From Candidatus Dadabacteria bacterium (lineage in GTDB: Bacteria; Desulfobacterota_D; UBA1144; Nemesobacterales; CSP1-2), in contig PSLL01000009.1 in NCBI GenBank assembly GCA_040289575.1, positions 40,892 through 100,515 of the forward strand: a DNA stretch of 59,624 nucleotides, read 5' to 3'. Shown here in pieces: positions 1 to 59,624 of the stretch. The notes below the pieces were generated by a model. The model searched no databases. It was not told where the DNA came from and was given only the letters and a program-made list of their open reading frames with translations. Each line of letters opens with the position of its first letter. Positions within the stretch are counted from its first letter, which is position 1. Made by a program: the position numbers and the translations under genes.

Positions 1-747
1 GCCACTAGCGCCGCGCCCGCCAGATAAATCCAATAAACGCGCGGCAGTCCTTCCGCTTTCACGTTCGGCACTTCCGTTTCCATCTCTTCTGGCCGTGGGT
101 AAATCCATCGCGCGATCAGCAGCAGGCTAAGACAGATGACTCCAGGCAAGAGCAGGAGGGCAAAGGCAAAACGATATTCACCGCGAATGGCAAGAACCGC
201 TGCCACAGCCAGCGGGCCGAATAGGGCACCGAATTGGTCGAGCGCCTCGTGCATACCAAACGCCCAGCCGTAACCGATTTCCTTGGCGGCATACGAGAGC
301 ATCACGTCGCGCGGCGGATTGCGCGTGGCGCGCCCGGCGCGTTCCAGAATGATCAGCGCAGCGGCGGTTGGCCACTTTGCCGACGCGCTCGAGAATAATT
401 AGCACGGCAGCCATCGGCCAGTTGCCCGCCAGCGCCAGCGCTGGCACCGAAAGCATTTGGATGAAGTAACCAAAGATCGTGATTGGCCAGAACTTGCCAG
501 TGACATCTGCAAGGCGGCCGGAAATGAGACGCAAACCGTAGCCAGCTAGTTCGCCAAAACCGGTGACGACGCCCACCACCGTGGCGCTAGTCTGCAAGAG
601 AGCGAGGTACGGGCCGAGAATACTGCGCGAACCCTCGTATGTAAAGTCGGCAAAGAAACTGAGTGCGCCAACCATCAAGACGAATTTCAGGGCAGACCTT
701 TTTAGGATGCTCTTTTTATCTTCCGGCAGAATTGATTGATATTCCAC
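1..747 (-). pseudogene. MFS transporter, frameshifted at a 46-nt diverged duplication; runs off the left edge
   Basis: Hydrophobic MFS N-terminus (SFFADFTYEGSRSILGPY...GELAGYGLRLISGRLAD). After ...WPMAAVLIILERVGK the MFS sequence resumes in another frame at 374 (WPTAAALIILERAGRATRNPPRDVMLSYAAKEIGYGWAFGMHEALDQFGA...), open to base 1. Confidence 0.85.
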
Positions 748-839
748 TGATATTCCTCTTTAGGAGTATCGCTCGAATGAAGTCGTTTAGGGATACCCAT
801 ATTGTCATACTCGAGTAAAAGTTTGCAGAAATGGTAGCA

Positions 840-2606
840 TTACGCGCTTTCTAAGGTATTCTCCAGCCTCTTTAGACTCAATCTAATTCGCTTTAACACA
901 TCAGCATGCTCTTTGAGGTTTTTCCTGGCATATGTAATCTTTTCTTCGCCAGCTCCACTTTCCAGAACAGCCCGCTCAAGAGCAGATTCAATTCCCATTA
1001 GCGTCGCATCAATCTTGGAAAACAGCTCATCACGAAACCTTCTGAGGTTCTTTTCTATGCGCTCTAGAAAATCGTACCTAATTCTTCCAGCATTTCTATC
1101 CAGCTGTTCTCTACACTGCTCGAGCATCCTACTTAGTACCACCCTTCGAAATAAGAATCCCGGCAGAGCAAATGGCAAGACTTCAAGGGCAAGATTGGTA
1201 TCGAATAGGGATTCAATCCTGTACTGGAGATAACCTTCTGCAGAGAGAGTTTCTACGCCGCTAAAGGTCTCTACTTTAATATCAAAGATGTCTGAGGATA
1301 GTTTCTTGATATATGTTATTATCTCATTGGCTTTGGATGAAAACCGTCTTGAGATGTTTTCAAACTCCCTATCCAATTTATCCTCTTCTAGAATACGCCA
1401 TTCATTGAAAATGCACTCAATCTCCTGCCTCATCGCACTGTCTATCGATTTTGACAACTCGATTTTGCTCTTATCTTTGTAAATTTTATAATGCCCTTCC
1501 ATCTTTTTTACAAGCTCAGGAGCCTTCTCTTCTACAAAATTTTTCAAATCAGATTCGAGCATAGAAATAAGCCTTTGCTCTTCCCCTTTTAGAAGATAGT
1601 CAAAATCCACTTTATCCAGACGGATTTTCTCCTTTTGAATATTAAACTCACTTATCTTCCTTCTAAGCTCTTCCAATGGAATGGAGATGGCTTTCACTTC
1701 AAGTTCTATAGACATCATTTCGTCTGAGAGGATTTTAAGAGTATTATTTAGTGCAGAACTGATAATGGCTTTGCCCTTTTCCTTCATAAGGAAATCATTT
1801 AAAGCCCTTTCAAAATCCGAAACCGAGCTGCGGTCACGCATTTCTTGATTGCCGTTTAACCTTCCTTCTAGGGCATACTTGGCAGATATAGGAAAGATTT
1901 TTATATCCTTTAGACCAACCTTCTGTTCAATTACGTGCTTCGTAAACTCAAGCGACTCAATTCTATCCTTTTCATCCATCTGGTCAATCTTATTTTGCAG
2001 AAAAAGGATTTTATCTACATATTTTCTTATATCATTCAGGAAATCATACTCAACCTGACTAATCGGCGGGTCTACACCGACTAGAAAAACTGCGGCATCT
2101 ACCTTGGACAGATAATTGTATGTAACGGCGGTATTGTGCTGATATGTTGAGCCGATTCCCGGAGTATCTATAATCTGAACCCCATCCCTTAAATAAGGGG
2201 AGTCATAATGAACCTCCACGTACTGCACCCCTTTTTGGTTTTCTGGATTACCCTTCTCAGTTACATAATCTGGAAGCTCATCAAGCGTTATTTCTTTTCT
2301 AGTCCCGTTATTAAATAAAACTTCAATGTGCAGGTTATTTCCATATTTAATCAGCGTAATAATAGATGTAAGCGGAACAACCCCTGTAGGAAGTAATCGG
2401 CTACCCAGCAGGGCATTGATGAGTGTAGTTTTCCCTCGTTTAAACTGTCCAAGAACGGCTAGATTGAAATGGCCCTCCAAGAGCTTCGCTATAAGTTCTT
2501 CCACAGCCCTTGTTACACCCTCATTCTTACAATGAGAGGCCAATTGGTATAAGTCTTTCAGGTTCTCTAACAGGTAGTTTCTTGCCTCTACATATGACTC
2601 CGGCAT
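840..2606 (-). CDS. Bacterial dynamin-like GTPase (Dynamin_N family), 588 aa
   Basis: G1 GQFKRGKTT, G2 region GVVPLTS, G3 DTPG, G4 NKID, followed by a long helical stalk. Confidence 0.92.
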   Translation of the reverse strand: MPESYVEARNYLLENLKDLYQLASHCKNEGVTRAVEELIAKLLEGHFNLAVLGQFKRGKTTLINALLGSRLLPTGVVPLTSIITLIKYGNNLHIEVLFNNGTRKEITLDELPDYVTEKGNPENQKGVQYVEVHYDSPYLRDGVQIIDTPGIGSTYQHNTAVTYNYLSKVDAAVFLVGVDPPISQVEYDFLNDIRKYVDKILFLQNKIDQMDEKDRIESLEFTKHVIEQKVGLKDIKIFPISAKYALEGRLNGNQEMRDRSSVSDFERALNDFLMKEKGKAIISSALNNTLKILSDEMMSIELEVKAISIPLEELRRKISEFNIQKEKIRLDKVDFDYLLKGEEQRLISMLESDLKNFVEEKAPELVKKMEGHYKIYKDKSKIELSKSIDSAMRQEIECIFNEWRILEEDKLDREFENISRRFSSKANEIITYIKKLSSDIFDIKVETFSGVETLSAEGYLQYRIESLFDTNLALEVLPFALPGFLFRRVVLSRMLEQCREQLDRNAGRIRYDFLERIEKNLRRFRDELFSKIDATLMGIESALERAVLESGAGEEKITYARKNLKEHADVLKRIRLSLKRLENTLESA

Positions 2607-2618
2607 AGAACAAATCTC

Positions 2619-3326
2619 CTATAGCGGATTATTCAAGTTTCCGTGCTCTAAAACCGTTACTAAACTGCTTTTGATATGAATATCTAGCGGGGTTGAAAGA
2701 ATCTTCTCTATTGTCTTATTTATATTGTATGTGACCCTCTTTATCTCCACATCGCCGTCATTCCATATGGCATAGGATGCCTTTGCCGGAATATCTTTTG
2801 ACTGGCCTACACTGCCGGGATTAATAATAGTCGTCCTATCTATTCTCTTAATCATGGAAACATGTGTATGACCAAGGAGCACAAAATCTGCGTCCAGCCC
2901 TTCTATTTCCTGTCGCCAGATATAATCGGGTGAATCGGGTGGTATATACTTAAATAGATTATCAGTCGGCGTTGCATGTGTAAGAAAAAACCTCCCTCCG
3001 CCAAGTTCCACCACCCTATTTAGGGGAAGGGAACCAAGATAATTAATTTCTCCCTCTTCGAGAATATTCCACATAAGCTCTCTTGTCTTTACAGACATCA
3101 TTTTGTATGCCGCACTGCATTTGCAGTCGGTCCTGAAGGCTACGGCGCTATCGTGGTTTCCGCGTATGACGGCATGGGCGTTCTTTTTTACAAAATCTAT
3201 GCACTCCCTCGGACTCGGGCCATAGTCAACTAAATCTCCCAAACAGAGAAGGTAGTCATACTCCTCTTTTATAGCCTCCAGCGACTCAATATTTGCGTGT
3301 ATATCCGAGATAATTAGAATCCTCAT
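2619..3326 (-). CDS. Metallophosphoesterase (calcineurin-like, YfcE/MJ0936 type)
   Basis: Motifs SDIH, GDLVDYG, GNHD, THA, GHTH, NPGSVG. Confidence 0.93.
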   Translation of the reverse strand: MRILIISDIHANIESLEAIKEEYDYLLCLGDLVDYGPSPRECIDFVKKNAHAVIRGNHDSAVAFRTDCKCSAAYKMMSVKTRELMWNILEEGEINYLGSLPLNRVVELGGGRFFLTHATPTDNLFKYIPPDSPDYIWRQEIEGLDADFVLLGHTHVSMIKRIDRTTIINPGSVGQSKDIPAKASYAIWNDGDVEIKRVTYNINKTIEKILSTPLDIHIKSSLVTVLEHGNLNNPL

Positions 3327-3353
3327 TGAAATATCCCCCTTTATTCCAATATC

Positions 3354-4085
3354 CTAGAGTTCCTTACCGACAAAGAATTTAATAGCCCTGATCCAGGCTG
3401 TTTGTTCTTTACCCTTGGATTCATGCGAATAGCGATAATCTGTTTTGCGCCAATACTCTTCTAAATCGTCATTTAGCTTTCTAAGCACCTCAACCTGCTT
3501 TTGAATCAGAATTTCTAAAGACTTGGGAGATGCGAATTTAATGGCTTGGTTAAAGTGATTCATACACAGCCCCTGAGAATTATAGTAAAGCCCTTTAACC
3601 CTCTCGTCTTCTAAATCCATTATGAGATTATGAATCCATTCGGTCGCTTTGTTGGAAATGGATTTGCAAATCGGACAAGTCTCTGACGGCTCGAGTTGTT
3701 TCTTAGCCTCCTCTAAGCGTTGTATGTGTTTTTTACCCGTTATTTTTCTGATTACTTTATTAATCCTGCTTTCAGGTTTATATTTCTTCAATTCTTTGTA
3801 TAATCTTCCCAATTTCACCAGCGCCGATTTGACCAGATATTCATATACTACAGACATTTCATGCCCCTTTCCCATGCGAATCAAGTCCCAAGAATGCCTA
3901 TTACAAAAACCTCTGGAATTCAGTGTCCTATCTATCCAGGTGGTGTCATGGTAGTACTCAATAAAATACCAGCGATAAAAATATCTTAAGTCCTCATCGC
4001 AGAGCAGGCACACAGGACAATCATTGCCATCTCTCAATGCCTCCAATAATGACGACGATTTCCTAATGAAACCCAGTGTTGCCAT
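3354..4085 (-). CDS. DUF6062-like putative zinc-binding protein with two CxxC...CxxH repeats
   Basis: CPVC...RGFCNRH and CPIC...QGLCMNH. Family name recalled from the pattern, not searched. Confidence 0.75.
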   Translation of the reverse strand: MATLGFIRKSSSLLEALRDGNDCPVCLLCDEDLRYFYRWYFIEYYHDTTWIDRTLNSRGFCNRHSWDLIRMGKGHEMSVVYEYLVKSALVKLGRLYKELKKYKPESRINKVIRKITGKKHIQRLEEAKKQLEPSETCPICKSISNKATEWIHNLIMDLEDERVKGLYYNSQGLCMNHFNQAIKFASPKSLEILIQKQVEVLRKLNDDLEEYWRKTDYRYSHESKGKEQTAWIRAIKFFVGKEL

Positions 4086-4101
4086 GGAATTTAATCCCCG
4101 C

Positions 4102-4545
4102 TCACACTTTATTTAAAATATATTTCTCCACCATATCGCTATCTGTTCTATCTTCTTGTTCATTACGATCATCTGTAATCTTGAGGATATTTTTAAAGCT
4201 TCTATTAATCGCTTTTGCTCCCGTCAGTTTAATTGCCAGCGTCTTATTCCTAGAAAAGGTTTCAAAGCACTCATATCCTAAAGCCGCATTTCTGCTCGAA
4301 AGCCTTCTATAGTCCAGGGTTACATCCTCTAGCTCCGAGACCAGTTTATTTTTTCTGATTGTGAGTTCTGATAGCTCTTTTTCTATCTCATCTACTCTAT
4401 CAATTACATCAACCCCAAATGATATAACCCAACCGAATACTTCTTCCTCAGTCCAATCCATTTTAACTGGCGCTTTCTTAATCTCTTCATAAAGCCCTAA
4501 AGGAAGTGCTACAGAAAGTTTTCTTTGTTTATAACTCATTGCCAT
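4102..4545 (-). CDS. Hypothetical protein: RHH-like N-terminus plus coiled coil
   Basis: 147 aa, co-oriented and tightly packed in the operon. LSVALPLGLYEEIKK strand-helix pattern, then heptad-rich segment. Confidence 0.7.
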   Translation of the reverse strand: MAMSYKQRKLSVALPLGLYEEIKKAPVKMDWTEEEVFGWVISFGVDVIDRVDEIEKELSELTIRKNKLVSELEDVTLDYRRLSSRNAALGYECFETFSRNKTLAIKLTGAKAINRSFKNILKITDDRNEQEDRTDSDMVEKYILNKV

Positions 4546-4551
4546 CTAATT

Positions 4552-4923
4552 TCACTTCTGATCTGCGGAGCTTTGCTGTCTTACCAGTACTTTCAGTTCC
4601 TTATTTTCAGAGTTCAATATTTCCAATCTCTTATAGATATAATCGCTATCCCTTTGGGATTCGATACAGAGTTTTTCGAGTCTACTGTTCTCTTCAATAA
4701 AACGTTTAATTTCTCTCCACAGGTTCCCTATCTTCCCAGATAGGGAGGCGTTTTCTTCTTTAATCATGTCAATTTCAAGTTTAAGCAGTCCCGCGCTTAT
4801 TATTTTTTGTATTGCACCTGTTTCTTCGAGTTCGTGAGTCTTTATAAAATTCAGGACTCGTCCATAAACACCCGCCGGGATATTAACAATAAACGTGATT
4901 TGGTCAGGATATTTACGCTTCAC
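4552..4923 (-). CDS. Hypothetical protein: RHH-like N-terminus plus coiled coil, paralog of 4102-4545
   Basis: GTG start with GAGG upstream. FIVNIPAGVY...IISAG aligns ungapped with LSVALPLGLY...VISFG. Confidence 0.7.
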   Translation of the reverse strand: MKRKYPDQITFIVNIPAGVYGRVLNFIKTHELEETGAIQKIISAGLLKLEIDMIKEENASLSGKIGNLWREIKRFIEENSRLEKLCIESQRDSDYIYKRLEILNSENKELKVLVRQQSSADQK

Positions 4924-4969
4924 TCCAACCTCTTATAGAGGCTTTTTCTATCAATGATATTCTCATTTA

Positions 4970-5416
4970 TCACCTTTGCGATTTATTCGATTTAGCTTCT
5001 ATCCTCAAGCTTATTTCAATGAGTTCCTCTACCTTGGGATCTCAGAAATCGGCAAGTTCTTTTGGTGCCTTACCATATCTATCCAGCCCGCTACTTCTCA
5101 TATCTGAAAGCGCTTCCCCAATATGTGCGGCTTCTCCCCGCACCTTCCTTACCACTGATTCCTCTTGTGTCTGAAGATTAAGCCCACCTTTTAACTCTCT
5201 GATAATCCTTCGCATCTCTTCTATATCCTGGAGTATCGAATTTCGAACCTCATCATCCAGGTGGTCGTCTAATTTATAAGTTATTCTCTCTCTATTGTCA
5301 GTAATTAATGCCTCCTCAATCCGCTCAAGGGATTTTTCGAGCATATACAAACCTACTATTATGACTCTCTGATGGTTTGGACTAATCTCTATCACCTTAT
5401 TAAGGCTCCTCATCAT
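4970..5416 (-). pseudogene. Helical 'RYG' protein with in-frame TGA at 5044-5042 (paralog of 6951-7385)
   Basis: After TGA the frame continues DPKVEELIEISLRIEAKSNKSQR to a stop at 4972-4970. The TGA aligns with Leu of FLD in the paralog. Confidence 0.75.
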
Positions 5417-5482
5417 CTTAATCGAAAAAAATTACTGCACTCCCGATGTCCCTAAGAAATGCCAAGTTTGATAGGAGTATAT

Positions 5483-6454
5483 TTATCCATTTTTACTCAG
5501 TCTTTCTATAAGTTCCTTCAAAGACTCGATAACTGCCTCCGAGAGATATACCTTTTCTCCTCTAACATTCTCTACCTTTCTCTCATTTAGCGCGTTCTCA
5601 ATGTATGGTAAAGCCGCCGAATTGAGTTCTGATAGGGCTTCGATGCACAAACCGTGAGTGTACCAATCACCCTCATTCAATCCCGATATGAGTTCTGGAA
5701 TAACTTTTATGATTTTATCTTTGTCGATGCCGATCTTTAACAGAGATAAAGCCGCATATAACCTGACTTCCCATTCTTCATCCTCCAGTCTCTTGAGTAG
5801 TGGCCGGATGGCTTCAGGGTCACCGATTTCTCCCAGCAGTCTGGTAGCCTCGACGCGTCTTCTTATACTCGGATTTGTTTCATATATAGAAGGGGTGTAG
5901 TTTCGCCTAGCCAATGCCTCTATAAGTAATGGAACAGCATCTTTACCAAATTTAAGCAGAGCTTTACCAGCTGTCTCCCGTGAATAGTCATCCTCAAGCA
6001 TTTCAACTATATAAGGCATAGCTCTTTTTTCCTTGAAGTTCGAAAGAGCCTCAGCTGCACCCATTAAATGGTTCTCTTTTAGACACCTAAGTAGTGGCTC
6101 TATCGCCCTCTCATAGCCTAAGATTGCAAGCTGCCTGGCGGCCTGATTTCTTACAGTTTCTTCGGCAAGGCGAACCTGTGGGTCAAGCGGTTCTAAGTCG
6201 CACAAATCCAGTACCTGTATAAGCCCTTCGCTAGACTCTTCACCACCGATCATTCCAAGGGCTTCGGCAGCCAGGCAGCGCGGCTCCGAGAAGATAGATG
6301 GAGAAGAAAGTAAAAGTCCAATAATGGGTTTTACAGCCACCCTTCCGCATTTAATTACTTCAAGCAACGCACTTGTATTGCTTCCGAGATTATTAAGCCC
6401 CTCTACTAATCTCTCTATTTCTTCTCTATGGATCCTACACATTAAACTCGGCAC
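5483..6454 (-). CDS. HEAT-repeat (PBS-lyase-like) protein, 323 aa
   Basis: Repeated units: AAEALGMIGG, VEATRLLGEIGDPEAIRPLLKRLEDEEWEVRLYAALSL. Confidence 0.9.
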   Translation of the reverse strand: MPSLMCRIHREEIERLVEGLNNLGSNTSALLEVIKCGRVAVKPIIGLLLSSPSIFSEPRCLAAEALGMIGGEESSEGLIQVLDLCDLEPLDPQVRLAEETVRNQAARQLAILGYERAIEPLLRCLKENHLMGAAEALSNFKEKRAMPYIVEMLEDDYSRETAGKALLKFGKDAVPLLIEALARRNYTPSIYETNPSIRRRVEATRLLGEIGDPEAIRPLLKRLEDEEWEVRLYAALSLLKIGIDKDKIIKVIPELISGLNEGDWYTHGLCIEALSELNSAALPYIENALNERKVENVRGEKVYLSEAVIESLKELIERLSKNG

Positions 6455-6939
6455 CTCCTTGATATAACGGTTAGTTTATCCAATGAAGCACGTGCCGATT
6501 CCCTAACATAATGACTGTGATCCCCGATTGCCCTTTTTAAAGCCTCTATCACCTCTTCTTGTCCATCAAAGTTGCCAAGGACGGCAGCCGCCTTGCCTCT
6601 TACCAGGAACGAAGGGTTATTCAGCATCTTAATTAAGAACGGCACCGCCCTTTCATCCCCAATTTTGCCTACGGCTTCGACAACCTCCTCCATGAGAAAG
6701 TAATCATTGGTCCTGTTAAGTAGTTCAATCAGTGGTCTTATGGCTGCCCTCTCACGCCTCTCACCTAATATATAGCAGACCCTGTATACGGTAGAGCGCT
6801 CGGAATGATTGAGAGAATCTATGAGTTTCTCTGTGAAGCTTTTCTCAACCCATTCCTCTACATTTCCTCCGCACTGCAGACAGGTTTTTGTATTCTTTGA
6901 AATCTCATTCCAGCAAAAGGGGCAAAAGTAGTGTATCAT
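6442..6939 (-). CDS. Zinc-ribbon plus HEAT-repeat protein, 165 aa
   Basis: N-terminal CPFC...CLQC, then AVGKIGDERAVPFLIKML and VRGKAAAVLG repeats. Overlaps the next gene by 13 nt. Confidence 0.88.
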   Translation of the reverse strand: MIHYFCPFCWNEISKNTKTCLQCGGNVEEWVEKSFTEKLIDSLNHSERSTVYRVCYILGERRERAAIRPLIELLNRTNDYFLMEEVVEAVGKIGDERAVPFLIKMLNNPSFLVRGKAAAVLGNFDGQEEVIEALKRAIGDHSHYVRESARASLDKLTVISRRCRV

Positions 6940-6950
6940 GGTTCCCCTCC

Positions 6951-7385
6951 TTATGTTCCCGTATCCTTATGTTTTGAACTGGCAATCTCGCAAATTTCAT
7001 CAATCAGATTCATGATTCTATCTACCTGAGTATCTAGAAACTCTCGAAGCTCATCCGGAACCTCTCCGTAGCCACGAAGCCTTTTTGATTTTATCTCTTC
7101 CAGATTTACCCGCTGAATGGTCATGGCGCCGAGTATTCGGTTTTTTATTTCTTCTCTTCGTTTCTCTAAATTCAATTTTTGAGATACATAGGTTATCAAC
7201 CCTCTTATCTCATCTATGCGTTTTAGAATCAATGCCTTTTCCCAAGGTGAGAGGTTATTTAAGGTTTCGATCATAGCTTTTCTTTGATTGGCACCTCTTA
7301 TAATCTCTTCTACACCGGAGATTGTATCTTCAAGAACCTCCATAGATACAGAAAGACGGGCTTTATGGTTTCGTGGTACTTCCAT
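6951..7385 (-). CDS. Helical hypothetical protein with LRGYGEVP motif
   Basis: 144 aa, AGGA RBS. NH...LE N-terminus and SKRLRGYGEVPDELREFLD C-terminus shared with 4970-5416. Confidence 0.78.
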   Translation of the reverse strand: MEVPRNHKARLSVSMEVLEDTISGVEEIIRGANQRKAMIETLNNLSPWEKALILKRIDEIRGLITYVSQKLNLEKRREEIKNRILGAMTIQRVNLEEIKSKRLRGYGEVPDELREFLDTQVDRIMNLIDEICEIASSKHKDTGT

Positions 7386-7395
7386 GATTATCCTC

Positions 7396-7546
7396 TCACA
7401 AATCCAATTCTTTCTTATTATTGTAGAGCTTATATCCGTCCATGATTACCTTCTCAGCTTCCTCCGCTCCCCTGTAGCCAAATGTCATTAACTATTTCTG
7501 GTGGGTGTTTTCCAAATGGTAAGTCAACGAGATTTCTTCTCTCCAT
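7396..7546 (-). pseudogene. ppa: Collapsed remnant of a family I soluble inorganic pyrophosphatase (N- and C-termini only)
   Basis: AAGGAGG RBS, then MERRNLVDLPFGKHPPEIVN (PPase LPxGKxPPE start) joined out of frame to TFGYRGAEEAEKVIMDGYKLYNNKK (PPase-like final helix). Confidence 0.6.
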
Positions 7547-7865
7547 GGCATCTCAACCTCCTTATTAAAAAACCTGGAATGATATTTCACAAACAAAGGA
7601 TGATTCTTTCTCAGTTCGAGATTCACTACAGGACTCCTGCAAAATGGAGAATGGCTCTCCACTTTAGGTTCAGAAGTAATACCTAGATTCTTAAATTTAG
7701 ATGGAGAACTTCGATAGCCCGGCCCCTGTCCGATTATGAATAGGGCATAAGAGAAAAAACATCTGACCTTATTTAAATTATTTGAATAGTACATCTCCTA
7801 CCCCTTATAAACTTCAAGAAGGCATTATGATAAGCCATATTAGCCTTCCTCCAGAATCTATTTGG

Positions 7866-7920
7866 GTAGGAGTTATTAACTGCCGAAAGGGTCAGTAATT
7901 ATAAGGTGAACTCCATCACC
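7866..7920 (-). promoter_or_regulatory. Fluoride riboswitch aptamer (crcB motif)
   Basis: Minus strand GGTGATGGAGTTCACC-TTATAATT-ACTGACCCTTTCGGCAGT-TAATAACTCCTAC: P1 GGUGA/UCACC, pseudoknot GGAGU/ACUCC, P2 ACUG/CAGU, 3' UAAUAACUCCUAC close to the URAUGACNCCUAC consensus. Confidence 0.87.
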
Positions 7921-7939
7921 TATAATAGATAGTATAGAA

Positions 7940-7948
7940 ATTATACCA
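7940..7948 (-). promoter_or_regulatory. Extended -10 promoter (TGgTATAAT) upstream of the riboswitch
   Basis: Perfect TGnTATAAT about 20 nt 5' of the aptamer; -35 weak. Confidence 0.5.
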
Positions 7949-8115
7949 TAAGTCATCTATTTATGCCACTCTTTTATAGACTAAGGTCTTAAAGATTATA
8001 AGGAGCTGATGATAAGAATCCTCTTTAGCTACGGTCTAATTAAGATAAAAACCAAACTTACAGACAGTTGATAAAATTTGATATGGCCTCATATGGATTG
8101 TAAAATCTTTGACCT

Positions 8116-8571
8116 ATGAAAGCCATGCATGCACTCATGATAGAGGAAATGAGACCGTCGGACCTCGATGAGATAATGCTAATTGAGGAGGCGTGCTTCC
8201 CTACACCATGGCCAAGACAGGTGTTTGATATGGAGCTAAAATCCCCTCGCTCCTTTGTTCGTGTCACAAGGCTCAACGGCGTGATTGTAGGCTATATCGT
8301 CGCATGGATGGTATGCGATGAAATACACATACTCAATATCGCCGTTCATCCAGACTTTAGAAGGATGGGCATAGGGGAAAGCATGATGAGATACTGTCTT
8401 GATCATTTTCTCACAAAAGGCGCAAAATATGCAATACTAGAGGTCAGGCGCGGAAACACCGGGGCAAAGAGACTTTATGAAAAACTGGGGTTTAAATCTG
8501 TTGGTATAAGACGCGGATATTATGTGGATACAGGAGAAGACGCAATTGTAATGATGCTTTCTATGAAGTAG
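8116..8571 (+). CDS. rimI: Ribosomal protein S18 alanine N-acetyltransferase (GNAT)
   Basis: IEEACFPTPW, HILNIAVHPDFRRMGIG, LEVRRGN, RRGYY...EDAIVM. Confidence 0.92.
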   Translation: MKAMHALMIEEMRPSDLDEIMLIEEACFPTPWPRQVFDMELKSPRSFVRVTRLNGVIVGYIVAWMVCDEIHILNIAVHPDFRRMGIGESMMRYCLDHFLTKGAKYAILEVRRGNTGAKRLYEKLGFKSVGIRRGYYVDTGEDAIVMMLSMK

Positions 8572-8595
8572 GAGCGACCCGGCGGGTGCCCTCAC
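8568..8595 (+). repeat. GTAG-type REP-like palindrome (degenerate)
   Basis: GTAGGAGCGACCCGGCGGGTGCCCTCAC between convergent rimI and mutase; GTAG overlaps the rimI TAG. Confidence 0.6.
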
Positions 8596-8600
8596 AAGGA

Positions 8601-10241
8601 TTATCCCGCTACAGTCCCACCAACTCTATATCTTCCATAAACCTTCTCAAGCGTCATACTCATCTCGCCTATAGTAGCGTAATCTCTTACAGCCTCTACT
8701 ATGTACGGCATGAGATTCTCATTGCCCCTTGCCGCCTCTTCAAGTCTCCTGAGGTCGGCTCTTACTTTATCGTTGTCCCTTTGGCTTCTTAATCTCTTAA
8801 GCCTCTCCATTTTAATCGCTTCAATCTGTGGATTGATTTTATGAATCTCAACCGGCTCCTCGTTTGAATTTATATATTCGTTTACGCCAACAATTATCCT
8901 CTCCTTTTTCTCCACCTCGCGCTGATACCTGTACGAAGCCTCTTCAATCTCATGATTGATGTACCCCTCCTCAATACACCTTATAGTCCCGCCTCTTTTA
9001 TCAATCTGTTCGATATATTTGACAGCTTCTTCCTCTATCTTATTCGTAAGTGCCTCTATGCAGTACGAGCCTGCAAGCGGGTCTATTGTATCGCCCACGC
9101 CACTCTCATAGGCAATAATCTGCTGCGTGCGAAGGGCAATCGTTGCTGCCTCTTCCGATGGCAGCGCTAGGGCTTCATCGAATGAATTTGTATGAAGTGA
9201 TTGAGTTCCTCCAAGAACCGAGGCGAGGGCTTGAATGGTTACCCTCATAATGTTATTTCTCGGCTGCTGTGCGGTAAGTGTAACGCCAGAGGTTTGCGAA
9301 TGGAATCTGAGCATACAGGCTCTATCGTTTTTTGCCCCAAATCTCTCCTTCATAATCCTCGCCCAGAGTCTCCGCGCCGCACGGAATTTGGCTATCTCTT
9401 CAAGAAAGTTATTATGGACGGCAAAGAAAAACGACACCCTCTCTGCGATTTTCTCAACATCAAGCCTCCTTGCTTTTGCATGCTCAAGATACTCAATCGC
9501 ATCCGCAAGAGTAAAAGCCACTTCCTGAACCGCTGTAGAGCCGGCCTCGCGCATGTGATAGCCGCTTACACTTATCGGATTCCATTTGGGTATTCTATCG
9601 TGGCAATACTCCATAATATCTATAGTGATCTTTACAGAATCCCTTGGAGGAAATATATAAGTCCCCCTTGCTATAAACTCCTTAAGCAGGTCGTTTTGAA
9701 CCGTGCCCTGAATCCTATCGGGGCTGACGCCCTGCTTTTCGGCAGCCACCATATACATCGCAAGTAGCATTGAAGCTGTGGCGTTTATTGTCATAGATGT
9801 GCTTACTTCACCGAGGGGAATCTTGTCGAAAAGAATCTCCATATCTTCCAGCGAATCTATTGCGACGCCGACTCTTCCTACTTCACCCCTACTCATCGGA
9901 TGGTCGGAGTCGTACCCCATCTGCGTTGGAAGGTCGAAGGCAACACTAAGACCGGTTTGTCCCTGATCGAGGAGATATCTAAACCTTTCATTGGTTTCCT
10001 CAGCCGTGCCAAATCCTGCATATTGTCGCATTGTCCAGAGCCTTCCACGATACATCGTGGATTGAACCCCGCGTGTAAATGGATACTCACCCGGGTATCC
10101 GAGATCCCGCTCGTAATCAAGGCCTTCTATATCCTCAGGTGCATAGAGCCTATCAAGAACTATGCCGGATGGGGTACGAAATTCATTTTGCCGCTCCTTT
10201 GCTTTTATCTGTTTTTCCCATTCTTTCTTTTTTCTTGACAT
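8601..10241 (-). CDS. Methylmalonyl-CoA mutase, substrate-binding (large) subunit of a split enzyme
   Basis: [19 protein letters not shown] (Tyr specificity residue), [24 protein letters not shown]. No B12-binding DxHxxG domain. Confidence 0.93.
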
Positions 10242-10329
10242 AGCTTATATTCCTCTCAAAGAATGCGATTCTGTGTCTTAGACAAACTAAAGGTTATTTT
10301 GTGACATAATACAGTTTTTCTCAAATTAA

Positions 10330-11310
10330 CTATGCTCTCCTCTCTACTACATAATCCGTGAGCAAATCAAGCGATCTCTTAAAGGCATTTGCCGGAAGGT
10401 TTAATATGGCTTCCTTTGCTTTGCCCGCAAACTCCCTTGCTGCAGCCTTTGTTCTTTCAACCCCCCTATATTTCTCTACAAGACTGAAAACAAAGTTGAG
10501 TTCCTCCCTCTTAAAACCATCGTTTTGAAGGATCTCCGCCACCTGAGACCTCTCTCTGTTTGAAGCACCTTTTAAGGCATAAACAAGAGGCAATGTTATT
10601 TTCCCCTCATTTAAATCCTGACCTACGGTTTTTCCAAATTCTCCCCCAACCGCACAGTAGTCAAGCGCATCGTCTATAAGCTGAAAGGCAATTCCCAGAT
10701 TAAGCCCATACTCTCCGAGCATGTCCTTTATATCTTTCGGTGCCCCGGCAAGAATTGCCCCTACACGTCCGCAACTCTCAATTAGAGATGCGGTCTTATT
10801 CTCTATAACGTCAAAGCAAACCTTTTCGGATACCTCTATAATCTTTTTTTCACTCATAATCTCAATTACCTGCCCTTCAGCCATCTTTGCCGCCGCACCG
10901 GTTACGGCTTTTATGAGTTCCAGATTCCCACATGACTGTATCAAACCAAGGGCGCGGGCAAGCATAAAGTCCCCTACAAGCACGCTCGCCTCATTCCCCC
11001 AAATCACATTCGATGCCGTCTTTCCGCGTCTGAGAGCCGCACCGTCTACAACATCATCATGAAGAAGCGTAGCCGTATGGATTAGCTCAAGCGCCGCGGC
11101 GGAGTACATCCTTTCTTTTCCCCCTATCAGGCCACACGCGCCTGCGGAAAGAAGGAGAACAGAAGGACGGAACCTTTTTCCTCCGCTTCCTAGAATGTAT
11201 TTTGAGATTTCATAGACAAGGGGAACCGAAGATGTAATATTCTCTTCAATCTCCTTTTCAACCTCTTCCAAATCATGGGCTATTATTTCGATAATTTCAG
11301 AGAGTTCCAT
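10330..11310 (-). CDS. ispB: Long-chain polyprenyl diphosphate synthase
   Basis: GGKRFRP, first DDVVD, KT, second FQLIDDALD, GKITLP. Confidence 0.88.
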   Translation of the reverse strand: MELSEIIEIIAHDLEEVEKEIEENITSSVPLVYEISKYILGSGGKRFRPSVLLLSAGACGLIGGKERMYSAAALELIHTATLLHDDVVDGAALRRGKTASNVIWGNEASVLVGDFMLARALGLIQSCGNLELIKAVTGAAAKMAEGQVIEIMSEKKIIEVSEKVCFDVIENKTASLIESCGRVGAILAGAPKDIKDMLGEYGLNLGIAFQLIDDALDYCAVGGEFGKTVGQDLNEGKITLPLVYALKGASNRERSQVAEILQNDGFKREELNFVFSLVEKYRGVERTKAAAREFAGKAKEAILNLPANAFKRSLDLLTDYVVERRA

Positions 11311-11320
11311 TCCCTCTTAA

Positions 11321-11493
11321 ATTATCTGAAGGAGCCGGATAAGTCAAAATAAATATAAATCTGGTCAATGGATTCACAGGCGGCAAATGGGCAAAGCTGC
11401 CCTTTACCGCCCATACTAATTGTCCCTCGAATCCGTCCCATAACTGTAAATTTTTGATCACCGCAACCAGCTTTGATTTACAAATCAGATAAT
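11321..11493. other. Nested inverted repeats in divergent intergenic region (possible structured RNA)
   Basis: attatctga/tcagataat (9 bp), ctggt/accag, ggattc/gaatcc, ggcgg/ccgcc, gggca/tgccc. Confidence 0.35.
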
Positions 11494-11511
11494 GTATATT
11501 CAATCCAGATA

Positions 11512-14500
11512 ATGGTTCCCCTAAGACTCTTTTTAGAGAATTTTTTAAGCTATGGTGAGGAAGTAGCGCCCGAACGCAGGACGCTTGATTTTAGAGGATT
11601 TACCGTAGCCTGTCTTTCGGGAAAAAACGGCCACGGGAAATCCGCTCTCCTTGATGCCCTCACGTGGGCGTTATGGGGAGAATGCAGAGCTAGAAACAAA
11701 GAAGAGATAATAAAGCGCGGTGCTAAAAAAGCTATGGTTGATCTTGAATTCGACCTCGATGGAAATCGCTACTGGGTTCGAAGAACTATAAAGAGAAAAA
11801 AGGGATTCGGCACATCAACAGAGGTTGATCTTCAGGTGTTTGACGCAAGCACCGGAAGTTTTAGGGCACTTGCAGAGGATGGTAGAACCCAGGATACAAT
11901 TGAGAAAATACTAAAAATGGATTATGACTCCTTTATCTGTTCGTCTTTCATCCTTCAGGGAAGAGCAGATGAATTTACGAAGAAAACACCTGGAGAAAGA
12001 AAAGAGATTTTGGGAAGGATTCTGGAGCTTGAAAGATATGAAGAGCTTGGGAAAAGATCGAGAGAGTTAGCTCAAAAATCAAGGCTTGAGGCGGAATCGG
12101 CAGAAAGGGAAATAAACCAGATGGAATCCGAAATCTCACAAAAAGCAAATCTGGAAATTAAGCTCAAAGAAACTAGAATGGAAGAGGAAAAAATCACGCT
12201 TGACCTCAGAGAAGCTGAAAGATTATATGAGGAAATCATAAGGGAACATGAATCCCTAAGGGCGAGAGCTGAAACCTATAGTCGGCTCGTTCAAGACAAA
12301 AGTGAAACTGAGGGGAAATGCAATAGATTGAAAGAAGAGTTGGAAAAATTAAATAGAGAAATAGAGAGAGATAGAGAATTTGTATCTAAGGGGGAAGAGA
12401 TTCTCCAGGGCTACAGGGAGTTTGAAAGGATAAGGAAGGAGGAGGAGATTTTATCAGAGAAGTTTATGCGACATAGAGACCTAGAAAAGAAACTTGAGGA
12501 AACCAAACATCTTATAAGCGATGAAAAATCCAAAATAGAGAAGAAAATAAGCTCCCTAACTGGCAGAAAGAAGGAGATTGAGAACAGGCTCACTCAAATA
12601 ATGAATCTACTAAAAAGAGAGGAAGAGGTTAAATCTAGATTTAGTGAATTCTTAGACACCGAGTCTCTCGAGAGGGATTTTGAGAAAAAAAGGAAAGCCT
12701 TAGAAAGGCTCAAGTCAAGACAAATGGAGATTGAATTGAGCATTGAGAGGATCAGACTTCCGATTGAGGCCCGAATTAAAGAGATTGAAGCCCGGATTAA
12801 AGAGCTCTCCCAAAGGGCAGAGGAGTCAGAAAGATTTAAAGGGGAATGTGAGAGATTAAAAGCCGAGATAAGAGCACGCCTTGAGATTCAGGCGCTGTGT
12901 GAAAATATGAGAGCAAGGCTAAAAGAAACAGGGGAGGAAAAGAAGGCTCTGATTTCGAGAAGATTGGAGATTGAAAAAAGGCAAAAAGAGGAGATGGAAA
13001 AGTTGAGGATTATTAAATCCGAAGCCGATAAGCCTCATTGCCCTCTATGCGAATCTCCACTCGGACAAGAAGCGAGAGATGCACTTATACAAAAGGTTGA
13101 GAAGTCGCTTCTGTACTTAAAGATTACACTAGAAGAAGAGAATAAGAGAATTAAGCAAATCGAAGAAGATGAAAAAAGACTTAGCGCCGAGATTAAAGCC
13201 GCAGAGTCGGATATAAGAGATCTCCCTGATCTGAACAAACAACTCGGTCAGAGGGAAAAGGGTCTTGAAGACTCTATTTCAGCTATCAATGACTTAGAAT
13301 TGGCTAAAATAGAGTTAAGTAAAAATATAATCGAAGAAGAGAATTCTGTAGTTGAATTTCGAAGAGAGCTTAATGAATTAAACCAAGAGATAATAATGAC
13401 GGCTTACGACGAGAAAGACCATAAGGAAATAAAACATAAGCTCGAATTGCTGAGGGAGTCCCAATCAGAGTACAGACGCCTTGAAGATGCAAGAGTGAGC
13501 AAGGATGAAACCGAGAACCAAATTGCAAGTATTGAAGTCGAGATCGCCTTACTTACTAAAATCCTAACCGAAGGTCTCTTTGCCAAACAGTACAGAGAAG
13601 AGGCTCTAGAGATTGAAAGGAAAATTAGAGAAACCGGATATGAGGAAGAAAAATACAAAGAATTAAAATCCAGACTTAAAAACCTGGAGGTATTTTCCAA
13701 AGAGAAAGAATACCTAGATAAGGCAAAAATAAATCTAACGCACAACAAAGAAAAGCGCGAAACCCTTGAAGAGCAAATGAACACCCAAATGGATAGGCTT
13801 AAAAAAATAGGCGAACAAATAAAAGATCTAGAAGGTGTAGTAAGCATAACTCAGATGCTTGAAGAACGGAGGAATTCGGTACAAAGAGAGGTTCTAAGGT
13901 TAAAAAAGGCTAAAGATGAGAAGCTCGAAGAGAAAGCCAGGATTATAAATGAAATCGAAAGAATCGCCAAACTCGAAAACAAAAAAGAAGAGATTCTCAA
14001 ACAAATAAAAAAACTTAAACATGATTCAATCGTATACCAGGAACTCGATAGGACTTTTGGAAAAAATGGAATCCAGGCACGCATAATAGAGGGGGCATTA
14101 GAGGAGATCGAAATAGAGGCAAACGAGGTTCTAAGAAAGCTTACGGACGGGAGTATGACACTTGAACTAGATGCACTAAAGCTCACTCAGAAAGGAAGCG
14201 AAAAAGAGACGCTTGAGATAAAGATCAGCGACTCATTCGGAACCAGGAGTTACGAGACCTTTTCAGGCGGAGAGGCATTTCGGATTGACTTTGCATTGAG
14301 AATTGCAATCTCAAAGTTCATCGCAAACTGCTCGGGAGCACAACTTAGAACCCTAGTAATTGACGAGGGATTCGGCACTCAGGACAAAGACGGACTCAAC
14401 CAATTCGTCCAGGTTATAAACGCGATAAAAGGTGACTTCGACAAGGTTATTATTATTACACACCTCGACGAACTGAAAGATAAATTCCCGGTAAGAATAG

Positions 14501-14553
14501 AGGTCACAAAGGAACCGGGAAGGGGGTCTGGATTTGAGATCATATATTCGTAA
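11512..14553 (+). CDS. sbcC: SbcC/Rad50 SMC-family ATPase
   Basis: Walker A GKNGHGKS, long coiled coil with CPLC zinc hook, signature FSGGE, Walker B IDEGFG, H-loop ITH. Start moved to MVPLRLFLENFLSY. Confidence 0.92.
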   Translation: MVPLRLFLENFLSYGEEVAPERRTLDFRGFTVACLSGKNGHGKSALLDALTWALWGECRARNKEEIIKRGAKKAMVDLEFDLDGNRYWVRRTIKRKKGFGTSTEVDLQVFDASTGSFRALAEDGRTQDTIEKILKMDYDSFICSSFILQGRADEFTKKTPGERKEILGRILELERYEELGKRSRELAQKSRLEAESAEREINQMESEISQKANLEIKLKETRMEEEKITLDLREAERLYEEIIREHESLRARAETYSRLVQDKSETEGKCNRLKEELEKLNREIERDREFVSKGEEILQGYREFERIRKEEEILSEKFMRHRDLEKKLEETKHLISDEKSKIEKKISSLTGRKKEIENRLTQIMNLLKREEEVKSRFSEFLDTESLERDFEKKRKALERLKSRQMEIELSIERIRLPIEARIKEIEARIKELSQRAEESERFKGECERLKAEIRARLEIQALCENMRARLKETGEEKKALISRRLEIEKRQKEEMEKLRIIKSEADKPHCPLCESPLGQEARDALIQKVEKSLLYLKITLEEENKRIKQIEEDEKRLSAEIKAAESDIRDLPDLNKQLGQREKGLEDSISAINDLELAKIELSKNIIEEENSVVEFRRELNELNQEIIMTAYDEKDHKEIKHKLELLRESQSEYRRLEDARVSKDETENQIASIEVEIALLTKILTEGLFAKQYREEALEIERKIRETGYEEEKYKELKSRLKNLEVFSKEKEYLDKAKINLTHNKEKRETLEEQMNTQMDRLKKIGEQIKDLEGVVSITQMLEERRNSVQREVLRLKKAKDEKLEEKARIINEIERIAKLENKKEEILKQIKKLKHDSIVYQELDRTFGKNGIQARIIEGALEEIEIEANEVLRKLTDGSMTLELDALKLTQKGSEKETLEIKISDSFGTRSYETFSGGEAFRIDFALRIAISKFIANCSGAQLRTLVIDEGFGTQDKDGLNQFVQVINAIKGDFDKVIIITHLDELKDKFPVRIEVTKEPGRGSGFEIIYS

Positions 14554-14578
14554 GGATTAAAATTAAACCCAAATCAAT

Positions 14579-15178
14579 ATGAACTGGCTGGACATAGGAA
14601 TCTCAATCGTAGTTGTTCTTTTTGCATTGATGGGACTGAGGGACGGGCTTGTCAAAGAGGTGGTTTCAATTGTCGCACTCGGCGGATCAATCATAGCGGG
14701 CGTGATGTTCTATCACTATGCCGGAGATCTGTTTATTCAATATAGCCTCGTAAAAAGTAGGGCTATAGCGAGCGCAGGCGGATTTATTGTCGTTATGTTT
14801 GTCGCCTACGTAGTGGTTAAACTAATAGGGCACGTGCTCAGTGGAGTTATAGGCGCTTTGCACCTCGGCTGGCTTGATAAAATGGGCGGAGGCACATTTG
14901 GCGCAGTAAAGGGAGTAATTATAGTTTTTCTCATAATATCGGCCGTAGGTCTCTTTTTCCGTGAAAATGGGCCTCTCTTTAGAAATTCCGTTCTCCTTCC
15001 ATATATAAACGAGGCTTTTTCGGATATAAAAAAAACTATCCCTAGAGATTTTGAAAAGAGGGTAGAAGCAGCAAAGAAACTCATTGAGAAAAATGGATTA
15101 AAACCGGCAATAGAAGAGGTGGAAAAAGCCAAAGAGACCATAAAACAAATTGATAAGAAAAAAGAATCAAAAAAGTAG
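14579..15178 (+). CDS. cvpA: CvpA family membrane protein
   Basis: MNWLDI...GLRDGLVKEV, four TM segments, LDKMGGGTFGAVKG. Confidence 0.88.
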   Translation: MNWLDIGISIVVVLFALMGLRDGLVKEVVSIVALGGSIIAGVMFYHYAGDLFIQYSLVKSRAIASAGGFIVVMFVAYVVVKLIGHVLSGVIGALHLGWLDKMGGGTFGAVKGVIIVFLIISAVGLFFRENGPLFRNSVLLPYINEAFSDIKKTIPRDFEKRVEAAKKLIEKNGLKPAIEEVEKAKETIKQIDKKKESKK

Positions 15179-15236
15179 ATCCAAACCTTTGCTAATTTAA
15201 TTTTTTGATTTAAAATAAGAAACGGGACTATTTAAT

Positions 15237-16256
15237 ATGATCGGCGTTGTAACATTAGATGAGTTCATTATACGAAAGCAAGAGGAAGAATCTCCTGATG
15301 CTAAGGGAGAATTATCTCGTTTACTAAGAGATATTGGTTTAGCGGCTAAGATTGTTAATAGAGAGGTAAATAAAGCCGGTTTAGTGGATATTTTAGGTAC
15401 TACGGGTACTACAAATGTTCAAGGCGAGGAAGTAAAAAAACTGGATGTTTTTGCCAATAAGCGATTTATAGCCGCTTTAAAATTGGGAGGAGAATGTTGC
15501 GGCATTGCCTCCGAGGAAAATGAGAACATCATAGTTATCGAAGATGAATTATCAAAGAACGCAAAATATATTGTTGCTCTAGACCCCCTAGATGGTTCTT
15601 CTAATATTGATGTTAATATCTCTGTTGGAACAATCTTTTCTATATACAGGCGCATTTCCTCAAGTGATACTTGTAATATGGATGATTTTCTTCAAAAAGG
15701 CTCAGAACAAGTTGCCGCGGGATATGTTATTTATGGTTCCTCTACAATGCTGGTTTATACAACGGGCAGAGGAGTGAATGGATTCACCTTAGACCCTTCA
15801 ATTGGTGAGTTTTGCCTTTCGCATCGCAACATGCAGATACCCAAAACGGGAAAAATCTATTCGATTAATCAGGGGAATTTCGTGAGTTTTCCGGAGGGCG
15901 TTAAGCAATACGTCAGATATTGTAAACAAGAAGATAAAGCCACTAAGCGCCCTTATTCATTAAGATACACCGGCTCAATGGTAGCGGATATTCACAGAAG
16001 CCTAATTGTTGGAGGTATTTTTATTTATCCCCCAACAAAAGACGCCCCTAATGGAAAGTTAAGGCTCTTGTATGAATGCAATCCCATGTCTTTTATTGTA
16101 GAGCAGGCAGGCGGCAGAGCCACAGATGGATTTCAACGCATCTTAGATATTCAACCAAAGGAACTGCATCAAAGAACCCCTATATTTATTGGCTCTGAAG
16201 AAATGGTTTTAAAAGCAGAAGAGTTTATGAGAGAATGCTCCTCTACTGCTTTTTAG
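15237..16256 (+). CDS. fbp: Fructose-1,6-bisphosphatase class 1
   Basis: [41 protein letters not shown]. Confidence 0.95.
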
Positions 16257-16457
16257 ATAACGCTCCATAAAATAAACAATATATATAATCCGTACGGGAA
16301 TTAGTATTAATCTATTACGGATACTTGACAAAAATATTTAGACACAGAGACAGTAATTGGCATTATGATCTCTTAGAAATCAAAAATAGAGGCAGCCAGA
16401 TAGTTTACCCTTAGGGTCTCACACAACAATCATCGGAGTTCACGTACAACCAAAAGT

Positions 16458-17540
16458 TCAGGCAACAGTTATATCTTTATTCAGATATACATCCTGTATG
16501 GCGTTTAGTAGCTCTACACCCTCTTTCATATCCTTTTGGAAGGATTTTCGACCGGAAATAAGTCCCATGCCACCGGCCCTTTTGTTTATTATTGCTGTAC
16601 GCACCGCGGAGGCAAGGTCATTCTTTCCAGACTCACCACCAGAATTAATCAGACCAGCTCGTCCCATGTAACAATTGATAACCTGATATCGTGTCAGGTC
16701 AATCGGGTGACTTGAGGTTAATTCTGTATAAACCCTGTCATCGGTTTTCCCAAATTTTAGGGCTTTAAAACCACCGTTATTTTCAGCCTGTTTTTGTTTA
16801 ACAATATCCGCTTCGATCGTCGCACTCAGGTGATTCGCCTGTCCGGTTAAATCCGCCGACAGATGATAATCCGTATCGCCGACCTTAAAGGCGGGATTCC
16901 TTAAATAAGCCCAGAGTATAGTAACCAATCCTAGGCGATGGGCATGGTGAAAGACCTTTGACACCTCCTGAATCTGACGGCTGCTCTCAGGTGAACCGAA
17001 ATATATCGTCGCCCCAACCGCAATGGCCCCCATTTCAAAGGCCTGGTCAACGCTTGCAAAAAGAATCTGATCGTATTTGTTCGGGTACGTAAGAAATTCA
17101 TTATGGTTGATTTTTACAATAAACGGGATTTTATGGGCGTATCTTCTCGCAACAGAACCCAAAACCCCAAGTGTAGAGGCAACGGCGTTACATCCGCCCT
17201 CGATTGCCAGCTTCACAATGTTTTCAGGATCAAAGTAGATAGGGTTGGGAGCAAAAGAAGCACCTGCCGAATGCTCTACACCTTGATCTACAGGCAATAT
17301 TGACAGGTATCCGGTGCCTGCCAGACGGCCGGTATTAAAGAGAAGTTGCATATTTCTTAGAACCGTCGGAGAACGATCCGATGGAATCAGCACTTCATCC
17401 ACAAATGAAGGCCCGGGCAGATGCAGGTGTTCTTTTGTAATTGTTTTACACGTATGGCTCAGGAGATTATCCGCCTCATCCTTTCCCAATAATTCATCTA
17501 TCCAATCCGTACTGGTCTCTAATATTTTAATTTTTGCCAT
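16458..17540 (-). CDS. fbaB: Class I fructose-bisphosphate aldolase (DhnA/FbaB)
   Basis: [35 protein letters not shown]. Confidence 0.93.
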
Positions 17541-17591
17541 TTCTTCTACCCCCTTATTCAGTCACGAAAGAGCAACGGTTTTAGCACTTTA

Positions 17592-17619
17592 TCAATCAGC
17601 AATCAACTCTCAGTTTTCT
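17592..17619. repeat. Degenerate heptamer tandem repeat
   Basis: TCAATCA GCAATCA ACTCTCA GTTTTCT between pgk and fbaB. Confidence 0.3.
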
Positions 17620-17665
17620 ATATTTCACTGACAGTCAATGACTTCTTCACCGTTCCGTGACCGAA

Positions 17666-18871
17666 TTAATTATTGTTATACTGTTTCTTATCATTCAAAA
17701 CAGAAATTCCAGGAAGCTCCTCACCGCCTAGAAACTCAAGCGAGGCACCGCCGCCTGTAGAGATATGTATTATCTCAGAATCCAATACCTCGGCCTTCCT
17801 TATTGCAGCAATGGTTTCTCCACCCCCTACCACAGTGGTACTTCCACGCCATGTAGCGAGCGCAACGGCGCGTGCTATGTGCACTGTACCTGCTGAGAAA
17901 TCATCCACTTCGAAAACCCCCATGGGGCCGTTCCAGAAAATAGATCCTGTGTCCTTAATCTCAGATGTATATTTAGCTACCGTCTTAGGTCCAATATCAA
18001 ATCCCCTAAACTCTTCAGGTATTTCCTGATCCACAACCATACGAGTTCTTCTCTTTTCAAGGCTCTCTGCAACCACATGGTCAATAGGGAGAAAAATCTT
18101 CTTCTCATATTTTAGGAGTGCATCTTTTGTCCAGTCCATCATCTCATCCTCCGTTATTGAGCCTCCTATATTTATGCCCTTTGCTTTAAGAAATGTATAT
18201 GCCACTCCGCCTCCAATAAGAACCTTGTCGGCTTTTTCAATCAGGTTCTTTAGGGCGGTGATTTTATCCTTGATCTTCGCTCCGCCCACAATCACAACAA
18301 AGGGATGTTCGGGATTATCGCGAAGCTTCGTAAGAAATTTCAACTCCCTATGAACAAGGAATCCAGCCAACCTCAAATCAAAATAGAGCGCCATCCCATA
18401 AGTAGAAGCGTGTCTTCTATGGGAAGTTCCGAATGCGTCATTTACATAAATATCTGCAAGAGATGCCAGGTCTTTTGAAAACTCAGGGTTATTGTCCGTC
18501 TCTTCTCTATGAAATCTCAGATTCTCAAGGAGCATTACCTCCGATTCTTGAAGCCCATCTACGGTTGCCTTATCTCTAATACCATCTTCCATGAACCTCA
18601 CTGGCTTTCCGAGAAGTTCAGACAGACGCAAAGAAACCGGTTTCATAGAGAGATCTGGTACGACCCGTCCTCTGGGTCTTCCGAGGTGAGAGCCGAGAAT
18701 TACCTTTGCCCCTCTTTGTGTAAGATAATCAATTGTGGGAATCGTCCTTCTGATTCTGTAGTCTTCGCTTATGATCCCATCCTTTATAGGCACATTAAAG
18801 TCGACTCTTACAAACACACGCTTCCCCTCAAATTCAGAGTCGGGCAGATCGGATACAACCATTTTTGACAT
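17666..18871 (-). CDS. pgk: Phosphoglycerate kinase
   Basis: VRVDFNVP, SHLGRP, LLENLRF, NDAFG, GGAKIKDK, WNGPMGVFE, HISTGGGASLE. Confidence 0.96.
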   Translation of the reverse strand: MSKMVVSDLPDSEFEGKRVFVRVDFNVPIKDGIISEDYRIRRTIPTIDYLTQRGAKVILGSHLGRPRGRVVPDLSMKPVSLRLSELLGKPVRFMEDGIRDKATVDGLQESEVMLLENLRFHREETDNNPEFSKDLASLADIYVNDAFGTSHRRHASTYGMALYFDLRLAGFLVHRELKFLTKLRDNPEHPFVVIVGGAKIKDKITALKNLIEKADKVLIGGGVAYTFLKAKGINIGGSITEDEMMDWTKDALLKYEKKIFLPIDHVVAESLEKRRTRMVVDQEIPEEFRGFDIGPKTVAKYTSEIKDTGSIFWNGPMGVFEVDDFSAGTVHIARAVALATWRGSTTVVGGGETIAAIRKAEVLDSEIIHISTGGGASLEFLGGEELPGISVLNDKKQYNNN

Positions 18872-19878
18872 CAGGATTTATCTCCTATAAACTCAATTAA
18901 ATCCACTACCCTCGATGAATAGCCATATTCGTTATCATACCAGCCTAGAACCTTAACGAGTGTACCACCTACGACGGTAGTAAGAGACGAATCAAAAACA
19001 CCGGAGTGGGTATCGCCTATAAAATCCGAAGAGACAAGCTCCTCGTCGAGATACCTCAAATATCCCTTAAGCTCCCCCTCAGCAGCTTCTTTAAATCTCC
19101 TGTTTACCTCTTCGACAGTTGTAGATTTTTCAACCTCACATGTAAAATCAACAAGCGATACATCTGCAGTAGGAACCCTCATAGCCACAGAACTCAATTT
19201 CCCCTTCAAGTCAGGGAATATCAACTCAATCGCCTTTGCCGCCCCGGTGCTTGTGGGAATTATAGACATCGCCGCGGCACGCGCCCTTCTTAAATCCTTA
19301 TGTGGAGCATCTAGAATCCTCTGATCATTCGTATAGGAATGGATTGTAGACATCTCTCCTCTTTTAATCTTGAAATTCTCATGTAGAACCTTCACAAGCA
19401 TCGCAAAGCAGTTTGTTGTACATGAGGCATTTGATATTATGTGATGCTTCGAAGGGTTATAATCACTTTGATTTACACCGAGAACAGCAGTGAGATCAAC
19501 ATCACCCTTAGCGGGTGCAGTGATTATAACCTTTTTTACTGTATCACGTATATGCTTTGATGCGGCATCCCCCGAGGTAAATAACCCGCTTGCCTCCACA
19601 ACCAGATCCGCCTTTACATCCCCCCAGGGAATCTTAGCCGGATCTTTTTCAGAAAAAACCCTTATTGATTTTCCATCCACTATAATGTGGCTGTCTTCCG
19701 ATTTAACTTCACCTTTATATCGACCAAAGATAGAATCATATTTAAAAAGATGTGCAAGCGTCTTAGCATCCGTAATATCATTGACCCCAACAAAATCTAT
19801 TCCCTTTCTGCCAAGGCCGATTCGGAGTACATTTCTTCCAATCCTCCCGAATCCATTAATACCTACTCTGATTGACAT
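18871..19878 (-). CDS. gap: Glyceraldehyde-3-phosphate dehydrogenase type I
   Basis: GINGFGRIGR, SNASCTTNC, WYDNEYGYS. Confidence 0.97.
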   Translation of the reverse strand: MSIRVGINGFGRIGRNVLRIGLGRKGIDFVGVNDITDAKTLAHLFKYDSIFGRYKGEVKSEDSHIIVDGKSIRVFSEKDPAKIPWGDVKADLVVEASGLFTSGDAASKHIRDTVKKVIITAPAKGDVDLTAVLGVNQSDYNPSKHHIISNASCTTNCFAMLVKVLHENFKIKRGEMSTIHSYTNDQRILDAPHKDLRRARAAAMSIIPTSTGAAKAIELIFPDLKGKLSSVAMRVPTADVSLVDFTCEVEKSTTVEEVNRRFKEAAEGELKGYLRYLDEELVSSDFIGDTHSGVFDSSLTTVVGGTLVKVLGWYDNEYGYSSRVVDLIEFIGDKS

Positions 19879-20077
19879 TGTTCTCCTCCAAAGGTTGGCT
19901 TTTCTTTAGAGATATATTTGTCGTTACTTCAATTTAATATTACCCCTCACAGTCAGTGGAATCAAGATTTTTGTGTAATAGCCCCGACTCTATAATATAT
20001 AGTATTGCTTATATCTTTTTGCCTAAGTCTATAGGGTAATTCAGAACAGATTCAGAACGGATAAAGAGTTATAAAGA

Positions 20078-20117
20078 TGTGTAGTAATACACTACAGTGG
20101 GTGTGTATCATTACACA
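20078..20117 (+). promoter_or_regulatory. Twin palindromic sites TGTGTA-N4-TACAC(A/T); candidate bEBP enhancer (UAS)
   Basis: TGTGTAgtaaTACACT (20078-20093) and TGTGTAtcatTACACA (20102-20117), 24 bp apart, about 90-125 bp upstream of a sigma54 -24/-12 element. Confidence 0.6.
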
Positions 20118-20202
20118 ATCGATGTGCCTTCATATTATCTCTGATTTCTCTTTCTGTCTATAACTTTCCATAAAAACTGAAAATCGAGAATATTAGGCCT
20201 TA

Positions 20203-20218
20203 TGGCATGGATATTGCG
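20203..20218 (+). promoter_or_regulatory. Sigma54 (-24/-12) promoter
   Basis: TGGCAT-GGATA-TTGCG with exact GG-N10-GC spacing, followed by GAGGAGG RBS and ATG at 20255. Confidence 0.75.
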
Positions 20219-20254
20219 CCTATAAACGTAAAACACATCGAGGAGGTATTTAAG

Positions 20255-20608
20255 ATGAGAAAGTTGTTCATATCTGCAGCCATAGCATTAGGACTGGTCC
20301 TCAGTGGAGCAAGCGTATTTGCTAGTGACACAAAGGCAGGACAAACAGAAATGAAGGGGGACACACAGCATGTAACCCAGCTCAGCGGCAAGATAACCGA
20401 TATTAAAAGCGATAGCTTCATGCTTAAGGATCAGATGGGCAAAACCCACAAGATCACACCCGCCGATCCATCGGAGCTCGCAAAGGTCAATGTCGGCGAT
20501 GATGTCACTGTTGATATAAGAGATGGAAAAGCGGTTACAATTAATAAGACTGAATCTGTAGAGGGAAGCAACCCGAAACAGGAGAACCAAAAGGATAACA
20601 ACTATTAA
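20255..20608 (+). CDS. Small exported protein (signal peptide, probable OB-fold-like beta domain)
   Basis: Strong RBS, signal peptide MRKLFISAAIALGLVLSGASVFA, GKITDI...VNVGDDVTV pattern. Confidence 0.75.
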   Translation: MRKLFISAAIALGLVLSGASVFASDTKAGQTEMKGDTQHVTQLSGKITDIKSDSFMLKDQMGKTHKITPADPSELAKVNVGDDVTVDIRDGKAVTINKTESVEGSNPKQENQKDNNY

Positions 20609-20623
20609 GTCATAACTCGGAAA

Positions 20624-20660
20624 GAAAGGGGCAGGTATATCAATTTATACTGCTCCTTTC
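20624..20660 (+). other. Intercistronic stem-loop
   Basis: gaaaggggcaggtata / tatactgctcctttc, near-perfect inverted repeat. Confidence 0.5.
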
Positions 20661-20689
20661 TGAGATGTTTTAGCCCTAATAAGGAGGGT

Positions 20690-21022
20690 TTGATTATAAT
20701 GAAAAGTGTAATCAAAATTTCAGGCTTAGTTATAGCTCTAGTATTTATAGTTGCATTTATTAGTTGCGCCGGTAATCGCACTCATGAGAGCACGGGACAG
20801 TATATAGATGATAGTACCATCACCACAAAAGTAAAAGCCGCGCTCTTAGCCGATCCCGATGTAAGCGGGCTTGATGTTAATGTAGAGACCTTTAAAGGAG
20901 TAGTCCAACTGAGCGGATTTGTTGATGATCAGAAACAAGCCAACAGGGCGGTTGAGATTGCGCGGAGTGTTAATGGCGTTAAGGGGGTTGAAAATAGGCT
21001 CACTGTAAAAGGAAGTCAATAA
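20690..21022 (+). CDS. BON-domain (OsmY-like) lipoprotein
   Basis: Lipobox ISC-AG, YIDDSTITTKVKAALL, VNVETFKGVVQLSGFV, SVNGVKGVENRL. Confidence 0.9.
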   Translation: MIIMKSVIKISGLVIALVFIVAFISCAGNRTHESTGQYIDDSTITTKVKAALLADPDVSGLDVNVETFKGVVQLSGFVDDQKQANRAVEIARSVNGVKGVENRLTVKGSQ

Positions 21023-21075
21023 TATACCTAAAATCACTATAGAATTTAAAATAACCATTCCTATCTCTTTTCCTT

Positions 21076-21115
21076 GGGTGCTGCCAGAGTAAGCTCTTCT
21101 CTCCTGGCAGTGCCC
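21076..21115 (+). terminator. Putative terminator hairpin after BON gene
   Basis: gggtgctgccag/ctggcagtgccc 12-bp stem with 2 GU pairs; imperfect U tract. Confidence 0.4.
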
Positions 21116-21282
21116 TAAATTTTTAGACTCTATATTAAGTCCAATAGCACGGTCAGACAAATTAAGCACAGTCGAGAAAGTCACAGAGAGATCAAGCTCC
21201 ATTTTTTATCCATTACAATCTCTGAGTAAAATCCCTATCAAAATTTGCATTTGCCGCGATTCCCAGATATTTTTCAAGTGTC

Positions 21283-22323
21283 ATGGAAAAGAAAAAGATT
21301 GCAGTACTGGGAGCAAGCGGATATACAGGAAGCGACCTTCTCAGGCTTCTTCTCCTACATCCTAAAGCGGAAGTGATTTACACAACGGCTGAGAAACACG
21401 CCGGGAAGAGAATCTCAGATATTCTCCCGCATCTTAGGGATTTTATAAATCTGGAACTTCAGCCGCTTGATGTGAAATCAATCCCAGACGAGATTGATGT
21501 TGTCTTTACCGCACTCCCCCATGGAACATCTGTGAAAGCAGTCAAAGAACTCCTTGAGAGAGGAAAAAGAGTTATAGATTTAGGCGCCGACTTTAGACTG
21601 AGCTATCCGGTCTATAAGAAATGGTACGGGGAACATCTGTGTCCTGAAATCATCTCCCAGGCAGTCTATGGAATCACAGAGCTATTTGCATCTGAGATTG
21701 CAAAAACAAGGCTTGTGGCAAACCCAGGGTGCTATCCCGAATCTTCAATCCTTGGGCTTGCTCCCATTCTTAAAAGGAGAATTGTGGAAGAGAACTCAAT
21801 AATAATCGATTCGAAATCCGGTGTTTCAGGTGCGGGGAGATCTCCTGAACTCGCCTACCACTTCTGCGAGGTAAATGAAGGAGTAAAGGCCTACAAGGTC
21901 GGAGAGCATCGCCACACACCTGAAATTGAGGAGGTTCTCTCAAACTACTCGGGACTTGATGTAAGAGTCTTATTCACGCCTCATTTGATCCCAATGGATA
22001 GAGGCATTCTTTCAACTATTTATGTGAGATTAAAAGAGGAGATAACAACCAAGGAGCTTATCGATCTCTATGAGAATTTCTATGAAGGGAAAAGATTCAT
22101 AAGAATCACGCCTGAGAAAATATATCCCTCAACAGGGGACGTTCGGGGCTCAAACTTCTGCGACATAGGGATAAAGTCAAATCCCAAGAACAAAACTGCG
22201 ATTATAATATCAGTTCTTGATAACTTAGTAAAAGGGGCATCAGGTCAAGCAATACAAAACATGAACGTCATGCTGGGATTTCCCGAATACCTAGGGCTTG
22301 ATATGCCCCCTGTGTTTCCCTAG
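21283..22323 (+). CDS. argC: N-acetyl-gamma-glutamyl-phosphate reductase
   Basis: GASGYTG, ALPHG, VANPGCYP, SGVSGAGR, HRHTPEI, DNLVKGASGQA. Confidence 0.96.
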   Translation: MEKKKIAVLGASGYTGSDLLRLLLLHPKAEVIYTTAEKHAGKRISDILPHLRDFINLELQPLDVKSIPDEIDVVFTALPHGTSVKAVKELLERGKRVIDLGADFRLSYPVYKKWYGEHLCPEIISQAVYGITELFASEIAKTRLVANPGCYPESSILGLAPILKRRIVEENSIIIDSKSGVSGAGRSPELAYHFCEVNEGVKAYKVGEHRHTPEIEEVLSNYSGLDVRVLFTPHLIPMDRGILSTIYVRLKEEITTKELIDLYENFYEGKRFIRITPEKIYPSTGDVRGSNFCDIGIKSNPKNKTAIIISVLDNLVKGASGQAIQNMNVMLGFPEYLGLDMPPVFP

Positions 22324-22479
22324 TATCTTTATTATTCCTCATTTCAGCATGATTATTGTGTGTATGTATCCCTGTAAAGATTCTTCATTTCTGATAATCC
22401 GAGTTGCCGAGCAAAATTATTGTATCCGTTCTTACGGCACCAGGGCATCACTTATGACCGTAGATAAAGAACCGGAGTA

Positions 22480-23664
22480 CTATGCCTCATTCCGTAGAGA
22501 CGTGATTAATCGCGTCTCTACCGTCCTTATCCTTTCTACAACTCTGGGAAGAACCTCAATCACCCGATCTATATCCTCTTTTTCTGTAAATCTCCCTAGG
22601 CTGAATCTGAGGGATGAGAGGGCAAGCTCTTTGGATAGACCCATAGCAAGAAGAACATGGGATGGTTCAATGTTTCCTTCAGAGCAGGCTGAGCCGGTTG
22701 ATACAGCGATTCCTTCAATGTCTAGATTCATTACAAGCGATTCGCCTTCTACTCCATCAAAACTCAGGTTCAGAGTATTTGAAAGCCTCCTTTCAGGATG
22801 GCCGTTTAATCTCACTCCGCTTATTCTTCTTAATATCTCATCATAAAGCCCATCCCTCAATTCCTTTATTCTGATCCCTGACTTTTGGCTTGTGACATCC
22901 TCTCTAACAGTCTCACACGCCTTTCCGAGCCCTACAATTCCGGCGACATTCTCAGTGCCTGAGCGCATTCCCCTTTCCTGTCCCCCTCCATGAATAAGCG
23001 CTCTGAGTTTTACCCCATCCCTTATAAAGAGCGCGCCTACCCCCTTTGGACCATAGAGCTTATGACTCGAAAGAGAAAGGAGGTCAACAGGGAGACTATT
23101 TAAATTTATGTCAATCTTCCCTACAGCCTGAATGGCGTCTATATGAAAAATAACCCCCTTTTCTTTCACAATCTCCGCAATCTCTCTTATAGGCATAATC
23201 ACGCCCGTTTCGTTACTTGCAAACATAACAGAGACGAGGATTGTGCTATCGGTTATTGCCCCTTTGAGTTCTTCCAGATCAATAAGACCGTGCCTATCCA
23301 CACCGAGATAGGTAACTTGGAATCCATGAGTTTCAAGAAACCTGTATGTTTCAAGGACGGATGCATGTTCGACCTGAGTGGTAATTAAATGATTTCCTCT
23401 TTCCCTTAGCCCAAAGGCAACCCCTTTTATCGCAAAGTTATTACTCTCGCTTCCGCCGCTTGTAAAAACAATTTCTTTAGGATGCGCTCCAAGAAGCTCG
23501 GCAACCCGCTCCCTTGAATCATCAATCGCGGCTTTCCCAGCCCTTCCAAACGAGTGTATACTCGAAGGGTTCCCAAACTCCTCTTTCATAAAGGGAGTCA
23601 TCGCCTCAAAAACACGAGGATCAACGGGTGTCGTTGCGTTGTAGTCTAAATATACTTTTTTCAT
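22480..23664 (-). CDS. iscS: Cysteine desulfurase, group I (IscS/NifS)
   Basis: YLDYNATT start at 23664, SSHKLYGPKG (PLP Lys), STGSACS (catalytic Cys), LRFSLGR. Confidence 0.93.
   Translation of the reverse strand: MKKVYLDYNATTPVDPRVFEAMTPFMKEEFGNPSSIHSFGRAGKAAIDDSRERVAELLGAHPKEIVFTSGGSESNNFAIKGVAFGLRERGNHLITTQVEHASVLETYRFLETHGFQVTYLGVDRHGLIDLEELKGAITDSTILVSVMFASNETGVIMPIREIAEIVKEKGVIFHIDAIQAVGKIDINLNSLPVDLLSLSSHKLYGPKGVGALFIRDGVKLRALIHGGGQERGMRSGTENVAGIVGLGKACETVREDVTSQKSGIRIKELRDGLYDEILRRISGVRLNGHPERRLSNTLNLSFDGVEGESLVMNLDIEGIAVSTGSACSEGNIEPSHVLLAMGLSKELALSSLRFSLGRFTEKEDIDRVIEVLPRVVERIRTVETRLITSLRNEA
22494..22521. repeat. GTAG-type REP palindrome inside the iscS 3' end
   Basis: GTAGAGACGTGATTAATCGCGTCTCTAC; 9-bp perfect arms GTAGAGACG/CGTCTCTAC. 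Confidence 0.8.
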
Positions 23665-23734
23665 AAAATTTAAAGTCTCGTGTATTTGTAGAATAAACCG
23701 CAAACACACTGGGAAGTTTAGTGATCTTTTATTC

Positions 23735-24493
23735 CTATGGCCTTCGCCCGCCAAAAACAGCCAGTTCAAATACCTTGAAATAACAATCCACATCGGTAAA
23801 ACCGATTCTACGCAACCAATCACATTGCGTTTCTATGGGAGCAAGTATGTTCACCTCCTTGTCGGAACGGTTACGAAATTCCTCCACAACCTGACTTCGA
23901 GTCTTTTGAGAACCCTCCGCTAAATACATATCATACAAAGAATTAATAAAATACTCTTCAAATACGTATTCAATCCACCTTGTTGGAGAAGAGACATGCT
24001 CAATATTGAGAAATATACCGCCGGGTTTCAACAGGCTGTAAATTTCACCATATAGTTCCTGCTTCTTCCTATCCGGTTGATGATGAATTGAAAATCCAGA
24101 TACAATGACATCAAATGGTGCTATTTTACTTATAGAATCTAACCAATAGCTACTGGTATAATCAAGGGTCATAAAGTCCAGATTAGAGGCGTAATCTCTT
24201 AGCTTTTCGCGGGCGGCCTCAATCATCGGACTGGAAAAATCCAACAATACTCCTCTTGACTCTGGATATTTCTCAAGAATTGCCGCTGATAAAATCCCAT
24301 CTCCACAGCCAAGGTCTAAAAAATTAGTAACAGGTTTTCGGGTTGCTGAAATTAATCTCATCATAACCTCGATCTGTTCGGCGGCTAGAGGCACAGCTCT
24401 GCGAACACCGGTGAGGTATCTTTCTACAGTTAATGGAGATTTCCAAACTTCATCTTTACGGTTTTGCATAGTCATTTGGCCTTTTAAATACAA
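23735..24493 (-). CDS. Class I SAM-dependent methyltransferase (CmoA-like)
   Basis: FLDLGCGDG, LLDFSSPM, FSIHH, LKPGGIFLN. Confidence 0.88.
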   Translation of the reverse strand: MYLKGQMTMQNRKDEVWKSPLTVERYLTGVRRAVPLAAEQIEVMMRLISATRKPVTNFLDLGCGDGILSAAILEKYPESRGVLLDFSSPMIEAAREKLRDYASNLDFMTLDYTSSYWLDSISKIAPFDVIVSGFSIHHQPDRKKQELYGEIYSLLKPGGIFLNIEHVSSPTRWIEYVFEEYFINSLYDMYLAEGSQKTRSQVVEEFRNRSDKEVNILAPIETQCDWLRRIGFTDVDCYFKVFELAVFGGRRP

Positions 24494-24556
24494 ATGAAAA
24501 TTTGCCCAAAGAGGACGATAATTGCTAATTTAAAAGGGGTATTATACGGGTCGCTA

Positions 24557-25225
24557 TCACTTTGTTTTCACTACTTTAAGGACTTCGCCTTCTAATTTAG
24601 TTTCCTCTGTCTTATTTTCCAGAGAACTAATGCGCTTCTCAAGCTCCTTTATCCGCTCAGGGTCGGGGAGTTTATTGTGCTCAAGGCCGGGGTATACGGG
24701 AAATTCCTCTTTGAGAACTATCTTTCCGGGTATTCCTACAACGGTTGAATTCGGCGGCACATCCACAATCACAACAGAGTTCGCGCCAATCTTACTACTT
24801 GAGCCCACAGTAAGTGGGCCTAAAATCTTTGCCCCGGCTCCGATTGTGACATTGCTTTCGATTGTCGGATGACGCTTGCCTCTTGTAAAGCTCGTCCCGC
24901 CGAGTGTGACCCCGTGATAAATCGTAACGTTGTCCCCTATCTCAGATGTCTCTCCGATTACAACGCCCATTCCGTGATCAATGAAAAAGCCCTTTCCTAT
25001 TTTAGCTCCCGGATGAATCTCAATCCCCGTAAGAAAACGGGAAATATGTGATAAAACCCTTCCAAAGAGTTTCAAATTATTATTCCAGAACCAGTGGGCT
25101 ATACGATGGAGAAATATCGCATGAAATCCGGGATAGGCAAATACCACCTCAAGGGCACTTCTTGCGGCGGGGGCTCTCTCAAAAACTGCATTAAAATCGG
25201 ACTTAATCTCCTTAAAAATATCCAT
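24557..25225 (-). CDS. cysE: Serine O-acetyltransferase
   Basis: [40 protein letters not shown]. Confidence 0.95.
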
Positions 25226-25299
25226 ACGCTATATTCTAATCCATAAAAATAAAAAGCAAAATAATGGCCGATTTTCTGAATCGGATTATCAATATTGGG

Positions 25300-26007
25300 T
25301 TAAATCAAATCCGGTTTATTTGTAACTATTCCGTCCAATCCCATATCTTTTAACTTCTCCGCTTCTTCCCGAATATCAACAGTCCACGTAATTATTATCA
25401 ATCCGCTACTATGTGCCTTTTTGACTAAGTCCTCTGTTATAAAATTGTGAAAAGGGGCAACCGCATCTGCAAGGCACCCTTTTGCAAGCCCTATTGGATC
25501 GGGAGATGAGTAAAGAATGAGACCCGTCCTTATCCTGGGCTCTAAATCCTTTACCCTCTTTATCAAATCCGGATAGAAAGACACAACAAACACATCCCCA
25601 ATTAAACTGTTCTCAATCACCAGGCTTATAACCCCACCTTCCGTGCCTGGTTCCTTTAGTTCAATTACAAATCCCGTCTTCCCCTTTGCCAAATCAATGA
25701 CCTCTTCGAATGTCGGGATTCTCTCCCCTTTCCCCGCATCGAGTCTCCTAAGCTCGCTAAGCGTCTTTTCCCTTACCAGCCCATTACCGTTTGTTGTTCT
25801 ATCCACCCTTTCATCATGCATAATTACAAGATGCCTATCCCGAGATAATCTCACATCGAACTCTATCATATCCGCCCTCATCTTTATTGCCTTTTTAAAA
25901 GAGCGAATGGTATTTTCAGGCTCGTATGCACTTGCGCCGCGATGGGCTATCTTGATGAAGCGTTGATTGTTGATTTCGGTTTGGCTCATGTCACTTAATA
26001 TACCCAA
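25300..26007 (-). CDS. Glycerophosphodiester phosphodiesterase
   Basis: IAHRGAS, PENT, IEFDV, HD..VDRTTNG, IELK, WTVD, TNKPD. Confidence 0.92.
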   Translation of the reverse strand: MGILSDMSQTEINNQRFIKIAHRGASAYEPENTIRSFKKAIKMRADMIEFDVRLSRDRHLVIMHDERVDRTTNGNGLVREKTLSELRRLDAGKGERIPTFEEVIDLAKGKTGFVIELKEPGTEGGVISLVIENSLIGDVFVVSFYPDLIKRVKDLEPRIRTGLILYSSPDPIGLAKGCLADAVAPFHNFITEDLVKKAHSSGLIIITWTVDIREEAEKLKDMGLDGIVTNKPDLI

Positions 26008-26021
26008 TGTGTATAAAACTC

Positions 26022-26050
26022 GTTGCCATGTTTATTAAAAACAGTAGAAT
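26022..26050 (+). promoter_or_regulatory. Sigma70 promoter, probably a near-leaderless transcript
   Basis: TTGCCA-N17-TAGAAT, ending 9 nt before ATG 26060; no SD. Confidence 0.55.
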
Positions 26051-26059
26051 GATAGCCAA

Positions 26060-26944
26060 ATGGAGATTCCTTTAAGGGATTTTATCCGCCTCATTAGACC
26101 ACACCATTGGATAAAAAACCTCCTTATCTTTGCCCCTCCATTCTTCGGCGGAGCATTCTTAATAGAGTGGGATTTGTTCTTAAAAATGGCTCAAGCCTTT
26201 GTTGCCTTTTCTTTCGCCTCTTCAACGGGATATGTAATTAACGACTTGATGGATGCAAGAACCGACCGACTCCACCCGAAAAAAAGGTTTCGCCCTATAG
26301 CATTGGGAAGCGTAAGTACATATCAGGCAGTCGCGCTAGTTTTAATAATATTTACCCTATCAATAGGACTCTCCCTTAGGTTTGGTGGTATCTTTCTTTT
26401 AATTATTTTTCTCTACCTAATACTTAGCCTGGCATACTCATTCTTTCTACAGCACATAGTAATTCTGGATGCCTTTAGTATCGCCTTTGGCTTTGTCCTT
26501 AGGATAGAAGCAGGAGGCAAGGCCTCAAAAATAGAGATTTCAAGCTGGCTGTTTCTTACAACATTCCTCCTTTCCCTACTTCTAGCCTTTGGAAAAAGGC
26601 GTTTTGAACTTGAATCATCAGGCAGCTCAGCGTCCTTTAGAAGAGTCCTCTCCGAATACAAGACGGGTTTTCTCGATACGGTCCTTGGCATTTTTGCAAC
26701 CACAGCAATTGTGACCTATTCAATCTATGCTGTAGATAGAGGTCCAAAAGAGTTTATAATCACTGTCCCTTTTGTATGCTACGGTGTTCTTCGTTATATG
26801 TATCTTGTTCAGACCGATACAAGTGGAGACCCCACCGATGCGCTTCTTAAGGATAAATGGCTCTTTATGTGTGTGGTGTTATGGATAATAGTTACAGCAT
26901 TAATTATATATCTCCCCATTTATATCCTTCACCTCTTTAGATAG
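26060..26944 (+). CDS. UbiA-family prenyltransferase (decaprenyl-phosphate phosphoribosyltransferase type)
   Basis: RPHHWIKN, NDLMDARTDRLHPKKRFRPIALG, FGKRRFEL, multiple TM segments. Confidence 0.88.
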   Translation: MEIPLRDFIRLIRPHHWIKNLLIFAPPFFGGAFLIEWDLFLKMAQAFVAFSFASSTGYVINDLMDARTDRLHPKKRFRPIALGSVSTYQAVALVLIIFTLSIGLSLRFGGIFLLIIFLYLILSLAYSFFLQHIVILDAFSIAFGFVLRIEAGGKASKIEISSWLFLTTFLLSLLLAFGKRRFELESSGSSASFRRVLSEYKTGFLDTVLGIFATTAIVTYSIYAVDRGPKEFIITVPFVCYGVLRYMYLVQTDTSGDPTDALLKDKWLFMCVVLWIIVTALIIYLPIYILHLFR

Positions 26945-27035
26945 TATTCGGAGAAAGGGGGCGCGAATGGCTTTTATACACCTACCACTTCTTAATTGGA
27001 TAAAAATCAAGGTAAGTTCAATAAAAGATATTCCA

Positions 27036-27065
27036 ATAGGGGCAAGGAGTGCCTCGCCCCAGTAC
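27036..27065. repeat. REP-like palindrome / bidirectional terminator
   Basis: ATAGGGGCAAGGAGTGCCTCGCCCCAGTAC followed by T5, between convergent genes. Confidence 0.55.
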
Positions 27066-27073
27066 TTTTTATC

Positions 27074-27957
27074 CTAGCCCTCTACCCCTCTTTCTACAAG
27101 CACCTCCTGAGGAGGAAGTTCACCATAGTATGGAGAAGATTCATCATATAGAGCCTTTATATGGGACTTTGGCATATCGGGGAGCTCCTCAGATAATCCA
27201 AACATCCTGCAGATATGCTTTACCTCCTCATCCCTTCCAGGAAGCGGATCCATTGGCTGAATCATTTTCCTTCTCCTTAATTCCTCCTTAACCTCAGGGT
27301 CTTCTTTAAGCGGATTTCCGTATTCATTGAGGTGAAATAGTCTATCAAAACGCTTCCTCGGTCTTTGCCCCGGAGATTCCCTACAGCCATAAGCCATATC
27401 GGAACAATATTATCAGGAACCCCCAAAACCTTTGGAAACTCTGAGGGCTTCCGCCCGGTTGCCAGAAGACAGCACCCAAGTCCAAGCTCGGTTGCTACGA
27501 GCATCGCATGGGCTATAGCCTGCCCGGCTTCAATTCTAAGCAGGGCCTCCGTTCTCTCGCGGGGAAAACTCATAAGACGAGGATAGGTCACCTCTGTAAG
27601 TAACTTATATGTCCAACCGTGGGCCGCTGTTACTGCCCTTGCAGGAAATAGCACCGCAAATGATTGGACCAATTCCTTATACCAGGCATCGAGATTTAGG
27701 AGCCAAGCAATGACAATTGGAGCCTGACGCAGGTGTATTTCATTAAATGGCGACGCGCACTCAACGATCTTCTCGAATTTCTCCTTTGGATAGGTTCTCT
27801 TATCAATCACTATCGCTTCGGTTGAGCCGCAGTTGCCCTGGCAAGATGCATACCTTGCCCCTTGAAGCATCATATGAATCTTCCATTCTTCCACAGGCTT
27901 CCAGGGTTTAAAAAACCTTATACTTCTCCTTGACCCTATTGCTTCCATGAGTTCCAT
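27074..27957 (-). pseudogene. Nitroreductase-family protein split by a frameshift near 27380
   Basis: RRSIRFF N-terminus, ELGLGCCL, IWLMAVG, then continuation ESPGQRPRKRFDRLF...MFGL in the -1 frame. Confidence 0.8.
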
Positions 27958-28029
27958 TATCTCTCCCTCCTTATATTATTTACTCGACACTCACCCTGTA
28001 GAGGTAAGCCTCATTCAAATGAATTCGTA

Positions 28030-31000
28030 TCAATCGAGCCTTAAAACCCTATTTCCCAAAAGCCTCTCCACGGCGTCAATGAACTCGTCCTGAATATCAA
28101 CACCAAAGTCTCCGAGTTCAATTACTGCCTCCCCACAATCTGTCTCCAAGTGAAGACGTATGAGAGACCTTCCAGGATAAGCCTCGACTATTTTTTTCAG
28201 CTTTAAGAGTTTATCTTTAGTCGCATTTTCTCTATTGAGACTGATATGAATAGTTGAACCGTTTCTCCTCTCCCTCAATGACAATATATCAGTAGCCCTT
28301 AATCTCATCCTTTCTTCCGATGGCTCTACAGTGCCCCTTACAATCACAGGCTCTGCCTTTTCTTCCAGTATGGGAAGCGATCTCCTGAGCAAATCGTTAA
28401 AGATCACGATCTCTACAGAGCCTTTCATATCTTCGAGAATAAGATTACCGAAGATCCCCGAGCCGTTCTTTGTGTGCTTAACGCTCAGCGACCGCACCAC
28501 CCCCGCAATTGACACCTCACGCCTTTCCTTAATCTCAGAAATCGTCTCAGTATCGGTGTTTGTATACTTCTTTATTTCTCCGGCGTACTTTGCCATAGGA
28601 TGACTCGTAACGTAAAAGCCAAGAACATCCATTTCAGCTCTCAACTTTTCCTTTTCACTCCATTCTTCTATATTTGGAAGATCCGGCACGGAAATCGAAT
28701 CGCTGAGAGCAAAAAGCGTGCTCTGTCCCTCCAAAGAGCCTTTTTGTTTCATTGATGAATATGTAAGGAGGTCTTCGATTCCCCCCATAAGCTGCGCTCT
28801 GTTAGCCCACAGCGAATCAAAGGCGCCACTTTTAATGAGGCTCTCAAACGTCCTTCTATTTATCCTTTTCGCATCAACCCTTTCACAAAAATCAAATATC
28901 GTCTTAAACCTCCCTCCGTCTTCCCTCGCCTTTATTATAGCCTCAACCGTTCCCTCGCCGACATTTTTAATTGCAGAAAGACCGAATCTGATCTTTCCAC
29001 CCAATGCGTTAAATCCGGCCATACTCTCGTTTACGTCCGGAGGAAGCACCTCGATTCCCATCTTTTTACACTCGGCAATACTCGAGATGACCTTATCTGT
29101 GTTATCCGCTTCAATCGAGAGCAGTGCAGCCATAAACTCCGCAGGATAATGGGCTTTAAGGTAGGCGGTCTGATATGTAATCAGGGCGTAGGCAGCGCTA
29201 TGGCTTTTATTAAACGAATACTCTGCAAACTTCTCCATAGCATCGAAGATTTCCTCCGCCTTCTTTATGTTTATTCCTTTTTTCTTCGCCCCTTCAAGAA
29301 ACCTCTGCCTCTGTGCCTTCATCTCTTCGGGCTTTTTCTTCCCCATCGCTCGCCTAAGAAGATCGGCTTCCCCAAGACTATAGTCGGCAAGGACGCTTGC
29401 CGTTTTCATAATCTGTTCCTGATAGACGAATAAACCGTATGTGTCCTTTAAAATCTCTTTAAGCTCCGGAAGCGGATAGTCTATTCTTTTTTGTCCGTGT
29501 TTTCGCTTTATAAATTCATCTACCATTCCGCTATCAAGCGGCCCCGGACGGTAAAGGGCGAGGACCGCGATAATATCCTCAAAGCTCGAAGGCTGGAGCT
29601 TCATAAGAACCTCTTTCATACCCGGAGATTCAATCTGAAACACACCCCTTGTTTCAGTGCCTGACAGGAGCTTATATGTCTCCAGATCGTCAAGCGGAAT
29701 CATTTTTATATCAAACCCCGAGTCCCTGTGATTCTCATGAATAAACCTTATAGCCTTATCTATGACGGTGAGCGTTTTAAGGCCAAGGAAATCAAATTTT
29801 ACAAATCCCAAGTCCTCTACGGACTTCATGTCGAACTGGGTTACAATCTCATTATTCGGGCCCTTATAAAGCGGGATATAATCCGAAAGCGGTTCATTTG
29901 AGATCACGATTCCGGCCGCATGCATGGATGAGTGCCTAACCATATTCTCAAGCGGACGAGCGATCTCGACCAATTCCTGAAGGCTTGTGGATTTCTGTAT
30001 AAGCTCTTTTAGTTGTGGAATCTGAGAAATGGATTCGTCAATACTAAACACCTTCCCCCTAAAGGTCGGAATGAGTTTTGTAACCCTTTCAACATCCGCA
30101 TATGGAATTCCAAGCGCTCTCCCCACGTCTTTTATCACCGCCTTTGCAGACATGGTTCCGAATGTTCCAATCTGTGCGACCTTATCGGCTCCGTATTTCT
30201 CGGTAACGTATTTTATTATCTCATCGCGCCTCTCTGCACAGAAATCAACGTCGATATCCGGCATACTCACCCGCTCCGGATTTAGAAACCTCTCAAAAAT
30301 GAGATTGTATGGAATCGGATCAATCTCCGTAATTCTGAGAGCGTATGCGACAAGGCTTCCCGCCGCACTTCCTCTTCCAGGTCCAACCGGAATTCCGCGA
30401 GATTTGGCAAATTTTATGAAATCAGAAACTACAAGAAAGTACCCGGAAAATCCCATCTTCTTTATGGTTTCAATCTCGCTCTCTAGCCTCTGTTCATATA
30501 TGCGGACCCTTTCTCCCGAAATGCCGTTCTCCTTTAGCCTCTCATCAAGCCCTTCCCTACTGAGGATAGACATGTAATCGTCGAGTGATTTTCCACCTTG
30601 AAGCTCAAATATGGGGAGCTTGTAGCCGTTTGTTTTAAATTCAAATCTGCACCTTTCGGCAATCTCCAAAGTGCGCTCTATTGCATCGGGGAATTCCTTT
30701 AGGCACTCAAACATCTCATCGCGGGATTTAAGAAAATATTCATCCCCTTTGAATCTAAATCTCTTTTCATCACTTATAGTCGTTCCGGTCTGAACACAGA
30801 GAAGCACCTCGTGGGGCCTTGAATCCCTTCGCCTCAGGTAGTGGCAGTCATTTGTCGCGACAATCCCGATGCCGAGGCTTTTCCCTATTCCCCTCATTTT
30901 TTGATTTACGATCTCCTGTTGCGGAAGCCTGTTTGCCTGAATCTCAAGATAGTAGCGGTCGCCAAACATCTCCTTGTACATTGCCGCCACACGAAGCGCC

Positions 31001-31458
31001 TCCTGTAGATCGTCCGCAAGAACGCACTTCGAGAGCTCGCTATTAAGACAACCACTTAGTACAATAAGCCCATCTCTATGCGCTTCTAAAAGCTCATGGT
31101 CAACCCTGGGCTTTTTGTAGAATCCCTCAAAGTAGGCCCTTGTAATGAGCTTAGAGAGGTTTCTATATCCATCTTCATTCATTGAGAGGACAGTCAGATG
31201 GTGGTTCTTCTCCTCAGGGGATTTATCCTGTCTCGATGTGGGGGCAACATAAACCTCACACCCGATTATAGGTTTTATTCCCACCTTCTTTGCCTCTTTG
31301 TAAAACTCGAAGGCTCCAAAGAGATTGCCATGGTCTGTGAGAGCAACGGCCGTCATACCGTATTCTTTAGCCTGTGAGAAGAGTTCGTCAAATTTTATTG
31401 CGCCGTCAAGGAGCGAATACTGGGAGTGAAGATGAAGGTGAACAAAATCTCGGCTCAT
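28030..31458 (-). CDS. dnaE: DNA polymerase III alpha subunit
   Basis: PHP HLHLHSQYSLLDG, TDHGN, GPGRGSAAGS, SMPDIDVDF, FNKSH, C-terminal OB fold. No intein visible. Confidence 0.97.
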   Translation of the reverse strand: MSRDFVHLHLHSQYSLLDGAIKFDELFSQAKEYGMTAVALTDHGNLFGAFEFYKEAKKVGIKPIIGCEVYVAPTSRQDKSPEEKNHHLTVLSMNEDGYRNLSKLITRAYFEGFYKKPRVDHELLEAHRDGLIVLSGCLNSELSKCVLADDLQEALRVAAMYKEMFGDRYYLEIQANRLPQQEIVNQKMRGIGKSLGIGIVATNDCHYLRRRDSRPHEVLLCVQTGTTISDEKRFRFKGDEYFLKSRDEMFECLKEFPDAIERTLEIAERCRFEFKTNGYKLPIFELQGGKSLDDYMSILSREGLDERLKENGISGERVRIYEQRLESEIETIKKMGFSGYFLVVSDFIKFAKSRGIPVGPGRGSAAGSLVAYALRITEIDPIPYNLIFERFLNPERVSMPDIDVDFCAERRDEIIKYVTEKYGADKVAQIGTFGTMSAKAVIKDVGRALGIPYADVERVTKLIPTFRGKVFSIDESISQIPQLKELIQKSTSLQELVEIARPLENMVRHSSMHAAGIVISNEPLSDYIPLYKGPNNEIVTQFDMKSVEDLGFVKFDFLGLKTLTVIDKAIRFIHENHRDSGFDIKMIPLDDLETYKLLSGTETRGVFQIESPGMKEVLMKLQPSSFEDIIAVLALYRPGPLDSGMVDEFIKRKHGQKRIDYPLPELKEILKDTYGLFVYQEQIMKTASVLADYSLGEADLLRRAMGKKKPEEMKAQRQRFLEGAKKKGINIKKAEEIFDAMEKFAEYSFNKSHSAAYALITYQTAYLKAHYPAEFMAALLSIEADNTDKVISSIAECKKMGIEVLPPDVNESMAGFNALGGKIRFGLSAIKNVGEGTVEAIIKAREDGGRFKTIFDFCERVDAKRINRRTFESLIKSGAFDSLWANRAQLMGGIEDLLTYSSMKQKGSLEGQSTLFALSDSISVPDLPNIEEWSEKEKLRAEMDVLGFYVTSHPMAKYAGEIKKYTNTDTETISEIKERREVSIAGVVRSLSVKHTKNGSGIFGNLILEDMKGSVEIVIFNDLLRRSLPILEEKAEPVIVRGTVEPSEERMRLRATDILSLRERRNGSTIHISLNRENATKDKLLKLKKIVEAYPGRSLIRLHLETDCGEAVIELGDFGVDIQDEFIDAVERLLGNRVLRLD

Positions 31459-31617
31459 TACTCGACATTATATAACAGAAATTTCTCCCTCTTCAAGACT
31501 CCGACGTAAGATATGGGAGATTCACCGAATTTCAATGTAGTTAGTCATAATGGTTGCCGAGCCAAGCATTCCGTTTCATAAGGCAATTGGTATAAGGTAA
31601 AATGATATGAACAAGAG

Positions 31618-34049
31618 ATGAGATTCTTATTTAAAGAAGAGTATCCTCCAAAACAGATCGCTTCTGCAATAATAATTCCCCTAATAGTCTTTGCCATGGC
31701 GATAGGAGCGATTTCATTTATAAATGCCGTTGAATGTTTAGGAAAATCCTTTCCTGGATTCTTCTACTATAAGAACCTCGTTGTATCGGTCTATCAAAGA
31801 AGCGCATGGATGAAATGGGATGGAGGGCCAAGGGCTTACGACCGAATAACAGAGATCGAGGGGATCAAAGTCAAAACGGCGGATGAATTCAGAAGGGTTT
31901 TTGATACCTTTGGCCCTAATCAAAATAAAAAATCGCTAACCTACACGGTAAACAGGGATGGAAAAATCCTGAGTTTTGTAGTGGATATAAAAGATTTTAC
32001 CCTGGGGGATTTCTTCTTTACATTTCTACTGCCTTTCATTCTCGGGATGTTTTTCCTTGCCGCAGGCGGGCTTGTATATTTTGCAAAACCAAACAAAGCC
32101 ACATTCGTAAATTTCTTTATGTGTCTTCTCATTGCTCTTTCATACATAACGATGTTCGATTCCAACACGACTTATATATTTTCCGAACTCTGGCTTATAT
32201 ACCCTCTCTTTGGCGCTATCTCAGCCCACCTCTTTCTCTTCTTTCCCGAAGAAAGGGACTTTGTAAAGAGAAATCGCTGGATACGTTATGTTCCCTATGT
32301 TCCGGCGGTTGTGCTTATAGCCTTTAGATATCTAACTAAAGATAACCCTTCTCTTTCCATTCTTTTTTCGAAGCTCTCGCTCCTGTATATGGGATGCATT
32401 TTTATTCTTGACCTGAGCCTTTTAATAATCACATACGCAAACACAAAAGAGGGTGTGATAAAGCAGAGAGCAAAAATAGTGGCATTCGGGCTTGTAGTTG
32501 CTTCCCTTATTCCCGTGATATGGAGTGCGCTTCACGCCCTCTGGCGACCAATTGTAGGGTTTGACTATGCAATGGGGCTCGCCATAGTTTTTCCCGCCCT
32601 TGTCGGATATGCAGCGACGAAAAGAAGGTTCTTCGACATAGACCTGGTCATAAAAAAAAGTATAAGCTACGGAGCACTAAGCGGCGCGCTCGTGGTTCTA
32701 TATTTGATTATAGTCACTCTCATAAGCCTCCTTATGCAGGCCCTTTTTTCACTCGACCGCTCTCCAATTGAGCCTATAATATCAACCCTTGTCGTTGTTG
32801 TGGCATTTGATCCCGTAAGAAGGCAGATTCAGCACTGGATTGATAGGTTTTTCTACACCGATCAGTATAATCTTCAGAAAGGGTTCTTGGAACTCAGCAG
32901 CGAAATCTGGGAGGGTTTCGACACTTATGAAACCGCAGAGTTGATGGTAAAGAGATTCCGTGAACTCCTGAGAGTCAACTCAGCCTATGTCTTCTTAAAG
33001 GAGGGAACGGAGAGGTTCACACTCAAATACGGAGAGCCGAAACCAGGGGATTTAGTTGATCTAAAGTATAATACACGGGGCAGGCTGCTGATGGGACGTT
33101 CGGCCGAGGTTGAGGAGTTGATTTCGAATATGGAGATAGACCCAACCAGGGCCAAGAAGCTTAAAAACCTCGGAGTAAGATTCCTCGTTCCGATGGTTAC
33201 AAAGAGCGGTCTTATGGGAATAATTGCACTCGGTGAAAAGCTCTCAAAGCTCCCTCTATCAAGGGATGAAACGAAACTCCTTGAAGGAATAGCACATCAG
33301 GCAGCAATAAACATTGAAAACGTATGGCTATATGAAGAGAAATCGCGCGATGAGAGACTCGCCACGCTTGGACAGGTTGCAAGCATGATAATTCATGAAA
33401 TAAAAAATCCTCTCGGCATTATTCGTGTCTCTTCTGGAACACTCAGAAAGAGGTTTGAAAAGGTAGAAGACCCTGAGGGAATGGAGCTTGCAACGTTTAT
33501 TGAAGAGGAAGTACTAAGGATGGATTCAACAGTAAGGAAGTCTCTTTCGTACATAAGACCCAGGAGCCGAAGGTTGAATGGATAAACATCAACGATGTTA
33601 TAAAAAAGGCTCTAAACACCCTGTCTTCGGAGATTCAGACGCTGAGGGTAGAGACTAGACTCAACAGAAATCTCGATGAGATTCAAGCCGATGCGGATCA
33701 GATCTACCAAACGATTTTGAACCTCATCTTAAACGCCAGGGACGCGACACCCCCGAACGGAAGGCTGATTATAAGAACGGGCGATAGAGGCAACTGGTGT
33801 CATATATGCATTGCTGACACAGGCAAGGGGATTGAAAAGGGTGTGCTAGAGAGTATATTTAAACCGTTCTACTCCGGTAAGAGGGGTGGCATAGGGCTTG
33901 GTCTTACTATAGCGCACAAGATAGTTGAGAGCCACAGAGGGAGAATCAGGGTTAAGAGCATCGAGGGGCGCGGAACTGTATTTCTTATAATCCTTCCCAA
34001 GAGGAGAAAGGAGGCAAAAGAAAGATGGAAGAGTTCATTTCTCTTATAA
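31618..34049 (+). pseudogene. Membrane sensor histidine kinase (PDZ-like, multi-TM, GAF, HisKA, HATPase) split by a 1-nt frameshift at 33559-33561
   Basis: H-box IHEIKNPL in ORF1. N/G boxes (NLILNA, DTGKGI, F..FYSGK, GIGLGL) lie in the -1 frame, which is open from the junction (QEPKVEWININDVIKKAL...). Confidence 0.85.
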
Positions 34050-35341
34050 CGAACCTATATACAACCCATGGCGAACTTATTCTAATAGGCGGCGGAAGCG
34101 GAGTAGCGGTTTTAATCTCTGTGATTATATTTTTCCTGACAAGAGGAGGAGCGCATCACAAAACGGGGATTACGGAGGATGTTTCTCATGTGCAAATCGC
34201 CCCGATAGAGTCTTTCCATAAAGAGGGGACGAAAGAGTCGGAATCTCAAGAGGGTATGAGCGATGAATTGATTGAAGAAGAAGTGGTAGATGAGGTTGAG
34301 CTCGAAGAACTTATAGAGACAGCTAGGGGTGAGGAAACCGAAGAAGTAATCGAAACTGAAAGTATCGTCCCGGGAGAAAAGATTGAAGAGGAGCCTGAGG
34401 AGACGGAGGCGGGGCTTTTCTCAAGGCTTCGTGCCGGACTTTCAAGAACACAGGCTGGGCTTCTTGGAAAACTCGACGAGATGCTGAGTATAAGAAAAGA
34501 AATTGACGATGGCCTCTGGGATGATTTTGAGGAAACTTTAGTCACGGCAGACCTCGGCATAGGAACTACAATGAAACTAAGGAGTGAGATTGAAAGCAAG
34601 CTCTCAAAGAAAGCGCTTCGCAACCCCATACTCATAAAGGAGGCTCTAAGAGAAGAGATCCTCCGGGTGCTCAAAAGCGCCGAGGGGCAACCTATCGCAC
34701 TCAATACAAAACCGTTTGTAATAATGGTCGCTGGGGTAAATGGCGTAGGAAAGACAACGACAATTGGAAAACTCGCATATAAATTCAGAAAAGACGGGAG
34801 AAACGTCATGGTTGCCGCAGCCGATACATTCAGAGCCGCAGCCGTAGAGCAGCTTGAGATCTGGGCAAATCGTGTAGGAAGCGATTTTCTAAAAGGTCAG
34901 AGTGGGGCAGATCCGTCGGCAGTGGCTTTTGATGCAGTAAGAGCGGCTTTTGCCAGGGACACAGACGTTTTGATAGTCGACACTGCAGGGCGACTTCATA
35001 CAAAAACTAACCTAATGGAAGAGCTAAAAAAGATAAAAAGGGTCATAGGGCGTGGGCTTGAGGGTGCCCCACATGAGACACTCCTTGTGCTTGATGCCAC
35101 AACCGGCCAGAACGCAATTCAGCAGGCAAAGATGTTTAAGGAGGCAATAGAGATTACGGGAATAGTGCTTACGAAACTCGATGGAACCGCCAAGGGGGGT
35201 GTAATCGTAGCCATCGCAGATGAATTGAAGATTCCTGTAAAGTTCATCGGAATAGGAGAGAGATTGGGAGATTTGAGAGAATTCAAAGCGGACGAATTCG
35301 TCGAGGCACTATTCCTTACGGGGAAAGAAACGCTGCATTGA
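34025..35341 (+). CDS. ftsY: SRP receptor FtsY
   Basis: GVNGVGKTTT, DTFRAAA, DTAGR, TKLDGTAKGG, GIGE; N-terminal hydrophobic segment plus acidic region. Confidence 0.96.
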   Translation: MEEFISLITNLYTTHGELILIGGGSGVAVLISVIIFFLTRGGAHHKTGITEDVSHVQIAPIESFHKEGTKESESQEGMSDELIEEEVVDEVELEELIETARGEETEEVIETESIVPGEKIEEEPEETEAGLFSRLRAGLSRTQAGLLGKLDEMLSIRKEIDDGLWDDFEETLVTADLGIGTTMKLRSEIESKLSKKALRNPILIKEALREEILRVLKSAEGQPIALNTKPFVIMVAGVNGVGKTTTIGKLAYKFRKDGRNVMVAAADTFRAAAVEQLEIWANRVGSDFLKGQSGADPSAVAFDAVRAAFARDTDVLIVDTAGRLHTKTNLMEELKKIKRVIGRGLEGAPHETLLVLDATTGQNAIQQAKMFKEAIEITGIVLTKLDGTAKGGVIVAIADELKIPVKFIGIGERLGDLREFKADEFVEALFLTGKETLH

Positions 35342-35354
35342 TGAGATAAACCCT

Positions 35355-35434
35355 GAATACAGGATGTATAATCCATGATGCACGATGCATGATTCATCTT
35401 ACATTCTGTATTGTGTATCCTGCATCTTGTATCC
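35355..35434. repeat. Heptamer-repeat element with inverted arms
   Basis: GATGCAC/GATGCAT/GATTCAT and ATCCTGC/ATCTTGT units; atacaggatg pairs with catcttgtat. Confidence 0.6.
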
Positions 35435-35443
35435 TTTAACTAA

Positions 35444-36562
35444 ATGCCCAAAGACCCTGACTCAAAATATATGTCTCTTGCGCTTCGGCTTGCGAGAAAA
35501 GCTGAAGGAATGACAAGTCCAAATCCACTGGTGGGCGCAGTCGTCGTAAAAAGGGGAAAAATCATTGGAAAGGGATACCATAGAAAAGCCGGGCTTCCCC
35601 ATGCGGAGATTGAGGCGTTTTTAGACGCAGAGAGGAAAGGGCATAGTCTGAAGGGCTCTACCCTCTACGTTACACTTGAGCCGTGCTGCCACACAGGAAA
35701 AAGAACCCCCCCATGCGTTGATGTCATAATCGAAAAAGGAATATCAAAACTGGTAGTAGGAACACGGGATTTAAATCCAAATGTAAGCGGAAGAGGAATA
35801 AGAATCCTGAGAGAAAAAGGCATAGAGGTAAAGGTCGGCGTTCTTGAGGACAGGTGTAGAAAGATCAATGAGGCTTTTTTCAAGTACATAACGACAGAAA
35901 TGCCTTTTATAATCCTAAAACTTGCTGCAACCCTTGACGGAAAGATTGCCACTTTCAGTGGCGACTCAAAATGGATAGGAAGCGAAACTCAAAGAAGATA
36001 CGCCCATAAGTTGAGAAACCAGGTGGATGCCATCGTTGTCGGGATTGAAACCGTGATTCGGGACAATCCTCAGCTTACCGCAAGGTTAGGCAAGAAATCA
36101 GTCCATCAACCAACCCCGGTGGTTCTAGACAGTAATCTGAGAATCCCGATTGACGCAAGGCTCTTCAGTGTTCATAAGTCCCCTATTATAGCCACAACCC
36201 GGTCGGCCAACCCCAGAAGAACCGAAGACTTAGAGAAAGTAGGAGCTAGGATTCTATTTGTAGACCAAGAAAAAAATGGCCGCGTTGATGTCTTAAATCT
36301 GATCAAAAAACTGGGCGATATGGAGATTACAAGCATTCTTATCGAAGGCGGGAGCGAAACCGCAGCATCATTTCTCAAAAGCAGTATCGTGGATAAAGTG
36401 GTCTTTTTCTACGCGCCCAAGATTATAGGGAGCGAGGGCATCAGCATGGTGGGGAAACTCAGTATATCCGATGTCAAGAACGCGATTCCTATAAAGAAGA
36501 TTCGGGTAAAAACCATAGGAGAAGAGTTCATATTTGAAGGGTATATTGAGCAACAACCGTAA
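35444..36562 (+). CDS. ribD: Riboflavin biosynthesis deaminase/reductase
   Basis: PNPLVG, HAE, TLEPCCH, TLDGKIA, IEGG. Confidence 0.96.
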   Translation: MPKDPDSKYMSLALRLARKAEGMTSPNPLVGAVVVKRGKIIGKGYHRKAGLPHAEIEAFLDAERKGHSLKGSTLYVTLEPCCHTGKRTPPCVDVIIEKGISKLVVGTRDLNPNVSGRGIRILREKGIEVKVGVLEDRCRKINEAFFKYITTEMPFIILKLAATLDGKIATFSGDSKWIGSETQRRYAHKLRNQVDAIVVGIETVIRDNPQLTARLGKKSVHQPTPVVLDSNLRIPIDARLFSVHKSPIIATTRSANPRRTEDLEKVGARILFVDQEKNGRVDVLNLIKKLGDMEITSILIEGGSETAASFLKSSIVDKVVFFYAPKIIGSEGISMVGKLSISDVKNAIPIKKIRVKTIGEEFIFEGYIEQQP

Positions 36563-36716
36563 AACAAGAGCCTTCTTTCATTGATGGTTATCTCTTGTGA
36601 GAACGGATACAATATTGATCTTACAAATCTTCAAATACCGCCAATAGCTATGTGCAATAGACCGTCACTCACAATAACGGATAAAATGTGATAACATAGA
36701 GAAGAAAGGGCCCGAA

Positions 36717-37373
36717 ATGAAGATCGGACTTTTAGGCGGAACATTTAATCCCATACACCTTGGCCATCTAAGAGGAGCCGAAGAGATAAGAGAGATCCTT
36801 GCACTCAATAGGATTTACTTTATCCCCTCGTCTATGCCTCCACATAAAGATTCATCGGATGTGGCATCTGCCGCCGATCGTCTAAAGATGGTGGAGTTCG
36901 CAATCAGAGAAAACCCTTTTTTTGATGTCTGCGACATAGAAGTTAAACGCGGGGGGCCTTCATATACTGTTCATACGCTTGAGTATTTTTCTTCTAAATT
37001 CTCAGAGTTTGAAATCCACTTCATTCTGGGTGCCGAACTCTTTTCCCAGATACATACCTGGAAGGACTACAAGAGACTATTTGATCTCGCGAATTTTGCC
37101 GTAATTACAAGACCTGGTTTCCCACACTCTAACTCAATTCCACTTGCACTAAGAGATGATTTTCGATATTATAAGAATGAAGAAAGCGTGATATTCTATA
37201 TACACAAAGGCTCTAATAAAACGCTGGCCCTTGTGGAAATCGAGGGGATTCAAGTGTCATCAACCCGAATAAGGGAGTTAATAAATAGGAATAGCTCTAT
37301 CAAATACCTGGTTCCTAAAGAAGTAGAGGCATATATATTGAAGAATAAAATCTATACAAAGGAGGCAATTTGA
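36717..37373 (+). CDS. nadD: Nicotinate-nucleotide adenylyltransferase
   Basis: GGTFNPIHLGH, PPHK, SYT, VSSTRIR. Confidence 0.95.
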   Translation: MKIGLLGGTFNPIHLGHLRGAEEIREILALNRIYFIPSSMPPHKDSSDVASAADRLKMVEFAIRENPFFDVCDIEVKRGGPSYTVHTLEYFSSKFSEFEIHFILGAELFSQIHTWKDYKRLFDLANFAVITRPGFPHSNSIPLALRDDFRYYKNEESVIFYIHKGSNKTLALVEIEGIQVSSTRIRELINRNSSIKYLVPKEVEAYILKNKIYTKEAI

Positions 37374-37765
37374 TAAAATCCAAGGAAAAGGCCATAGCCC
37401 TTGCCCATGCCGCCTGGGAAAAAAAGGCTCAGGATACTGAAGTAATTGAGATAAAGGCACTAAGCGACATTGCCGATTACTTTCTCGTATGTAGCGCCGA
37501 TTCGGATAGAGGGGTAAAAACAATCGTAGATAACATTGAACAAAAACTCAAAGAAATAGGAGAAAGAGCCATTGGTGTTGAAGGGTATACCGAAGGGAAA
37601 TGGGTTCTGATTGATGCGGTAGACGTTGTAGTCCATGTGTTCTATGAACCTGTAAGAAGATTCTACGACATCGAGGGCCTCTGGATTGACGCCCCGCGCA
37701 TCAAGCTCCCATTTGAAGGCCAATTTTCAAATCAATCTAAAAGGTTAGAAAAGGACTATGGCTAA
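37370..37765 (+). CDS. rsfS: Ribosome silencing factor
   Basis: KKAQD, IADYFLVCS, WVLID, VVVHVF, FYDIEGLW. Confidence 0.93.
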   Translation: MIKSKEKAIALAHAAWEKKAQDTEVIEIKALSDIADYFLVCSADSDRGVKTIVDNIEQKLKEIGERAIGVEGYTEGKWVLIDAVDVVVHVFYEPVRRFYDIEGLWIDAPRIKLPFEGQFSNQSKRLEKDYG

Positions 37766-37797
37766 GTAGAAGGCCGATCGGCCATTTCTTCCTTTTC
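37766..37797 (+). terminator. Palindrome between convergent genes (terminator-like)
   Basis: GTAG-aa-GGCCGATCGGCC followed by a pyrimidine tract. Confidence 0.4.
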
Positions 37798-37805
37798 TCG
37801 ATCTC

Positions 37806-39032
37806 TTAAAACCCGCCTACTCCATTTGGTGTCCCCAAACCCGTTGGCCCATCATATCCGGGCACAGCTTTGCAAAGATATATGCCGCCGCATCTGCCGT
37901 TTTTTCCACCGATTATATCATTGAGATTGGTTGATGAACCTTGCAAGTAGGGGAGTGAGTTACCCCATATTCCCGCCCCTACTCCCCCTGCTAAAGCATA
38001 CACACCCGCTATTATTGGGGAAGATAAACTGGTCCCCCCAACCACAAACCATCCTATATTGCCTCCATAAGGCACACTATCAAAAACCGCCGCTCCCGTC
38101 TTGGGATTAGCATCGGCAGAGACATCTGCAATCGTTCTCCTAGGACATAGGTTGTCCTTCTGCCAAGATGGTTTAGGCTCATAAGTGCTGCACCCACTTC
38201 CCGCTTTATTCCAGGCAGATTCAGTGATGGATGTAGTAGAGAAATACAGAGATGTTCCTCCTACTGCAGTAACATATGGAGAAGCCGCAGGATAAGTAGT
38301 ACCATAACCGCTATCCCCGGAGCTAAATGTAAATGCAATCCCAGGATGATTAAAGTGACTGTCATAAGCAGTTTCACTAGAAAACTCGCTTGACCCGTAT
38401 GAATTAGAGACGACTGTTGCACCCATAAGAACCGCTCTATCTACCGCCGCCATCAAATCTGAATAGGAGTTGCTGTATGCCTCTACAAGCAAGATTTTAC
38501 AGTTTTGACAAATAGCATGGGCAATCTCAACACCAAGCGCAATCTCTAATGCCCAACCAGAATTCACCTTTGGATACGATTGCCCTCCATTCTGATCTAC
38601 CTTCTGAAAGCAGGGCACACTTGAGTCGGTAATTGAACCTACACAAGCAGGCAACCTGGGTATTCCGAATGTATCGCTGTATGTATTTAGGTCAGACTGG
38701 ATATTGGGATGATCATATGCATCTACTATTGCGATGATTTGGTCAGATGGGGCTATTCCAGTCAGTCCGTATGCCGTGAGGAATTGATTCGGGCCATAGC
38801 CGCTCGGGCTGGTTGTTACCATCGGACTTCCTTTAGTATTAATCCTTACTCTGGCATGGCATCGAGCACTGCCGTGCACTTCCCCGCGACAGACCGGAGA
38901 ATGGCCTAAGATAATATCCTCTAATTCAAATGTCTGTGGTTTGGATAAACTCGGAATGAAGAGAATAGATAAAACTAAAAGAGAAACGACGGCTCTTTGT
39001 ACTAACCAACTCTTCTGGATTTCCAATTCCAT
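37806..39032 (-). CDS. Secreted S53 (sedolisin/kumamolisin-like) peptidase; triad Asp replaced by Gly
   Basis: Signal peptide, IAIVDAYD, WALEIALGVE, SSGDSG, GGTSLSSP, GYDGPTGLGTP. Confidence 0.88.
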   Translation of the reverse strand: MELEIQKSWLVQRAVVSLLVLSILFIPSLSKPQTFELEDIILGHSPVCRGEVHGSARCHARVRINTKGSPMVTTSPSGYGPNQFLTAYGLTGIAPSDQIIAIVDAYDHPNIQSDLNTYSDTFGIPRLPACVGSITDSSVPCFQKVDQNGGQSYPKVNSGWALEIALGVEIAHAICQNCKILLVEAYSNSYSDLMAAVDRAVLMGATVVSNSYGSSEFSSETAYDSHFNHPGIAFTFSSGDSGYGTTYPAASPYVTAVGGTSLYFSTTSITESAWNKAGSGCSTYEPKPSWQKDNLCPRRTIADVSADANPKTGAAVFDSVPYGGNIGWFVVGGTSLSSPIIAGVYALAGGVGAGIWGNSLPYLQGSSTNLNDIIGGKNGRCGGIYLCKAVPGYDGPTGLGTPNGVGGF

Positions 39033-39117
39033 ACCTCCTTTTAGAATATACAGAGCATCCTCATTATAGCTTGCCCTTACTATTAGAACAGGCTAAAGGC
39101 AAATTAACTTTTTAGTT

Positions 39118-39133
39118 TGCAAAGATTGTGCCA
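39118..39133 (-). promoter_or_regulatory. Sigma54 (-24/-12) promoter of the S53 gene
   Basis: TGGCAC-AATCT-TTGCA, perfect consensus, 85 nt upstream of ATG 39032. Confidence 0.8.
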
Positions 39134-39410
39134 TTTATTTTTGATACTTACTTCAAGCTACTGAATTTATCACAACCTAGATCCTATGCAAAATCTTAAA
39201 GATTTCTCGGCCTGCTAAATGAAAAACGATAACTCACTGCAACTATTGTTAAAACCTGAACCCCTTTGAATCAAAAATTCAGAATCTAAAAATCCATCCA
39301 CCCATCTGTATAATTAATCCCCAGTGGACTTTCAGTCAGCAGGAGTATCCAAACAGCAAAAAACGTCACATAGTAGTAAATTTTTTGTTAGTGTAGATAC
39401 CTCTCTAATT

Positions 39411-41581
39411 TCACCGTACCACTACAATATCAACGCCTGGGCCTTCTCCGCATGTAATATTAATATCCACATCCTGGTGATGACGCTCAATCAAAAGCTC
39501 TATAGATGCACCTCCCACTTTAAGGCCCTTGATCCAAACCCTACTAAGAAAATCGGGTAAAAGCGGACGAGCAAAGCGTATCCGCATACGAGGAGCATCA
39601 ATAGATAATCCCAGGCAGGACTGAATGAGGAAAAACACAGATGCCGTAGACCAGGATTGCGGAGCACATGAGAGCGGATAGAGTGTCGGACCACTGCCGG
39701 GACGCCTAGGGAATCCACAGAAAAGTTCAGGCAGCCTGTAGAGGTCAAAAAAAAGTACGGCATCAAAAAGTCCGGTTAAAACCTTAATAGCCAGGTCATT
39801 GAATCCATATCTCGAAAGCCCAGCTGTAATAATGGCATTGTCAAATGGCCATACAGAGCCATTATGGTAAGACATGGGGTTATACCGGATCTCCAAGGCA
39901 GCCACAGTGCGAATTCCCCATCCGGAGAAGAAATCCTCCCCCAAGAGCGCCTGTGCCATACGTTCTGCACGGTCCTGAGAGGCAATCCCGCTAAACAGAC
40001 AATGTCCGGCATTGGATGTGCGAACCCGACAGGGGCGCTTTTCGCCATCGAGGGCAAGAGCATAGGTAGAAATCTCATCACACCAAAAGGCCTCTTCAAA
40101 CCGCTCCTTGATTTTATTTGCCTGATCTAGTAGCTCATCGGCCCTCTCCACATATCCTAGAACCGATGCCAGTTCTGAAGCCTTGAGCTTGGCATCATAG
40201 ACATATCCCTGAACCTCGCAAAGAGCAATTGGCCCCTCTGCTAGGATTCCATCTGCATGGAATATAGAATCCTGGGAGTCCTTCCAGCCTTGATGAATAA
40301 GCCCCCCTGAGGAGCGTCGAAAATATTCTACAAATCCATCGCCGTCTATGTCTCCATATGAATCAATCCAATTTAAGGCAAGTTCAATATTAGGCCAGAT
40401 AGATTCAATAAATCTTCTATCTCCGGTACGCTCATAATAGGCTCCGGCAAGTATAATAAAGAGCGGAGTGGCATCCACACTACCATAATAGCGGCTAAAT
40501 GGGACTTCACCCAAAGCCGCCATTTCTCCGCTGCGCGCTTCGTGAAGAATCTTTCCCGGTTCTGCATCACGCTCAGGAATAGTTTCTCTAGCCTGTGTAG
40601 ATGCAAGATATGTGAGTATCCCCCTAGCAATATTGGAATTAATCAGGAGAAACTCAAGCGCAGTAATGATTCCATCTCGGCCAAAAGGCGTACTGAACCA
40701 GGGGACTCCAGCATAAGGATAAGGACCCTCGGGAGTATCAGTAACCATCATATAGAGGTCGGATAAAGAACGGTTCAACCAATTGTTGAATTGTTCATTA
40801 GATGTATAAATCTCACAATCCTGTTGAGCCCTAGCGATTTTTAGTTTATTTTTCAGTTCTCCAAAGGCACAGTCATAAGAGAAGCAACGAGAAATTTTAT
40901 GTTCGATTTCACAGGATACGGTAAAAAAAACATCGTCTCTTCCTTTGGACCGAGACACACATCAAACCGTATCTGGGATGCAGATATCTCCTTGAGTAAC
41001 GGCGAAAATTCCAGTCTCGTCCGCCGAATCACATTATCCAAGCCCCTATATTGAAGAACAACACCTTTCTCCTCTACCGTGTCTTTGAGTTTCTGTCCCC
41101 TATACTCCCGCTTTATTCCCCGCACCTCAAATATATCCCTAAAGTCAGCCTCAAAACTCAATGAAAACACAATCTCAACAGGAGAAAGACCGTGATTAAT
41201 GATCCTTAAACGTTCATAACAAACCCCATGCCAGAGGAACTTAGAGCGGAATATATGCAAAGTGCCTCGCGGAATAATCACATTTCCACCAATATAAATA
41301 TCGGGATTCGTAAGGTCTACAGCCAGAAGGCTATTGTCATCATTTACGGTCGAGCCGAGAAGGAGGGGATGGCTCTCACCTAACCCTAGCTCCAAACGAG
41401 AGAGAAACCTCGTTCCTTCATAATAAATACCCTGCTCGCCCAACCCGATAGGTTGAATGTCTCCATATCGGTCAAATACAGCAAACATATCGTCGTGTTT
41501 GAGTACCCACGTACGGTCATCAGCTAAAGGAGAGGTTGCCAGTATATAGAACTGATCCCTTACGCGTATAATCTCATCCAT
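39411..41581 (-). pseudogene. Amylo-alpha-1,6-glucosidase (GDE_N + GDE_C) split at a T8 tract (40930-40923)
   Basis: N-part DDRTWVLKH...GTRFLS; C-part AGVPWFSTPFGRDG, PGKILHE, YYGSVDATPLF, QGWKDS, YHNGSVWP, LPELFCG. One extra T fuses them to 723 aa. Confidence 0.85.
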
Positions 41582-41600
41582 AGTTACAGCCCCCTTATTA

Positions 41601-42647
41601 TTACATTGATCTAGATTCGGTCTTTCTTTCGATAAGCCGATTATAAATCAATAAATAGTCGTTTGCCATGCGAGATGCAGAGAACCTTTCTTCAAAGACC
41701 TGCCTACACCGATGCCGACTCAAATTCGGAACCATCTCCACAGCCCTTACTGCCTCTTCTAGGTTTTCGACAATAAATCCAGTAACGCCTTCCTCCATCA
41801 CCTCCGGAACAGACCCACGACGATAGGCAATGACCGGAGTCCCACAAGCCATTGCCTCAATCATTACTATTCCGAATGGCTCTGGCCAATTGATCGGAAA
41901 TAGAAGTGCATAGGCATTTCCTAAAAATTCGTCTTTTTCACCCTCCCCGATCTCGCCCATGTAATCGGTCAATGGATCATCGAGAAGAGGTTTTATAACA
42001 TCCTCAAAGTATTTCCGGTCTACAGCATCTACTTTTGCAGCAATCTTGATTTCCATACCCACTCTTTTGGCAATCCGAATCGCTCGGTCTACACGCTTTT
42101 CAGGCGAGATACGCCCCAAAAAGGCAAGGTATTTTCCAGGCTCCGCTCGGAATGTGTAGAGGTCCTTAGGTAACCCGTGATAAACCGTACATTGCCAGTT
42201 GATCCAAGGCAAAGGTTCTCTCTGAGAATTTGACACAGAGACTACAGGCATATCATGAAACTCCTTATAAAGTGGAATCAGGTCTGGAATATCCAGTCGC
42301 CCATGAAGCGTAGTGACATGAGGCGTTCTTTGCCGCCTTGAAAGAGGAAAATGCAAGTAGTCAATATGAAAATGGATAATATCAAACTGGGGCGTATACC
42401 GAAACACCTGTTCTAACATCAGTATATGGTGAGCCATCTGATCAACACAAGTCTTATCAAGGCGCAAGGCTCGCCGACAAGGAGCAATGAGGCGGGCCTT
42501 CGTGGCCGAATCACCGCTTGCAAAAAGGGTTACCTCATACCCTTGACGTACCAGCTCCTCAGTAAGGTATGACACAATACGCTCTGTACCCCCATAGTAT
42601 TTGGGCGGGACGCTTTCATAGAGCGGTGCAACCTGCGCAATTTTCAA
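41601..42647 (-). CDS. Glycosyltransferase family 4
   Basis: VPPKYYGGTE, FLGRISPEKR, EPFGIVMIEAMACGTPVI. Confidence 0.93.
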   Translation of the reverse strand: MKIAQVAPLYESVPPKYYGGTERIVSYLTEELVRQGYEVTLFASGDSATKARLIAPCRRALRLDKTCVDQMAHHILMLEQVFRYTPQFDIIHFHIDYLHFPLSRRQRTPHVTTLHGRLDIPDLIPLYKEFHDMPVVSVSNSQREPLPWINWQCTVYHGLPKDLYTFRAEPGKYLAFLGRISPEKRVDRAIRIAKRVGMEIKIAAKVDAVDRKYFEDVIKPLLDDPLTDYMGEIGEGEKDEFLGNAYALLFPINWPEPFGIVMIEAMACGTPVIAYRRGSVPEVMEEGVTGFIVENLEEAVRAVEMVPNLSRHRCRQVFEERFSASRMANDYLLIYNRLIERKTESRSM

Positions 42648-42908
42648 GAACCATCACCTCCAAAAAAATTTAACCCTCTATAAAAGGGTAATTCAAGAAC
42701 GCAGTGACGCTCTGAATATAGTCGCTGTAATAGCAACTCTCATGAACCATATTTATGTTGGAGATTTGTTCTTTTTCCTAAAAATGGAAAAACCAAAACT
42801 TAGGGACGAATACATCATAAAGAACAAAACCTCTTATTATTGGGGAGCAACAAAAGGTAGTTACGGGTATGGTACATCATACCATCACAATTGCAATGAC
42901 AATTTAAA

Positions 42909-43412
42909 TTATTTAGGGAAAACTTCATTCAGCCTACCCGTTTTAACATCATAAATAAAACCCCTGACCGGAATGTGTTTAGGAAACCAGGGATGGTGTT
43001 TTACCTTATCAATCTGATGGCGGATATTCTCTTCTAAGTCTTCGAAGGCATGGAAATGAAGGGGGGATATGGCTGAGGCACCGGTCGCCTTACGGAGCTT
43101 TAGGTGCAGTTCCTCATCCTTAAAGGTCAACATCCCGCAGTCGGTGTGATTAATGATCATCCACTCTTGCGTACCTAGCAGGTAGTGAGAAATAATAAGT
43201 GAGCGCATGACATCCTCGGTGATAACCCCTCCGGCATTTCGGATAAGGTGAGCATCGCCGGTTTTAAGACCGAGCAGTTGAGATACTGTAAGTCGTGCAT
43301 CCATACAGGCAACAACCGCCAGTTTACGAGCGGGTAGTGCTGGAAGATGACTCAAATTAAAATTCTTTGCGTACTCTTCATTACCCCTTAGAACCTCATC
43401 AATGACACCCAT
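42909..43412 (-). CDS. Beta-class carbonic anhydrase (clade D type)
   Basis: ACMDAR, RNAGG, HTDCG, GFIYDVKTGRL. Confidence 0.93.
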   Translation of the reverse strand: MGVIDEVLRGNEEYAKNFNLSHLPALPARKLAVVACMDARLTVSQLLGLKTGDAHLIRNAGGVITEDVMRSLIISHYLLGTQEWMIINHTDCGMLTFKDEELHLKLRKATGASAISPLHFHAFEDLEENIRHQIDKVKHHPWFPKHIPVRGFIYDVKTGRLNEVFPK

Positions 43413-43465
43413 ACTTTTTTATGCCTCCGTTGCCGTTTTTTAATTTTTGCAGTTATATCGAATTT

Positions 43466-43504
43466 GTGGTTAGGAAACATAAAGAAAAATGGCTTCCTAA
43501 CCAC
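43466..43504. other. 11-bp perfect hairpin in the carbonic anhydrase 5' leader
   Basis: gtggttaggaa-N17-ttcctaaccac. Confidence 0.55.
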
Positions 43505-43534
43505 GGCTCATTGGGTGATACTGAGTTGTAGATG

Positions 43535-43562
43535 ATCATAGCAAGATTTATACCAAAGGCAA
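43535..43562 (-). promoter_or_regulatory. Sigma70 promoter of the carbonic anhydrase gene
   Basis: TTGCCT-N16-TATGAT with extended -10 TG. Confidence 0.5.
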
Positions 43563-43914
43563 GTTGATTTTATTACAGCACGAAGTCTAATAAACCTTTT
43601 CTTTTAGAGAATCGAATCAAAAATCAACATCGCTTTGAGCAGTGGATTCCCCTCAAGCAAATGAACCGAACACGCTCAGAAACACAATGTCATTCCACTT
43701 ACAGATTTCAATTAATTTATCTTTGTAAGTAGTTAAGTATATTCATTTGTGTTTTTGCTCTCTTTTTTCTCACACAAGTGTAAGATAACCGATTGTTGAT
43801 AAGAGTTCATAAATATATTCTTTTTCCCCATATTACCTCTTTCCCTTAATTGCGATTGCTCATAACTTAGCATAACCCTTTATCTTTACACAAATCTACG
43901 CAAGACTTAAGTTT

Positions 43915-45594
43915 CTAGCATACGCCGCAGAGCTTGCAGATGGGGGTTATGCACTCAGGGGTTTTTCTGCCCTCAAATGATTTTTCGTATTCCTTTCTCA
44001 GGAATTCTTTTGATATTCCGTGGTCAATAAAATCCCATGGAAAGACCTCATTGGCACGGCGCTCACGATATGTATAGAAGTCGGGGTTTAATTCCCATCT
44101 TCTCAACGCTCTTGCATAGCTTCCTCTCTCCTGAAGGGTAAGTTCAAGAAAATGAGAAACACGGCGTGAGCCGCGTGAGAGGAGTGCTTGTATGTAGAAA
44201 AGCCTCGGAGAACTTAGAGCGAGTTCTATCCCGTTTACTCCCTTAACCTCATTCTTTATAATCCTATACTTTCTCTCAATATCCTCCAGTTTTGGAAAAG
44301 AGGCCCACTGAAAAGGCGTCCAGGGCTTAGGGACAAGGGGGTTTACACCTATAGTTACCTTGCCTCTTGAGAAGACCTCTCTTACAGCTCGTCCAAGCTC
44401 TCCTATAGCTTTTATATCCTCGTCTTTTTCATTAGGAAGCCCTATCATAAAATACAGTTTCAGGTTTGTGATTCCAAATCTTAGTGAAAGCTCGGCACTT
44501 CTGACAATATCTTCATTGGTAAAGTGTTTATTAACAGAACGCCTCAGAAAATCGCTTCCTGCCTCAGGCGCAATTGTAAGTGTCTTCTGCCCACTTATAC
44601 GAATGGCTTCAAGCATATCTGCATCTAGGGCATCAGCCCTAAGGGACGAAAGCGAAGCCTGAATTCCCTCTTTCTTAGCCTTGGCTATTATTTCCTTTAA
44701 ATCGGGATGGTCAAGGAGCATAGGGCTTATAAGCCCTACCCTTCTCCTCATCTCTTTTGCCTTCTGTATTTCAGAGATAATTGAGGATTTATCCCTATGT
44801 CTCGGGTATCTGTATACAAACCCTTCCGCACAGAACCTGCATGCGCCTCCGCACCCTCTGCTCATTTCAATTAAGTACATATCAGAGAATGTCGTGTTTT
44901 TAGTGAGAATCGCAGAGCCGCCAGGGTGTAGGTCTAAGTTATCTATAAATCTCTTCTTTACACGAAGAGAGGGAATATGTCCCGCAAAGGTTCCGTCCTC
45001 ATTATATGTGGGTTCAAAAAAAGAAGGAACATAAACTCCCTCAACCTCTGAAAGTCGCTCAATGGTTCTCCATTTTGGCTCTTTGCGCGATATAATCTCA
45101 AATATTTCTCTCGCTATATACTCGCCTTCACCTATGACAAAGGCGTCAATAAACGGAGAGAGGGGCTCCGGGTTTAGGAGAGTTGCCATTCCCCCTGCTA
45201 TGACGAGCGGAAAACCTTCTTGCCGGTCTGCGCTACGAAGAGGAATATTTGATAATTCCAGGATTTTCAGCACATTTATATAATCGCCTTCAAACGGAAT
45301 AGAAAAGGCAATTACATCAAATTCTCCAATCGGCCTCTGAGTCTCAATTGAAAAAAGTTCTTCGCCCAACTCATAAAACTTCATATCTTCGTGGTCGGGA
45401 AGATAAACCCTTTCTGCCGAGATATGAGAAATTGAATTTAGAATCCTATAGATTAATTGAAACCCTAAGTTTGATGTTCCTATTTGGTATGTATTGGGAT
45501 ATGCAAGCGCAACTTTGAGCGTTCCCTCTTTGAATATGGTTCCAGTTTCATTTAACAGAATTTCTCTGGCTTTTTCCTTAAGTTTCCATATCAT
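43915..45594 (-). CDS. Radical SAM protein with N-terminal B12-binding-like domain
   Basis: YPNTYQIGTSNLG, RGCGGACRFC, SLRAD, APEAGS, YFMIGLP, C-terminal CxxxxCxxCGVC. Confidence 0.88.
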   Translation of the reverse strand: MIWKLKEKAREILLNETGTIFKEGTLKVALAYPNTYQIGTSNLGFQLIYRILNSISHISAERVYLPDHEDMKFYELGEELFSIETQRPIGEFDVIAFSIPFEGDYINVLKILELSNIPLRSADRQEGFPLVIAGGMATLLNPEPLSPFIDAFVIGEGEYIAREIFEIISRKEPKWRTIERLSEVEGVYVPSFFEPTYNEDGTFAGHIPSLRVKKRFIDNLDLHPGGSAILTKNTTFSDMYLIEMSRGCGGACRFCAEGFVYRYPRHRDKSSIISEIQKAKEMRRRVGLISPMLLDHPDLKEIIAKAKKEGIQASLSSLRADALDADMLEAIRISGQKTLTIAPEAGSDFLRRSVNKHFTNEDIVRSAELSLRFGITNLKLYFMIGLPNEKDEDIKAIGELGRAVREVFSRGKVTIGVNPLVPKPWTPFQWASFPKLEDIERKYRIIKNEVKGVNGIELALSSPRLFYIQALLSRGSRRVSHFLELTLQERGSYARALRRWELNPDFYTYRERRANEVFPWDFIDHGISKEFLRKEYEKSFEGRKTPECITPICKLCGVC

Positions 45595-45740
45595 ATAAAG
45601 ATATTCAATACTAATTATTATTATATTGACTTGGCTAGATAGATAAATCTAGCTTTGCTCAACCCACATCACTATTTTAACTGACTTTATTACAAACCAG
45701 AAGTCTCTGATTTATCCGATTGTATCGGGTTAAAAGACAA

Positions 45741-45751
45741 GTCGTCTCTAC
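45741..45751. repeat. Half copy of the GTAG REP
   Basis: GTCGTCTCTAC shares the 3' arm CGTCTCTAC of the REP at 22494. Confidence 0.4.
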
Positions 45752-45845
45752 AAACGCAGGCATATTTCGGTCAATAATCCTATGCCCATACGATCAAGCT
45801 CTTAAATACAGTTGTGTATTCCTCACAACTCCATAAGAGGGAAGG

Positions 45846-46958
45846 TCATTTCCCTTCTCTAATGCTTCGCCTTCTTATAAAGGCGGGGATTTCGAATTCA
45901 TCGTTTGTCGCCTCAACTGTCGCTGTATGGAGCTTGGCAATCCCCTCCTTGGATGTCCCTTCTTCTATTAACACCTTGTTTTCAGATTTAAATTTTACGC
46001 TCTGTATCCCCGTAGCAATTACTGTAATCCGCACAGCATCCTTTAAGCCCTCGTCAAGCACGAGTCCAAAGATGAGATTTACATCTTCATCTGCACGCTC
46101 CCTTATATAACTGCACGCCTCATTTAGCTCTTCGATTCTGAAGTCGGGCGAAGCGGTCACATTTATGAGAATTCCTCTTGCTCCATCAATTGATACATCT
46201 TCAAGCAAAGGACTTGTAATTGCAGCTTCAGCTGCTTCCCGTGCCCTACCGCTTCCTTCAGCATAACCCGTTCCCATAAGTGCCTTTCCGCCATTTTCGC
46301 CCATTATGCTTTTTACATCCGCGAAATCAACGTTAATATATCCGGTCCCTGTAATTATATCAGAGATGCCCCGGACAGCCTGATAGAGAATCTCATCGGC
46401 TTTTTTGAACGCTTCAACGATTCCGCATTTTTGCACCGAAGCCAACCGATCGTTTGGAATTACAATAAGTGTGTCTACCTCTTTCTCAAGGCTCTCTATT
46501 CCCTCTAAGGCCTGTCTGTTTCTCTTTGGCCCCTCAAAGCTAAAGGGCTTGGTCACAACTCCAACTGTAAGGGCGCCGAGTTCTTTTGCCGCACGCGCTA
46601 CAACCGGAGAGCCCCCTGTTCCCGTGCCGCCTCCCATCCCCGCCGTAATGAAAACCATATCCGCACCCTCTAGTGCCTCTATAATTTTTGTTTGATCCTC
46701 AAGGGCGGCTTCTTTTCCAATTATCGGATTTCCGCCGACGCCGAGTCCTTTTGTGATTCTAGAGCCAATTTGAAGCTTCACCGATGCGCGCGATTTCCTT
46801 AAATCCTGAGAGTCCGTGTTTGCAACGATAAATTCAACGCCGTTGAGGTTTCTCTCTATCATAGTATTTACTGCGTTTCCTCCTGCCCCACCGATCCCCA
46901 TTACTTTTATTTTTGCTCTTTGGTCTATTGTTGTGTCTTCTAATTCAAAGTTTGCCAT
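45846..46958 (-). CDS. ftsZ: Cell division protein FtsZ
   Basis: GGAGGNAVN, GMGGGTGTG, INVDFADV, C-terminal FEIPAFIRR. Confidence 0.98.
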   Translation of the reverse strand: MANFELEDTTIDQRAKIKVMGIGGAGGNAVNTMIERNLNGVEFIVANTDSQDLRKSRASVKLQIGSRITKGLGVGGNPIIGKEAALEDQTKIIEALEGADMVFITAGMGGGTGTGGSPVVARAAKELGALTVGVVTKPFSFEGPKRNRQALEGIESLEKEVDTLIVIPNDRLASVQKCGIVEAFKKADEILYQAVRGISDIITGTGYINVDFADVKSIMGENGGKALMGTGYAEGSGRAREAAEAAITSPLLEDVSIDGARGILINVTASPDFRIEELNEACSYIRERADEDVNLIFGLVLDEGLKDAVRITVIATGIQSVKFKSENKVLIEEGTSKEGIAKLHTATVEATNDEFEIPAFIRRRSIREGK

Positions 46959-47052
46959 AGGCTTTCCTCCCTTGATGCTTTAGTGATAATGAATTACCAA
47001 TCCATCCAACTATTAAAAAAAACTTGCCCCCTTGTAAGATCCGTATTCTAAC

Positions 47053-48282
47053 CTAAAAAAATTCTCTAAACCAATGCTTCATACTATCGAGCACCTTTTT
47101 GAAAACGTTCTCATCGCGTATGCGGAGTTTCTTATCCCCCTTATATCTCGCGCCATAGAGAACAAGCCCAACTCCCGTAGAATAGATAGGATTCGCTATA
47201 ATGTCCTTGAGTCCGCCAACTTCGGTTGGAATGCCTCTTCTTGCCGGCATCCCTAAGATTTTCTCCGCAAGCTCAACTGTGCCATCCATTATAACCGTTC
47301 CCCCAGTAATTACAGCACCCGCAGGAAGAAGTTCCTGATAACCGGATTTTATTATTTCTCTTCTTACAAGGCTAAAAATCTCTTCTATTCTCGGTTCAAT
47401 TATCATTCCAAGTTCTCTCCTAGAAATACTCCTTGGACGCCTTCCACCGACGCTTACCACTTCTATTGTTTCATCAGGCGAAATAAGGTCTACAAAAGCC
47501 GAGCCGTATTTCTCTTTGAGTCTCCTTGCTTCTGCAAGAGAAGTAGAAAGTCCAAGGGCAATATCCCTATCTATATGATCACCTCCGAGTGTGAGATTTT
47601 CTGTATACCTAATACTCCCACCGACAAATATGGCGATGTCAGTTGTTCCACCTCCACAGTCAATAAGGACGACCCCTATTTCCTTTTCATCCGGCGTAAG
47701 CACCGCCTCGCTTGATGCAAGCTGTTCCAGTATAATATCTGCAACATCCATTCCTGCACGATGTATGCACTTTACAAGGTTCTGTGCCGCCGTAACCTGC
47801 CCGGTGACGATATGAACCCTTGTCTCAAGCTTGATTCCATAGATTCCCACAGGGTCTTTAATTCCTCCCTGACCATCTACAATAAATTCTTGGGGAATGA
47901 CATGGAGGATTTCTCTATCCGCCGGAATCGAAAACGCACTTGCAGATTCAATCACACGATCAACGTCGCGCTTTGAAACCTCGCGGTTCCTGATTGTAAT
48001 CATGCCGTGTCCGCCCATTCCCTTTACGTGCCCTCCTGCAATTCCTACAAAAACTGTTCTGATCTCGCACCCCGCCATACGCTCGGCTTCTTCAATTGCG
48101 TGTTTTACGGATTGAACCGTATTTTCAATATTTACCACGACCCCCCTTTTAAGACCAAATGAGGGATAAGTTCCAACCCCTATAATGTCCAATCCATCCT
48201 GATGGTTAAATTCCCCTACGATGGAACAGACCTTTGTGGTTCCAATGTCTAGGCCTACAATCAAGCTGGATTCTCTACTCAC
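47053..48282 (-). CDS. ftsA: Cell division protein FtsA
   Basis: GLDIGTTKV, IDCGGGTT, TGG, C-terminal WFREFF helix. Confidence 0.97.
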   Translation of the reverse strand: MSRESSLIVGLDIGTTKVCSIVGEFNHQDGLDIIGVGTYPSFGLKRGVVVNIENTVQSVKHAIEEAERMAGCEIRTVFVGIAGGHVKGMGGHGMITIRNREVSKRDVDRVIESASAFSIPADREILHVIPQEFIVDGQGGIKDPVGIYGIKLETRVHIVTGQVTAAQNLVKCIHRAGMDVADIILEQLASSEAVLTPDEKEIGVVLIDCGGGTTDIAIFVGGSIRYTENLTLGGDHIDRDIALGLSTSLAEARRLKEKYGSAFVDLISPDETIEVVSVGGRRPRSISRRELGMIIEPRIEEIFSLVRREIIKSGYQELLPAGAVITGGTVIMDGTVELAEKILGMPARRGIPTEVGGLKDIIANPIYSTGVGLVLYGARYKGDKKLRIRDENVFKKVLDSMKHWFREFF

Positions 48283-48338
48283 CCTTTTGTCTCCTTAATT
48301 CCATTTTAGCCACAGGGATTAAGTGGCTCCGTTGCAAA

Positions 48339-48363
48339 GACATGAAAATCAATTTTTCATGTC
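48339..48363. other. 10-bp perfect inverted repeat between ftsQ and ftsA
   Basis: gacatgaaaa-N5-ttttcatgtc. Confidence 0.5.
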
Positions 48364-48575
48364 CCGAAATTTACATTACATATCACAAAATAAATGGGAT
48401 AACACATAATCTGTCCCCTTATCTTCTGACATCTGATACCCTAATATCAAATCTTTGTTGCTCTTCCTTAATGAGAAAAGGAGATAAGATGCTTTTTAAG
48501 TAATTTCTCTGTGCACTCTGTAACTGAATCCCAGCGACACATTTCTTTACCTCCATCTCTCGTGTGCCGCCCCGG

Positions 48576-49280
48576 CTACAATTTAAAGTCCACAATACCC
48601 ATATTTCCAGAACTTATATTTATATATTTCTCAGTCAGATTTATTCCTCTTGCATGGCTTATAATCCTTTCTACCCTGTACCATTTTTTCTCAATATTCT
48701 CTTGTCCAAAATCAACTCGCCTTCCATCCGTAGAGAAAACTGTAATCCCATAAATTGGATTCGTATTGATTTCTGAGATCTCTCTCCATGTAAGAACAGT
48801 ACTCCTCAAAGAGAATCTTAGAATCTCAAGTGCCTCCCCCAAAAGCTTCGGATTCCCTATACCTTCACCTGTAAGAAGAGGAAAATCAAGTCCTATGCTA
48901 AAATTCACTTTGCCGAGTCTCTTACCCAACTCACTCATATAGTAAAGTTCACCATCTTCCCCAGAAACAATACAAAACGGCTCAGCCTCTTTTATCTCAA
49001 TTATGATCCTACCTGGAAATTCTCTTTTGATATGGACATCGGTTATCCAAGGATTTTTCAGTATATCCCTTGTCACATCCGAATCAGAAAAGAAAACCAT
49101 GTTTCTCCCCACTATAAGCCCCGACCTTTTAATGACCTCTTTTTCAGAGACCCTTTTTATTCCCACTACCTCTATCTGACTTATCTTAAAAAAGTCAAGA
49201 CCCAAAACGGCAAAAAGAAGAGCACTAAAGACACAGACGAGAAAAACAGAGATAAGAAATATCTGCTTCTTTCCTCTCAC
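48576..49280 (-). CDS. ftsQ: Cell division protein FtsQ/DivIB
   Basis: N-terminal TM, POTRA domain, PWI..V.IKREFP; dcw position. Confidence 0.88.
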   Translation of the reverse strand: MRGKKQIFLISVFLVCVFSALLFAVLGLDFFKISQIEVVGIKRVSEKEVIKRSGLIVGRNMVFFSDSDVTRDILKNPWITDVHIKREFPGRIIIEIKEAEPFCIVSGEDGELYYMSELGKRLGKVNFSIGLDFPLLTGEGIGNPKLLGEALEILRFSLRSTVLTWREISEINTNPIYGITVFSTDGRRVDFGQENIEKKWYRVERIISHARGINLTEKYINISSGNMGIVDFKL

Positions 49281-50176
49281 ATCCTCTCCCCTATGATTCT
49301 AACCTCCGTCTCTAGGAATACAGCCCTTTTTAAAAAAGCCTCTTCTTTTGCTATCTCTATGAGTCTTAACACATCCTCAGCGCTTGCCCCTCCCGAATTT
49401 ACGATAAAGTTCGCATGAATCTCTGAGAACCTGGCTTTTCCTATTTGAAACCCCTTAAATCCCAGTTCATCGAGAAGCTTCCCTGCAGGAATCCCAGGAG
49501 GGTTTTTAAATACAGACCCGCAATTCGATGTCTTTACAGGCTGTGTTTTACTTCTCTTATTAATGTAATCCTTAACCATCTTTTCACTCTCTTTTCTGTT
49601 CCCAGCCCTAAGACCAAACACGGCTCTTGTAACAACACTCCCTTGTGGAAGATGGCTCTTTCTATACTCAAACTCGATCTCATCTTTTGATAAGACTATT
49701 TCCCTACCATCTAGCCATATCCATACGTCCTCTATGACGTCCCTTATCTCACCGCCGTTTGCACCCGCATTCATAACTATTCCTCCGCCTACGGTTCCTG
49801 GAATTCCGGCTGCAAACTCAAATCCAGAAAGCCCTGCACGGAGACTCAAATTTAAAATCGAACCCATTACGGCACCGGCTTCAGCTATTACCCTTCCACC
49901 CTCCAGAACCTCAATGCCGCGCATCCTCTCCATGCTTACTACTGCCCCCTTTATCCCTCCGTCACACACAATGGTGTTTGATCCCCCTCCAAGGGGAATC
50001 CAATGAAGATCGAGAGAGGAAAGTAGATTAAGCACCTTGATGAGCTCCAAATAGTTCTTCGGATAGACAATTAGGTTTGTTATACCTCCTACACGCATTG
50101 ATGTGTAGCGATTCATGGGAAAATCGCGTCTATACTCACATCCAATTCCCTCGAGTCTCTCTATAACCCTATTCAC
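49277..50176 (-). CDS. murB: UDP-N-acetylenolpyruvoylglucosamine reductase
   Basis: GGGSN, GIPGTVGG..MNAGA, FEYRKS, GSVFKNP, HANF, LETE. GTG start overlaps the murC stop. Confidence 0.95.
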   Translation of the reverse strand: MNRVIERLEGIGCEYRRDFPMNRYTSMRVGGITNLIVYPKNYLELIKVLNLLSSLDLHWIPLGGGSNTIVCDGGIKGAVVSMERMRGIEVLEGGRVIAEAGAVMGSILNLSLRAGLSGFEFAAGIPGTVGGGIVMNAGANGGEIRDVIEDVWIWLDGREIVLSKDEIEFEYRKSHLPQGSVVTRAVFGLRAGNRKESEKMVKDYINKRSKTQPVKTSNCGSVFKNPPGIPAGKLLDELGFKGFQIGKARFSEIHANFIVNSGGASAEDVLRLIEIAKEEAFLKRAVFLETEVRIIGERM

Positions 50177-51540
50177 GAAATCTCCTTCACTATACCCTCG
50201 CCTATCCTCCATACGTCTCCGGCCCCGAGCGTAAGAACCAAATCCCCGGGCCTTAGTATTTTTAAAACTCCATGAGTCGCCTCATCCTGATCCTTTACAT
50301 AAAATACATTTCCATGTCCCCTGGTTCTTAGAAACTCTACGAGCCTCTCTGAATTCACTCCATCAATAGGCGTCTCACCGGCTGGATATATATCAAGAAT
50401 AAAGAGCACATCGGGCTCATCCAGAACCGAGACAAAATCACCGAACAGAATATGGGTTCTCGTATATCTATGCGGCTGAAAAATCACTATGAGTCTCCTT
50501 GAAAAAGACTCCCTCAGCGCCCTTAGTGTCGCCCGAATCTCTTGAGGATGATGGCCATAATCATCCATAACAAGAACGCCTTGAGCCTCACCCTTTACCT
50601 GAAGCCTTCTATCAATACCCCTGAATTCATAAAGTCCGTCTCTTATATGCTCAAAGCTCATTCCGAGTTCCATTCCAATCCCAAAAGAGGCAAGTGCATT
50701 TTGCGCATTATGCCTTCCAGGAACATTGATGGTTACGTTCCCCAAAGGAATATGATTAAACAGAACCTTAAAACTGGTCTGGAGACCAGAAACCTGCACG
50801 TCCTCTGCCCTAATCTCAGCCTCATGACAAAAGCCATAGGTGATAAACCTCTTCTTGAAGTTTCGGGCAATTGATTTTGTGCGCGGACAATCAAAGCACA
50901 AAACGGCAAGCCCGTAGAATGGAATCTTATTTAAAAACTCTAAAAACGCCCTCTCCAGATTCATCATGTTTTCATAATGATCAAGATGCTCTCTATCAAT
51001 GTTTGTCACCACGGCTATCACCGGAGACAGTATGAGAAAAGAGCCATCGCTTTCATCAGCTTCGGCAACCATAAAACTTCCCTTTCCAAGATGCGCGTTT
51101 GTACCGAGGGTTTTTACTTTACCGCCTACAACTATAGTCGGATCAAACCCCCCAAACTCCAGCACAGTTGAGATCATAGAGGTCGTGGTTGTCTTTCCGT
51201 GGCTTCCCGCAATGGCTATTCCGTACTTAAGCCTCATGAGTTCCGCAAGCATCTCGGCTCTAGGGACTACTGGAATCCTCCGGGATTTTGCTGCAATCAC
51301 CTCGGGGTTGTTTCCCTTTACGGCAGAAGATATTACTACTACATCGGCATCACCAATATTTTCTGCACCATGGTTTATAAATATCTTCGCCCCAAGGTGC
51401 TCAAGCCTCTCTATTATCTCGGTCCTCTTTAGATCAGAACCTGTAACGCCGTATCCCATATTGATGAGCACCTCGGCTATACCGCTCATCCCTATTCCGC
51501 CGATTCCCACAAAATGAATTCTCTTAATTCGTCCGTACAT
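50173..51540 (-). CDS. murC: UDP-N-acetylmuramate-L-alanine ligase
   Basis: GIGGIGMSG, GSHGKTTT, EADESD, DDYGHHP, FQPHRYTRT. Confidence 0.97.
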   Translation of the reverse strand: MYGRIKRIHFVGIGGIGMSGIAEVLINMGYGVTGSDLKRTEIIERLEHLGAKIFINHGAENIGDADVVVISSAVKGNNPEVIAAKSRRIPVVPRAEMLAELMRLKYGIAIAGSHGKTTTTSMISTVLEFGGFDPTIVVGGKVKTLGTNAHLGKGSFMVAEADESDGSFLILSPVIAVVTNIDREHLDHYENMMNLERAFLEFLNKIPFYGLAVLCFDCPRTKSIARNFKKRFITYGFCHEAEIRAEDVQVSGLQTSFKVLFNHIPLGNVTINVPGRHNAQNALASFGIGMELGMSFEHIRDGLYEFRGIDRRLQVKGEAQGVLVMDDYGHHPQEIRATLRALRESFSRRLIVIFQPHRYTRTHILFGDFVSVLDEPDVLFILDIYPAGETPIDGVNSERLVEFLRTRGHGNVFYVKDQDEATHGVLKILRPGDLVLTLGAGDVWRIGEGIVKEIS

Positions 51541-51552
51541 TAATTAACTCCA

Positions 51553-51610
51553 GATGCACGATTCATGATAGTGTTTTTGCCTGCGCCTTGCATCCTACAT
51601 CCTGTATTCC
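51553..51610. repeat. Heptamer-repeat element overlapping the murG 3' end
   Basis: Shares GAATACAGGATGTA (14/14, reverse strand) and GATGCACGATnCATGAT (16/17) with the 35355 element. Confidence 0.6.
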
Positions 51611-52663
51611 TACAAGCTTATATATCTCATCAACAATCCTCTTTGCCGCATCAGGTCTGCCGAGCCTCCTTGCCCTTTCACCCATTTCTTTGAGTTTTTC
51701 TCTTCTTAACAAATCGCTTAAAACCTCAGCGAATCTCTCAGGAACGGCATCTTTGTCCTCAATAACAACCGCGGCTCCTGCTCTCTCAAGCGACTTTGCA
51801 TTTTCAAACTGGTGATTATATGCAGAAAATGGATAAGGAACAAGAATCGAAGGCATGCCCAATGCCGTAATCTCTGCTATGGTTCCTGCTCCTGCTCTTC
51901 CTATCACAAGGTCTGAATGCCTATACACACTACCAATGTCTTCTATAAATGAGAAGACCTCTGCTCTAATCCCATACCACTCATAAGCCTTCCTTACATC
52001 ATTGAGGTCATCATATCCAGTCTGATGAATTAGAGAAATATCTTTTCTGCCGAGGATTCCAAAGGCCCTTGGAACCGAGATATTAAGCCTGTGTGATCCC
52101 TGGCTTCCACCAAAGACAAGAATGGTGAAAACATTTTGTCTCCGGCTCGAGTCCTTCTCCATTAGAATATATCTCCTTACAGGATTTCCCACAAGGATTG
52201 TTTTTTTTCTTGGGAAAAATACAATGCTCTCTTCGAATGAAGCAAAAACCCTTTTTACAAATTTTCCAAGGATTCGATTCGTAATACCGGGGATTGAATT
52301 CTGTTCACATACAGCAGTTGGAATCATGAAAAGCCAAGAGGCAAAAACCATGGGACCCGAAGCGTAGCCGCCGACGCCGAGAATCAAATCTGGTTTAAAC
52401 TCCCTTATAATCCTTAGAGAATCAAAAAAGCCCTTTATGGCAAAGGCGATCCCTTTGAGGCTTCCTATAAATCCCTTTCCGACCACCCCTCCTGAGCTTA
52501 TATATTCGATCGCATGGTTTTTTATCACCCTTGATTCCATTCCCCTTTTTGTGCCCACAAAAAGCACCTTGTTTTCCGAATCCCTCATCAGAATCTCCTC
52601 TGCAATTGAGATTGCCGGAAATATATGTCCTCCGGTTCCTCCACCAGCAATTATAATTCTCAT
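51563..52663 (-). CDS. murG: Lipid II GlcNAc transferase
   Basis: GGGTGGHIFP, GGYASGP, EQN, GNPVR, GGSQGS, RAGAGT, HQ..NA. Confidence 0.96.
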   Translation of the reverse strand: MRIIIAGGGTGGHIFPAISIAEEILMRDSENKVLFVGTKRGMESRVIKNHAIEYISSGGVVGKGFIGSLKGIAFAIKGFFDSLRIIREFKPDLILGVGGYASGPMVFASWLFMIPTAVCEQNSIPGITNRILGKFVKRVFASFEESIVFFPRKKTILVGNPVRRYILMEKDSSRRQNVFTILVFGGSQGSHRLNISVPRAFGILGRKDISLIHQTGYDDLNDVRKAYEWYGIRAEVFSFIEDIGSVYRHSDLVIGRAGAGTIAEITALGMPSILVPYPFSAYNHQFENAKSLERAGAAVVIEDKDAVPERFAEVLSDLLRREKLKEMGERARRLGRPDAAKRIVDEIYKLVGIQDVGCKAQAKTLS

Positions 52664-52760
52664 CGGAGTTACAACTCGTCGAGATTAATAGAGACTCAAG
52701 GAGATTGATTGATTTTTACAACCTCCCCGCTCACGGTATTTAAATTCCCAATCCCTTTTT

Positions 52761-53942
52761 TCATTTCGTACTCGCCCTTGAAACACTGAGCACTATGCCC
52801 ATAGCCGCAAGGCTGCTTATAAGAGACGTGCCGCCATAGCTGATAAAAGGAAGCGTCAGACCCTTTGTAGGGAATAAGCCTACGGCAACGGCCATATTAA
52901 TTCCCGCCTGGAGCGCAATGAGCATAATACAGCCAAAAACAAGATAACAACCAAAGAGGTCTGGCGCCCTTAGAGCTATTCTAAGACCCCTTATCAATAG
53001 AAACCCAAATCCGGCAATTATCAGGACTACACCAATGAGACCCAACTCTTCTCCAATTATAGAGAATATAAAGTCCGTATGTGCCTCAGGAAGAAAAAGA
53101 AGCTTCTGAGAACTGTTTCCAAGGCCGGCCCCTGTAGCTCCGCCGAGACTAAAAGCCACAAAGGATTGGACGGCCTGATAGCCGGTCCCTAGCGGGTCTT
53201 TCCATGGATGTAAAAACGCCATTATCCGGTTCATCCTGTATCCGTGGCTCATCACAGCCCATATGATAAATAAAATTGAAAGAAATCCTGAGATGGCTAT
53301 GTATTTAGTGTTTACGCCTCCGATAAAAAGCATCCCTAAAAGCACGGCAAGGATTACTACAGACATTCCGAAATCCGGTTCAAGAAGAATGAGGAATATA
53401 TAAGCCCCACCTATTAAAACATGAGAGACAAACCCTATAAGGAACGTATCCATTTTATCTCTTTTCTTCATAAGCGAATACGCAAGGTAAAACACAAGAA
53501 GAAATTTTGCAACCTCGGCGGGCTGAAAGCTCCCGGCACCCAAGTTTATCCATCTCTTTGCTCCACCGATTTGCTTGCCGAGTCCCGGAATGAGCACTAG
53601 AACGAGCATAATGAGACCGATTACGTAAGCAGGATAGACAAGTTTCTTTAGAACATGATAGTCAAGTCTCATCAGGACAATCATAGATAAAAAACCTATA
53701 GAAAGGTATATGATGTGGCGTTTGAGGAAATAATCCGCATCCCCAAACTTTTCAAGGGCATAAACCGAGCTTGTGCTGTAGACCATAAGCGTCCCTATGG
53801 CGGGAAGAAGTATCACGGATACGATTATTCCCCAGTCATATCCCCGGTATCCGGCAGGGATTTTTGGAGAACCGTCTTTTTCAGATCGAGAGATTTTGAA
53901 CAATCTCTTTAAATCTCCTTCCTCTTTCTTCATAAGAGGCAA
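52761..53942 (-). CDS. ftsW: SEDS peptidoglycan polymerase FtsW
   Basis: GAKRWI, FQPAE, EPDFG, LPEAHTDFIF, GLTLPFISYGG. Confidence 0.95.
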   Translation of the reverse strand: MPLMKKEEGDLKRLFKISRSEKDGSPKIPAGYRGYDWGIIVSVILLPAIGTLMVYSTSSVYALEKFGDADYFLKRHIIYLSIGFLSMIVLMRLDYHVLKKLVYPAYVIGLIMLVLVLIPGLGKQIGGAKRWINLGAGSFQPAEVAKFLLVFYLAYSLMKKRDKMDTFLIGFVSHVLIGGAYIFLILLEPDFGMSVVILAVLLGMLFIGGVNTKYIAISGFLSILFIIWAVMSHGYRMNRIMAFLHPWKDPLGTGYQAVQSFVAFSLGGATGAGLGNSSQKLLFLPEAHTDFIFSIIGEELGLIGVVLIIAGFGFLLIRGLRIALRAPDLFGCYLVFGCIMLIALQAGINMAVAVGLFPTKGLTLPFISYGGTSLISSLAAMGIVLSVSRASTK

Positions 53943-55215
53943 ACATATCGAAGCTTGAGCAGGCAGGAGAGAAGAGAACTATATCGCCCTCTTCTAAGTC
54001 CATATATGCCTTTGAGATCGCTTCCTCAAGGGAGAGGGCTAAAACCGTCTCGACCTTTTTGCCAAGTTCCCTTTGCATCCTAAATCTCGACTCGCCAAAG
54101 AGAATGAGGAGCTTGACCTTTCTTCTGATTTCATCATTTAAAACCTCATAGCCTACGCCCTTGTCCTTTCCCCCAGCTATAAGGATTATAGGAGCCGAAA
54201 AGCTCTCTAAGGCTCTTAGTGTCGCTCCAGGGCTTGTTGATTTTGAATCGTTGTAGAACCTCGCTCCTTTAACCTCACGGACAAATTCAATCCTATGCGG
54301 GAGCGGGGGAAACTTAACTATCTCTTTCTCTATTTGCTTCGGCTCGCATCCAATGACTCTCGTCGAGACAATCGCGGCCATTGCATTTTCTATGTTGTGA
54401 TTTCCGATGAGGTTCATACATCTCAAATCATAGGATTCGTCTCTAAATCTCACATAAGTTCCATCAAAGAATATACCGCCCTCTATTGGGCTTTTTCCAA
54501 ATGGAATTTTCTTGGATTTGATCTCTGAAGAGCACTTTTTTATCACGGAATCATCGGCATTATACACAGCCCAATCATCCTGGGTCTGATTTAAGAATAG
54601 CTTCATCTTGGACTCTATGTATTCATCTAGGCTTTCGTGGTGATCCAGGTGGTTGGGGGAAACATTGAGAATGACTCCGATATGAGGCCGGAAGGTGGAT
54701 ATGCCCTGAAGCTGAAAACTGCTCAGTTCCAGCACAAGAAAGTCATATTCATCGTCTCTTTCGGCAATCTGAATAAGGGGAGTACCTATGTTCGCACCCA
54801 AGAAAACCCTTTTTCCAGAAGCCTCTAAAATTCGGGCGATGAGAGTTGAGGTCGTGGTTTTTCCATTTGAGCCTGTAATGCCGATTATCGGTCTTTTAAT
54901 GAATCTCCACGCAATCTCAACCTCACTTATTACTTCTATTCCCCTGCGTATGGATTCTTTGATGGGGAGGAGTCCAAAGGGGACGCCCGGACTCAAAACA
55001 ACCATATCCGGCCAGAGAAATGTCTCGATTTTGTGTTCTCCCGATTCTATTTCTACTCCCATGTGTTCAAATTCCCTCACCTCTTTTGGAAGCTTATCAA
55101 TTGGGGTAATGTCTGTCGCTCTTATATCCGCTCCCTTTTTGAGAAGAAACCTCACTACCTGAATCCCGGTTCTCCCCATCCCCACAACGAGTATTTTCTT
55201 TCCGCTGAACTCCAT
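53881..55215 (-). CDS. murD: UDP-MurNAc-L-Ala-D-glutamate ligase
   Basis: GMGRTG, SPG, TGSNGKTTT, ELSSFQL, NDSKST, SPACSSFD. Start moved to MEFSGKK. Confidence 0.96.
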   Translation of the reverse strand: MEFSGKKILVVGMGRTGIQVVRFLLKKGADIRATDITPIDKLPKEVREFEHMGVEIESGEHKIETFLWPDMVVLSPGVPFGLLPIKESIRRGIEVISEVEIAWRFIKRPIIGITGSNGKTTTSTLIARILEASGKRVFLGANIGTPLIQIAERDDEYDFLVLELSSFQLQGISTFRPHIGVILNVSPNHLDHHESLDEYIESKMKLFLNQTQDDWAVYNADDSVIKKCSSEIKSKKIPFGKSPIEGGIFFDGTYVRFRDESYDLRCMNLIGNHNIENAMAAIVSTRVIGCEPKQIEKEIVKFPPLPHRIEFVREVKGARFYNDSKSTSPGATLRALESFSAPIILIAGGKDKGVGYEVLNDEIRRKVKLLILFGESRFRMQRELGKKVETVLALSLEEAISKAYMDLEEGDIVLFSPACSSFDMFASYEERGRRFKEIVQNLSI

Positions 55216-55275
55216 TTGTATTCCTAACCTCATAGGGGTTTGATTAGTCAAATCCCTAATACAATTAATTATTTC

Positions 55276-56388
55276 CTATCTGAGCTTCAACGTCGAGAGC
55301 GCGGCAAGAGAAAGCACAAGGGAAATTATCCAAAACCTGGTCACCACCTTCGATTCAGGCCAGCCATTGAGTTCGAAGTGATGATGAAGCGGGGCCATAC
55401 GAAACACCCTTTTTCCGGTAAGCTTAAACGAGACCACCTGAATTATCACCGAAACCGCTTCGGCTACAAAAAGGCCACCTACGAGAACGAGAAGAACTTC
55501 CTGCTTGATCATCAGCGCAACAGAGCCTATGGCAGCTCCAAGGGCAAGAGAACCAACATCTCCCATAAACACCTGAGCGGGATGGGAATTGTACCAGAGA
55601 AATCCAAGACACGCACCTCCTACGGCGGCAAGAAAAACGGACAACTCTCCGCTTCCTGAAATATATGGAATCTGAAGATACCTTGAAAACTCCGCATTTC
55701 CTGAGAGATACGCAAATATTATGTATGTCGCAGCCGCAACGGCCATAGAACCGATGGCGAGCCCATCCAGCCCATCTGTGAGGTTCACTGCATTCGACGA
55801 GCCAACGACTACAAGAATTGCAAATAGCACATAGAGCCAACCCAGATCAAAAACGGCCTTTTTAAAAAACGGAAATATCACGGACGTAAAAGGATAACTC
55901 AGCACACGGTCTACCCTTAGAGACATTCTAAATGAGTCTATTTCATGCAAAAGAAATAGAATAAAAACCATACTCAGAATAACCTGAAGCGAAAATTTAA
56001 CTCTTGCGCGCATTCCCTTACGATGCGATAGCTTCGTCAAATCATCCGCAAGCCCAATAAGCCCATAGCCCAGGGTAAAAAGAAGAGCGATCCAGACGGG
56101 GCTACTCATTAAATTTGCCCAGAGGAGGGTTGAGATAAACATGGACGTAACAATAAATACCCCGCCCATTGTAGGGGTGCCAACCTTGGATTGATGCCCA
56201 ATAGGGCCATCCGCACGAATATTTTCTCTAAACTGCATCTTAATGAGAAGCTTTATAAAAGCCCCTCCCAAAATAATGGATATAAGAAAAGCCGTAACCC
56301 CTGCCCCAAATGAACGGAACGTTATATATTTAAAGACATTGAAAGGCGCAAAGTCGCTCTTGAGCAGGTAGAGAAAATAAAACATCAA
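55276..56388 (-). CDS. mraY: Phospho-MurNAc-pentapeptide transferase
   Basis: KVGTPTMGG, NAVNLTDGLDG, FMGDVG, APLHHHFE. Confidence 0.97.
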   Translation of the reverse strand: MMFYFLYLLKSDFAPFNVFKYITFRSFGAGVTAFLISIILGGAFIKLLIKMQFRENIRADGPIGHQSKVGTPTMGGVFIVTSMFISTLLWANLMSSPVWIALLFTLGYGLIGLADDLTKLSHRKGMRARVKFSLQVILSMVFILFLLHEIDSFRMSLRVDRVLSYPFTSVIFPFFKKAVFDLGWLYVLFAILVVVGSSNAVNLTDGLDGLAIGSMAVAAATYIIFAYLSGNAEFSRYLQIPYISGSGELSVFLAAVGGACLGFLWYNSHPAQVFMGDVGSLALGAAIGSVALMIKQEVLLVLVGGLFVAEAVSVIIQVVSFKLTGKRVFRMAPLHHHFELNGWPESKVVTRFWIISLVLSLAALSTLKLR

Positions 56389-56393
56389 GAAAT

Positions 56394-57788
56394 CTACTCC
56401 TTAAAAAGGCTCTGAATTACGTTTTCCATCCTCATCCCGCGAGAACCCTTTATTAACACCAAGTCTCCGGGCTTAGCAATCCCGATTAGAATCTCCGCCG
56501 CTTCGGCATGTGTCGCCGCGGATACGCCTTTAATCCTTCCATGGCCCGCCTCTAATATAAGAGAGGCATATCTTCCATAGGTTATAACAAAATCCACATT
56601 AGATTTGCATATGAATTCGCCTAAGCTTCTATGCTCATTTTCAGTTGCACTTCCAAGCTCAAGCATATCCCCAATCACGGCTATTGCCCTGCCGCCGCCC
56701 TTTAATCTTACAAGCTCTTCTATCCCCTTTCTCATTGAGTCGGGATTGGCATTATACGCATCATTTATAATCTTAAAACCAAAAGGCGTCTCCATAACCT
56801 CAAGTCTCATATAAGTCGGGGTAAACCGCTCAAGCCCTGCCTGAATCTCATCCACACCGCACCCAAATGAAAGGGCAATCCCGCCCGCGCACAGAGCATT
56901 CATAACGTTATGAAAACCTATTCCTCTTATCCTTATTGGAAATTCCTTTCCATCTACTACCATCTTAAATCTGATTGCGGAAAACTCTACAGACTCAATC
57001 TCCTTAGCAGAGATTTGGGCTCCATGAGAATTAATCCCAAACGTGACCTTCCAGCATCTTGCGCCTTCCGCAATTCTTTGAATCCAGGGATCGTCCATAT
57101 TTACAACAAACGTGTTATTCTCATTAAATCCTTCAATAAGCTCCCCCTTTGCCTTTGCTACACCTTCAAGACTCCCCAACTTTTCGAGATGTGCTCTTCC
57201 AATATTAGTGATTGCTCCAATATCAGGGAGCGCAATCTCGGCGAGTCTCTTTATCTCCCCAAAGTCATTCATTCCGAGCTCCACTACCGCCGCATTCTGA
57301 CCCTTCCTGAGTTTCAAAAGTGTAAGGGGAAGACCTATTAGGTTATTGAGATTCCCCGAATTCTTGAGCACTGAGAATCTGAGTGAGACAATGGCTGAGG
57401 CCATCTCTTTCGTTGTCGTCTTCCCATTGGAGCCGGTAATCGCAGCGAGCTTTAGATTCCGAAAACCCCTCCTCCATGCCGAGGCAATGTCTCCCAGGGC
57501 TTGAAGGGTTGACGAAACACGGATGAGGATTTTTCCGATTGGAACAGAAGAGACATCTTTTTCAACAACAGCCCCCTTTGCACCCTTCTGGAGCGCCTCT
57601 AAAACAAAATCATGCCCATCAAAATTATTCCCACAAAGAGCAAAAAATAGCTCACCCTCTCTTATTCTCCGCGAATCTGTAGAGACCCCGGAGAATTTTA
57701 CACATCTCGATTCAGGCAAAGAGGCGGGATTTTGCGCCTCTATAAGCCTTCCATTTATTGAATTTAAAATCCATTCCAGCTCAAGCAT
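56394..57788 (-). CDS. murF: UDP-MurNAc-tripeptide D-Ala-D-Ala ligase
   Basis: TDSR, TGSNGKTTTK, NDAYNANP, GDMLELG, KGSRG. Confidence 0.96.
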   Translation of the reverse strand: MLELEWILNSINGRLIEAQNPASLPESRCVKFSGVSTDSRRIREGELFFALCGNNFDGHDFVLEALQKGAKGAVVEKDVSSVPIGKILIRVSSTLQALGDIASAWRRGFRNLKLAAITGSNGKTTTKEMASAIVSLRFSVLKNSGNLNNLIGLPLTLLKLRKGQNAAVVELGMNDFGEIKRLAEIALPDIGAITNIGRAHLEKLGSLEGVAKAKGELIEGFNENNTFVVNMDDPWIQRIAEGARCWKVTFGINSHGAQISAKEIESVEFSAIRFKMVVDGKEFPIRIRGIGFHNVMNALCAGGIALSFGCGVDEIQAGLERFTPTYMRLEVMETPFGFKIINDAYNANPDSMRKGIEELVRLKGGGRAIAVIGDMLELGSATENEHRSLGEFICKSNVDFVITYGRYASLILEAGHGRIKGVSAATHAEAAEILIGIAKPGDLVLIKGSRGMRMENVIQSLFKE

Positions 57789-59271
57789 TCATTTTTTCTC
57801 TTATAATTTCTTCCGCCACTCCCTTATCATCAAATGGGATTTTTTCCGTTCCTAAAATCTGATAGTTCTCATGCCCCTTTCCCGCAAGAAGCACTGTGTC
57901 GCCTTTCTGTGCAATCTCAATTGCCTTCCTTATCGCATCACGTCTATCAGTAATTCTAAAATACAACTTTTCTTGTGAGCCGCTGCCAAGAACGCCTTTC
58001 TCTATTTGATCTATTATCCTTTCAGGATTCTCAGTGCGTGGATTGTCTGAGGTTACAATAAGAACATCCGACATCTCTCTTCCAATACTTCCCATAATAG
58101 GTCTTTTTATTGGGTCTCTATCGCCGCCACAGCCAAAAAGGAGTATTAGTCTTCTCCGTGTAAAAGGTCTTATAGCCGCAAGAACATTCCTTAGCGCATC
58201 AGGCGTATGCGCATAATCTATAAGAATTGTGATTCCAAATGGGTTCTCCACCCTATCGAGTCTCCCCGGCACCCCTGGGATTTTTGAGACCCCTCTTTCT
58301 ACAAACTCAATCCCGACGCCGAGAGAAAGCGCTGTGGATACTGCGGCAAGAATGTTGTATAGATTGTGCTTTCCAAAGAGTTTTGAACTTATCTCGACCC
58401 TTCCCCAAGGCGTATTCAAAATGGCATGTATTCCCTCAGACGTAATATCCGCCTTTTCGGTATAGACCCCCTCCGAGTTGAGAATGGAATATGGAATAAT
58501 CTGCCCGGCTGCCTCTTTCGCGATTTTCTTCCCGTAGGAGTCGTCAATGTTTATTATAGAGAATTTTTCCCTCTTTTCACTCTTCCTGAGAACCTCTGAG
58601 AATAATCTTTTCTTTGCCTCAAAATAATTCTCCATAGTCCCATGATAGTCAAGATGGTCTTGAGAGAGATTCGTAAACACAGCCGCATCAAAATGACATC
58701 CGAAAACCCTTTTCCTATCTAACGCATGTGAAGAAACCTCCATAACGACATACCAAACCGCAGAGTCACGCATATTTCTAAACAGATTCATCAAATCCAG
58801 CGATTCGGGAGTCGTTCTTACAGCCGGGATTCTCTTTCCGGAGAACCGGTAATCAACGGTTCCTATTACGCCTACATTCTTTCCCCACTCCTGCCAGATT
58901 GATTCAAGAAGATAAGTGACCGTCGTCTTTCCATTTGTTCCCGTAACACCGGCAAGCGTGAGTTCCTTTGTGGGATGGCCGAAGAAATTTGCCGATACCT
59001 CAGCAAGCGCCGATTTTGTGTCCTCTACCTGAATGATAGAAACATCTCTGAAATGGTTCTGGGGGATTTCTTCTACAAGAAGCGCACTTGCTCCACTCCT
59101 TATGGCTGACTCCACGTACTTATGCCCGTCTGTTTTCTCTCCTCTTATAGCAACAAAGAGGGATCCATCACGAACCTCCTTTGAGTCGTAACAGACCCCC
59201 GTAATCTCTATATCATCAGAGCCCAGGACGCGTTTAGTTCTTACCCCTTTTATTAAGTCCCTTAAAATCAT
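57781..59271 (-). CDS. murE: UDP-MurNAc-dipeptide meso-DAP ligase
   Basis: TGTNGKTT, MEVSSH, QDHLDYH, DYAHTPD, GCGGDRD, DNPR (meso-DAP type). Confidence 0.97.
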   Translation of the reverse strand: MILRDLIKGVRTKRVLGSDDIEITGVCYDSKEVRDGSLFVAIRGEKTDGHKYVESAIRSGASALLVEEIPQNHFRDVSIIQVEDTKSALAEVSANFFGHPTKELTLAGVTGTNGKTTVTYLLESIWQEWGKNVGVIGTVDYRFSGKRIPAVRTTPESLDLMNLFRNMRDSAVWYVVMEVSSHALDRKRVFGCHFDAAVFTNLSQDHLDYHGTMENYFEAKKRLFSEVLRKSEKREKFSIINIDDSYGKKIAKEAAGQIIPYSILNSEGVYTEKADITSEGIHAILNTPWGRVEISSKLFGKHNLYNILAAVSTALSLGVGIEFVERGVSKIPGVPGRLDRVENPFGITILIDYAHTPDALRNVLAAIRPFTRRRLILLFGCGGDRDPIKRPIMGSIGREMSDVLIVTSDNPRTENPERIIDQIEKGVLGSGSQEKLYFRITDRRDAIRKAIEIAQKGDTVLLAGKGHENYQILGTEKIPFDDKGVAEEIIREKMNA

Positions 59272-59289
59272 CTGATAATATTTATAAAA

Positions 59290-59624
59290 CTACATTGTTT
59301 GCTTCAGCTCTACAGAACAAACCGTGTCTTCTTTTATTATCTCTCCAGCCTGAGGTTTTTGATTGGCCACACTGCCACTTCCTTTTAGTTTTACTTCAAC
59401 TCCCTCTTTTTCCGCCCACCTGAGCACATCCCTTGCGCTCATGCCTAGAAGGTTGGGCATTACCCTTGATTCGGCAAACATCCTCTCCGGGGAAATACCA
59501 AGATAGAAAAGGACCTTCTCCATAATCCCTTTGAATATGGGCGCGGCTACAACCCCACCGTAAGGGCTTGTTTTAGGGCTTTCAACAACCACTACGAGTG
59601 TTATCTTCGGATCATCGGCTGGGG
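59290..59624 (-). CDS. ftsI: C-terminal part of PBP3/FtsI with PASTA domain (partial, cut by the window edge)
   Basis: Frame open to the edge: PADDPKITLVVVVESPKTSPYGGVVAAPIF, then MPNLLG...GSGSVANQKPQAG PASTA. Confidence 0.88.
   Translation of the reverse strand, partial: PADDPKITLVVVVESPKTSPYGGVVAAPIFKGIMEKVLFYLGISPERMFAESRVMPNLLGMSARDVLRWAEKEGVEVKLKGSGSVANQKPQAGEIIKEDTVCSVELKQTM

Follow-up and report, generated by a model that had tools for sequence, protein, structure and literature searches.

We found that the window (the whole stretch of DNA analysed here, 59,624 nt) contains an operon that is led by a fluoride riboswitch aptamer and has a dynamin-like GTPase among its genes. Its regulation by a fluoride riboswitch is well supported, and we consider it reasonably probable that the operon encodes a multi-subunit dynamin machine which maintains or reseals the cytoplasmic membrane under fluoride stress. 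In most related genomes, too, this GTPase follows a fluoride switch, and this suggests an arm of the bacterial fluoride response that is undescribed within the searchable literature. No link between fluoride riboswitches and dynamins was found in that literature, the scope of which does not include Baker 2012 and its supplement. The features of the operon are:

7940..7969, minus strand: promoter-like site with extended -10 (GTGGCA, 18 nt, TGgTATAAT), by consensus match only
7860..7929, minus strand: fluoride riboswitch aptamer (crcB motif, RF01734), Rfam match
7795..7872, minus strand: expression platform, from the minimum-free-energy fold
7492..7794, minus strand: first ORF, 100 aa, no family, start codon immediately after the sequestered Shine-Dalgarno sequence
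7396..7546, minus strand: probable remnant of a family I pyrophosphatase gene (ppa), N-terminal LPFGKHPPEIVN and C-terminal GYRGAEEAEKVI pieces, frames assigned by eye
6951..7385, minus strand: RGYG1, free-standing helical protein, no family, homologues found by jackhmmer
6442..6939, minus strand: zinc-ribbon and HEAT-repeat protein (HEAT_2 83 bits, weak DZR match)
5483..6454, minus strand: longer HEAT-repeat protein, 323 aa (HEAT_2 96 bits, HEAT_PBS 79.5 bits)
5042..5416, minus strand: RYG2, second RGYG-type protein, paralog of RGYG1
4924..5041, minus strand: deletion scar at the enolase position of relatives, from comparison with loci L005 and L001
4552..4923, minus strand: coiled-coil protein CC1, 123 aa, clade-specific
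4102..4545, minus strand: coiled-coil protein CC2, 147 aa, with homologues in L001 and L005 and a distant match in L060
3354..4085, minus strand: all-helical DUF6062 protein (PF19538 82.4 bits, cut-off 27)
2619..3326, minus strand: metallophosphoesterase of the YfcE type (Metallophos_2 78 bits; TIGR00040 56.3, cut-off 56.25)
840..2606, minus strand: dynamin-like GTPase, 588 aa, BDLP/IniA/mitofusin class (Dynamin_N 99 bits, cut-off 27)
1..747 (ORF 3-747), minus strand: MFS transporter cut by the window end, by homology to the MFS of L001

The aptamer and its expression platform

The aptamer scores 44.4 bits, above Rfam's curated gathering score of 34 (E 4.4e-9), is matched over its full length (1-64/64) and is the sole Rfam match in the window, which confirms the crcB-type aptamer that a preliminary description had placed at the head of the operon. 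Orthologous aptamers in L001 (57.2 bits) and L005 (46.1 bits) both lead the same operon. The promoter-like site just upstream of the aptamer shows 10 of 12 consensus matches plus the TG in a consensus scan. In the minimum-free-energy fold the 3' strand of the aptamer, CUCCUACCC, pairs with GGGUAGGAG, which contains the Shine-Dalgarno sequence of the first ORF, and this pairing encloses a nested GAAGGC/GCCUUC hairpin. The platform fold has an energy of -48.5 kcal/mol (z -4.25), which none of 200 shuffled sequences equalled. Moreover, GGTAGGAGATG is invariant across the window, L001 and L005. No U-tract terminator was found in the expression platform.

We propose that a rise in cytoplasmic fluoride would lead to formation of the aptamer pseudoknot, by which the Shine-Dalgarno sequence of the first ORF would be freed. 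Since the platform hides the ribosome-binding site of this ORF only, control of the other nine genes, spread over 7 kb, is assumed; translation of the first ORF, together with a probable shielding of the long transcript against early termination, would then allow the downstream genes to be expressed. Orthologues of the first ORF, in which a C-terminal block is conserved, are present in L005 and L001 (30-43% identity). The first ORF gave no family match in domain searches, and it is possibly a leader ORF or encodes a small protein. It does not appear in the gene list of the preliminary description.

The proteins encoded by the operon

Ten closely spaced minus-strand genes lie downstream of the aptamer, with the domains previously given for them. 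In operon order from the aptamer the intergenic gaps are 106, 11, -13, 66, 118, 6, 16, 27, 12 and 92 nt, and dN/dS values indicate purifying selection on all operon genes.

The assignment of the 588-aa protein as a dynamin-like GTPase is borne out by its Dynamin_N score, and the GTPase motifs G1 (GQFKRGKT), G3 (DTPG) and G4 (NKID) are invariant in our alignment A1. BDLP was recovered in a PDB profile search (1e-41), and both BDLP (4e-23) and IniA (7e-23) were recovered by Foldseek; the fold matches also include Cj-DLP and mitofusin. The GTPase has a dN/dS of 0.07-0.09. Its stalk tip (residues 446-490) is conserved, and no other segment outside the GTPase domain is as hydrophobic; the model of this part is poor (pLDDT <50). 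Neither a transmembrane segment nor a known lipid-binding motif was found in the GTPase.

RGYG1 (dN/dS 0.25-0.28) belongs to a family that jackhmmer detects in 11 of the 82 loci surveyed below and whose profile matches 2,871 cluster representatives. Elsewhere its domain forms the N-terminus of dynamin-like proteins of ~690 aa, with those of L086 and L088 as examples, and all ten long RGYG-profile proteins tested carry both the N-terminal RGYG domain and Dynamin_N. RYG2, described before as a second RYG protein, is indeed a paralog of RGYG1 (25% identity, E 2e-9) but lacks the last helix of the family, with the C-terminal ~25 residues missing when aligned to the L005 orthologue.

The two HEAT genes, which overlap by 13 nt, were correctly recognized as such. 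Homologues of the zinc-ribbon-HEAT protein adjoin or overlap the dynamin gene in seven loci (L014, L018, L020, L033, L056, L067 and L074), and long-type HEAT homologues are found in L007, L032 and L062. CC1 and CC2 are essentially restricted to close relatives, homologues of CC1 (dN/dS 0.22) occurring only in L001 and L005. Their description as coiled-coil paralogs holds for the coiled coil, but the paralogy is weak (BLASTP E 0.078). The DUF6062-like gene is confirmed by its PF19538 match. Its product has two Cys3His sites, C23/C26/C61/H64 and C137/C140/C174/H177, which are invariant alignment columns, and its model (pLDDT 90.3) gave no fold match in the PDB.

The metallophosphoesterase, likewise confirmed, has intact DxH, GD, GNHD and GHTH motifs. 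In L085 a homologue lies immediately before the dynamin gene and behind an aptamer, and homologues are also found in L052 and L086; a phosphoesterase beside the dynamin is seen in few loci only. The MFS protein is 64% identical to the intact 397-aa MFS encoded after the dynamin in L001. We rejected a broken MFS gene: positions 324-374 read AATCG in the contigs of three runs, which restores a single reading frame, so that the frameshift noted earlier is an assembly artefact. The suggestion that the MFS exports fluoride is backed by nothing beyond its co-occurrence in 21 of the 82 loci.

The dynamin family is linked to fluoride aptamers across phyla

We surveyed 82 loci that encode relatives of the GTPase at 37-80% identity and which by their record labels come from at least eight phyla. 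According to our own aptamer model, 65 of them have a same-strand aptamer within 400 nt upstream of the dynamin gene, compared to ~1.3 expected by chance if matches were evenly spread. When rechecked with Rfam, nine of nine mid-range matches but only two of the eight weakest ones were above threshold, which gives a conservative count of 59 of 82; a reliable aptamer directly upstream is thus missing in six to seventeen loci. In Thermincola potens the gene has an Rfam-grade aptamer 77 nt upstream, and in Desulfoferrobacter suflitae it has one 139 nt upstream. The neighbourhoods are typical fluoride islands, with Na+/H+ antiporter (27 loci), MFS (21), Usp (20), enolase (13), DUF190 (13) and CrcB (12) genes. 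Related islands contain two dynamins side by side, and also MutS domain V ATPases, AAA_16 ATPases, HAD and Metallophos proteins.

Among the partners, RGYG is found in 11, zinc-ribbon-HEAT in 12 and DUF6062 in 6 of the 82 loci, in several phyla and gene orders. An RGYG, zinc-ribbon-HEAT, HEAT or DUF6062 gene lies within 10 kb of the dynamin in only 18 loci (Acidobacteriota, Nitrospirota, Desulfobacterota, Actinomycetota and others), and these proteins are therefore not obligate partners. All four distant DUF6062 genes are located in aptamer-led islands with dynamins. In Syntrophobacter DUF6062 is fused to the C-terminus of a dynamin. L038 encodes, behind its own aptamer, a single 902-aa protein with Dynamin_N and a C-terminal DUF6062, preceded by a zinc-ribbon-HEAT gene and followed by an RGYG gene. 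Thus, RGYG and DUF6062 are physically tied to dynamins by domain fusions. The preliminary description had proposed a fluoride/acid-stress module, and the two points on which this could be checked, the aptamer score and co-occurrence across phyla, both came out in its favour.

On the basis of these linkages, we suggest that the GTPase would form the core of a machine in which RGYG1, RYG2, DUF6062, zinc-ribbon-HEAT and HEAT proteins act as subunits or adaptors. The machine would most likely assemble on the cytoplasmic membrane via the hydrophobic stalk tip, and may maintain or reseal the membrane in fluoride stress, much like IniA and DynA when the envelope is stressed in other ways. The phosphoesterase, like the lost pyrophosphatase and enolase, would be a familiar case of a fluoride-sensitive enzyme supplied in extra copy, and the MFS may be an accompanying transporter. 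In S. mutans, fluoride reportedly damages membrane and wall and leads to lysis (PMC12700350); the membrane damage stems from a competence cascade specific to that lineage and may not extend to other bacteria.

Classical fluoride genes have decayed in the operon

In agreement with the earlier statement that no Fluc/CrcB gene is visible, a homologue search of the window gave no CrcB. The ppa gene looks like a remnant. The pieces LPFGKHPPEIVN and GYRGAEEAEKVI, which we take to resemble the termini of pyrophosphatases, look right by eye and the stretch is partly conserved in L005 and absent from L001, but Pfam at E<=10 gave no match and tblastn gave none, so that this earlier claim stands without statistical backing. 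Enolase has no match in the window; it was deleted in this lineage, and an 80% relative still has the intact gene. In L005 an intact enolase gene (5699-6982) lies between RYG2 and CC1, and L001 has an 87-aa enolase remnant. Thus, classical fluoride genes have decayed here and the dynamin set has been kept under purifying selection.

Among the classical targets of fluoride and metal-fluoride complexes are P-loop NTPases and metallophosphatases. The riboswitch might therefore only raise the dose of a fluoride-sensitive dynamin, phosphoesterase and perhaps other NTPases, with no dedicated machine. Such compensation would fit the enolase and the pyrophosphatase remnant in the operon or its relatives and the MutS domain V, AAA_16, HAD and Metallophos enzymes of related islands; phosphatase genes behind fluoride switches have been read as offsetting inhibition (PMC11139923), and Clp ATPases are inhibited by fluoride (PMC12700350). 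We nevertheless regard it as unlikely, since it needs a housekeeping activity, yet most members of the dynamin family lie behind their own aptamer; moreover, a dedicated assembly is suggested by the fusions and by the conserved partners that are not enzymes (RGYG, DUF6062, HEAT), and it is enolase and pyrophosphatase that were lost here, while the dynamin set was kept.

Still less probable is that the switch is a relic which once served pyrophosphatase and enolase only, the dynamin cluster being expressed from internal promoters for a function unrelated to fluoride. The decay of the classical genes and a platform acting only on the ribosome-binding site of the first ORF would be in line with this, as would several promoter-like sites on the minus strand within the operon, though these are fewer than in shuffled sequence. 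However, in 59-65 of the 82 loci the dynamin gene is directly preceded by an aptamer of its own, partner genes lie behind aptamers elsewhere too, L001 and L005 have the same operon head, and the genes are separated by short gaps or overlap, with no terminator-like site predicted on the minus strand within the operon. Finally, the anti-phage role offered as an alternative in the preliminary description, a LeoABC-like dynamin with HEAT-repeat partners, is very improbable: the GTPase matches LeoA (73.9 bits) and LeoBC (62.9 bits) in PADLOC, the HEAT proteins weakly match HEAT-ARM defence candidates and the Thermincola gene adjoins a Wadjet (JetABCD) locus, but the PADLOC matches reflect general dynamin and HEAT homology, with LeoA and LeoBC on one protein and no second dynamin in the operon, the neighbours are fluoride-response rather than defence or mobile genes, and defence gives no rationale for fluoride-riboswitch control in most relatives.

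Comparison with known systems

With the LeoABC/'Dynamins' system of PADLOC the operon shares a dynamin-family GTPase with modest HMM matches, but it has no paired LeoBC-type second GTPase and no defence-island context, and it is under riboswitch control. The best sequence and fold matches are in the group of Nostoc punctiforme BDLP (2J68/2J69), C. jejuni DLP1/DLP2 (5OWV) and B. subtilis DynA, which likewise have a GTPase domain, a helical neck and trunk and a tip loop, and the side-by-side dynamins of related fluoride islands resemble the DLP1/DLP2 pair. Unlike these proteins, which have no known inducing ligand, the GTPase of the window is shorter (588 aa) and its tip has no clear paddle; the extra domains of the clade have no counterpart there.

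IniA functions in membrane fission and in tolerance to envelope-targeting drugs. The mycobacterial IniBAC operon (IniA, PDB 6J72) is similar in that a BDLP-class GTPase stands at the centre of an operon induced by stress, induction being predicted in our case, and IniA ranks with the best fold matches (E 7e-23, TM 0.45) at a sequence identity of ~17%. The inducer, in contrast, would be fluoride sensed by RNA instead of cell-wall inhibitors sensed by a protein regulator, and RGYG, DUF6062 and zinc-ribbon-HEAT proteins are unrelated to IniB and IniC.

Classical fluoride-riboswitch operons, as reportedly described by Baker et al. in 2012, contain crcB/Fluc, eriC-F/CLC-F, Na+/H+ antiporter, ppa, eno and usp genes. 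Such operons have been reviewed (PMC11139923), and include the E. cloacae FRM operon (PMC5533749). Dynamin, RGYG, DUF6062 and HEAT are absent from the gene classes in the 2024 review (PMC11139923) and in Weinberg 2010. The operon resembles the classical ones in its RF01734 aptamer, an ON switch, in the enolase of its relatives and in its neighbours elsewhere (CrcB, DUF190, Na+/H+ antiporter, Usp and pyrophosphatase). It differs in that no exporter was found in operon or window, that its platform is translational instead of a terminator, and that its conserved cargo is a dynamin-like GTPase together with RGYG, DUF6062 and HEAT proteins.

A fluoride riboswitch leads a ten-ORF operon

The preliminary description had claimed a crcB-type aptamer, and the Rfam model RF01734 recovers it at 7860-7929 on the minus strand with 44.4 bits (gathering score 34, E = 4.4e-9). 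The match spans model positions 1-64 of 64, and the Rfam alignment of the window aptamer contains both pseudoknot strands, GGAGU in the P1 loop and ACUCC in the 3' tail; RF01734 is the sole Rfam family detected across the window. By its membership in this family, the aptamer is predicted to be a fluoride-binding ON switch. Downstream of it lie ten minus-strand ORFs, as expected for the co-oriented operon that had been described, with intergenic gaps of 106, 11, -13, 66, 118, 6, 16, 27, 12 and 92 nt and no terminator-like site on the minus strand within the block. Pfam and NCBIfam bore out the domains named for the listed genes, but the first ORF, of 100 aa, was missing from that list.

Features of the operon and its leader
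7969-7940, minus strand: promoter-like site with an extended -10, directly upstream of the aptamer
7492-7794, minus strand: first ORF, 100 aa, starting right behind the sequestered Shine-Dalgarno sequence; without Pfam or NCBIfam family
6951-7385, minus strand: RGYG1, helical protein without family model
6442-6939, minus strand: zinc-ribbon and HEAT_2 protein (Pfam)
5483-6454, minus strand: HEAT_2 protein (Pfam)
5042-5416, minus strand: RYG2, second RGYG protein, without family model
4552-4923 and 4102-4545, minus strand: coiled-coil genes
3354-4085, minus strand: DUF6062 (82 bits, cut-off 27)
2619-3326, minus strand: YfcE-type metallophosphoesterase (Pfam/NCBIfam)
840-2606, minus strand: Dynamin_N GTPase (99 bits, cut-off 27)

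The 3' strand of the aptamer, CUCCUACCC, is complementary to GGGUAGGAG, which contains the Shine-Dalgarno sequence before the AUG at 7794, and the minimum-free-energy fold of the leader has this CUCCUACCC/GGGUAGGAG pairing (-48.5 kcal/mol, z -4.25). A U-tract terminator was not found in the leader. Since the Shine-Dalgarno sequence is thus paired with the aptamer 3' strand in a leader that lacks such a terminator, the predicted expression platform is translational and acts on the 100-aa ORF. GGTAGGAGATG is unchanged in the leaders of both orthologous operons (L001 and L005, loci of close relatives), where the arrangement of competing pairings is conserved. The 100-aa ORF itself is poorly conserved in the two loci (30-43% identity), and could represent a leader ORF, a gene remnant or the gene of a small protein; in the first case its translation may protect the transcript. 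Only a C-terminal block (SPLVSLELRKNHSLL-like) is common to the three ORFs.

The pyrophosphatase remnant proposed at 7396-7546 is plausible by eye as the termini of such an enzyme, and part of it is common to L005. Neither its two pieces nor their join, the pieces being too short, gave Pfam similarity to PF00719 at E <= 10, and tblastn with a pyrophosphatase from L086, a dynamin locus, found no match.

RGYG1 and RYG2 are paralogs (E 2e-9), the latter without its last helix. Two coiled-coil proteins are indeed encoded, but their mutual resemblance, described as that of paralogs, is weak (E 0.078), and among 82 dynamin loci their genes are restricted to the close clade. The phosphoesterase matches TIGR00040 at a borderline 56.3 bits (cut-off 56.25) and Metallophos_2 with 77.9 bits, and its metal-binding motifs DIH, GDLVDYG, GNHD and GHTH are intact. 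In agreement with the statement that no Fluc gene is visible, tblastn with three CrcB queries found nothing in the 59.6-kb window. In L005 (an 80% relative) an intact enolase gene separates the second RGYG gene from the first coiled-coil gene; a remnant of it is kept in L001, and the window has a 118-nt scar at the same place. All remaining operon genes have dN/dS values of 0.07-0.46 against L005 and L001, with the minimum in the dynamin. L005 also has two tandem DUF6062 paralogs (7816-9239, plus strand), compared to one in the window.

NCBIfam assigns no specific subfamily to the MFS protein. Its gene shows an apparent 46-nt duplication and a frameshift at 324-374 in the window assembly. Because contigs from three soil-metagenome runs, one of which may be the source sample, carry AATCG in place of the 51 bases 324-374, giving one continuous MFS frame, the frameshift is probably an artefact of the window's assembly.

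Most of the surveyed dynamin genes of this family have aptamers of their own

The 588-aa dynamin has thousands of homologues. L001, which is also an 80% relative, has the same operon behind a 57-bit aptamer. In Thermincola potens (45% identity) the dynamin gene stands behind CrcB-CrcB-DUF190, with a private aptamer 77 nt before it. The Desulfoferrobacter suflitae gene (43%) also has an aptamer to itself, 139 nt upstream, and faces an MFS-enolase-DUF190/CBS-CrcB-Usp-Na+/H+ antiporter operon that is led by another aptamer.

Scanning one genome per species yielded at least 570 genomes with a dynamin relative, of which the best 80 loci were kept; counts are given per 82 loci. A covariance model built from six aptamers produced 111 matches in 1.42 Mb of dynamin loci. 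In 65 of the 82 loci a same-strand match lies at most 400 nt upstream of the dynamin start, a slot for which approximately 1.3 loci would be expected by chance if the 111 matches were spread evenly. The match lies 400-2,500 nt upstream in 6/82 loci, where Na+/H+ antiporter and Usp genes usually intervene, and farther upstream in 4/82, window-type operons among them; no same-strand match was found in 6/82, and upstream sequence is absent in one. When rechecked at the Rfam threshold, all nine mid-range matches passed (40-53 bits), as did two of the eight weakest. Since the other six failed, the six-aptamer model overcalling below about 30 bits, we lowered the aptamer-linked count to a conservative 59/82. 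According to record titles, in which MAG labels can be wrong, 39 of the 82 loci are from Desulfobacterota and 18 from Nitrospirota, and further ones from Actinomycetota, Bacillota, Acidobacteriota, Binatia, Aquificales, Deferribacteres, Poribacteria and others.

A survey of the neighbourhoods, in which six-frame ORFs were compared by BLAST, clustering and jackhmmer, shows that the dynamin is surrounded by the usual fluoride genes: Na+/H+ antiporter (27/82 loci), MFS (21/82), Usp (20/82), enolase (13/82), DUF190 (13/82) and CrcB (12/82). Also found were zinc-ribbon-HEAT (12/82), RGYG (11/82), long HEAT (~6/82), DUF6062 (6/82) and metallophosphoesterase genes (3/82). The proposed co-occurrence of partners holds insofar as at least one of RGYG, zinc-ribbon-HEAT, HEAT and DUF6062 is present in 18/82 loci, but gene orders differ. 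Behind the aptamer the order is antiporter, Usp, dynamin, zinc-ribbon-HEAT in Thermodesulfovibrionales; dynamin, DUF6062, zinc-ribbon-HEAT, RGYG in locus L067; dynamin, MFS, zinc-ribbon-HEAT, a further aptamer, DUF6062, RGYG in an actinomycete; and antiporter, Usp, RGYG, dynamin in a Terriglobales genome.

Several other features of these loci were recorded. An M-box magnesium riboswitch (L024, 4758-4935, plus strand; 135 bits) lies just 3' of a dynamin gene led by a fluoride aptamer, which is of interest because fluoride reportedly sequesters Mg2+. A family of 95-110 aa without Pfam or NCBIfam model occurs in 15/82 dynamin loci (e.g., L025 503-832, minus; L047 3689-4078, plus; L004 11996-12295, plus), and its L047 member is directly behind an aptamer match (28 bits, a score of the six-aptamer model only). 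Five loci have a prenyltransferase-like alpha-alpha toroid gene directly downstream of the dynamin gene (L050 11739-12542, plus, and four others); a similar gene is found in L087. In L007 (7218-9315, plus) the main dynamin gene is immediately preceded by a second one, into which an RGYG gene seems to run through a frameshift; this reflects either a sequencing error in a natural RGYG-dynamin fusion or a decaying fusion. Finally, in Thermincola potens (L003 16122-21764, plus) the fluoride island is followed, after a few kb, by a Wadjet (JetABCD) defence locus and an SNF2/SWIM helicase gene, which is probably a coincidence.

RGYG and DUF6062 domains are fused to dynamins in other genomes

In Syntrophobacter (L038) a single 902-aa ORF contains both Dynamin_N (residues 89-247) and DUF6062 (684-884; 45.5 bits, cut-off 27). 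This fusion gene has its own Rfam-grade aptamer, with a zinc-ribbon-HEAT gene before it and an RGYG gene after it. The RGYG domain forms residues 5-160 of a 707-aa (L086) and a 683-aa (L088) dynamin. An 18-sequence RGYG profile searched against 1.84 billion proteins retrieved 2,871 cluster representatives; in approximately 42 of the best 150 matches the domain is N-terminal and the protein measures 608-722 aa, and Dynamin_N starts at about residue 200 in all ten longer RGYG proteins that were scanned. The small proteins of the operon are thus free-standing counterparts of domains that dynamins carry elsewhere, an arrangement that speaks for a single physical machine.

The DUF6062 protein of the window matches PF19538 over residues 14-241 (82.4 bits, cut-off 27). 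The 50 DUF6062 sequences compared show no variation at C61, H64, C137, C140, C174 and H177, and conservation of 90% or more at C23 and C26. The structural model (pLDDT 90.3) is all-helical with two Cys3His sites, and a fold search against the PDB gave no match (best E 1.8). A profile search recovered 123 DUF6062 proteins, and four distant ones encoded on long contigs, with 18-22% identity to that of the window, were examined as an independent test of the association. All four genes are in islands with dynamins, which also contain antiporter, Usp, enolase, paired MutS domain V ATPase, pyrophosphatase, HAD, Metallophos, AAA_16, FGE-sulfatase-like, MFS and HEAT genes. The four loci have 2, 4, 2 and 2 Rfam aptamers, one directly before Metallophos-dynamin-FGE-DUF6062 and another before MFS-DUF6062-AAA_16-RGYG-dynamin.

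The 17-kb locus L086 is a dense island with four aptamers at the Rfam threshold and a fifth below it, and comprises enolase, RGYG-dynamin, DUF6062, two MutS domain V ATPase, Metallophos, pyrophosphatase, HAD and two Usp genes and a second dynamin gene.

The GTPase resembles BDLP and IniA

Dynamin_N (PF00350) is detected in the GTPase with 99.1 bits (cut-off 27), and GQFKRGKT, T80, DTPG and NKxD are invariant across 20 homologues. The model (pLDDT 77.9) consists of a GTPase domain and a long helical stalk. Foldseek with this model retrieved BDLP (4e-23) and IniA (7e-23), and in a PDB profile search BDLP matched over residues 27-436 (1.2e-41); the best PDB matches are BDLP, IniA, the C. jejuni DLP pair, SynDLP and mitofusins. 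The stalk tip (446-481) is disordered in the model. Of all segments outside the GTPase domain, the adjoining LALEVLPFALPGFLFRRVVL has the highest hydrophobicity (19-residue hydropathy mean 1.45), and its conservation is partial; this is compatible with peripheral membrane insertion but does not prove it.

A proposed dynamin machine under probable fluoride control

There is good support for a fluoride-riboswitch operon that carries, as its conserved cargo, a dynamin machine in which RGYG, DUF6062 and HEAT proteins are subunits. By analogy with IniA and DynA, the machine probably acts on the cytoplasmic membrane and preserves its integrity under fluoride stress. In line with such a role, membrane and wall damage as well as lysis have been reported as effects of fluoride (PMC12700350). 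We tentatively propose, as a possibility rather than a probability, that dynamin, RGYG, DUF6062 and HEAT proteins together provide fluoride resistance with a third arm, which is independent of export and on which fluoride acts twice. As the riboswitch ligand it would first restrict production of the dynamin to cells in which fluoride is present; it could then act on the GTPase directly, as a complex of GDP with magnesium or aluminium fluoride. Such complexes mimic the transition state that dimerises dynamin-family GTPase domains. The toxin itself could in this way lock the dynamin in an assembled, membrane-sealing or tethering state.

It is unlikely that the riboswitch does no more than raise the dose of fluoride-sensitive NTPases and phosphoesterases in compensation. 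A regulatory relic, in which the riboswitch link is left over and the dynamin cluster is unrelated to fluoride, appears improbable in view of the conserved private aptamers, the fusions and the gene context. The same three observations make a phage defence system, suggested as the alternative in the preliminary description, very hard to credit.

If the proposed machine exists, it bears on a long-standing question, namely the role of most bacterial dynamin-like proteins and the signal that induces them. A large dynamin clade, with relatives in at least 570 species-level genomes, would gain a defined and cheap inducer, fluoride, and candidate subunits, so that cultured carriers such as Thermincola potens could be used to test the question directly. 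Our view of fluoride toxicity would be extended towards the cell membrane, past export, pH control and enzyme overproduction. Pfam DUF6062 would gain its first functional context, as would the unannotated helical RGYG domain, which comprises about 2,900 sequence clusters and forms the N-terminus of a class of ~690-aa dynamins. Fluoride tolerance is also relevant to engineering the degradation and synthesis of organofluorines (PMC11139923).

Comparison with known systems

No paper linking fluoride riboswitches or crcB with dynamins was found in the searchable literature, a scope outside which Baker 2012 and its supplement lie. DUF6062 is mentioned nowhere in this literature, bacterial dynamin-like proteins combined with fluoride gave incidental matches only, and texts on fluoride riboswitches and GTPases do not make the link. 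Weinberg 2010, with the first 200 of its 438 supplementary files, mentions no GTPase for crcB. The gene classes of a 2024 review are exporters, antiporters, pyrophosphatase, HAD enzymes, enolase, formate hydrogen lyase and chorismate mutase, and GTPases are absent from them (PMC11139923).

In LeoABC/'Dynamins' defence, LeoA-type and LeoBC-type GTPase genes stand together in a defence context. In the window operon, in contrast, one and the same GTPase gives matches to both PADLOC models that are generic only, no second dynamin is present, and the context consists of fluoride genes. Whereas a classical fluoride resistance operon has an exporter (Fluc/CrcB or CLC-F), the window operon is without CrcB. 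The finding joins two known kinds of system, fluoride-riboswitch operons and stress-induced bacterial dynamins.

Follow-up and report, generated by a model that had tools for sequence, protein, structure and literature searches.

A fluoride riboswitch with a probable long-range translational platform and a leader ORF upstream of a dynamin-like GTPase module

Introduction

On the minus strand of the DNA analysed here (59.6 kb, hereafter the window), a fluoride aptamer is followed by a distant strand that can pair with its 3' tail, and this distant strand runs directly into an AUG. How such an arrangement is read out is the question that this locus raises. The first-pass annotation, made from the letters alone, had pointed out that no clean U-tract follows the helix and that its GGAG abuts the ATG with zero spacing. 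Both observations hold beyond this genome, as a U-tract is absent after the helix in all 14 leaders compared, and the ATG (7794-7792) is conserved in the relatives.

The comparison set of 14 leaders consists of the window and 13 relatives that have diverged to 45-88% identity in the neighbouring gene. All 13 relatives keep the same design: a 6-bp pseudoknot that shares CUCC with the long-range helix, a hairpin spacer of 58-67 nt, the AUG directly after the helix, and no U-tract. The metagenome-assembled genomes of this clade come from soil and are variously labelled Thermodesulfobacteriota or Deltaproteobacteria. Metagenome copies of the exact locus (L001-L005) have leaders that are 100% identical, and therefore give no comparative information. 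The locus sequence is present in soil DNA metagenomes only, and no RNA-seq runs contain it. The reading developed below, which is considered probable, is that a long minus-strand mRNA begins with a translational ON switch whose platform is long-range. The features that bear on it are collected in Table 1.

Table 1. Features of the leader and of the operon behind it, with positions in the window.
Feature	Position	Strand	Basis or detail
Promoter-like site	7940..7969	-	GTGGCA, 18-nt spacer, TG-extended TATAAT; consensus match only
Fluoride riboswitch aptamer (crcB motif, RF01734)	7860..7929	-	Covariance-model match
Aptamer P1	7920-7917/7908-7905	-	
Aptamer P3	about 7896-7879	-	
Pseudoknot	7914-7909 with 7874-7869	-	GGAGUU (P1 loop) with AACUCC (3' tail)
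Long-range helix, 5' strand CUCCUACCC, anti-SD	7864..7872	-	CUCC overlap with pseudoknot strand
Structured spacer, single extended imperfect hairpin	7804..7863	-	AUAGAUU/AGUUUAU, AGGAAGGC/GCCUUCUU, apical stem
Weak candidate upstream ORF, 21 codons	7773..7838	-	GGAGG 7852-7848, 9 nt, ATG 7838; apical part of spacer hairpin
Long-range helix, 3' strand GGGUAGGAG	7795..7803	-	GGAG here abuts AUG
ORF-X, 100 codons from helix-abutting AUG	7492..7794	-	Open-frame conservation
Family-I inorganic pyrophosphatase gene (ppa) remnant	7396..7563	-	SD AAGGAGG 7563-7557, ATG 7546
144-aa helical protein ('LRGYGEVP' family), first intact cargo gene	6951..7385	-	
Rest of co-oriented operon	840..6939	-	Pfam assignments
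Zn-ribbon + HEAT	6939-6442	-	Pfam
HEAT	6454-5483	-	Pfam
124-aa paralogue of 144-aa gene	5416-5042	-	Paralogy, E 5e-11
Two coiled-coil proteins	4923-4552, 4545-4102	-	
DUF6062	4085-3354	-	Pfam
Metallophosphoesterase	3326-2619	-	Pfam
Dynamin-like GTPase	2606-840	-	Pfam

The fluoride aptamer

The suspected fluoride riboswitch was recovered by Rfam cmscan as an RF01734 match at 7929-7860 (minus strand), which scores 44.4 bits against a gathering score of 34 (E 4.4e-9), covers the full model (positions 1-64 of 64), and is the sole Rfam match in the 59.6-kb window. A local Rfam scan of the leader left the score unchanged (E 4.5e-11) and detected no second RNA element at E <= 1. The P1 and P3 stems are 95-97% paired across the 14 leaders, with a compensatory change (UA to CG) in P1 and another (AU to GC), plus wobble changes, in P3. 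The pseudoknot is paired at 6/6 positions in every leader, L021 keeping the pairing by means of G-U wobbles. An A had also been noticed in place of the usual G; it is present (UUAAUAAC here, CUGAUGAC in the Rfam consensus), GAUAA is common in independent aptamers, and a first-position A is found in 7 of the 14 clade leaders, including L036 with its intact operon. This substitution is ordinary variation. Judged by its sequence, this is a true fluoride riboswitch; it belongs to a known class, its aptamer is itself ordinary, and the switch would be expected to respond to fluoride.

Upstream of the aptamer, the site at 7969-7940 is the top sigma-70 match of the minus strand between positions 1 and 8000 (10/12 plus TG), no better promoter-like site being found in that interval. 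According to this consensus match, transcription would start near 7933, just 5' of the aptamer.

The long-range helix and its spacer

The proposed platform rests on the complementarity of CTCCTACCC (7872-7864) with GGGTAGGAG (7803-7795), which is a perfect 9 bp on the minus strand, as first described, and on a nested hairpin (GAAGGC 7848-7843 / GCCTTC 7823-7818) whose coordinates were likewise confirmed. Competition of this helix with the pseudoknot was also part of that description; both strands concerned (7874-7869 and 7872-7864) contain the CUCC, and helix and pseudoknot are thus predicted to be mutually exclusive. The 9-mer GGGTAGGAG occurs only once in the whole window, both strands considered, where 0.34 copies are expected, which argues that its position some 60 nt downstream of the complementary strand is not due to chance. 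The minimum free energy (MFE) fold of 7935-7760 contains the outer helix together with the nested hairpins (-50.7 kcal/mol, z = -3.94), and none of 200 shuffles folded as well.

The helix is kept in 14/14 leaders and appears in every MFE fold with 7-8 of 8 pairs. It is 97.3% paired across the set, its changes being only wobble-compatible or terminal, and CUCCUACC is invariant in all 14. For the structure as a whole, 7 pairs show double-sided changes in the 14-leader alignment, compared with 2.7 in shuffles (0/500), and 93% of the paired cells are filled, compared with 39-53% for slid controls. No double-sided compensatory change falls in the long-range helix itself in this alignment, as the aptamer leaves its 5' strand no freedom to vary; the 3' strand could, on the sequences compared, be conserved for its Shine-Dalgarno (SD) function alone.

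The gap between the aptamer tail and the SD strand measures 58-67 nt in the 14 leaders, and this spacer folds as one hairpin in each of them, with a z-score that is always negative (mean -1.98). Its nested stems carry compensatory changes among the leaders, and in L021 a different sequence adopts the same architecture. When closed, the resulting three-tier hairpin of about 78 nt has a folding energy of -24 to -32 kcal/mol across the clade, and its stability greatly exceeds that of the pseudoknot. Folding of successive prefixes indicates that about 70 nt must be transcribed beyond the tail before the final helix becomes possible.

The ribosome-binding region and ORF-X

An AUG directly follows the helix in 14/14 leaders. 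The GGAG lies at -4 to -1 relative to it, inside the 3' strand of the helix, and its zero spacing is explained by a second, upstream SD element at -10 to -6: GAGGU in most relatives and GGGGU in the window, where it spans 7804-7800 and is made of G7804 plus the helix 3' strand. The SD and the AUG of a maintained reading frame thus lie within or adjoin the strand that pairs with the aptamer, which is the arrangement of SD-sequestering platforms. In a thermodynamic model, the predicted probability that the SD is unpaired rises from 0.22 in the free fold to 0.45 once both aptamer and tail are removed from pairing, a roughly two-fold and model-dependent effect. A cruder mimic of the ligand-bound state, in which only the tail was blocked, gave mixed numbers, other aptamer segments being mispaired with the SD.

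The frame that begins at this AUG, here called ORF-X, is open for 77-123 codons in 13/14 loci (the probability of an open frame given shuffled composition is about 0.001 each) and for only 33 codons in the most divergent locus, L021. An antisense gene was considered as the cause of the open frame and rejected, since every antisense frame has stops; indeed, all five other frames over ORF-X carry them. ORF-X has dN/dS values of 0.28-0.55 in close pairs, with one pair at 1.1, its dN exceeds that of the neighbouring gene about threefold, and its indels are mostly multiples of three. The family comprises only 15 clusters, all labelled hypothetical, and no Pfam match was obtained for it. Codon usage scores -0.01 per codon, compared with 0.08-0.38 in the neighbouring genes, and this is the best of its three frames. 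Because of its atypical codon usage and fast evolution, ORF-X may be translated only weakly. It is a maintained, fast-evolving frame and most likely what the switch controls directly at the level of translation. In relatives, it ends at a stop +4 to +55 nt beyond the ppa AUG, and where ppa is absent the overlap is with the 144-aa gene and amounts to 23 nt. The position of the stop just inside the next gene corresponds to a translational-coupling geometry. Masking of the ppa SD by the ORF-X codons NHPLF (AAUCAUCCUUU) was also considered and rejected, the predicted pairings being inconsistent between loci.

The downstream genes

Inorganic pyrophosphatase (PPase) is a fluoride-inhibited enzyme. 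In relatives its gene lies directly downstream of the aptamer, with intact 180-aa copies at the same position in L014, L015, L017, L019, L020, and L036 (PF00719 E about 1e-55 for the L014 and L019 copies) and an internally deleted copy of 116 aa in L007. In the window only a remnant is left, which consists of the first ~20 codons (MERRNLVDLPFGKHPPEIVN) followed by a frame-shifted C-terminal piece (7488-7396), and no full-length PF00719 domain was found in 7546-7396. As read from these sequences, the stretch is a pseudogene remnant, and the ancestral first cargo would have been ppa, which was deleted to remnants in this genome. Enolase is found in the same operons of relatives, and DUF190 and enolase occur behind sister aptamers. 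PPase and enolase are among the commonest cargo of fluoride riboswitches (PMC11139923; PMC5533749).

The first intact gene now encodes the 144-aa protein, for which 36 homologues were found, and a fluoride aptamer lies upstream of this family in nearly all 29 related loci. Its homology extends to a 688-aa dynamin-like protein of L028, whose N-terminal ~140 residues it matches (hhalign 95.4%). The AF2 model of the 144-aa protein is a helical bundle (pLDDT 79.6), for which a fold search returned no PDB match (best E = 1.2). Among the Pfam assignments of the operon there is no fluoride exporter gene, and the switch, by its present gene context, appears to head only the 144-aa/HEAT/DUF6062/metallophosphoesterase/dynamin-like GTPase module. 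Distant metagenome loci, Terriglobia-labelled and related ones, also have these operon families downstream of fluoride aptamers, which speaks for a place of the module in the fluoride response.

Expression output and alternative explanations

Three observations make a translational output most likely at the level of sequence: the AUG is invariant, no U-tract is present, and a spaced SD-like GAGGU lies in the sequestered strand. The terminator logic of crcB switches, with which the first-pass annotation had compared this locus, does exist among the aptamers of the data set. In L011, L022, L028:2812, and L029:6326, the tails pair with GGUAGGAG- or CAGGAG-type invaders, and a U-tract then follows. 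Since the same tail and invader sequences make true terminators there, and since 5 U occur in the 12 nt following the AUG of the window, the long hairpin might be taken for a non-canonical intrinsic terminator despite its poor U-tract. This is scarcely credible, as a terminator scan of positions 1-8000 found no such site anywhere on the minus strand, terminator stems do not look like an interrupted hairpin of 60 nt, and the U fraction after the helix is 0.08-0.33 in relatives (up to 0.42 overall), where it is the AUG and the ORF that are conserved. A GC-rich tail hairpin directly before a U-tract, the mark of an intrinsic terminator, was not found; the AUG stands in that place. A primary transcriptional output through Rho deserves more weight and is still rather unlikely. 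In that case naked RNA would be exposed by the helix, or by a lack of ribosomes on ORF-X, and transcription terminated before the cargo, SD sequestration being either the trigger or incidental. An operon of about 7 kb needs control and yet has no intrinsic terminator, the ~300-nt weakly constrained ORF between switch and cargo is what would be expected of a polarity relay, and several translational riboswitches (of the Mg2+, FMN, and lysine classes) also use Rho. Against this, ORF-X is neither notably C-rich nor G-poor (C 16-22%, G 10-21%) and has no clear Rho-loading signal, and no rut-like element was identified in it. Rho action would moreover be compatible with translational control and downstream of it, an added layer more than a true alternative.

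Within the spacer, a short frame (GGAGG 7852-7848, ATG 7838) could itself be the real sensor, its translation opening or closing the ORF-X start. Its start triplet is ATG in 11, TTG in 1, and GTG in 2 of the 14 leaders and never a non-start codon, a GGAGG-type purine tract precedes it by about 9 nt, and the frame, read by eye, is open for 10-23 codons in all 14, ending in the window 22 nt past the ORF-X AUG. This role is nevertheless very unlikely: by the same reading, its register with the downstream sequence is not kept and shifts between close relatives, which implies that the peptide is not conserved; a 20-codon open frame would arise by chance about 40% of the time, at a rough estimate; SD and start lie inside a stable hairpin; and the purine tract is not SD-like in L019, L021, and L038. 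It is more improbable still that the switch is a relic left after the loss of ppa, conserved through recent common ancestry only. That gene is indeed deleted in the window, and the leader is 100% identical in all metagenome copies, which offer no independent evidence of constraint. However, the aptamer exceeds the threshold by a wide margin, its pseudoknot, P1, and P3 are preserved, and at least five relatives without ppa (L008, L009, L010, L021, and L041; 45-74% identity) keep aptamer, helix, and AUG, and, L021 excepted, also ORF-X. The downstream families are, in addition, linked to aptamers in distant Terriglobia-labelled and related metagenome loci in which ppa is missing from that position.

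Proposed mechanism

For the translational ON switch, the following sequence of events may be envisaged. Without fluoride, the tail CUCCUACCC (7872-7864) would pair with GGGUAGGAG (7803-7795) and close the hairpin of about 78 nt, which would bury the SD (-10 to -6) and the adjoining GGAG up to the AUG of ORF-X. With fluoride, AACUCC would be locked to GGAGUU of the P1 loop in the pseudoknot, which would close the tail to invasion; the SD strand would then be single-stranded and ribosomes could start at AUG 7794. Given how much the complete hairpin outweighs the pseudoknot in stability, the choice between them probably falls while the RNA is still being transcribed, and the structured spacer of ~60 nt would delay the invading strand and lengthen the time available for ligand binding. 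Long platform spacers are known to sensitise kinetically controlled riboswitches, crcB included (PMC10996619). Translation of ORF-X would hand the decision on to the downstream genes, and the cover of ribosomes would probably shield the long transcript from premature termination. The dominance of the OFF hairpin counts against this mechanism, since a finished mRNA must somehow stay ON, and it raises the question of how it would do so.

Relation to known systems

The window element resembles the RF01734 switches of the crcB class (e.g., the Thermotoga petrophila aptamer and Bacillus cereus crcB) in its full model, P1, P3, and 6-bp pseudoknot, in a CUCCUAC tail contested by pseudoknot and expression platform, with a presumed ON logic, and in the cargo of its relatives, which includes PPase and enolase. 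It differs in its platform. In the B. cereus type, as in L011, L022, and L029, the invader comes after a short loop and precedes a U-tract, forming an intrinsic terminator; here, the invader lies 58-67 nt away across a structured hairpin, lacks a U-tract, and is itself the ribosome-binding site. Nor does the window operon contain a fluoride exporter gene. SD-sequestering platforms (in ZTP, crcB, and other switches) likewise have an aptamer strand that doubles as anti-SD, and the ligand exposes the SD, as it presumably would here; a long spacer between aptamer and invader is one natural way to delay nucleation of the platform (PMC10996619). In contrast to these, the spacer of the window is a conserved, stable hairpin and not a loop or simple tether, and the controlled start is that of a fast-evolving ORF of ~90 codons that overlaps the next gene, not that of the cargo.

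With respect to gene content, the closest parallel is the fluoride-riboswitch-controlled ppaC-uspA-eno-gpmA-crcB operon of Enterobacter cloacae FRM (PMC5533749). PPase-first multigene operons with enolase are found in L036, L037, and L041. On the other hand, the PPase of this clade is of family I (PF00719) and not the Mn-dependent ppaC, it is deleted in the window, and crcB is missing. A literature search found no described fluoride-resistance role for the 144-aa, HEAT, DUF6062, metallophosphoesterase, or dynamin-like genes, and no paper that pairs 'fluoride riboswitch' with 'dynamin'. Relays through leader ORFs exist in riboswitch and attenuator leaders, for instance mgtL in the Mg2+ leader of mgtA. 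Like mgtL, ORF-X stands between a sensor RNA and its cargo and could act through coupling or Rho. Unlike mgtL, it is much longer than a classic leader peptide (77-123 codons), shows no recognised sensing codons or stalling motif, and lies downstream of the platform, being controlled by it and not part of the sensing.

Biological significance

Taken at the level of sequence comparison, the locus holds a riboswitch of a known class whose platform, probably translational, is a long-range variant, unusually long and conserved, and is followed by a leader ORF. A more specific proposal, put forward tentatively and with less conviction than the translational switch itself, is that of a two-stage output, in which the ~60-nt spacer would act as a timer and the ~90-codon ORF as a relay (through coupling and protection from polarity), with ppa discarded and an uncharacterised module driven in its stead. 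An anti-SD:SD helix of 8-9 bp across a hairpin of 58-67 nt would be a natural case of a ligand-binding window set by a spacer, and a maintained, fast-evolving ORF between switch and cargo suggests a relay of a kind (coupling or polarity) rarely documented for riboswitches. The switch has outlived its textbook cargo and still heads the dynamin-like GTPase/HEAT/DUF6062/phosphoesterase module. If this reading is correct, the locus would offer a clean natural handle on the role of a bacterial dynamin under fluoride stress, and the module a simple, reporter-testable entry point to the fluoride response.

The Aptamer and Its Relatives

The proposal of the first-pass annotation that the leader carries a fluoride riboswitch is borne out by the RF01734 covariance model, which matches at full length with a score over the gathering value. 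RF01734 was the sole match in an Rfam scan of the window, and a permissive Rfam scan of 7380-7990 revealed no second RNA element. Judged from sequence, the element is a genuine fluoride riboswitch, and fluoride responsiveness is predicted. Transcription from a promoter-like site with an extended -10 is predicted to start a few bases 5′ of the aptamer, and the promoter-like sites found elsewhere on the minus strand from 1 to 8000 are all no better. The A in place of G in the aptamer junction, which had been singled out as unusual, is present but represents ordinary variation: GAUAA is common among unrelated fluoride aptamers, and A occupies the first position in 7 of the 14 leaders of the clade, one of them with an intact operon.

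Features of the leader and operon (window positions)
Feature	Position	Strand	Details
Sigma-70-like promoter, extended -10	7969-7940	-	GTGGCA, 18 nt, TG-TATAAT
Fluoride riboswitch aptamer	7929-7860	-	RF01734, whole model; 44.4 bits (gathering score 34), E 4.4e-9
Aptamer 3′ strand (tail)	7872-7864	-	CTCCTACCC
Downstream strand (invader)	7803-7795	-	GGGTAGGAG
Nested hairpin strands	7848-7843, 7823-7818	-	GAAGGC, GCCTTC
ORF-X	starts at ATG 7794	-	100 codons; no Pfam match
ppa remnant	7396-7563	-	SD AAGGAGG 7563-7557; ~20 codons from ATG 7546 (MERRNLVDLPFGKHPPEIVN); frame-shifted C-terminal piece
144-aa protein	7385-6951	-	no Pfam family
Two HEAT-repeat proteins	downstream	-	Pfam
124-aa paralogue of 144-aa protein	5416-5042	-	26% identity, E 5e-11
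Two coiled-coil proteins	downstream in operon	-	predicted
DUF6062, calcineurin-like phosphoesterase, dynamin-family GTPase	downstream in operon	-	Pfam

Copies of the locus in five metagenome contigs have leaders that are 100% identical and therefore provide no comparative information; a search of runs and samples found the leader sequence solely in soil DNA metagenomes. Related loci were retrieved with an alignment of the 36 homologues of the 144-aa protein (45-86% identity), which drew 29 loci out of collections of genomes and metagenomes, and four more were obtained by exact-protein look-up. Rfam places a fluoride aptamer upstream of the 144-aa homologue in nearly all of the 29 loci (300-970 nt upstream in close relatives), and this linkage extends to loci at 22-40% identity, some in Terriglobia-labelled MAGs, with the aptamer ~100-130 nt upstream. 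The switch-operon unit is conserved, whereas its upstream neighbourhood is not. Syntenic related loci (L007, L008, L009, L010, and L041) were found in MAGs assigned to Spirochaetia, Ignavibacteriales, Deltaproteobacteria, and Thermodesulfobacteriota; part of this taxonomy is probably unreliable, or else the operon passes from lineage to lineage. The divergent gene upstream is a GNAT acetyltransferase in the window, whereas two related loci (L036 and L040) have a divergent pair encoding a GAF-domain protein and an inositol monophosphatase-family protein.

Conservation of the Expression Platform

The first-pass annotation had described a helix between the tail and a downstream invader strand, brought together by a nested hairpin and competing with the pseudoknot, with GGAG abutting the ATG at zero spacing. 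Re-reading of the minus strand located all of these strands and the GGAG-ATG contact, and the structural reading was correct. Across 14 leaders, the tail can pair in either the pseudoknot or the helix. The GGGTAGGAG 9-mer is unique in 59.6 kb (0.34 copies expected), and the MFE fold of 7935-7760 gives the long-range helix with nested hairpins (z = -3.94; 0/200 shuffles as stable).

The platform was compared in an alignment of 14 distinct leaders. In every one, the tail (CUCCUACC) is invariant, the pseudoknot GGAGUU:AACUCC retains 6/6 pairs, and G(A/G)GGU(A/G)GGAG is followed immediately by an invariant AUG, with a tail-to-invader gap of 58-67 nt. RNAalifold recovered P1, P3, the long-range helix, and two nested stems. 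In a formal pair count, 93.4% of cells are paired, versus 39-53% for slid 3′ partners, and double-sided changes occur at 7 pairs, versus 2.7 in shuffles (0/500 reach 7); these compensatory changes are located in P1, P3, and the nested stems. The long-range helix itself (columns 51-58 with 128-135) is 97.3% paired, its unpaired cells being two at the terminal pair and one at an internal pair, and its changes are one-sided and wobble-compatible only (UA to UG in 4+1 sequences). Double-sided changes are lacking there because the aptamer dictates the 5′ strand, and the support for this helix is therefore conservation, not covariation. When leaders are folded singly, the outer helix forms in each (7-8 of 8 pairs), and each spacer is one extended hairpin, stabler than dinucleotide shuffles in 14/14 cases (mean z -1.98). 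The spacer of L021, a divergent relative, has a wholly different sequence (UUAAAAGGACA...UGUCUUUUUAA) and the same architecture.

The Leader Open Reading Frame

The frame opened by this AUG, ORF-X, runs without a stop for 77-123 codons in 13 of the 14 loci and for 33 codons in L021, the most divergent; the chance of such an open frame, given the composition of each sequence, is ~0.001. The other two sense frames contain 2-14 stops, antisense frames have stops in nearly every locus, and indels are mostly multiples of three. Values of dN/dS are 0.28-0.55 for the less saturated pairs (1.1 for one pair) and 0.12-0.3 for the 144-aa gene, whose dN ORF-X exceeds ~3-fold. Scored against the codon usage of the window, frame 0 (-0.01) outranks the other two frames (-0.56 and -0.68) and falls below the neighbouring genes (0.08-0.38). 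A profile search returned only 15 clusters, all "hypothetical" and without a Pfam domain. ORF-X so appears to be a frame that is translated under weak constraint and restricted to its lineage. The ORF-X stop always falls slightly inside the following gene: it lies +4 to +55 nt past the AUG of ppa, the family-I inorganic pyrophosphatase (PPase) gene, in relatives, and in L041, without ppa, ORF-X overlaps the 144-aa gene by 23 nt. This arrangement suggests translational coupling, and ORF-X would relay control to the downstream genes. Masking of the ppa SD by conserved codons of ORF-X was tested as an idea and rejected.

Output of the Switch

Translational control best accounts for the output, in that the pseudoknot strand would sequester the ribosome-binding site of ORF-X across a conserved ~60-nt hairpin. 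Within the sequestered strand, positions -10 to -6 hold an SD-like GAGGU (GGGGU in the window, 7804-7800). This spacing is normal and resolves the paradox of a GGAG in contact with the AUG. A simple model gives 22% unpaired for the SD region in the free fold versus 45% with the ligand-bound aptamer and the tail withdrawn; a cruder earlier folding constraint on SD accessibility was uninformative.

In several independent aptamers (L011, L022, L028:2812, and L029:6326), the same tail pairs over a short loop with a GGUAGGAG- or CAGGAG-type invader, and a U-tract follows; these are classic intrinsic terminators. In contrast, the clade of the window keeps the invader, but AUG replaces the U-tract and the ~60-nt hairpin is inserted. 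The absence of a clean U-tract, remarked on earlier, holds 3′ of the helix and AUG in all 14 leaders; no terminator-like site was found on the minus strand from 1 to 8000, and the base composition of ORF-X gives no clear Rho-dependent termination signal. Ribosomes on ORF-X may in addition protect the transcript from termination by Rho. A possible upstream ORF inside the spacer hairpin, 21 codons long in the window, is a weak alternative: a GGAGG tract (7852-7848) precedes ATG 7838 by 9 nt in the apical part of the hairpin (7773-7852, minus strand). All 14 leaders have ATG, TTG, or GTG as the start triplet, and an ORF of 19-23 codons is possible, but the frame is not conserved among them.

Because the hairpin of the platform (-24 to -32 kcal/mol) far exceeds the 6-bp pseudoknot in stability, translational control of ORF-X would be exerted co-transcriptionally (kinetically). 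Prefix folding indicates that the final helix is impossible until ~70 nt past tail synthesis. As published, long aptamer-invader spacers slow the nucleation of the platform and make kinetically controlled riboswitches, crcB among them, more sensitive (PMC10996619). Before the nested hairpin and the final helix form, the spacer GGAG of the window (7852-7848) is predicted to pair for a time with tail CUCC (7869-7872, minus strand), and it might serve early on as a decoy or an invader. L015, L017, L019, L021, and L036 do not conserve this motif.

Loss of ppa and the Remaining Cargo

An intact 180-aa family-I PPase (PF00719, E about 1e-55) lies between the aptamer and the 144-aa gene in six relatives (L014, L015, L017, L019, L020, and L036), and enolase ends the operon in several. 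Both enzymes are classically inhibited by fluoride and belong to the most common cargo of fluoride riboswitches (PMC11139923; PMC5533749), so that this context confirms the aptamer assignment. Since ppa is intact in relatives and a remnant here, the window genome has lost its ancestral first cargo. The closest relative, L007, has an internally deleted copy of 116 aa, and decay is also seen in L038 (149 aa), L040 (a 54-aa fragment), and L008, L009, L010, and L021 (short remnants), with ppa apparently absent in L041. These data suggest that ppa was lost repeatedly while the switch and the remaining operon were kept.

In that remaining operon, which has no crcB or CLC-F gene, the 144-aa and 124-aa genes of the "LRGYGEVP" family flank both HEAT-repeat genes. 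The 144-aa family is modelled as a helical bundle (pLDDT 79.6), for which a search of the PDB found no structural relative. In L028, a 688-aa dynamin-like protein is encoded directly behind a fluoride aptamer, and its N-terminal ~140 residues share homology with the 144-aa family (hhalign 95.4%); Terriglobia-labelled L013 encodes a similar 720-aa protein, and Dynamin_N occurs in the L028 and the L013 protein. The L028 aptamers separately head this domain-dynamin fusion, a DUF6062-like protein, a DUF190-metallophosphoesterase-enolase operon, and an NADH-dehydrogenase-like membrane subunit. The families of this island are the same as those forming the single operon of the window. On L028 (1-8351) and L029 (Ga0326728_10002398 and Ga0335085_10008657), four fluoride aptamers in 8 kb make up a dense fluoride-response island. 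Among the papers of the literature library searched, none joins dynamin with fluoride riboswitches.

The platform is a variant within a known riboswitch class, and the element is not of a new kind; more unusual biologically are the leader ORF and a cargo that lacks ppa and includes a dynamin.
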